The notes beneath the pieces were generated by a model. The model saw only the letters and a program-made list of their open reading frames with translations, was not told the DNA's origin and did no database searches. This document shows, one piece after another, positions 1 to 28,928 of a stretch of DNA of 28,928 bases. The first letter of the stretch is position 1. Each line of letters begins with the position of its first letter. Source of the DNA: an uncultured Chloroflexia bacterium (GTDB taxonomy: Bacteria > Chloroflexota > Limnocylindria > Limnocylindrales > CSP1-4); the NCBI GenBank assembly GCA_963752475.1, contig CAVVYR010000023.1, forward strand, positions 1 through 28,928, in the 5' to 3' direction. The position numbers were made by a program, and so were the translations under genes.

Positions 1-68
1 CCGACCTCGGCCGAAGGCGGTGTACCTCGCCCTCTGCCCTAGTCGTCAAGAGCAGGGGGTAACGCCTG

Positions 69-1285
69 GTGATCCGCAACCGTCTTCTCAGCTCCGTCAT
101 CGCTGCCGGCATGCTCGTCGTGCTACCGGCCCAGCCCTGGCACAGGAGCCCATCGAGCTCGAATCCACCGACTGGGCACTGCGTGAGCTACTTCGACGAG
201 GAGGTCGGCGAGCCCGCTGATGGTGCCCTTCGAGGTGAACTCGCTGCGGTTGCAGGACGGCATGGCGTCCGGTTCGGGGGGTGCAACCAGTTCAGCGGGA
301 GCTACGAGATCGACGGCAGCTCGCTTCGCCTTCGGCGGAGGAGATGTCCGTCACGCTCGCCCTCTGCGAAGACCCGGCGCAGGCGATCGAGGATATCTAC
401 CTCGCGACGCTCGGAAGGGTCGGCGGCTGGTCCACCGCGGCACGGATGGAGCTCCTACGACGACCTCGGGGACCTCATCCTCGCCTTCGAGGTGCCGGGC
501 ATGGCCTGGACACCGACCAGGGCCGCGATGACCATGCCGAGCCACGCCGAGCGACCTACGCGCCGAGATCGCCAGGCTGCGCACCGACACCGAGTATCTC
601 AACGTGCCCAGGCTGCGCGAGCGCATCAAGGTCCTCGAGGCCGAGGACAAGGAGCTCAACGAGCGACTCGGCCCAGCTCGAGTCCACACCGGCCGTCGAC
701 CCAAGCCAGGTCCCGCAGGCATCGGCCTCGATTCATTTCGGCGGCCGAGAAGGTCCTGCTCAGGGGCATCCCTACGCGCATCGCCAACTACTGCAGCCCG
801 CTGCGGTCGTCGCTGCCCAGGGCACGCGGGCCGCGGTGACCTGCAGGCCCAAGACGAAGGTGGTCTCGAGCGTCGACTACTACCTGCTGGAGGGCAACGC
901 GCGGCCACGGCCGTTCGGGGCCGGTGATGGGATACGTTCAACGTGCCCGAAGCAGTCGGGCGGCGGACCAGACCTGCGAAGAGGGCGTCAAGTCCCGGCG
1001 GCAGATGGGTCGGCAACGGCTGGCAGGCCGAGGGCTGCTACCGGGACGAACAGTCGCGCAGTTGCGCTTCATCGACAACGCTACCGACGTGCAAGAAGCT
1101 CAAGGTCGGTGGCAAGACGATCGCCAGCCCGGCCGTCTACATCGCCCTGCAGGGCACCGACAATGACGTGGCCGCTGTCTACGCCTGGGCGACCAAGAAC
1201 CTTGACCAGGGATCCGGCCAGCTGACCTCGCATCACCCAGCCCATCCCCTCGAACCTGGGCACCTCGCCGTCCTGCCCGACCTGA
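69..1285 (+). CDS. Secreted META (HslJ-like) domain protein with coiled-coil linker and Cys-containing C-terminal domain; several frameshifts
   Basis: Stitched across frames: signal peptide MIRNRLLSSVIAAGMLVVLP..ALAQ, then ELESTDWAL, LRLQDGMASGSGGCNQFSGSYEIDGSSLRF, MSVTLALCEDPAQAIEDIYLATL (META pattern G..GCN.F.G.Y ... T..AC). Followed by RERIKVLEAEDKELNERL and ends ITQPIPSNLGTSPSCPT* at TGA 1283-1285. Confidence 0.7.
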
Positions 1286-1363
1286 CCCGCGGCAGCACGC
1301 ACGCCGCGAGTACCGTGGTCACGAGGCGCATCGGTCAGCAAACACCGGGGAGGTGCAGACGAC

Positions 1364-2229
1364 ATGGCGACCAAGAAGGCCAGGGCAGACAAGCAGGAAG
1401 TCGAGGGGCAAGGCGGCCAAGAAGCGCGAGGCCGCTGCGCCGCCTCCGAAGGCCCCGGGCCTGCCCAAGAAGGTCTACGAGACGAGCTGGCCAAGCTGCA
1501 GATCGAGCTGGTCAAGATGCAGGAGTGGATCCGCGCGCGCGGCCTGAAGGTGGTCATCCTCTTCGAGGGCCGCGACGCCGCCGGCAAGGGCGGCTCCATC
1601 AAGCGCATCACCCAGAGCCTCAATCCTCGCGTCGCCCGCGTGGTGGCCCTGCCCGCGCCGACCGAGCGCGAGAAGACGCAGTGGTACTTCCAGCGCTACG
1701 TGCCGCACCTGCCGGCGGCCGGCGAGATGGTGCTCTTCGACCGCAGCTGGTACAACCGCGCCGGCGTCGACCGGGTCATGGGCTTCGCCACCGAGGACGA
1801 GGTCGAGGAGTTCTTCCGCTCCTGCCCGGAGTTCGAGCGCATGCTGGTGCGCTCGGGGATCATCCTCATCAAGTACTGGTTCTCGGTCAGCGACGCCGAG
1901 CAGGAGGCGCGCTTCCAGGCGCGCATCGACGATCCCACCAAGCGCTGGAAGCTGTGGCCCATGGACCTGCAGTCACGCGCCCGCTGGGTGGAGTACTCCA
2001 AGGCCAAGGACGAGATGTTCCGCCACACCGACATCAAGCAGGCACCCTGGTACGTGGTCAACGCCGACAGCAAGCGCCGGGCGCGCCTCAACGTCATCAA
2101 GCACCTGCTCTCGCTGATCCCCTACGAGGACCTGACGCCCGACCCCATCGCCCTGCCGCCGCGCGAGCCGGACAAGGGCTACGTCGCCCGCCCATCGACG
2201 AGCAGTCCTTCATCCCCGAGCCCTACTAG
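1364..2229 (+). CDS. ppk2: Polyphosphate kinase 2 (frameshifts near both ends)
   Basis: FEGRDAAGKGGSIKR Walker A, EREKTQWYFQRY, LFDRSWYNR, KRWKL.PMD. SD GGAGG upstream of ATG 1364. C-terminus RPPIDEQSFIPEPY* in the shifted frame ends at 2229. Confidence 0.93.
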
Positions 2230-2237
2230 GCGCTCCC

Positions 2238-3173
2238 GTGCCGGGCAGCCTCGTGATCATCAACCCGCACGCCTCCAAGGGCGGGGACCGAACACGCTCG
2301 CTGCGCTGACCGAGCGGGTCGGCGAGGTGCTCAGCGAGCGTGACGGGGCCCCGCCAGTATCGTCAAGACCGGCGTTCGGCCGACGGAGGTCAGGCCGCTC
2401 GGGCACGGAGGCGCTCGGCGGAGGGCGTGACCTCGGTCATCGGCGTCGGCGGCGACGGCACCATGCGCGACATCGCGTCGGTCATCGCGGGCACGGCCGT
2501 GCCGCTGGGCATCATCCCGGCCGGTACAGGCAACCAGGTGGCGGCCGTGCTCGGCATCCCCCTTTCGCCGCTGCCGGCTGCGGAGGGCGCTGGGGACCGC
2601 CATCGAGCGGACGGTCGACCTCGGCGAGGTCTCCGTCGAGCTCGAGGGGGGGGCGGCGGACCGACTCGACGTTCATCATCGGCTGCGGCTGCTGGGTTCG
2701 ATGCCGAGCTCATGGCGGCCACGTCGGCGGCCACAAGCGCCGCCTCGGGCGGCGGCCTACTTCGTACACGGCGCGCGGCTGGCCTGCGGCTCACGGCCAC
2801 GCCCTGTCGCGTGACCGTCGACGGCGAGCTGATCGAGCCGCCGCCACGGCCGTGCTCATCGGCAACATGGGCCAGCTCGTGCCAGGCCGTCTCGGCCTGC
2901 GCCTGCCGCTCGAGCCGGGCGACGGTTTGCTCGACCTCATCGTCGTCGCGCCTCCAATCCGGTCTGCGGGCTGCGCGACCTGGCCGACCAGCTGCGCCGC
3001 ACCGGGGCTCGGTGGCGGCTCCGGCGACGGGAGCATCCGGCGACGAGGCCACAAATCCGAATCGAGCCGGAGCGGCCGCTGGCCCCTCGAGGTCGACGGT
3101 GACCACGTCGGCAGGGCGGCTCGAGGCCCGAATCCGCCCGGGCGCGCTGCAGGTGCTGGTGCCAGCGACCTGA
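2238..3173 (+). CDS. Diacylglycerol kinase family (YegS/DagK-like) lipid kinase, frameshifted
   Basis: GTG start MPGSLVIINPHASK; VIGVGGDGTM, LGIIPAGTGNQVA, GFDAELM, VLIGNMG, GDGLLDLIVV, LEVDGD, IRPGALQVLVP. Confidence 0.85.
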
Positions 3174-3176
3174 GAG

Positions 3177-4000
3177 TCAGCCGCCGCAGTCGATCTCCTT
3201 GGGCGCAGACCATGACTGGGCCGCGGCCCGCACGTCGTACTCCACAGTGACGACCAGGAGCTGGCCCAGACCTCGCTGCCGCCCGTCTCCGCCCAGAAAG
3301 TCAGAGACTCAGTCGCACTCCCTGCCGCTGATGGGCAGCTGCTCTTGCGGCAGCCCGCCCTGGACTCCGAGCAAGTCGACCGGTCCGTCCGTCGACTTGG
3401 CGCATCACTCCTCCTCGATGCCTTCAGCGGTGGTTTCGAGCAGCTCCAGGCAGACTCGGCCACGGCCAGCCAATCGTCGTCGGGGGGCCGTACATCGCCC
3501 ACGCACTGCAACAGATAGCGCGAGTCACCGAGTCCAAGCAGGTACGTGGTGGTGTAGTCGCTGGTGGGCTCGTTGTAGATGACGAAGCGGTAGGCCTCGC
3601 CGGCCGGCAGCGATACGGAGTCAGTCTCGATGGTCGAAATCACGTCCGTCGAGGTTCGGCGTCATCAAGGCTTCGAAGCGCTGGGCGGTGCATCCATCGT
3701 TTGCGGGAAGGTCGGATACCAGGAGGTCGCACCAGGGCCGCCGCCGTCGCTGGCGTACATCAGCTCCCAGAAGGGGACCGGATCCTCGGCGAGGCCCTCG
3801 TCGTAGAGGCCCCAGTCCTCCCGCTGGCGCATCTCGATGTCGGCGGACCAATCCGCCGGCACGGAGAGCGCGACGCCAGCCTCGGGGACGGAGATCCGCT
3901 GGGTCTCACCTCCGTCGGTCGCGTGGTCCTGCGCGACCACCACAGCAACATGACCGACGAGCAAGCCGGTCAACAGCAGAGACGTGCAGCCACGTCGCAT
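3177..4000 (-). CDS. Secreted hypothetical protein (frameshifted)
   Basis: Signal-like N-terminus MRRGCTSLLLTGLLVGHVAVVVAQ, then QRISVPEAGVALSVPADW. Protein-like sequence continues in a shifted frame (GEAYRFVIYNEPTSDYTTTYLLG..YLLQC). The 3' end is uncertain; TGA at 3177-3179 was chosen. Confidence 0.55.
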
Positions 4001-4052
4001 CGCTCTTCCCCCCTATGCGTTCTGCCCATCGTCGACCCCCGACGGAGGGCCG

Positions 4053-6258
4053 TCAATACCGAAGAAGCGCCGGGGCCCTCGATGGACCCCGGCGCATCCT
4101 GTGTGCTGCTGGTTCGGGACCAGCCGCCGAGGTTCGGCCAGGTGATGTGATACAGCCGTCAGGACCCTCGGTCACGACGCGCTCGCCGAGTGCGGCCGCA
4201 TCGGCCAGGCTCGGACCGCGCGCGATGAGTTCGAGGAACTCATCGCTGCCGACCTCGACGACAGGGGCGTCGGTGCCGGCTTCGTAGTCGTCGCGCGTCC
4301 ACGTGTCGTCGACGAAGTAGTAGGAGTGCGAACCCACGACCTGGTCGTCATAATCGTGTTGGCCCGGAACTCGGCCTCGTCGCGCATTCACCCACGGATT
4401 TGGCGCCTGCACCGCGAAGCCACCCGAGGCCGGCGCACTCGCGACTGCCTCGGCCTCGGCCATGGCCATCTCGAGCATGCCGTCGTCGCCGTCGGCCGCG
4501 AACAACCGTCGTGATCGGGCTCCTCGGCCAGATAGGCCGTGTAGGGGGTCACGATGCCGAACTGGTTGGCGATCTCCACGACCTCCTCGACCAGCGTGTC
4601 ACGGACGCCTTCGATGCGCAGCTCGGTCATGAGGTCGGCACGCGGCGCTGGGCCCATAGCTGGGAGATGGCGGGATCGTCGGTGTCGCGCTCGGGGAAGA
4701 GGACGTCGTAGGCGAACGTCTCGGGTCCATCGCGGAGCTGCCGGTGATGTGACGGTGGCCTCGCCGGCGCCGTCGTAGCGGCCCGCGAGCAACGCCTGGC
4801 TGCCGGCGAAGATGCCGGGGACGCCGGCCGGAGCCATGTCGAAGGTGTCGACGCCGTCGATGACGATCTCGATATCGGCCAGGACGGCGTCGAGACCATC
4901 TCCCACAAGCGAGCGACCTCGGTATCGATGCGCTGCTCGGGAGTGACGTAGTGGCTGGAGCCGGTGAATTCGGTCGCCAGCGCGTCGAGCAAGACGGTGT
5001 CCACGTCGTAGCCCACGCCGAAGGCGAAGAGCTGCGTGCGCTCGGGCGCGTTGCGCTCGACCAGCTCGAGGATGCCCTCGGCCGACTCGATGCCGACCGT
5101 GGCCAGACCGTCGGTCAGGAACACGATGGTAGCCGGGCGCTCCCCGTCGAGGAACTCCATGGCCGTCTCGAGAGCACCGCTGATGTTGGTGTGCCGCCGG
5201 CGCTCAGGTCGCGCACGTAGTCGATGCCCTCGTCGGCATCGGAGGCGGGATGGAGCTCGTCCGCGAACGTGCGGATGTAGCGGGAGAAGTCGACCATCGC
5301 GAAGCGGTCGTCCGCGCCCAGGTTGTCGAGCACGTACTCGGCCGCGTCACGGGCCTGGCTCATCTTCTCGCCCTCCATCGATCCGGAGCGGTCGAGCACC
5401 AGCACCACGTCGCGCGCGACAGTCTCGTCGAGTTCGACCACGGGTGCGAAGAGAAGGTTGAAGTAGCCGTCGTCGCCCGACTCTCGGTAAGTCAGGAGGC
5501 GGGTATCGATGAGGCCTTCGCCCCCTGAGAGGTAAAGGCGGAAGTCGGTGCCGGGGGTCCAATCGTCGGCTGACTCCCAGCCGACGCCGATCCCACCCGC
5601 GCCACGCCGCTCCTCGTCGAGGTCGAAGCCGGGCGCGATGGCCGAGCGGACCTCCCAAGGCACGTCACGTCGACACTCACCATCCCGCTCGCGGGACGTG
5701 GCGACATGCCCGACCAGGGCACCTCCACGATGGCCTGCTCGCCCTCGGCCAGCAGCGGCGTGGTCACGGTGAAGCTGACCGAACGCTCTTCACCCGCAGG
5801 CACGGGGAAGGCCCGCACCTCGTACAGGTCGCCCTCGAGCGAGCGCAGCAACGCGGGGTCGATGAGACGACGGACGATGTCCTCGTAGATGCGCGTGGCA
5901 TCGTCGGAGTCGAGCAGCTTGCCCTCCAGGGTCTCGGGGCCACCGGAGAGCACGAGGTCGGTCACCGAGCTGCCGGCCGGGACCGGGAAGACGATGCGGC
6001 CCTCGGCGCCTGGGCCACCGCGGCCGGGCTCTGCCGGGTTCGAGAATCGAAGCGATAGCGGGCGATGCTCACGCCATCGTTGACCTCGATGCCGGCCTCG
6101 ATACCGTCGAGCTGTGCCATCTCCGTCACCGGCCACCAGCAGCCAGGACAGTCGGGCGGCATCGGCGGCTCGATGATGACGTCTTGCGCGCGGCCGGCGG
6201 CCGGTAGCAGGAACAGCGCCGCCAGCGCGATGACGATGATCCGGGACAGGGAACGCAT
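4053..6258 (-). CDS. Secreted VIT (vault inter-alpha-trypsin) + vWA domain protein; several frameshifts, exact stop uncertain
   Basis: Signal peptide MRSLSRIIVIALAALFLLPAAGRAQ. VIT segment AEGRIVFPVPAGSSVTDL..ATRIYEDIVRRLIDPALL..VFPVPAGEERSV. vWA MIDAS motifs VVLVLDRSGSM, IVFLTDG, LFAFGVGYDVD. Later LWAQRR and FGIVTPYTAYL motifs. Confidence 0.85.
4067..4095 (-). terminator. Possible intrinsic terminator after the VIT-vWA gene
   Basis: On the minus strand GCGCCGGGGTCC-ATCGA-GGGCCCCGGCGC forms a GC hairpin followed by TTCTTC. Confidence 0.4.
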
Positions 6259-6288
6259 GGTCGTACCTCTTTGCGGTGGGTACGGCTA

Positions 6289-6315
6289 TGACGTCGGCGG
6301 CACCGCTGCGGTTCC
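6289..6315 (-). promoter_or_regulatory. ECF sigma-factor-type promoter upstream of the VIT-vWA gene
   Basis: Minus strand GGAACC-N16-CGTCA, about 30 nt upstream of ATG 6258, with SD AAGAGG in between. Matches the generic ECF GGAAC/CGTC pattern. Confidence 0.55.
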
Positions 6316-6316
6316 T

Positions 6317-7162
6317 TCAGCTGGTGCGTGGAGGCCCCAGGCGGATGAAATCACGTAGCTCGGCCACGCTCATGCGGCCGGGGTAGATGTGCTCGTGCCA
6401 CCAGGTCACACCGGCCTCGGCGTACGGGGCCACGAGCCTGGAGTCAGCCTCGGGCTCGCCGCTGAGCAGCCCGGCATGGACGAGGTCGAACGGACCGTCG
6501 TCCTGGCGCTCGGCCTCGACGAAGGCCCTCACCTCCGATATCTCCTCGGCTGTCATCTGGTACTCGAAGCCGGCTCCGGCCTTGAGGGGGAAGACGCCAT
6601 CCCAAGCGGCCGCACGACGCATGGGACGTCGGTTGGGCCAGGTACCGGCGACCCAGATCGGGATCCGCGGCCGCTGCAGCGGGCGTGGCAGGAACGGCTC
6701 CGTGACGGCATGGATATACTCGCCCTCGAAGTCGACGGGCTCACCCGACCAGAGTCGGTCGAGCAAGGCCAGGCTCTCGTCGAGGATGCGGGCACGGATC
6801 CGCGGATCGGCCTCATCGCCGAAGGCCGCGAACTCGCGCTCGTCGTTGGCGCCCAGCCCGACGCCCAGGATGAGTCGGCCACCGGAGAGGTGGTCCAGAG
6901 CCACGGTCTCGCGAGCCAGCTTGGTCATCCGGCGGCGCGCCAGGGGCGTGACCATCGGACCCAGGATGAGGCGCTCGGTACGGACAGCCGCGGCCGACAG
7001 GGCGATCCAGGGATCGGTCACCTCGGGCTCGTGATCGGTCGCGAGGTAATCCCACAGGAAGAAGCCGTCCCAGCCTGCACCCTCCGCGGCCACCGCGACG
7101 TCCGCCAGCAGATCGGGGTCGGCATACTCCCCGAAGATCGACAGGTCCAAGCCGAAGCGCAT
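6317..7162 (-). CDS. LLM class flavin-dependent oxidoreductase (luciferase-like)
   Basis: MRFGL..AEGAGWDGFFLWD, DPWIALSAAAVRTERLILGPMVTPL, LDHLSGGRLILGVGLG, PRPLQRPRIPIWVAG. Confidence 0.92.
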   Translation of the reverse strand: MRFGLDLSIFGEYADPDLLADVAVAAEGAGWDGFFLWDYLATDHEPEVTDPWIALSAAAVRTERLILGPMVTPLARRRMTKLARETVALDHLSGGRLILGVGLGANDEREFAAFGDEADPRIRARILDESLALLDRLWSGEPVDFEGEYIHAVTEPFLPRPLQRPRIPIWVAGTWPNRRPMRRAAAWDGVFPLKAGAGFEYQMTAEEISEVRAFVEAERQDDGPFDLVHAGLLSGEPEADSRLVAPYAEAGVTWWHEHIYPGRMSVAELRDFIRLGPPRTS

Positions 7163-7231
7163 GTTGCATCCTTTGGGTTCAGGTGGATCGTTCGCTCTGC
7201 TCGAGTGTGATGCACCGGCGAAGAGCGAAGG

Positions 7232-7609
7232 TCAGGGCGCGTCCTCTCGCAGCTGGACGAAGACGCCGCGGGATGGCTCCTCGCCGACGACGCGCGTGAC
7301 GTGGCCGGTGCCGCTCAGGTCCTCGAGCAGCGCGACGTCGCCGGGGCCCATGTGACGGATCTGGCCGTCGCCGACCTCGACCTCCAAGCGGCCGCCGAGG
7401 TTGAAGTAGAGCTGCCGTCGGGGGCTGGGGTGCCAGTCACCGAACCAGCCGGCCGGGAACTCGAAGAGGAGCGCGCGCTCCGCGGGCAACGGCGCCGAGA
7501 CATCGAACGGCGGCGCGGGTGGCGCGAAGTCGGCGGGCTCGAGAGCGATGTCGATGTCCTCGAAGTGCGAGGTGCCGCCGTCATCAGCCCAGATGCGGGT
7601 GACCCTCAC
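7232..7609 (-). CDS. Cupin domain protein
   Basis: RIWADDGGTSHFED, DWHPSPRRQLYFNLGGRLEVEVGDG, GDVALLEDLSGTGHVTRV (cupin motifs). GTG start chosen at 7609. Confidence 0.8.
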   Translation of the reverse strand: MRVTRIWADDGGTSHFEDIDIALEPADFAPPAPPFDVSAPLPAERALLFEFPAGWFGDWHPSPRRQLYFNLGGRLEVEVGDGQIRHMGPGDVALLEDLSGTGHVTRVVGEEPSRGVFVQLREDAP

Positions 7610-7616
7610 GGCAGCG

Positions 7617-8327
7617 TCATCGGCTGAAAGCGGGGTGTCCCGCGTCGAGGACCTCGGCATAGACCGTGGACGGCGCAGCGTACGAGCCCAGGAGCGCCTC
7701 CAGGTCACGGACCGCCCGGTCGATGTCGTCGGGCGCGGCGTCGTGGTGACCCTCGATGGTGATGAGGACCTCGGCCGTGTCCTCGCGTGCCGCGCTCGCC
7801 TTCGATTGGCGCCAGCACCAACGGCGCGCGCTCACGCGCTCATCGTCGTCGCTGAAGATGACCTCGCCCGGCTCCGGGTGGGCCGTCTGGCTCGAGCCGA
7901 GGTCGGCCCAGGCCTCCCCGCCATGGGCCAGGCGCACCGTCGTGCCGCCGCTCACGTCGCGCTGATCGAAGACCGCCACCGGCAGGGCATAGCGGATGCT
8001 GACGAGGTTGGCCAGGTCGACAAGGGCGTTGACCGAGGGCAGCTCGCCCTCCTTGGTGAGGCGCCGCAGCAAGGCCTCGGCAGCCGAGCGGTACTTGGTG
8101 GGGTTGACGCCGAAGCCGCGGAACACGCCGCGCCAGGCAGCCAGGGTCGGCAGCTCCGAAAGCGGCGTCTCACCGATGCGCTCGCGCACCGAGGCCTGCT
8201 CGGCGTGGAAGGCCGCGCTGAGCTCGGCAGGGGCGGGACGGTTCCTTACGCCGTCTGCGTGGATGACCCCGCCGACGACATTCGGGAACCGCTCGAGGAC
8301 CTCGTGGTCGTAGCCGAACCGCGCCAT
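7617..8327 (-). CDS. Stand-alone B3/4 domain protein (PheT editing-domain-like)
   Basis: AWRGVFRGFGVNPTKYRSAAEALLRR, LPSVNALVDLANLVS..LPVAVFD, EPGEVIFSDD, RRWCWRQS. Confidence 0.88.
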   Translation of the reverse strand: MARFGYDHEVLERFPNVVGGVIHADGVRNRPAPAELSAAFHAEQASVRERIGETPLSELPTLAAWRGVFRGFGVNPTKYRSAAEALLRRLTKEGELPSVNALVDLANLVSIRYALPVAVFDQRDVSGGTTVRLAHGGEAWADLGSSQTAHPEPGEVIFSDDDERVSARRWCWRQSKASAAREDTAEVLITIEGHHDAAPDDIDRAVRDLEALLGSYAAPSTVYAEVLDAGHPAFSR

Positions 8328-8344
8328 GCCCAGAGTCTAATGGG

Positions 8345-9682
8345 CTAGCTCGACGCCTCGCGACCCGCCACGATGTCGGTCGGGGCCTTGCCCTGCAGCG
8401 CATGAGCGGCCATCACGGCGGCGCCGAAGGCCGTCGTCTCAGGTTCGGTCACGCGAGCCATCGGCCGCTCGTAGGCCGCGCTGCGCAACTCGCGCCAGAA
8501 GGGAACGCGCGTGGGATGTCCGGCTGCGAGCACCAGCTCGTAGGGCCGCCCGGAGGCAGCTTCGAGCTTCGCGATGATGGCCGCCGAGCGCTGCGCCAAC
8601 CCCTCGAGCACGGCGCGCATGACGGTCGCGCGGTCGGCGTCGTAGGGCACGGCATCGAGGCGACCGAGACGCAGGTCGTCGGTGACTTCGAAGCCGACGC
8701 CACTGCTGTCCGCTCTGGCCACCGCTTCGTACATGGCCTCGTCCTCCACGCCATCGAAGAGCAGTGCCCGCCACTGCTGGAAGAAGTGCCCGGAGTGGAT
8801 GTTGATGTGGGCGTACCAGGTGTCGTCGTCGACGTAGCAGCCCTGATCGATGCCCCTGGCAGCCTCGCCCTCGAGGGGCGCCTTCAGCAACGACAGGTGC
8901 GCCTCCGAGGTACCCGCCGAGAGATAGAGCTCTCGCGTCGAGCGCACGCCGGCGCCGTAGGCACCGCAGAGGTGATCGTGACCACCGCTCACGAGGGCTG
9001 TTCCCGGTGGCAGGCCGACCTGCTGCGCCAACACGGGATCGAACTCACCGATGACGGTCCGTCCTGGGACGAGGCGCGGCCACCTCAGGTCGATGGCCGT
9101 AGCTTCGATGGTGGCCCGGTCCCAGGTCCGCTCGACGATGTCGAAGGCACCGGCACGAGAGGCGTGTGACCAGTCCATCACGAGGTCGGCGCCCAGGCCG
9201 TGCAGCACGTAGTCGCCGAGGTCGGTCCAGGTCACGGCGCGTTCCAGCGTCTCCGGCCGCTGGTCGCGGATCCAGAGCAGCTTGAAGAGCGAGAACGTGG
9301 CGTCAGGCGGCCAGCGGTGCGTGAGCGGCAGCTCACCTCCCGGCCCACGCATGAAGGTGGCGGCCTCTGCGAGCCCTCGAGGGTCGTACCAGGTGATGGT
9401 GTCGTCGGTGGGCCGACCCTCGGCATCGAGCAGCACGACCTCCTCACCCACGCTGGCGACGCAGAGCGCATCGACCGAAGCCCCGGCCGGCAGCCGGCGG
9501 ACGGTGGAGCCCATCATTTGCAGGACGGTCTCGAGCACCTGCGCCGGACGATGGGCCTCGCCGGCATCGTCGCGCAGCACCGGGGTGGAGGCGGACTCGA
9601 CCGCCAGCGTTCGGCCGGTCCCGATCTCGAGCGCCAGGACCTTCGTGTGCGTAGTGCCCACGTCGATCCCCAGGGTGATCAT
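8345..9682 (-). CDS. FGGY-family carbohydrate kinase (xylulokinase/fuculokinase-like)
   Basis: LGIDVGTTHTK, ITWYDPRG, KLLWIRD, GGHDHLCGA, SAGTSE, RAVLEG, ETTAFGAAVMA. Confidence 0.9.
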   Translation of the reverse strand: MITLGIDVGTTHTKVLALEIGTGRTLAVESASTPVLRDDAGEAHRPAQVLETVLQMMGSTVRRLPAGASVDALCVASVGEEVVLLDAEGRPTDDTITWYDPRGLAEAATFMRGPGGELPLTHRWPPDATFSLFKLLWIRDQRPETLERAVTWTDLGDYVLHGLGADLVMDWSHASRAGAFDIVERTWDRATIEATAIDLRWPRLVPGRTVIGEFDPVLAQQVGLPPGTALVSGGHDHLCGAYGAGVRSTRELYLSAGTSEAHLSLLKAPLEGEAARGIDQGCYVDDDTWYAHINIHSGHFFQQWRALLFDGVEDEAMYEAVARADSSGVGFEVTDDLRLGRLDAVPYDADRATVMRAVLEGLAQRSAAIIAKLEAASGRPYELVLAAGHPTRVPFWRELRSAAYERPMARVTEPETTAFGAAVMAAHALQGKAPTDIVAGREASS

Positions 9683-10629
9683 CGGTCGGATACCTGCTCG
9701 ACCCGAACGCGAGCCCGCCAGGCCTCACGCTCGAAGTCGGGTGGCAGCTCGGGGGGCAGATGCGTAGCCCCGGACGTGCCGCAGGCGACACCGAGCGCGA
9801 TCGCGTCACGCGGGGCCAGCCCTTCCTCGATGCCCACGACCAGACCGGCCAGGAAAGATCCCCGGAGCCGGTCGGGTTGACCTCCTCGATCTGGGGCGCG
9901 ACGGCATGCACGACGCCGTCGCCATCGGCCAGCAACGCACCCTCGGCGCCCATGGTCACGACCACGACCTCGATCCCGTGCTCACGGATGCGCTGCATCT
10001 CGGCGCCCAGCTCGACGATACCCATCGGTGCGTCGGGATCGGCGGCACCCAACAGCTCCAGCAGCTCGCGGCGGTTGCACTTGAGCATCCATGGCCGGCT
10101 GGCGAAGGCCACGCGCAGCGCCTCGCTATGGATGTCGACGACCGTGCGCGATCCGGCTGTGCGGCCGATCTCGACGGATCTCGGCCACGACGCTGGCTGG
10201 CACGCTGTCGGGCAGGCTGCCAGAGATGACGAGCAGGTCGTCCGCGGCAGCGTCGGCCAGGATGTCATCGAGGAGGCGGCCGATCTCGGCTTCTGTCACG
10301 GCCGGGCCGGGCTCGTTGAGCACGGTCGTCCGTTCGGCATCGGGCTCGACGACGACGAAGCAGACGCGGGTGCCGGCAGCGATGGTCGTGTGGCGATCCT
10401 CGACCCCATCGGCGGCGATAAATCCGCGCAGCGACTCACCCACGTCGCCACCGAGGAACCCATAGGCCGCGGCCGACGCTCCCAGGCGCAAGGCGGCCCG
10501 GGCCACGTTGAAGCCCTTGCCGCCGGGGACCACCGAGACCTGCACCGCCCGGTTGACCGCGCCCAGTCGGAGCGGCGGCCAGGTCGAGATGCGGTCCATG
10601 GCCGGGTTGGCGCCGACGACGCGGATCAT
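9679..10629 (-). CDS. PfkB-family 1-phosphofructokinase/LacC-like hexose kinase (frameshifted)
   Basis: NPAMDR, PGGKGFNVA, ISGSLP, LKCNRRE, VVTMGAEGA, NPTGSGD. ATGA overlaps with both neighbouring genes. Confidence 0.85.
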
Positions 10630-11057
10630 GGTCCGGGCTCCCAGTCGGGCTCGGCCAGCTCGAAGCCGGTGAAGTCGAAGCCCGGCGAAACGGTGCAGCC
10701 CACGAGCGTCCAGGCCCCGAGGGGCTCGGCCGTCTGCCAGTCTCCCGCGGGCACGACGAGCTGTGGTCGATGATCGGCACCCAGATCAGGCCCGAGGATG
10801 TGGCGCTCAGCAGGTGCATCGCCGGACCCCGACGCGATCGAGAGCGCAAGGGGGTCACCCGCGTAGTAGTGCCAGACCTCGGCCGCATCGACACGGTGCC
10901 AGTGGGAACGCTCACCGGCGCGCAGGAGGTAGTAGATGGCCGTGCCCGCTGGCCGCTCCCCTGCCCCTGCTTCGGCTCGCCAAGTCTCAGCGTAGTGCCC
11001 GCCCTCGGGGTGTGGTCGGAGCCCCAGCTCGGTGATGATCTCGTGGGGGTCTCGCAT
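10626..11057 (-). CDS. Cupin_5 (DUF985, YML079w-like) protein
   Basis: LGLRPHPEGGHYAET, TAIYYLL, SHWHRV..AEVWHYYAG, PQLVVPAGDWQ, LVGCTVSPGFDFTGFEL. Confidence 0.9.
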   Translation of the reverse strand: MRDPHEIITELGLRPHPEGGHYAETWRAEAGAGERPAGTAIYYLLRAGERSHWHRVDAAEVWHYYAGDPLALSIASGSGDAPAERHILGPDLGADHRPQLVVPAGDWQTAEPLGAWTLVGCTVSPGFDFTGFELAEPDWEPGP

Positions 11058-11109
11058 GGACCAAGCCTAGCCCGATGGGCTGGACACGGCGTGTAGTGTG
11101 AGTCGGCCC

Positions 11110-12417
11110 ATGACGAGTCCCCCCGCCAACGGACACACCGCCGGCCAGATCCAGCGTGTCTACCTGCTGCTGACGCTGCTGACCACGCTGGCCGCCTCGT
11201 TCATCTGGGGCGTCAACACGCTCTTCCTGCTCGATGCCGGGCTCAGCAACACCGAGGCCTTCGCGGCCAACGCCTTCTTCAGCGTCGGCATGGTCATCTT
11301 CGAGGTCCCGACCGGCGTCATCGCCGACACCCGCGGCCGACGCCTCTCGTTCATGCTCGGTGCCGGCACGCTGCTGCTCTCGACGCTGCTGTACCTCGTG
11401 ATGTGGCAGGTCTCGGCGCCGTTCGTGGGCTGGGCGCTGGCCTCGATCCTGCTCGGCCTCGGCTTCACCTTCTTCAGCGGCGCGACGGAGGCCTGGCTGG
11501 TAGACGCGCTCGGCGCGACGGGCTTCAAGGGCAACCTCGAGACGGTCTTCGGCCGTGGCCAGACGATCGCCGGTGTGGCCATGCTGAGCGGCTCAGTGCT
11601 CGGTGGCGTGGTGGCCCAGATGAGCAACCTCGGCGTGCCTTACGTGTTGCGCGCGATCTTGCTCGGCGTAGCGCTGCTGGCCGCGTTCTGGTTCATGCGC
11701 GACCTGGGCTTCAAGCCCAAGACCGACGTGAGCACGCGGGAAGCGCTGGGCGACATCACGCGCGGCTCCATCGACGGCGGGCTGCGCAATCGGCCCGTGC
11801 GCTGGATGATGCTGGCCGCGCCGTTCACCGGCGGCATCGGCATCTATGCGTTCTACGCCATGCAGCCCTACCTGCTCGAGCTCTACGGCGACCCTAACGC
11901 CTACTCCATCGCTGGCCTGGCTGCGGCCATCGTGGCCGGTGCCCAGATCATGGGCGGCCTGTCGGTACCCATCGCGCGGCGCTTCTTCAACCTGCGCACG
12001 AACGCCATCTTCCTGGCGGTGGCGCTGGAGTCGATCATCCTCGTGGCCATCGCCGTCGTCGGCTTCAATATGGACGACATGGGCATGACCGCCTTCTACC
12101 TGGCCATCGCGCTGCTCGTGGCCTGGGCCCTGGTAGCCGCCATCGCGGGACCGATCCGCCAAGCCTTCCTCAACGGCGTCATCCCCTCCGAGCAGCGCGC
12201 GACGGTGCTCTCGTTCGACTCCCTGATGAGCTCGCTCGGCGGCGTCGTGGCGCAGCCTGCTCTGGGACGCGTGGCCGACATGTCCGGCTACGCGGCGTCG
12301 TACATGGTCTCCGGTGCGGTCAGCGCGCTGGCGCTGCCGTTCATCTTCATGGCCAAGCGCGAGGGGGCTCCGTCCGACCCCATCGACGTCCTGGAACCCA
12401 CCTCCTCGGAGGGCTGA
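11110..12417 (+). CDS. MFS transporter
   Basis: About 12 hydrophobic segments; FEVPTGVIADTRGRR (MFS motif A), SGATEAWLVD, IPSEQRATVLSF. Alternative GTG start at 11098. Confidence 0.9.
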   Translation: MTSPPANGHTAGQIQRVYLLLTLLTTLAASFIWGVNTLFLLDAGLSNTEAFAANAFFSVGMVIFEVPTGVIADTRGRRLSFMLGAGTLLLSTLLYLVMWQVSAPFVGWALASILLGLGFTFFSGATEAWLVDALGATGFKGNLETVFGRGQTIAGVAMLSGSVLGGVVAQMSNLGVPYVLRAILLGVALLAAFWFMRDLGFKPKTDVSTREALGDITRGSIDGGLRNRPVRWMMLAAPFTGGIGIYAFYAMQPYLLELYGDPNAYSIAGLAAAIVAGAQIMGGLSVPIARRFFNLRTNAIFLAVALESIILVAIAVVGFNMDDMGMTAFYLAIALLVAWALVAAIAGPIRQAFLNGVIPSEQRATVLSFDSLMSSLGGVVAQPALGRVADMSGYAASYMVSGAVSALALPFIFMAKREGAPSDPIDVLEPTSSEG

Positions 12418-12429
12418 GCCCGCGGCCGG

Positions 12430-12795
12430 TCAGGGCGTGTTGGGATGCTTCTCGGCCGCTTCACGAACGTAGGCGGTGACAAGCTCGGCATCCACATCCT
12501 GGGCTCTCTGGTAGTCCGCCTGAGCGGCGGTGCTGGTGCCGACACGCAGGACCCCGGCGGGGTCATCCAGCTCCGTGCCGTAGAGGAAGCGCAGGTTGAC
12601 CGTCGCCTTGGAGACACCGATAGCCACGACCCACTCGTGCCATCGCTGTGCGAACGTGTAGACGAGCATCTTGTAGGTGAGCTTGCAGTCGAGGTCGATA
12701 CCGGCAGCATCGATGGCGGCGGCGAGGGCACGGACGGTCCCGCGTGCATCCTCACGTACGGTCGGCAGATAGGCTTCGAGCAGGGTTTCAGCCAT
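12430..12795 (-). CDS. DUF1801 (YdhG-like) domain protein
   Basis: Small protein with VNLRFLYGTELDDPAGVL and C-terminal LVTAYVREAA. Its ATG overlaps the stop of the upstream PNP gene. Confidence 0.65.
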   Translation of the reverse strand: MAETLLEAYLPTVREDARGTVRALAAAIDAAGIDLDCKLTYKMLVYTFAQRWHEWVVAIGVSKATVNLRFLYGTELDDPAGVLRVGTSTAAQADYQRAQDVDAELVTAYVREAAEKHPNTP

Positions 12796-13612
12796 CGGCC
12801 AGCACCGGGATGGCGGCACGCAGGATGGTGCGGTAGTCAGCGTGCGCTCGGTGGGTCATGTCCAGCACGGGACCAAGATCGATGGGCGGCCCGATACCGG
12901 CCGACATCGTCGAGACGAACGTGAAGGCCACGACCCTCATGCCCGCGTGGTAGCCGGCCATGACCTCCGGCAGGAACGAGTTCGAGGAGATAGAGCAGCC
13001 GGCCATCTGCGCCAGGCTGATCTCGGCCGGTGTCTCGAAGCTGGGGCCGGTCCAGTAGCCGGCGACGCCGGTAGGGAAGGGCACGCCGGCAGCCTCGACC
13101 GCGGCGACCACACGGCTCGTTAGCCTTGCTTCGTAGAGTTCGGCCATCGAGACGTAGGGCGTGTCCCATCCCTGGCCGTAGCGCTCGACTGACAGCGGGT
13201 TGAAGCCACTGAAGTTGATGTGGTCGGTGAAGGCCAGGAACGAGCCCGGGGTCACGTCCTCCCGCATCGAGCCGGAGTTGGCCGAGTAGAGCAGCGTGCG
13301 ACAGCCGGCACGGGCCAGCGCGCGCGCGGGCAGGCCGCTCTCCTGCCAGGTGGCGTCGTCGCAGGGCAGGACCTTGGCCTTGACAGCGGCGACGGTCACA
13401 CCGTCCAGCTCGCCGACATCGACCTCGTTGACGTGGTCGGGGATTGCGCTGGGGCGGAAGCCCAGATCCGCGAAGGGGATCGTCACGCGACCCTCGAGGA
13501 TGTCGGTGCAGGGGGCGAAGCCGGTGCCGCAGATGACGCCGACCGCCGGTGCACGTCCAGCACGCTCGCAGATGGTGGCGGCTGCCTCGTCGGCAGCGGC
13601 TCGAGTGTCCAT
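12788..13612 (-). CDS. Purine nucleoside phosphorylase family (PunA/XapA-like) protein with divergent active site
   Basis: VGVICGTG, TDHINFSGFNPL, GPSFETPAEI, PEV..A.HAGMRVVAF. Fold motifs are clear, but several catalytic motifs are altered. Confidence 0.8.
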   Translation of the reverse strand: MDTRAAADEAAATICERAGRAPAVGVICGTGFAPCTDILEGRVTIPFADLGFRPSAIPDHVNEVDVGELDGVTVAAVKAKVLPCDDATWQESGLPARALARAGCRTLLYSANSGSMREDVTPGSFLAFTDHINFSGFNPLSVERYGQGWDTPYVSMAELYEARLTSRVVAAVEAAGVPFPTGVAGYWTGPSFETPAEISLAQMAGCSISSNSFLPEVMAGYHAGMRVVAFTFVSTMSAGIGPPIDLGPVLDMTHRAHADYRTILRAAIPVLADG

Positions 13613-13650
13613 GGCTTCAGCATAGGGCCCGCGAGGCCCACCCGATCACC

Positions 13651-13680
13651 TTGCCGCTGCACCTGCCGCGAACGTAGACT
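13651..13680 (+). promoter_or_regulatory. Sigma70-type promoter for the ABC operon
   Basis: TTGCCG-N18-TAGACT upstream of SD GGAGG and GTG 13712. Confidence 0.5.
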
Positions 13681-13711
13681 CAGAGCGGCTACGCGTGTAC
13701 GGAGGTTCGTC

Positions 13712-15340
13712 GTGAAAAGGTTGCTCTCTTCCCTGCTGCTCAGCATCGTGCTGGCGGCCGCCATACTCCCATCGGTCGTCGTGTCGGCGGAGGGCGTCGA
13801 GCCACAGCACGGCGGACGCCTGGAGCTCGTGGCTGCCAACGACCTCATCACGCTCGACAACAGCCAGGTGCTGGATCTCGACTACAACATGGTCGCGGGC
13901 GCGCTGTACGAGGGCTTGTATCACTTCAACCCCGAGGGTGAGCTCGAAGCCGCCTTGGCCGACGGGATGCCGGAGGTCTCCGAGGATGGCCTCGTATACA
14001 CCTTCAAGCTCAAGCCCGGTGCGATGTTCGCTGGCCCGGACTTCGAACCGCGCGAGGTGACCGCAGCCGATGTGGCCTACGGCATGGAGCGCGCACTGAG
14101 CCCTGCCCCAGTGGGGGCGCCCGCCCCGTCGTGGGGTAGTGGCTACCTCTTCCCCATCAAGGGCGCGGCGGCGTTCAACGCCGGCGAGGCCGACTCGGTC
14201 GAGGGCCTCAAGGTCATCGACGATCGAACCCTCGAGGTCACGCTCGAGGCGCCCACGACCACGTTCCTGCTGGGCCTGACCATCGCCACCAGCTGGCCTG
14301 TGCCGCGGGAGGCGGTGGCAGAGCGCGGCGAGGACTTCGGCAACAGCCCTGTCGGCGCCGGGCCCTTCTACGTGGCCGAGTGGAACAAGGGCTCGGACAT
14401 CACCATCGTGCGCAACCCCGGCTACGTCGATCCGGAGCTGCCGTACCTCGATGAGATCTTCGTCGACCTGGGCGTGGACGAAAACACACAGAAGCTGCGT
14501 CTCGAGACGGGCGAGACCGACGGCGTCTTCGACCAGTTCGCGCTCTCGCCACAGTCGCTGCGTGAGCTCGAGGATGCACCCGGCGTGACGCTCGTCGACT
14601 CCGTCGGCCCGCGCATCTTCTACCTCGCGCTCAACAACGACGGCATCTTCGCGGACAAGGATCTGCGGCAGGCCGTGGCCCACGCCATGACCACCGACTT
14701 CACCGTCCGCTTCGGTGGCCTGGCCAAGCCCTGGAACCAGCTCATCAGCTCCACCTCGGTGCAGTCCGATCCGGAGGGGACCGTTACCTATGCTCACGAT
14801 CCGGAGGCTGCGGCGGCGCTGCTGGAGTCGGTGGGCTACGACGGCAGCCCGGTCAAGGTGGTCTACGACGTCACCGATCCGTACACCACGCAGAACGCCA
14901 CGGCCCTGACCCAGGACCTGGAGGCTGTCGGGTTCACGGTCGAGCTCATCGGCTTGCAGAAGGGCGAGTTCTACAACGCCATCTACGACCCCGCAGCCTT
15001 CGACATCTCGTCGACGTACTGGAGCGCGGACTATCCCGACGCGCAAGACTTCATCTCGACGAACTTCATCTGCGACACGATCGACGTGCTCAACATCTCG
15101 CGCTTCTGCGACGAGGCCATCGACGAGGCCTTCTTCGCCACCGAATCGATGGAGTTCGGCCCTGAGCGTGATGCGGCACTCCTCGACGTCCAGCAGCGGC
15201 TCATCGACGAGCTGGCCGGCATCCCGGTGATGGAGGTCACGCCCAAGTCCGTCTTCACCGAGCGCGTCGGAGACATCCCCACCATCGCCACTTACGCGCC
15301 CTTCTTCTGGGCCGAGGCCTGGGTGAAGGCAGACGCCTGA
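13712..15340 (+). CDS. ABC transporter substrate-binding protein, family 5 (Dpp/Opp/Nik-like)
   Basis: Signal peptide, LYEGLY, VSEDGLVYTFKLKPG, VTAADVAY, PVGAGPF, RNPGY, YWSADYPDA. SD GGAGG before the GTG. Confidence 0.92.
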   Translation: MKRLLSSLLLSIVLAAAILPSVVVSAEGVEPQHGGRLELVAANDLITLDNSQVLDLDYNMVAGALYEGLYHFNPEGELEAALADGMPEVSEDGLVYTFKLKPGAMFAGPDFEPREVTAADVAYGMERALSPAPVGAPAPSWGSGYLFPIKGAAAFNAGEADSVEGLKVIDDRTLEVTLEAPTTTFLLGLTIATSWPVPREAVAERGEDFGNSPVGAGPFYVAEWNKGSDITIVRNPGYVDPELPYLDEIFVDLGVDENTQKLRLETGETDGVFDQFALSPQSLRELEDAPGVTLVDSVGPRIFYLALNNDGIFADKDLRQAVAHAMTTDFTVRFGGLAKPWNQLISSTSVQSDPEGTVTYAHDPEAAAALLESVGYDGSPVKVVYDVTDPYTTQNATALTQDLEAVGFTVELIGLQKGEFYNAIYDPAAFDISSTYWSADYPDAQDFISTNFICDTIDVLNISRFCDEAIDEAFFATESMEFGPERDAALLDVQQRLIDELAGIPVMEVTPKSVFTERVGDIPTIATYAPFFWAEAWVKADA

Positions 15341-15353
15341 TCCTCAAGGGTCC

Positions 15354-16334
15354 GTGACCACGGCCCTACCGATGACAGCGCCTCTGCTGGCCGTCGAGGG
15401 CCTGTGGGTCACGTCGGCGGCCGGCGACATCCTGCGGGGGGTCGACCTGTCCGTGCCCCGAGGCAGCGTGGTGGGCGTGGTGGGCGAGTCCGGCTGCGGC
15501 AAGTCCACGCTCGGTCTGGCGGTGCTCGGGCTGCTGGGGCGTACGCGGGAGATCAGTGGCGGCGAGATCCGGCTCGATGGCGAGCGCATCGGCGCGCCCG
15601 GTTTCGATGGCACGGCCGGGCTGAGGGGTACGCGCGTCAGCTTCGTGCCCCAAGATCCGTTCCGCTCCTTCGACCCGCTGCGCCGTGTCGGTCCGCAGGT
15701 CCGGCGCCCGCTGGAGCTGCATCGCGGTCTGTCCGCCGGCGAAGCCGACCTTCGAGTCACAGATCTGCTGTCCCGCCTGGGCGTGGCGGAGCCCGAAGGC
15801 GTCATGGGCCGCTACCCGCACGAGCTCTCGGGCGGGCTGCTGCAGCGAGCGACCATCGCCACCGCCCTCTCTTGTGAGCCGGAGCTGGTCATCGCCGACG
15901 AGCCCACGACCGCGCTGGACGCCCTGGTGCAGGTCCAGGTCATCGATTCGTTCCTGCCGCTGGTGCGAGAGCTCGGTACGAGCGTCGTGGTCATCACCCA
16001 CGACCTGCGGCTTCTGGAGCGCATGGCCGACCACATCGCGGCGATGTACGCCGGCCGGATGGTGGAGTTCGGACCGGCCGCACGGTTGCTGCGTGAGCCC
16101 CGGCACCCGTATCCGGCTGCGCTGCTGGAGTCGTCCGTTCGGGCCGCCCGGCCCGGAGAGCGACTGCAGGTCATCGAGGGTCAGCCGCCGACGCTGCCAG
16201 GGACGTTCTCCGCCTGCGCCTTCGCGCCCCGGTGTCCGGCGGCGCAGCAGCGCTGTCTCGACGAGGAGCCGCGCTACGACTGGCCGGCCGACGAGGGCGT
16301 CGCCTGCCACTTCCCGTTGGAGCGCGGCTCGTGA
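15354..16334 (+). CDS. Peptide/nickel ABC transporter ATP-binding protein (DppD/OppD-like)
   Basis: GESGCGKS, YPHELSGG, IADEPTTALD, ITHD, PRHPY, C-terminal CAFAPRC..C..VACH. Confidence 0.93.
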   Translation: MTTALPMTAPLLAVEGLWVTSAAGDILRGVDLSVPRGSVVGVVGESGCGKSTLGLAVLGLLGRTREISGGEIRLDGERIGAPGFDGTAGLRGTRVSFVPQDPFRSFDPLRRVGPQVRRPLELHRGLSAGEADLRVTDLLSRLGVAEPEGVMGRYPHELSGGLLQRATIATALSCEPELVIADEPTTALDALVQVQVIDSFLPLVRELGTSVVVITHDLRLLERMADHIAAMYAGRMVEFGPAARLLREPRHPYPAALLESSVRAARPGERLQVIEGQPPTLPGTFSACAFAPRCPAAQQRCLDEEPRYDWPADEGVACHFPLERGS

Positions 16335-17197
16335 TCGGCCCGACGCCGATTCCGGCGCCCGCTGCGACACCCGCGGGCGAGCCTCGGCCGTGGGGCCTGT
16401 GGATCGGCGCGGGGATGCTGTTCGTGCTCGTGGCGCTGGTGGTCCTCTACCCACTGCTGTCGCCGGTCGACCCGACATACGAGTCGCTCGATGGTCTGAC
16501 CGAATTCGGCGAACCCCTGCCCGTCGCAGCCGACGGCTATCCACTCGGTACCGACCCACGAGGACGGGACATGCTCGCGCGCACGATCCACGCCGGCGGC
16601 CTGACGATGCTGACCGCGCTCTCGGCCGTGGCCATCGCCACCCTCGCGGGTGTGGCCGTGGGACTCCTGGCCGCCAACACGAAGCGCTTCGCGGGATCGG
16701 TCCTGATGCGCTTCACCGACCTCGGCCTGGCCATCCCCGGGCTGCTGCTCGCGGCATCGTTCTCGACCATCCTCGGCCGCGGCACGCTCTCGCTGATCGT
16801 CGGCCTCGCGGCCGTCTTCTGGGCACCCATCGCTCGTGTCACGTACGGGCAGGCGGTCGTGCTTCGGGAGCGGAACTACGTGGAGGCGGCACGTGTCATG
16901 GGCGGCGGGGCCAGCACGGTGCTGCTACGTCACATCCTGCCTCACCTGTTGCCCGTGGTCGGCGCCTATGCCGCGCTCTCGGTGGGCTGGGCGGTGCTCT
17001 TCGAGTCGGCGCTGGGGTTCCTCGGCGCGGGCGTGCAGGAGCCAGAGGCGTCGATCGGCTCGATGCTTGAGGCGCATCGCAGCTACTACCGCAGCCACCC
17101 GGCGCTGATCATCATCCCCGCGGTCTTCCTGGCCGTGCTGGTGATGGCCGCCAACCTCGTGGGTGAGGCGTTGCGCACGCGGACCGAGGAACGCTGA
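16331..17197 (+). CDS. Peptide ABC transporter permease (DppC/OppC-like)
   Basis: PLGTDPRGRDMLAR, YVEAARVMGG..RHILP (EAA loop), ESALGFLG. GTGA overlap with the upstream gene. Confidence 0.92.
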   Translation: MIGPTPIPAPAATPAGEPRPWGLWIGAGMLFVLVALVVLYPLLSPVDPTYESLDGLTEFGEPLPVAADGYPLGTDPRGRDMLARTIHAGGLTMLTALSAVAIATLAGVAVGLLAANTKRFAGSVLMRFTDLGLAIPGLLLAASFSTILGRGTLSLIVGLAAVFWAPIARVTYGQAVVLRERNYVEAARVMGGGASTVLLRHILPHLLPVVGAYAALSVGWAVLFESALGFLGAGVQEPEASIGSMLEAHRSYYRSHPALIIIPAVFLAVLVMAANLVGEALRTRTEER

Positions 17198-18117
17198 TGG
17201 GCTGGTATATCGCGCGACGGCTGGCTGCGGCGCTGATCACGGTCTGGATCGTGGCCACAGCCGGATTCCTGCTCGTGGAACTCATCCCCGGCGACCCCGC
17301 CCGGCAGCTCGCCGGCCCTGGAGCGTCCGCCGAGACTCTGGCCAGCATCCGCGAGGCCTACGGATTCGACGATCCGCTGCCGGTGCGATACGTCGAGGCG
17401 ATGGCGCGCATGGCGCAGGGCGACCTCGGCTACAGCTTCGCCAAGGCGGAGCCGGTGACCGATGCGCTCCTGCGTTCGCTGCCGACGACGCTACTGCTGA
17501 CCGGTCTGGCCTTCCTGGTGGAGGTGCTCATCGCCATCCCGCTCGCCCTCTGGGTCGTCAGCCGTGGCGGGTTCGTCGACCGCCTGCTGGTGATCCTGGC
17601 CGGCTTCACCGCGGCCATCCCGGCCTTCCTGGTGGGCCTGCTGCTGATCTACGTCTTCGCCTTCCGGCTGCGCATCTTCCCCCTCGGCGGCGGTGGCTCA
17701 CCGGCGGCGTACATCCTGCCGGTGCTTACGCTGGGCATCCCCTTCGGGCTGGTGCTGGCGCGCTTGCTGCGCACGTCGCTCCTGGAGCAGCGCAGCCAGC
17801 CCTACGTCGCCTTCAGCGAGGCCATGGGTGAGTCGGCCTGGTCGGTGCGCTGGCGGCATTTGCTGCCCAACGCGTTGCTGCCGCTGCTGTCGATCCTGGC
17901 GCTGGACCTCGCGGGACTCTTCTCGAGCGTGGCCGTCGTCGAGGTGGCCTTCTCCATGCCGGGACTCGGGGCCGACCTGCTGCTCGGACTCAGGCGCCTC
18001 GATACCGCGCTCATCGTGGGCATCGGCATCATCGCCGGCCTGCTCGTCGCGTTCGTGAACCTGCTTGCGGACCTGGCCGTCATCGCCATCGACCCACGGG
18101 TACGACGGAGCACCTAG
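17197..18117 (+). CDS. Peptide ABC transporter permease (DppB/OppB-like)
   Basis: IPGDPA, YGFDDPLPVRY, GDLGYSF, RHLLPNA, VEVAFSMPGLG, NLLADL..IDPRV. Confidence 0.92.
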   Translation: MGWYIARRLAAALITVWIVATAGFLLVELIPGDPARQLAGPGASAETLASIREAYGFDDPLPVRYVEAMARMAQGDLGYSFAKAEPVTDALLRSLPTTLLLTGLAFLVEVLIAIPLALWVVSRGGFVDRLLVILAGFTAAIPAFLVGLLLIYVFAFRLRIFPLGGGGSPAAYILPVLTLGIPFGLVLARLLRTSLLEQRSQPYVAFSEAMGESAWSVRWRHLLPNALLPLLSILALDLAGLFSSVAVVEVAFSMPGLGADLLLGLRRLDTALIVGIGIIAGLLVAFVNLLADLAVIAIDPRVRRST

Positions 18118-18210
18118 CCGACCGGGCGACCAGGGCATCTCTGGTCGGCTGGGGCAGTCGGCCGCGCAGCGTCGCTTCTTTCGGCGCCCGGGGCGGCCCG
18201 GCCGGATCGT

Positions 18211-18371
18211 GTCGCCCCCATCGACGCCAGCAGCCGCTCGTGGCCGGTCGTCGCCCGTGGGGGCCGGCTGGATCGTGTCGTCCCCATCGACGCCAGCAGC
18301 CGCTCGTGGCCGGTCGTCGCCCCCATCGACGCCAGCACCCGCTCGTGGCCGGTCGTCGCCCCCATCGACGC
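18211..18371. repeat. 39-bp tandem repeat: three copies plus one partial
   Basis: GTCGCCCCCATCGACGCCAGCAGCCGCTCGTGGCCGGTC at 18211-18249, 18277-18315 and 18316-18354 (1 mismatch each versus the first copy), with a partial copy at 18355-18371. Confidence 0.95.
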
Positions 18372-18582
18372 TATCGGCCCATCCGGCCGGTTCCGGTGGT
18401 CAACCGTCGTGGGAGTCGACCGTAGTCGCACACCACGACCAGCTCACGTCTCCGAGCCACTCGCATCCGGCGTCGCCTATGCCCTGCCACGCTCAGCGCT
18501 GGTAGCCGGTCGTCCCGCGGACCCCGGATCGGTGGCTACGAGGGTGACTACGGTCGACTCCGACGACATCTGTCCACAGCGG
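18340..18582. repeat. Dispersed intergenic element, copy A (homologous to 27906-28147)
   Basis: Aligns by eye to 27906-28147 with a single 1-nt gap; the last 106 bp match at 72/106 without gaps. Internal 24-bp inverted repeat at 18406-18429 / 18544-18567 (22/24). Confidence 0.8.
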
Positions 18583-18609
18583 CACCGCGGGTAGGGTTCG
18601 CGAGGGAGG

Positions 18610-18782
18610 GCCTGGGCCGGTGCGCCCGGGCAGGTGCGTGTCACTGGGCGCCTGGGCAGGTGCGTTTCACTGGGCGCCTGGGCAGGTGCGCCTGGGCAGG
18701 TGCTGGGCGCCTGGGCCGGTGCGTTTCACTGGGCGCCCGGGCAGGTGCGCCTGGGCCGGTGCGTTTCACTGGGCGCCTGGGC
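18610..18782. repeat. Composite minisatellite overlapping the stop codon of the minus-strand ATPase
   Basis: Eight copies of GCCYGGGCMGGTGC (18610, 18624, 18650, 18676, 18690, 18709, 18735, 18749) interleaved with four GTKTCACTGGGC (18638, 18664, 18723, 18763). Confidence 0.95.
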
Positions 18783-19584
18783 GGCGCTCGACCTGTTCAA
18801 CCGCGGGCTCCTTGCCCGTCGCGGCAAGCAACGCCTTCGTGTACTCGTGCTGCGGTCGCTCGAAGATCTGGTCACGCGTGCCATGTTCGACGATGCGCCC
18901 CTCGCGCATGACCGAGACACGCTGGCTGATGTGGCGCACAACGGCGAGGTCGTGAGCGATGAAGAGGTAGGCGATCCCGCGCTCGGCCTGCAAGTCCATG
19001 AGCAGGTTCAGGATCTGGCCCTGGACGGAGACATCGAGCGCAGAGACGGGCTCGTCACAGATGATCAGGTCCGGCTCCAGCGCCAAGGCGCGCGCGATGC
19101 CGACGCGCTGCAGCTGGCCACCGGAGAACGAGCTCGGGCGCCGATCGCCCAGCGAGGGGTCGATGCCCACTCGCCCCAACAGCTCATCGGCACGTCGTCG
19201 TCGCTCGTGGCTGTCGTAGAGCCGGTGGATGACCCACGGCTCGGCCACGATGTCGCGCACCCGGAAACGCGGATCGACCGAGGAGTACGGGTCCTGGTAG
19301 ATGAGCTGCATGTGCTTGCGCATCTCACGGAGCTCGGCACCGTCGAGAGCGAACAGGTCCTGGCCACGGAAGGTGGCCGTCCCGGCGTCGGGCTCGACGA
19401 GGCGCAGCAGGATGCGGCCGGTGGTCGACTTGCCGGATCCCGACTCACCCACGAGCCCATGGGTCTGTCCGGGCTCGATGGCCAGCGAGACGTCCTGGAC
19501 CGCCCGGACCTCACGCCGGCCCGAGCCACGGCCGCTCCGGAACGTCTTGGAGAGGCCGCGGGCGTCGAGGAGCGGTTCGGGCAT
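18766..19584 (-). CDS. Peptide ABC transporter ATP-binding protein (DppF/OppF-like)
   Basis: GESGSGKST, QLIYQDPYSS, FSGGQLQR, ICDEPVSALDVSVQ, IAHDL, PQHEYTKALL. Confidence 0.93.
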   Translation of the reverse strand: MPEPLLDARGLSKTFRSGRGSGRREVRAVQDVSLAIEPGQTHGLVGESGSGKSTTGRILLRLVEPDAGTATFRGQDLFALDGAELREMRKHMQLIYQDPYSSVDPRFRVRDIVAEPWVIHRLYDSHERRRRADELLGRVGIDPSLGDRRPSSFSGGQLQRVGIARALALEPDLIICDEPVSALDVSVQGQILNLLMDLQAERGIAYLFIAHDLAVVRHISQRVSVMREGRIVEHGTRDQIFERPQHEYTKALLAATGKEPAVEQVERRPGAQ

Positions 19585-19637
19585 AGCCCGACTGTAGCGT
19601 TGCGATCGGCGCTGGACGGCGGTGCGACACTGCGGCG

Positions 19638-20015
19638 ATGAACGAGAACCCTGCCGCCACGACCGCCACCCGCTACTCGTGGGACGCGATCGAACCGGAT
19701 CATCCCATCGAAAGGGCCACCCGCCGACTCGTGAAGGGGGAGCGAGCGATGGTCGCGCGCTTCGTCCTCGATGCGGGCCTCGACGTGCAGCCCCACGTCC
19801 ATCACAACGAGCAGATCACGATGATCCTCGAAGGGCGGCTGCTGGTTCGCATCGGCACCATCGGCTCGGACGAGATCCGCGAGGAAGTGCTGGGCTCGGG
19901 CGAGGTCATCGTGTTCCCGGCGTTCGTGCCGCATGGGTTCCAGGCCCTCGAGCGCGTGGTCGCCTTCGACGTGTTCAGCCCGCCCAGCGCCAAGACCGGC
20001 ATCGACCAGAGCTAG
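19638..20015 (+). CDS. Cupin domain protein
   Basis: PHVHHNEQITMILEG and FPAFVPHGF..DVFSPP cupin motifs. Confidence 0.88.
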   Translation: MNENPAATTATRYSWDAIEPDHPIERATRRLVKGERAMVARFVLDAGLDVQPHVHHNEQITMILEGRLLVRIGTIGSDEIREEVLGSGEVIVFPAFVPHGFQALERVVAFDVFSPPSAKTGIDQS

Positions 20016-20311
20016 GCGGCCGATACCCACCCCTCTCCCTCCATCGGGCGCTTCTATCGCACACGCGCGGGGTTTATGAATACGTGTGCACTAGGCCCGG
20101 TCCACACGGGCCGGTCGGCCCTGTCTGGCCACCTGCACCGAGGAAGACGCTGAGCGCAACCGAATAGCTCGAGCCACCGGAGGCTTTCCCCCTGGCTGAC
20201 CGACGACCCGAGTCGTGGGCCATGTCTGACACATAGCCGTCCGAAAACTACGCCCGCGGTAACCGTGGTGACGCGCGGTCCGCGGGTGTTTGAGCACGAA
20301 GAGGCGTAGTG

Positions 20312-20953
20312 ATGCCAAAGGCTGCTGTTCCGCCACCGCCAGCTCCCGTTGGGGGCAAGCGAGCGGCCACGTTCCAAGAGGAAGTCATCGCCATGATCCC
20401 GGCTGACTCCCGCCTGGAGACGTGTATCCAATGTGGGACCTGTGGAGGGTCATGCCCCTCGTATGCGGACATGGACCACACGCCACGGCAGATCTTTGCG
20501 CTTGTCCGCGCCGGGGCCAAGGACAAGGTCATGGACAGCAACACGCCCTGGATGTGCGTGAGCTGCTACCTCTGCGCGGTCCGCTGTCCGCAGCAGATCC
20601 ACATCCCCGACGTGATGTACGCGCTCAAGGCCAAGTCCACCCAGGACGGCCGGGTCCCGAGCCACGTGGCGCCCGACTTCAGCAAGACCTTCGTCGACTA
20701 CATCCACCAGTACGGCCGCAGCTTCGAGGTCGGCCTCGTAGCCAAGCACTACCTGCGCCACTACATGACGCGCCTGCCGGGCATGACCACCTCCGGTATC
20801 GGCATGGTGACCAAGGGCCGCATGGGCTTCCGTCCCCACAAGATCAGGGACATCGACGGGCTCAACGCGATCCTCGATCGCGCCACCGAGATCGAGCAGG
20901 CCAAGCAGCGCGCCGTCTTCGAAGAGCGGCCGCAGAGCGGGGGAGCGCACTGA
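20312..20953 (+). CDS. hdrC: Heterodisulfide reductase subunit C
   Basis: CIQCGTCGGSCP and WMCVSCYLCAVRCP 4Fe-4S motifs; first gene of the hdr-mvh operon. Confidence 0.9.
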   Translation: MPKAAVPPPPAPVGGKRAATFQEEVIAMIPADSRLETCIQCGTCGGSCPSYADMDHTPRQIFALVRAGAKDKVMDSNTPWMCVSCYLCAVRCPQQIHIPDVMYALKAKSTQDGRVPSHVAPDFSKTFVDYIHQYGRSFEVGLVAKHYLRHYMTRLPGMTTSGIGMVTKGRMGFRPHKIRDIDGLNAILDRATEIEQAKQRAVFEERPQSGGAH

Positions 20954-21969
20954 TGGCCACGCAGTACATGTACTACCCGGGCTGCTCGATGGACGGCACG
21001 GGCAAGGCTTATCACGACTCCATCGAGGCGGTCCTGCCCGAGCTCGACATCGGCTTCAAGGAGCTCGACGACTGGAACTGCTGCGGCGCCACCGAGTACA
21101 TGGGCATCAGTCCGCTGCGCTCTCAGGCGCTGGTCGGGCGCAACCTGGCCCTGGCAGAGAAGCAGAAGAACGGCACCGACACCCTGGTGGCACCCTGCTC
21201 CGCCTGCTACGTCAACCTCGCTCGCACGGACGCCTACGTGCGCGAGTCCGACGAGCTGGCCGAGAACGTCAACGACGCTCTCGGTGCCGATGGCATGTCC
21301 TACACCCCAGGCTCGGTCAAGGTCCGGCACCTGCTCGAGATCCTCATCGATGACATCGGTCTCGAGGAGGTCGGCGAGCACGTCACGCGCCCGCTCACCG
21401 GCCTGAAGCTGGCACCGTACATGGGCTGCCTCGTCTCGCGGCCGGACTACGACGACCGCTGGCAGCACCGCGAGCACCCACACGCGCTCGACCAGCTGCT
21501 GCTGACGCTCGGCGCTGACGTGGTCGAGTACTCACGCCGCACCGACTGCTGCGGCGGCCACATGACGCAGATCAGCCCGGAGACGGGCCTCGAGCTGATC
21601 CGCCGCCTCATCGTCGAGGCCGAGCGGGTCGGGGCCCATGCCATGGTCACGGTCTGCCCCATGTGCCAGATGAACGTGGATTTCTACCAGCGGGAGATGA
21701 ACCACCACTTCCGCGAAGACCACCACATGCCGATCCTCTTCTTCACCCAGCTGATGGGCCTGGCCTACGGCATGCCGGCAGGCAAGCTCGGCTTCGGGCG
21801 CGAGATCATCTCGGCCCGTCCGGCGCTGGCCAACATCGGCATCGAGGCCCCGTTGACGGAGGAGGAAGAGGCCGAGAAGGCCAAGGCAGCCAAGCCCAAG
21901 CGACGCCGCCGAGGAGATCCCACGCTGCCCTCACCCGCACCGCGTGAGGACGAGGAGGAGCTGCGATGA
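20953..21969 (+). CDS. hdrB: Heterodisulfide reductase subunit B
   Basis: Two CCG domains: YYPGC..WNCCGA..PCSAC and YMGC..DCCGG..VCPMC. ATG 20953 overlaps the hdrC TGA. Confidence 0.92.
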   Translation: MATQYMYYPGCSMDGTGKAYHDSIEAVLPELDIGFKELDDWNCCGATEYMGISPLRSQALVGRNLALAEKQKNGTDTLVAPCSACYVNLARTDAYVRESDELAENVNDALGADGMSYTPGSVKVRHLLEILIDDIGLEEVGEHVTRPLTGLKLAPYMGCLVSRPDYDDRWQHREHPHALDQLLLTLGADVVEYSRRTDCCGGHMTQISPETGLELIRRLIVEAERVGAHAMVTVCPMCQMNVDFYQREMNHHFREDHHMPILFFTQLMGLAYGMPAGKLGFGREIISARPALANIGIEAPLTEEEEAEKAKAAKPKRRRRGDPTLPSPAPREDEEELR

Positions 21970-24005
21970 CCGCCCCCAAGACCGGCGTCTACGTCTGTCA
22001 TTGCGGCACCAACATCGCCGCCATGGTCGATGTCGAAGAGGTCCGCGACTGGGCCGCCGAGGAACTCAAGGACAAGGGCGTGGTCGTCTCGCGCGACTAC
22101 CCCTTCATGTGCTCGAGCCTGGGCCAGGAGTTGATCGCCAAGGACATCGAGGAGTACGGCCTCGAGCGCGTGGTGGTGGGTGCCTGCTCACCGCACATGC
22201 ACGAGAAGACGTTCCGTGAGGCCAGCAGCAACGCCGGCCTCAACCCCTATCTCGCCGAGCTGGTGTCCATCCGCGAGCAGGTCTCGTGGGTCCACACCGA
22301 CAAGGCCAAGGCCACCGAGAAGGCCAAGGCCATCATCGCCGGCGGCGTCTACCGCGTCGCCGAGCAGGTGCCGCTGGAGCCGCTCATCGCTCCGGTCAAC
22401 AGCGCCACGCTCATCGTCGGCGGCGGCATCGCGGGCATCACCGCGGCGCTGGAGATCGCCGATGCCGGCTACCCGGTCCACATCGTGGAGAAGGAACCGT
22501 CGATCGGCGGCCACATGGCCCAGTACGACAAGACCTTCCCGACGCTCGACTGCGCGGCCTGCATCCTCACGCCCAAGATGGTCGATGCGGGGGCGCATCC
22601 CAACATCACGCTCCACACCTGGAGCGAGGTGGTCGACGTCTCCGGCTCGGTCGGCGACTTCAAGATCAAGGTCAAGCACAAGCCACGCATGGTGGTGGAG
22701 GCGGACTGCACCGGTTGCGGCATCTGCTGGGAGAAGTGCCCGGTGCAGGTGATCGACACCGGCTTCGAGGCCGGCCTCGGCTATCGCAAGGCCATCTACA
22801 CGCCCTTCCCGCAGGCGGTACCCAAGTACCCGGTGCTGACACCGGACGACTGCACCTACTTCCAGAAGGGCACGTGCAAGGCCTGTGAGAAGTTCTGCCC
22901 GGTCGATTGCATCGACTTCACCCAGACCGACGAGTATGTCGAGCTCAACGTGGGCAACATCCTGCTCGCCACCGGCTTCAAGCCCTTCGACGCCCGTCGC
23001 ATCGAGGCCTTCGGCTACGGCCGACTGCCCAACGTCTTCACCTCGATGGAGTTCGAGCGGATGAGCAACGCGGCCGGCCCCACCGGCGGCAAGATCGTCC
23101 TGCGCGACGGCGTGACCGAGCCCAAGTCGGTGGCCATCGTCCACTGCGTCGGCTCACGCGACAAGAACACCAACGAGCACTGCTCGGCCATCTGCTGCAT
23201 GCAGTCGCTGAAGTTCGCGCATCTCGTCAAGGAGCACACGGACGCTGACGTGTACGAGTGCTACATCGACATGCGCACGCCGGGCAAGGGCTACGACGAG
23301 TTCTACAACCGCATCCTCGACGAGGGCACGCAGATGATCCGCGGCCGCGTCGCGGAGGTCACCGACTCGTTGCGCTACCCGGAGGAGGAGGGCCACGAGG
23401 GCCGGCTCATCGTGCAGGTGGAGGACACCCTCGCTGGTATCAAGCGCCGCGTACCGGCCGATATGGTCATCCTCTCGACCGGTCTGGAACCGCAGGCGGA
23501 CGCCACCGACGTGGCCCGCATGTTCGGCGTCGGCTGCAGCACCGACGGCTTCATCATCGAGCGCCACGCCAAGCTGGACCCCGTCGCGACCATGACCGAC
23601 GGCGTCTTCGCTGCCGGCGCCACGCTCGGGCCTCGCGATATCCCGACCTCGGTGTCCAACGGCGCCGCAGCCGCGGCCACCATCCTGAGCCGTATCGCCC
23701 AGGGCGAGATCGCCATGGAGCCCTACCGGGCCAGCGTCGATGCCGAACGTTGCTCCGGCTGCCGCATCTGCAACGACCTCTGCCCCTTCAGCGCCATCAC
23801 CTTCGACGAGGGGGCGATGGTCACCGAGATCAATCCCAAGCTCTGCCAGGGCTGTGGCGTGTGCGTGGCCGCGTGTCCCGCCAACGCCATCTCCGGCAGC
23901 GGCTTCAGCCACGAGCAGGTCATGGCCCAGATCGACGGGCTGCTGGCCAGCACCGACGGTGCCGCCGGCGTTCCGACCGATGAGCCAGTGGAGGTGACGG
24001 CATGA
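21966..24005 (+). CDS. hdrA: Heterodisulfide reductase subunit A (FAD, multiple 4Fe-4S)
   Basis: GVYVCHCGTNIA, GACSP, VGGGIAG, KTFPTLDCAACIL, HCVGSRD, CSAICCM, and inserted and C-terminal ferredoxin CxxCxxCxxxCP motifs. Confidence 0.95.
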   Translation: MTAPKTGVYVCHCGTNIAAMVDVEEVRDWAAEELKDKGVVVSRDYPFMCSSLGQELIAKDIEEYGLERVVVGACSPHMHEKTFREASSNAGLNPYLAELVSIREQVSWVHTDKAKATEKAKAIIAGGVYRVAEQVPLEPLIAPVNSATLIVGGGIAGITAALEIADAGYPVHIVEKEPSIGGHMAQYDKTFPTLDCAACILTPKMVDAGAHPNITLHTWSEVVDVSGSVGDFKIKVKHKPRMVVEADCTGCGICWEKCPVQVIDTGFEAGLGYRKAIYTPFPQAVPKYPVLTPDDCTYFQKGTCKACEKFCPVDCIDFTQTDEYVELNVGNILLATGFKPFDARRIEAFGYGRLPNVFTSMEFERMSNAAGPTGGKIVLRDGVTEPKSVAIVHCVGSRDKNTNEHCSAICCMQSLKFAHLVKEHTDADVYECYIDMRTPGKGYDEFYNRILDEGTQMIRGRVAEVTDSLRYPEEEGHEGRLIVQVEDTLAGIKRRVPADMVILSTGLEPQADATDVARMFGVGCSTDGFIIERHAKLDPVATMTDGVFAAGATLGPRDIPTSVSNGAAAAATILSRIAQGEIAMEPYRASVDAERCSGCRICNDLCPFSAITFDEGAMVTEINPKLCQGCGVCVAACPANAISGSGFSHEQVMAQIDGLLASTDGAAGVPTDEPVEVTA

Positions 24006-24523
24006 CCGCACCTGCGACCCAGCCTGGGAACTCGGCGCCCGTGGCGCCTGCCGACTTCGAGCCGCTCATCCTCGGCTTCACCTGCAACTGGTGCAGCTAC
24101 CGTGCGGCGGACCTCGCGGGCACGGCCCGTACCAAGTACCCGCACAACGTCCGGCTCATCCGCCTGATGTGCTCCGGACGCATGGAACCCGAGTTCATCC
24201 TCGAGGGTTTCGCCAAGGGCGCGGACGCGGTGATCATGACCGGCTGCTGGCCAGAGGATTGCCACTACCGCATCCAGTCGGTGAAGGCCCTGCGACGGTT
24301 CATCTTCCTGCGCCGGATGCTCAGCGACCTGGGCATCGAGCCGGCCCGGCTGCAGCGCTTCTACGCCAGCGCCGCCGAGGGCCAGCGCTTCGCTGACGAG
24401 ATGGCCCGCATCGTGGCCGAGGTCAAGGCGCTTGGCCCCATCCCGCCCGAGATCCGAGTCGCCTTGGAGTCGCGCCCTGAAGCGCCGGCTCCAGCGTTCC
24501 AGCCTGAGGAGGTGGAGGCATGA
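24002..24523 (+). CDS. mvhD: Hydrogenase iron-sulfur subunit MvhD ([2Fe-2S])
   Basis: FTCNWCSYRAADLAG, IRLMCSGR, GCWPEDCHY, SAAEG.RF. Confidence 0.92.
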   Translation: MTAPATQPGNSAPVAPADFEPLILGFTCNWCSYRAADLAGTARTKYPHNVRLIRLMCSGRMEPEFILEGFAKGADAVIMTGCWPEDCHYRIQSVKALRRFIFLRRMLSDLGIEPARLQRFYASAAEGQRFADEMARIVAEVKALGPIPPEIRVALESRPEAPAPAFQPEEVEA

Positions 24524-25530
24524 CCGCCGAAGCCGCGACCCCGGCCGAAGCCGAGGTCAAGCCCCGCTACAAGCTGGCGATGTACTGGGCCTCCGCCTGC
24601 GGTGGCTGCGACGTCGCTGTGCTCAACCTGGGCATGAAGCTCATCGAGTTCACCGAGCGCTGGGAACCGGTCTTCTGGCCGGCAGCCATGGACGGCAAGC
24701 GGCAGGACGTCCGCGACATGGAGGATGGCGAGATCGACGTCTGCCTCTTCGACGGCGGCATCCGCACCGACGAGGACGCCGAGATGGCGCACCTGCTGCG
24801 GGCCAAGTCGAAGGTGCTGGTGGCCTTCGGGTCCTGCGCCAGCGAAGGCTGCATCCCCGGTCTCGCCAACCAGCGCCCGATCGAGGCGGTCTTCGCGGCC
24901 GCCTTCGATCCCGAGCTGAACGACGTCAACGGCGCGGGCACGCCCAACGGACCGTGGGAATCGCCCCACGGCGAACTCGAACTGCCCACGCTTCAGACGC
25001 GACTGCAGACGCTGAGCCAGGTCGTCGATGTCGACTACTCGGTGCCCGGCTGCCCGCCTGAGACCGAGCGCATCGCGGAGGTGTTGGGGGCGGTCACCGC
25101 CGCTCTTGACGGCACCGGCCCGCTGCCGCCCAAGGGCGCCGTGCTCGGCGCCGGCAACTCGACCGTGTGTGACGAGTGCAAGCGAGAGCGTGGCGTCAAG
25201 ACCATCACGGAGTTCAAGCGTATCCAGACGCTCGCGGAGGTCGATCCGAACCTGTGCCTGCTGGAGCAGGGCCTGCCCTGCTGCGGTCCGGCGGCGCGGG
25301 ACGGCTGCGGTGCCAAGTGTCCGGCGGCAGGTGCTCCGTGCATCGGCTGCTACGGCGCGACGACCGGCGTCAATGACTTCGGCGCTCGACTGCTGAGCGC
25401 ATACGCCTCGGTGGTCGAGGCCAGTGAACCGGAAGACATCGAGCGCGTGCTCGAGGGTCTGCCGGACACGGTCGGCCAGTTCTATCGCTTCAGCCTCGCA
25501 GCCTCGCTGCTCCATGGGGGTCGGGCATGA
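24520..25530 (+). CDS. mvhG: Group 3c [NiFe]-hydrogenase small subunit
   Basis: ACGGC, GSCA..GCIPGL, PGCPP, VCDEC, CLLEQG.PC.GP..GC..CP..PC.GCYG. Confidence 0.9.
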   Translation: MTAEAATPAEAEVKPRYKLAMYWASACGGCDVAVLNLGMKLIEFTERWEPVFWPAAMDGKRQDVRDMEDGEIDVCLFDGGIRTDEDAEMAHLLRAKSKVLVAFGSCASEGCIPGLANQRPIEAVFAAAFDPELNDVNGAGTPNGPWESPHGELELPTLQTRLQTLSQVVDVDYSVPGCPPETERIAEVLGAVTAALDGTGPLPPKGAVLGAGNSTVCDECKRERGVKTITEFKRIQTLAEVDPNLCLLEQGLPCCGPAARDGCGAKCPAAGAPCIGCYGATTGVNDFGARLLSAYASVVEASEPEDIERVLEGLPDTVGQFYRFSLAASLLHGGRA

Positions 25531-26992
25531 CACGCATCACCATCGATCCCGTCACTCGCCTTGAGGGTCACGGCAAGATCGAGATCCTCCTCGACGATGC
25601 CGGGGACGTCGAACACACCTACTTCCAGATCCCCGAGCTGCGCGGCTTCGAGTCGTTCTGTGTCGGTCGTCCGGTGGAGGACATGCCGGCGCTGACGAAC
25701 CGCATCTGCGGCGTCTGCCCGGAGGCTCACCACATGGCCGCGGCCAAGGCGGCTGATGCCGCGTATGGCGTCGCCGTGCCGCGCACCGGTCGCATGCTGC
25801 GCGAGCTGCTCTACAACGCCTTCTACGTGACTGACCACGCGACGCACTTCTACGTGCTCAGCGGACCGGACCTGATCATGGGGCCGGACGCCCCCAAGGC
25901 CGAGCGCAACATCCTCGGCGTGGTCAAGAAGGTCGGCGCTGAGGTCGGCGGCAAGGTCATCGACGCACGCAAGGCCGGCCATCGCATCATCGAGATCATC
26001 GGCGGCCGGCGCATCCATCCCTGCACCTCGGTGCCCGGTGGCCAGACCAAGGCCATCAGCGAAGAGGAGCGGGACGAGATCAAGGCGCTCGCCGACGCCA
26101 TGGTCGAGTTCGGAGGCTTCAGTCTGGAGCTGTTCGCCTCGATGCTCGAGGACGAATCGATCGAGGAGATCGTCAAGGGCGACCTCTACACCCACGAGAC
26201 GTACTACAGCGGCCTCGTCGACGCCGATGACAAGGTCACCTTCTACGACGGCCAAATCAAGGTCGTCGCGCCCGACGGTGAGGTCTTCGGCCAGTACGAG
26301 CCGAAGGACTACCGCGACTGGATCGACGAGAAGGTCGAGCCGTGGACGTTCCTGAAGTTCCCGTACCTCAAGAACGTGGGCTGGAAGGGCCTTGTGGACG
26401 GCAAGGACTCCGGCATCTACACGGTGGCTCCGCTGGGCCGGCTCAACGTCGCCTCCGGCATGGCCACGCCCAAGGCCCAGGCCGCCTACGAGCAGTACTT
26501 CGAAACGCTTTCACCCGATGGCACGCCGGTGCACAGCCGCGGCGCGACCCATTGGGCCCGGCTCGTCGAGATGATGCAGGCGGCCGAGACGGTGCAGGCG
26601 CTGGTCAACGACCCGGAGATCACTTCGCCGGATGTCCGCGCTGTGCCGACCGAGATCCCGACCGAGGGCGTGGGCACCGTGGAGGCGCCGCGCGGCACCC
26701 TGACGCACCACTACTGGACCGACGAGAACGGCGTCATCACCCGCGTCAACCTCATCGTCGGCACGACCAACAACTACGGCCCCATCGCGATGTCCGTGGA
26801 CAAGGCTGCGCGCAGCCTGATCTCCAAGGGCACCGTCGTGACCGACGGCTGCTCGACCGCATCGAGATGGGCTTCCGGGCCTACGACCCCTGCTTCGGGT
26901 GCGCCACGCACTCGATGCCGGGGCAGATGGCCATGATCGTCACCATCCGAGACAAGGACGGCAACGCGGTGAAGGAGCTGCGCCGTGACTAG
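25527..26992 (+). CDS. mvhA: Group 3c [NiFe]-hydrogenase large subunit (one frameshift near 26850)
   Basis: DPVTRLEGHGK, RGFE, L1 motif RICGVCPEAH, VEAPRGTL.HHY. L2 motif RAYDPCFGCATH and a cleavable C-terminal extension lie in the shifted frame ending at TAG 26992. Confidence 0.92.
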
Positions 26993-27526
26993 TCCGCTCG
27001 AGCCCTATGGCCTGCACATCGCCGAACCCGGCGAGACGCTGGTCGTCGGACTTGGCAATCCGATCCTTGGGGACGATGGTGTCGGGTGGCGCGTCATCGA
27101 CGAACTCGACGAGCTCGATCATGAGGGCGCCAGCCTGCAGCAGGCGTGTGTCGGTGGCGTAAGCCTGATGGAACTCCTTGTCGGGTATCGGCGCGCGATC
27201 ATCGTCGATGCGATCATCGATCCCGAAGTCGCGCCCGGTAGCGTCTGCGCAGGTCACTGTCGGATGTGGAGACTCGGGTGGCCAGTCATCTGGACTCGTC
27301 ACACGACGCCCCCCTGCCGGCCGCCATCGAAGCAGGACGCGCGATGGGCGTGGACCTGCCGTCTGACATCGAGGTCGTGGGCATCGTCATCGAACGAGGC
27401 GATGTCTTCGGCGAACAATTGAGCGACGCCATCGCTGAGGCCGTGCCGGTCGCGGCGACAGAGGTCGTCGGGGCATTGCGTGCGCAGTCCTCTGCGTCGC
27501 CATTAGGGGAGCCAGTCCATGCATGA
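26985..27526 (+). CDS. Hydrogenase maturation protease (frameshifted)
   Basis: LVVGLGNPILGDDGVG, IIVDA, then SSHD and FGEQLSDAI in the second frame. Confidence 0.88.
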
Positions 27527-27797
27527 AGCCGGAGTCACCGAGCGGATCCTGGAGATCGTGGTCGAACACGCCAAGGAAGCGCACGCCCAGCGCGTGACCG
27601 ACGTCTACCTGGAGGTGGGCGATGAGTCGGGCATCGACATCGAGTCGGTCGAGATGCACTGGCCGCTGCTGAGCGAGGGTTCGGTGGCCGAGGGCTCGAT
27701 CCTGCACTTCGAGAAGAAGGAGGACGAGCCGTTCTCGTTCCGGCTGACCAGCATCGAGGTCGACGAGCCTGAGAAGCGGCTACCTGAACTGCGCTAG
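27519..27797 (+). CDS. hypA: Hydrogenase nickel metallochaperone HypA, lacking the Zn-finger domain
   Basis: MHE N-terminus, V..V.LEVG..SG, S.AEG..L and terminal FRLTSIEVD; no cysteines. Confidence 0.8.
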   Translation: MHEAGVTERILEIVVEHAKEAHAQRVTDVYLEVGDESGIDIESVEMHWPLLSEGSVAEGSILHFEKKEDEPFSFRLTSIEVDEPEKRLPELR

Positions 27798-27905
27798 CGC
27801 CAGGCGCTCTCCTCGCCTGACGACATCAAGACGAACCTGATGGCCCCGCGGGCGACCGTGGGGCATCAGTGTGCCCAGGTCACGTGGTAGAGAGACGATT
27901 TCGAC

Positions 27906-28147
27906 CACTTGTAGTCAGGCGTCGCTCCTGGCGACGCTATCGACCGACTGGGCCGAACTCGGTCGAACCTGTCGTCCGAGCCGACGGTAGGCCGGCAAGG
28001 CTGGTCGGATCGTCCGCCTCGGCGTTCGCCGGGTTTGCCAGCTATGCCCCTGCACGCTCGGGACCGGCGGCCGATCGTCACGCGATGGCCTCGGTGGTGG
28101 CTACAAGCGAGCCCAGGGTCGATGGGGGCGACCGCTGTCCACAACGG
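27906..28147. repeat. Dispersed intergenic element, copy B (homologous to 18340-18582)
   Basis: Shared blocks CGACGCTATCG, CTATGCCC..CACGCTC, GGTGGCTAC and CTGTCCACA, plus three GTCG-N7-CGAC motifs at matching offsets. Confidence 0.8.
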
Positions 28148-28198
28148 GCGAGGGTCTGCCCTCAAGCCAGCGTGTTGCAGGCACTCCACGAGCTGCTG

Positions 28199-28928
28199 CT
28201 ATCCGCGCCCGGCCGTCCGGATCTTGGCCATCGTGGCGGCCGTTGGCACGAACCGGACCGCATCGAACGCGATGGTGCGACCGCTCGCGGGATCCTCACC
28301 GGTCTGGTCGGTGAGCTGCACGATGGGCGTCCGCGTCAGGCGGTGGACGCCAAGGGCGACCCAGCCTCCGCGGCGCTTCGACTGATCGCGCACGCGCGTG
28401 ACCCAGCCGTCGGCGGTCTTGATCTTGTAGGCCGCCTTCTGTGACGTGGCATGCGGGCCCGGGATGTAGACCTGGACCGCGTACGCGCCCGCCACCGGCA
28501 GTTGCGGCCGCCAAGTGGCCGAGTGCGCTTCGACGTTGTTGCGCACCGGCACGTACCAGTGGTTCGAGGCGAGCCCTGCCGGGCCACGCTGCCAGCCGGT
28601 GCCGAAGCGCTTGAAGCCACCGTCGAGGTCATCGACGCGGACGATCGAGCCAGACATCTCGGTCTGGAGTCGCGGCGGAGCCGGCTCCGGTGTCGCCTTG
28701 GGCGCTGGTCGTGGCGTGGGTGCGGCCTTGGGCTTCGGCTTGGGTTGCGCCGTGGGCGACAGCCCGGAGTCGGTCGACGGCTCGGGTTCGGCTTCCCCGG
28801 CAGGCGCCAGCTGCGTCGGCGCAGGCGCAGGCGTCGCGGTGGGCTGCGGTGTCGTGGTGGGCTGCGTCGCCGCAGGCTCGAGTGTCGGCTTGGGCGTGGG
28901 CTCTGGCGTTTGCGTAGGCGTCGGCCCT
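28199..28928 (-). CDS. Secreted/surface protein fragment: Pro/Thr-rich linker plus C-terminal golvesin/Xly-CBM-like domain (5' end outside the window)
   Basis: VDDLDGGF, ATWRPQLPVAGAYAVQVYIP, A.Y.I, DQS..GGWVALG, IAFDAVRFVP. Upstream PTPTQTPEPTPKPT-type low-complexity linker with frameshifts. Confidence 0.7.
   Translation of the reverse strand, partial: GPTPTQTPEPTPKPTLEPAATQPTTTPQPTATPAPAPTQLAPAGEAEPEPSTDSGLSPTAQPKPKPKAAPTPRPAPKATPEPAPPRLQTEMSGSIVRVDDLDGGFKRFGTGWQRGPAGLASNHWYVPVRNNVEAHSATWRPQLPVAGAYAVQVYIPGPHATSQKAAYKIKTADGWVTRVRDQSKRRGGWVALGVHRLTRTPIVQLTDQTGEDPASGRTIAFDAVRFVPTAATMAKIRTAGRG

Follow-up and report, generated by a model that had tools for sequence, protein, structure and literature searches.

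The window analysed here, a stretch of 28,928 nucleotides, contains two similarly built intergenic regions, copies A and B, and the question raised by this locus is what kind of element they represent. An earlier note had placed GTCG-N7-CGAC palindromes at positions 18355, 18406 and 18553 in copy A and at 27921, 27971 and 28118 in copy B, and had listed the shared words CGACGCTATCG, CTATGCCC, GGTGGCTAC and CTGTCCACA; all six positions were borne out, and each of the words was found in both copies. In the whole window the palindrome occurs 18 times, compared to 2.63 ± 1.58 times in 100 shuffles, none of which reached 18. Direct similarity between the two regions by BLAST was weak (E 0.28, 71 nt). 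With copy B as the query, matches to strain variants of copy A had E values of 4.4e-8 and 5.4e-7, and those to other members of the family reached E 2e-25; from 40 relatives the same query returned nothing but short matches, which marks the limit of sensitivity and not absence. By nhmmer, 37 full-length copies were obtained from this genome (G000). Contigs C24 and C8:206472-231964 are duplicates of the window (98.6-98.8% identity), which leaves 33 non-redundant copies. The claim that copies A and B belong to one family with further copies was thus confirmed. As detection was based on motifs, fully decayed copies would escape.

The element has a length of about 238 bp and consists of a conserved core and three 34-nt units, two of them direct at one end (M1 and M2) and one inverted at the other (M3). 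Each unit comprises a head TGTrGnCA, N3, the palindrome GTCG-N7-CGAC and a tail sGTAGT. The core ATGCCC-N3-CACGCTC is situated between the units, as is another inverted head, GTGACTACGAG, and the element is bounded by terminal inverted heads (CTTGTGG...CCACAAG). In the family alignment, which comprises 32 copies and omits the truncated copy C6:209777, no variation is seen in GTCG, CGAC, ATGCCC and CTAC. Copy A occupies positions 18342..18579 (+ strand), from the M1 head CTCGTGG to the M3 head TGTCCACA. Its M1 unit (18342..18375, +) has the head GTGG, the palindrome at 18355-18369 and the tail GCTATC, and M2 (18393..18427, +), with the palindrome at 18406-18420 and the tail CGTAGTC, follows 51 nt after M1. 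The core ATGCCC-N3-CACGCTCA (18479..18495, +) is situated 73 nt past the M2 palindrome and 74 nt ahead of the M3 palindrome, followed by the inner head GTGGCTACGAG, an inverted head motif (18532..18542, +), and by the inverted M3 unit (18545..18579, -) with its palindrome at 18553-18567 and its head at 18571-18578. Tandem M1-type units with periods of 66 and 39 extend over 18181..18371 (+) upstream of copy A, and this array is common to a paralogous copy on contig C29. Copy B (27908..28145, +) comprises M1 (27908..27941, +; palindrome 27921-27935), M2 (27958..27992, +; palindrome 27971-27985), which follows 50 nt after M1 and has a head short by one base, the core ATGCCC-N3-CACGCTC (28044..28059, +), the inner head GTGGCTACAAG (28097..28107, +) and the inverted M3 (28110..28145, -; palindrome 28118-28132, head TGTCCACA at 28136-28143). 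Among the contigs of RNA libraries, nothing usable covers copy A, and one contig from an oligo-dT library touches copy B at a depth of 3.2, possibly by DNA carry-over; this speaks neither for nor against expression.

Throughout the genome, 151 unit matches were obtained that group in 46 clusters. Most clusters display the pattern '>><' with spacings of about 51 and about 153; '><<', '>>>><' and unit arrays with periods of 39 and 51 also occur. The relatedness of the copies forms a continuum, from 95%-identical to saturated. Gene contexts were determined with a crude GC3-based gene caller that covered 79% of the genome. According to these calls, copies A and B are both located between convergent genes, as had been noted before, and such positions are enriched in the family as a whole (19 of the 32 placeable copies compared to 573 of 3390 gaps genome-wide, p = 7.7e-8). 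Of 33 copies, 29 have the 3' end of a gene facing them on the M3 side and 22 on the M1 side, and no copy was found inside a gene called in this way. The suggestion that the copies represent a hitherto undescribed, dispersed and non-coding REP/BIME/MITE-type family was supported.

Copies of the family keep a fixed spacing while the sequence between the motifs drifts. In 51 copies examined, the three palindromes were located in 45. M1 and M2 are 51 nt apart in 41 of these 45; between M2 and ATGCCC the distance is 73 nt (27 of 36 copies), and between ATGCCC and M3 it is 74 nt (24 of 36). M2 and M3 are thus separated by 147 bp (73 + 74), equalling 14.0 turns at 10.5 bp per turn. The median spacer identity is 0.34, compared to a column-permuted baseline of 0.28 ± 0.04, and just 20 of 1275 copy pairs exceed 0.5. 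In non-coding DNA of this lineage the indel-to-substitution ratio is 0.075-0.10, and neutral drift should therefore have scrambled the spacer lengths. Same-site copies in different species have motif identities of 0.82-0.94 versus spacer identities of 0.30-0.47 (0.90-0.91 versus 0.43-0.47 in the two best-supported orthologous pairs), although in five of the seven same-site pairs spacer identity is at background, so that independent insertions are possible. The pattern of conserved half-sites, fixed spacing and free spacers reported for the two copies accordingly extends to the family alignment and the spacing counts, and it is best read as recognition of DNA by a protein. Since short motifs and their spacing are kept and the spacers are near-random, the element would be read by protein as double-stranded DNA rather than as RNA in a folded state. 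This rigid arrangement at 51/73/74 bp, with spacers of almost random sequence, is a clear example from nature of selection that acts on nothing but spacing.

The distribution of the element in the genus was surveyed with an IUPAC diagnostic pattern that gives 47 matches in G000. The pattern was matched in 15 of 48 congeners (with 21, 11, 7, 5, 4, 3 and 3 matches and eight singletons) and had no match in the other 33; among 297 genomes of the class outside the genus, one contained a single match. A search of the whole genome collection returned 81 stretches, among which multiple matches came only from MAGs titled Limnocylindrales or Chloroflexia. Besides G000, 8 genomes were confirmed to carry full-length copies, 19 in total. 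The element is confined to one Limnocylindrales-type genus and patchy within it. The unit of a metagenome locus, L237, had no match in 401 class genomes in a search run without a positive control.

Empty sites, which the earlier note had proposed to look for, are present in congeners at both positions: G013, G001 and G010 have a short sequence without the element at the sites of both copy A and copy B, and so do G048 and G024 at that of copy A. Conversely, G000 has no element at the sites occupied at L102 (in G013) and L103 (in G054). The absence of the element from orthologous sites indicates that it was gained by insertion into DNA behind gene ends, mostly between convergent genes. No presence/absence difference at strain level was found within the assembly. 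L103 is flanked by a 14-nt segment that is single in G000, the copies matching at 11 of 14 positions including the last nine; this duplication could be due to chance. No target duplication was seen across 28 G000 copies, where the observed values approximated the between-copy control, and alignment of cassette junctions (see below) to empty sites yielded no clean duplication. When the sites of copy A, copy B and L102 were aligned locally from both sides, the alignments ran too far through GC-rich DNA, leaving these junctions unusable. Closely related copies share sequence past the 238-bp core, and these shared flanks differ among subfamilies, indicating that the heads do not sharply delimit the unit that was moved. 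Both the lack of a general target duplication and the shared flanks speak against a clean cut-and-paste model.

Two element copies are themselves interrupted by an insertion sequence, with the junction between GACT and AC of a GACTAC/GTAGTC motif in either orientation. The inserted sequence matches PF01548 (E 8e-15) and PF02371 (E 2e-26) in two different reading frames; with its DEDD_Tnp_IS110 and Transposase_20 domains and a specific short target it belongs to the IS110 family. A third copy of this IS has a non-element right flank, and its other side runs off the contig end. The inner head of copy A belongs to the site class that the IS110-family element cuts in another copy. Targeting of REPs by IS110-family elements has precedent (PMC1525189, PMC12288879, 10.64898/2026.03.19.712850); it concerns the repeat element as a target and not the spread of the repeat element itself.

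The window contains no transposase, as had been stated. Elsewhere in the genome, two inverted copies of the element bracket a gene, P0001 (contig C6, 160415-161146), that encodes an XRE-type HTH (Pfam E 1e-10) and a domain of PD-(D/E)XK nuclease fold. The residues E103, D116, E131 and K133 are invariant in 46 homologs. By VIA-align, the C-terminal domain matches restriction-endonuclease-like folds (Upx, AF1548, Can2, NucS, Card1, McrC and BsaWI) with Z 8.0-9.6 and rmsd 2.8-4.2 Å over 105-124 residues. Matches to Pfam/NCBIfam nuclease families were weak (YhcG_C E 0.0055, YraN E 0.0021), and PADLOC and NCBIfam searches returned HTH matches and weak nuclease-like matches only. With its alpha/beta fold and D...(D/E)xK motif, P0001 is a predicted PD-(D/E)XK nuclease. 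Genes of the P0001 clade occur once per genome and are bracketed by two inverted elements in G000, G013 and G048. The M3-side 87 nt of the element form the last 28 codons and the stop codon of the P0001 gene; overlap of an element with the 3' end of this gene in the same register was observed at two further loci (one in G014, G042 and G024, the other in G054) and on two metagenome contigs. In a quick gene tree of 45 rows, all nine element-linked genes (9/9) fall in one clade (SH-aLRT 95). The 1.6-kb cassette is missing in the element-free congeners G009, G010, G001 and G008, which have 38-110 bp instead. At loci of distant homologs, flanking inverted repeats exceed the control 95th percentile in 18 of 61 cases (Wilcoxon p = 6.4e-5), and downstream self-complementarity is not enriched (p = 0.93).

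Members of the wider gene family occur in 38 of the 49 genomes of the genus, among them genomes that lack the element, and only the subclade tracks the element. In one genome, G006 (64% complete), the element is present and no P0001-type gene was seen. The co-occurrence of gene clade and element does not amount to a statistical test because related genomes are not independent, and simple hitch-hiking, in which an old insertion at the gene 3' end left a junction that was inherited in one clade and travelled with the gene whenever it moved, would give the same co-occurrence. The link between nuclease and element is a correlation, from which we infer a partnership.

Coding by the element itself was considered and rejected: GC by codon position is 0.66/0.68/0.69, which gives no coding signal, and stops per frame number 1.35-1.96 compared to 1.68 in shuffles. 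In solo copies, neither codon periodicity nor an excess of open frames was found. The concern that both copies might be decayed fragments of a protein gene thus did not hold for these copies; it does touch a real overlap, that of the M3-side 87 nt with the end of the HTH-nuclease gene.

The element could instead function as a structured RNA or single-stranded DNA, for example as a 3'-UTR stabiliser, terminator or sRNA, with a functional M2:M3 stem and M1 hairpin. Such a role would suit its position behind gene ends, the 32-nt complementary pair (84%) formed by M2 and M3 of copy A, whole-element MFE z values of -2.3 on the + and -1.95 on the - strand, and the 61 cells changed on both sides in M2:M3 compared to 50 in shuffles (reached in 13 of 500). 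Furthermore, the helix between the M1 head and the inner head is 87.5% paired, with a covariation of 0.214 versus 0.170 shuffled (reached in 0 of 500) and four pairs changed on both sides versus 1.5 (reached in 2 of 500), which leaves room for a single-strand fold against a pure DNA-level reading. However, folding is symmetric between the strands, as inverted repeats in DNA predict, and local stems have just 4-5 bp with loops of 7 nt. No Rfam match was obtained on the window at gathering score, and at E≤1 the sole match at five loci was sX6, with 20 bits against a cut-off of 40. RNAalifold gave a covariation term of -0.14 and retained the invariant GTCG/CGAC pairs only. Copy-specific complementarity of M2:M3 and M1:M3 (z 0-1.1) and hairpin extensions brought no gain over between-copy shuffles, and the spacers V1 and V2 folded no better than shuffles (mean z -0.07 and +0.18). 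As there was neither an Rfam match nor convincing RNA covariation, the structured-ncRNA option of the earlier note was not upheld, and we consider a function as RNA or single-stranded DNA improbable.

Two DNA-level alternatives concern how the repeat spreads and why it is kept. A plain selfish MITE-like repeat could owe its spread to recombination or to an ordinary transposase acting in trans; in that case the nuclease gene would just carry an old 3'-end insertion, and motifs and spacing would be conserved by the needs of the transposase. This would fit the terminal inverted heads with an extra subterminal unit at one end, the patchy copy number (0 to 47 pattern matches per genome), the empty orthologous sites, the one 14-nt flanking duplication, the wide range of divergence among copies, and the presence of the gene family in element-free genomes. 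In contrast, none of the clusters in G000, an assembly that is 88.8% complete and may therefore lack a transposase gene, brackets a transposase, all 46 (46/46) being standard elements, arrays or IS-interrupted copies, and at 18 further loci in G013 every full match has the standard element length. Flanks shared past the heads and the absence of target duplications across the G000 copies also oppose it, and a search of G000 for a parent IS with matching ends found none. We therefore regard a MITE-like origin as doubtful. Alternatively, the element might be a nucleoprotein platform with phased sites for a nucleoid-associated protein or topoisomerase, kept for a benefit to the host, much as BIMEs of E. 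coli bind IHF and gyrase. The strict 147 bp, the enrichment between convergent genes and the motif conservation in the two best orthologous pairs would agree with this, but the element is missing from 33 of 48 congeners and hence dispensable, the 10-11 bp A/T periodicity is not significant (peak 0.047, below the permuted 95th percentile of 0.062), and no candidate host protein was found. A host platform is accordingly very improbable.

Taken together, we favour, with a probability of about 0.6, that copies A and B are genus-restricted, non-coding mosaic repeats of the REP/BIME/REPIN kind, which are read by protein as double-stranded DNA and have the HTH-nuclease as their source and likely partner. 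According to this reading, the single-copy XRE-HTH/PD-(D/E)XK gene would be the source and the likely mobilising or binding partner, the two inverted elements would bracket it as REPs bracket the RAYT gene in a REPtron, and the GTCG-N7-CGAC dyad may be the site for an HTH dimer. A more far-reaching proposal, which we put forward only tentatively as one that may well prove wrong, is that the nuclease is a functional counterpart of RAYT that would bind GTCG-N7-CGAC as a dimer and cut near the GTAG/CTAC heads. REPIN-like composites of 238 bp would then spread from a REPtron-like cassette, and the wider, Chloroflexota-centred family (>1400 homologs) would carry lineage-specific inverted repeats in the same architecture. 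Extragenic palindromic repeats are common, and to our knowledge RAYT is the sole mobilising enzyme class established for them; we know of no partner for whole repeat classes such as the CGTC REPs. If the proposal is true, a second, independent enzyme class stands behind bacterial extragenic repeat families. A functional link would provide a testable second route for such repeats to arise and spread and would explain an abundant, unannotated protein family, whereas hitch-hiking alone would leave one more lineage-specific REP/BIME-like family. A limited literature search found no description of an HTH/PDDEXK-associated repeat or of repeats in Limnocylindria.

Among known systems, MITEs such as Correia/NEMIS and IS-derived elements with multiple subterminal transposase sites (the ends of IS21, Tn7 and Mu) share with this element terminal inverted repeats, an asymmetric two-plus-one arrangement of sites, the lack of coding and a similar size. 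As differences, no parent IS with matching ends was found and no consistent target duplication was seen, and its copies are far more diverged than those of typical active MITEs. REPtron units are imperfect palindromes of 20-40 nt in which the head, GTAG or GTGG, is unpaired and directly adjoins the foot of the stem. The Chloroflexota palindrome differs in having a stem of only 4-5 bp with a 7-nt loop and a head that stands 6 nt from the stem, not directly at its foot, and the dispersed unit is an asymmetric, rigid 238-bp composite and not a 20-40 bp hairpin or simple doublet as in REPs and REPINs. A link to RAYT/Y1 transposases, as the earlier note had envisaged, received no support, since PF01797 was matched in 0 of 49 genus genomes (57-95% complete) and in 6 of 14 reference genomes searched as a control; unlike in REPtrons, no Y1/RAYT gene was thus found in these genomes, and the bracketed gene encodes an HTH + PD-(D/E)XK-fold protein and not an HUH enzyme.

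The CGTC-tagged REPs described by Di Nocera et al. 2013 (PMC3733652) have 8-9 bp stems, 4-5 nt loops and CCA as their tail, occur in five phyla, Chloroflexi not among them, and have no dedicated transposase reported there. The present palindrome likewise often opens with yGTCG (CGTC or TGTC), and the repeats lie downstream of genes; its 4-5 bp stems, 7-nt loops and GTAGT tail set it apart from that class. The closest known system is formed by the REP/BIME/REPIN repeats and RAYT-associated REPtrons of Proteobacteria (PMC2817692, PMC3733652). Common to both are short units that combine a palindrome with an adjacent GT[A/G]G head; direct, inverted and tandem unit arrays with linker motifs, represented here by alternating or tandem extragenic units with the conserved core and the inner head as linkers; a location between convergent or co-directional, rarely divergent, genes; a patchy, lineage-specific occurrence; and targeting by IS110-family elements. 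The repeats thus form a family akin to REP/BIME/REPIN elements, with a gene other than RAYT as a possible REPtron-like partner: as in a REPtron, a single-copy gene is bracketed by inverted copies of a dispersed repeat, in this case with a different gene at its centre.

The two copies of the element in the window, copy A (18342-18579) and copy B (27908-28145), hold GTCG-N7-CGAC palindromes at all six positions claimed in an earlier note (18355, 18406, and 18553; 27921, 27971, and 28118). This palindrome occurs 18 times in the window against an expected 2.63 ± 1.58, and 18 or more matches were reached in 0 of 100 shuffles. Direct BLAST comparison of copy A with copy B gave a weak match (E 0.28 across 71 nt); with copy B as query, variants of copy A scored E 4.4e-8 and 5.4e-7, and the E values of other copies reached as low as 2e-25. 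Searching the source genome, G000, by nhmmer with a seed of nine element copies yielded 37 full-length matches, 33 of them non-redundant, which is far above chance and bears out the proposal of a dispersed repeated element. The G000 assembly comprises 4.25 Mb in 38 contigs (68% G+C, completeness 88.8%, contamination 5.8%), and the window is the entire contig C23 (28,928 bp). Approximately 25 kb of it (3441-28928) is near-identical (98.6–98.8%) to C24:8100-33544 and C8:206472-231964 of the same assembly; because of this identity, both regions were taken as strain duplicates and dropped from the element counts. The three versions probably reflect strain heterogeneity in the MAG. The C23 and C24 versions of copy A have 16 differences in 243 positions, those of C23 and C8 none, an uneven divergence that hints at recombination or conversion among copies or strains.

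An alignment of 32 non-redundant G000 copies (A2; 286 columns, truncated copy C6:209777 excluded) defined an element of approximately 238 bp with the ends CTyGTrG and TGTCCACAAG. Each element contains three 34-nt units composed of the head TGTrGnCA, N3, GTCG-N7-CGAC, and the tail sGTAGT; units M1 and M2 are direct, and M3 is inverted at the opposite end. The interval between M2 and M3 holds the conserved core ATGCCC-N3-CACGCTC and a second inverted head, GTGACTACGAG, referred to as the inner head. With a unit HMM, 151 units were identified; they group into 46 clusters, almost all of the form '>><' with spacings of about 51 and 153. Tandem unit arrays with a period of 39 or 51 are also present, one of them (18181-18371) directly upstream of copy A.

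Spacing was measured in 51 copies, 32 from G000 and 19 from relatives. The distance from M1 to M2 was 51 nt in 41 of 45 copies (50 nt in two more), that from M2 to ATGCCC 73 nt in 27 of 36, and that from ATGCCC to M3 74 nt in 24 of 36, several of the outliers being regex mis-picks. Sequence in the 121 spacer columns is close to random, with a median pairwise identity of 0.34 (permuted baseline 0.28 ± 0.04) and values >0.5 in just 20 of 1275 copy pairs. Non-coding DNA of this lineage accumulates 0.075–0.10 indel events per substitution (21 indels in all), a rate at which neutral decay to saturation should have scrambled the interval lengths. Judged from these sequence comparisons, the spacing of the element appears to be under selection.

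Gene contexts come from 3428 genes covering 79% of the genome, called by a custom and crude GC3-based method. Nineteen of the 33 copies are located in convergent gaps, 12 in co-directional gaps, one in a divergent gap, and one at a contig end; convergent gaps make up 573 of 3390 gaps in the background (p 7.7e-8 for the excess). Orientation relative to the genes is uniform in 10 of the 12 co-directional copies (p 0.039), and the M3 side is faced by a gene 3' end in 29 of 33 copies. A diagnostic pattern consisting of the inner head and the M3 palindrome (≤1 mismatch; reversed control pattern, 0–1 matches) matched 47 times in G000. Among 48 congeners, 15 were positive (21, 11, 7, 5, 4, 3, and 3 matches and eight singletons) and 33 had zero matches. 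Full-length elements were verified in eight other genomes (19 copies) and recovered again at 18 further loci of the congener G013. Outside the genus, the exact pattern was matched once, in one of 297 genomes of the same class (88 from other genera of the family, 12 from family f2, and 197 from other families). Scanning the whole named genome collection returned 81 stretches; multiple matches occurred only in MAGs titled Candidatus Limnocylindrales, uncultured Chloroflexia, Anaerolineae, or Anaerolineaceae, and all other phyla had single matches, which is chance level. We concluded that the elements form a genus-restricted, non-coding, and mosaic family of rigid geometry.

The element was gained by insertion behind genes. 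At the copy A site, the identical flanking genes are 7–232 bp apart in five congeners (G013, G048, G001, G010, and G024), in which the element is absent, compared to about 700 bp in G000. The gap at the copy B site is 13–117 bp in G013, G001, and G010 and 350–480 bp in G000. Elements in G013 (locus L102) and G054 (L103) occupy sites where the G000 flanks abut. At L103, the 241-bp insert is flanked on both sides by a 14-nt segment that is single in G000; its two copies agree in 11 of 14 nt, the last nine among them. Across 28 G000 copies there was no signal of a target duplication, and closely related copies have common extra flank sequence that differs between subfamilies; we therefore claim no defined cut-and-paste footprint. 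Seven copy pairs occupy the same intergenic site in the same orientation in two species. Their motif identity is 0.82–0.94 and their spacer identity 0.30–0.47, as compared to 0.33 ± 0.05 in unrelated pairs, with values above this background in just two pairs (0.43 and 0.47). These two argue that the motifs change more slowly in place; the remaining five could represent repeated insertions.

On the minus strand, the convergent neighbor of copy B (28199-28657; 28146-28220, locus L106) has a C-terminus in G000 that differs from that in G013; the insertion apparently took the place of its final few codons and gave it a new stop. A GC-rich hairpin (27838-27862, GGCCCCGCGG-N4-CCGTGGGGC) that follows the stop of the upstream gene, with copy B just past it, is kept in G013 and looks like a native terminator. 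Several other element copies have a GC-rich hairpin immediately after the M3 head. The rest of the copy A spacer (18604-18801) is an unrelated tandem repeat with periods of 14, 26, and 59 and the unit CTGGGCGCCTGGGCAGGTGCGTTTCA; it extends into the 3' end of the convergent gene for an ABC-type ATPase (18766-19584, minus strand) and is missing at the orthologous site of four congeners.

The element is itself a target of a 1.24-kb IS110-family element of G000 (PF01548, E 8e-15; PF02371, E 2e-26). One copy of the latter (C6:209984-211221; locus L073, 385-1622) splits an element copy between GTGACT and ACGAG. A 99% identical derivative with an internal deletion (C6:98861-99358) splits another after the M2 tail, again at a GACT|AC motif, on the opposite strand. 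A third copy (C26:102013-103249) lies at a contig end, with a non-element right flank and its other end off the contig. Subterminal inverted repeats (CTATGAAG/CTTCATAG) are found at the ends. The two full copies are 99.9% identical, and in each of them the DEDD (PF01548) and Transposase_20 (PF02371) domains are in two different reading frames, which could be due to a shared frameshift or to programmed frameshifting. IS110 members that target REPs are already on record (PMC1525189; PMC12288879).

At C6:160118-161303 of G000, two inverted element copies, 90.5% identical to one another and with their M3 ends inward, bracket a gene of 244 codons encoding P0001. This protein has an XRE-type HTH (Pfam E 1e-10), for which Foldseek returned C.AhdI, C.BclI, and HipB. 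The C-terminal domain, alpha/beta in the AlphaFold model (pLDDT 84), resembles the restriction-endonuclease-like folds of Upx, AF1548, Can2, NucS, Card1, McrC, and BsaWI (Z 8.0–9.6), and Foldseek with the whole model returned SduA (E 7e-5). Residues E103, D116, E131, and K133 are invariant across 46 homologs. The folded part of the model stops at LSMW218, and residues 221-244 are predicted to be disordered. The head of the right-hand M3 unit is at the same time the codons ATG TGG ACA (M217-W218-T219). From there the gene continues for 25 codons, across GTCG...CGAC, the tail, and the inner head, and its stop codon TGA falls inside the conserved core, which reads CACGCTCA on the other strand. 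By this overlap, the M3-side 87 nt of the element double as the end of the gene.

G013 and G048 carry the cassette, with an element on either side, at the orthologous site. In G009, G010, G001, and G008, four congeners free of the element, 38–110 bp separate the same convergent flanking genes, indicating that the 1.6-kb cassette inserted as a whole. The G048 cassette (locus L222, G048:C111) is inverted relative to its flanking genes when compared with G013 and G000 C6:159016-162346; this is the arrangement that would result if its two inverted element copies recombined. G014, G042, and G024 carry a close P0001 homolog (a split gene in G024) at a second locus, its 3' end overlapped by an element in the same register. 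There, contig C8 of G000 ends 60 bp past the element copy C8_637k (C8:637804-638109), and G000 may hold a second, unassembled cassette beyond this end. Another homolog at a third locus, in G054, is overlapped in the same register, and two metagenome contigs (76% and 74% identity) have the same gene-element overlap. A quick ML tree built from 45 homologs placed all nine element-linked genes in one clade (SH-aLRT 95) that has no element-free member. No element was detected at paralogs at another locus or at homologs in element-free genomes (≤63% identity; one 70% at a paralogous locus). The element is linked, both in physical position and in phylogeny, to a single clade of HTH + PD-(D/E)XK-fold genes. 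The wider P0001 family numbers at least 1459 homologs (E≤1e-5; 8000 candidates were scored); they are mostly unnamed or labelled XRE regulators, often lie on short contigs, and are commonest in Chloroflexota. At 18 of 61 distant metagenome loci with both flanks, upstream-versus-downstream inverted repeats exceeded the control 95th percentile (reversed sequence as control; Wilcoxon p 6.4e-5). At one of these 18, locus L237, the unit is a different one of 30 nt; two direct copies and an inverted one lie upstream of the gene, and a further copy lies downstream.

A coding reading of the element was rejected, as GC content by codon position (0.66/0.68/0.69) gave no coding signal and stops per frame were 1.35–1.96 compared to 1.68 in shuffles. 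A structured RNA, also suggested in the earlier note, is a minority reading on the strength of a 9-bp helix between the M1 head and the inner head; this helix is 87.5% paired, with both-side changes in 4 pairs (1.5 in shuffles, of which 2 in 500 reached this number), and M2:M3 covariation is marginal. The remaining tests gave this reading no support. Rfam returned no match at gathering score and, at E≤1 for five loci, sX6 alone (20 bits versus a cut-off of 40). RNAalifold retained the invariant GTCG/CGAC pairs only (covariation term -0.14), and complementarity was equal when 5' and 3' sides were swapped between copies (M2:M3 z 1.1, M1:M3 z 0.0). True pairing of hairpin extensions was no better than between-copy pairing, and spacer folding showed no gain over shuffles (mean z -0.07 and +0.18). 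Whole-element folding was equally favored on the two strands (z -2.3 and -1.95), which is what inverted repeats in DNA would give. The parallel suggestions of a REP/BIME- or MITE-like repeat and of protein recognition are supported, that of an ncRNA is not.

We infer that the element is recognized as DNA by a protein. Matches to the RAYT domain PF01797 were found in 0 of 49 genomes of the genus (control search, 6 of 14 reference genomes). P0001 would be the recognizing protein, binding the palindrome dyad as a dimer, and the cassette would be the source of the solo element copies, by analogy with a REPtron. The main alternative, which would fit the same data, is that an element inserted long ago at the gene's 3' end and just travels with it. 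The family adds one new member to an already familiar type of repeat, and it is the non-RAYT nuclease cassette together with conservation of spacing only that makes it worth a bench test. In a REPtron, REPs bracket a RAYT transposase gene; here, in contrast, the gene between the inverted repeats encodes a non-RAYT protein of the HTH + PD-(D/E)XK-fold type.
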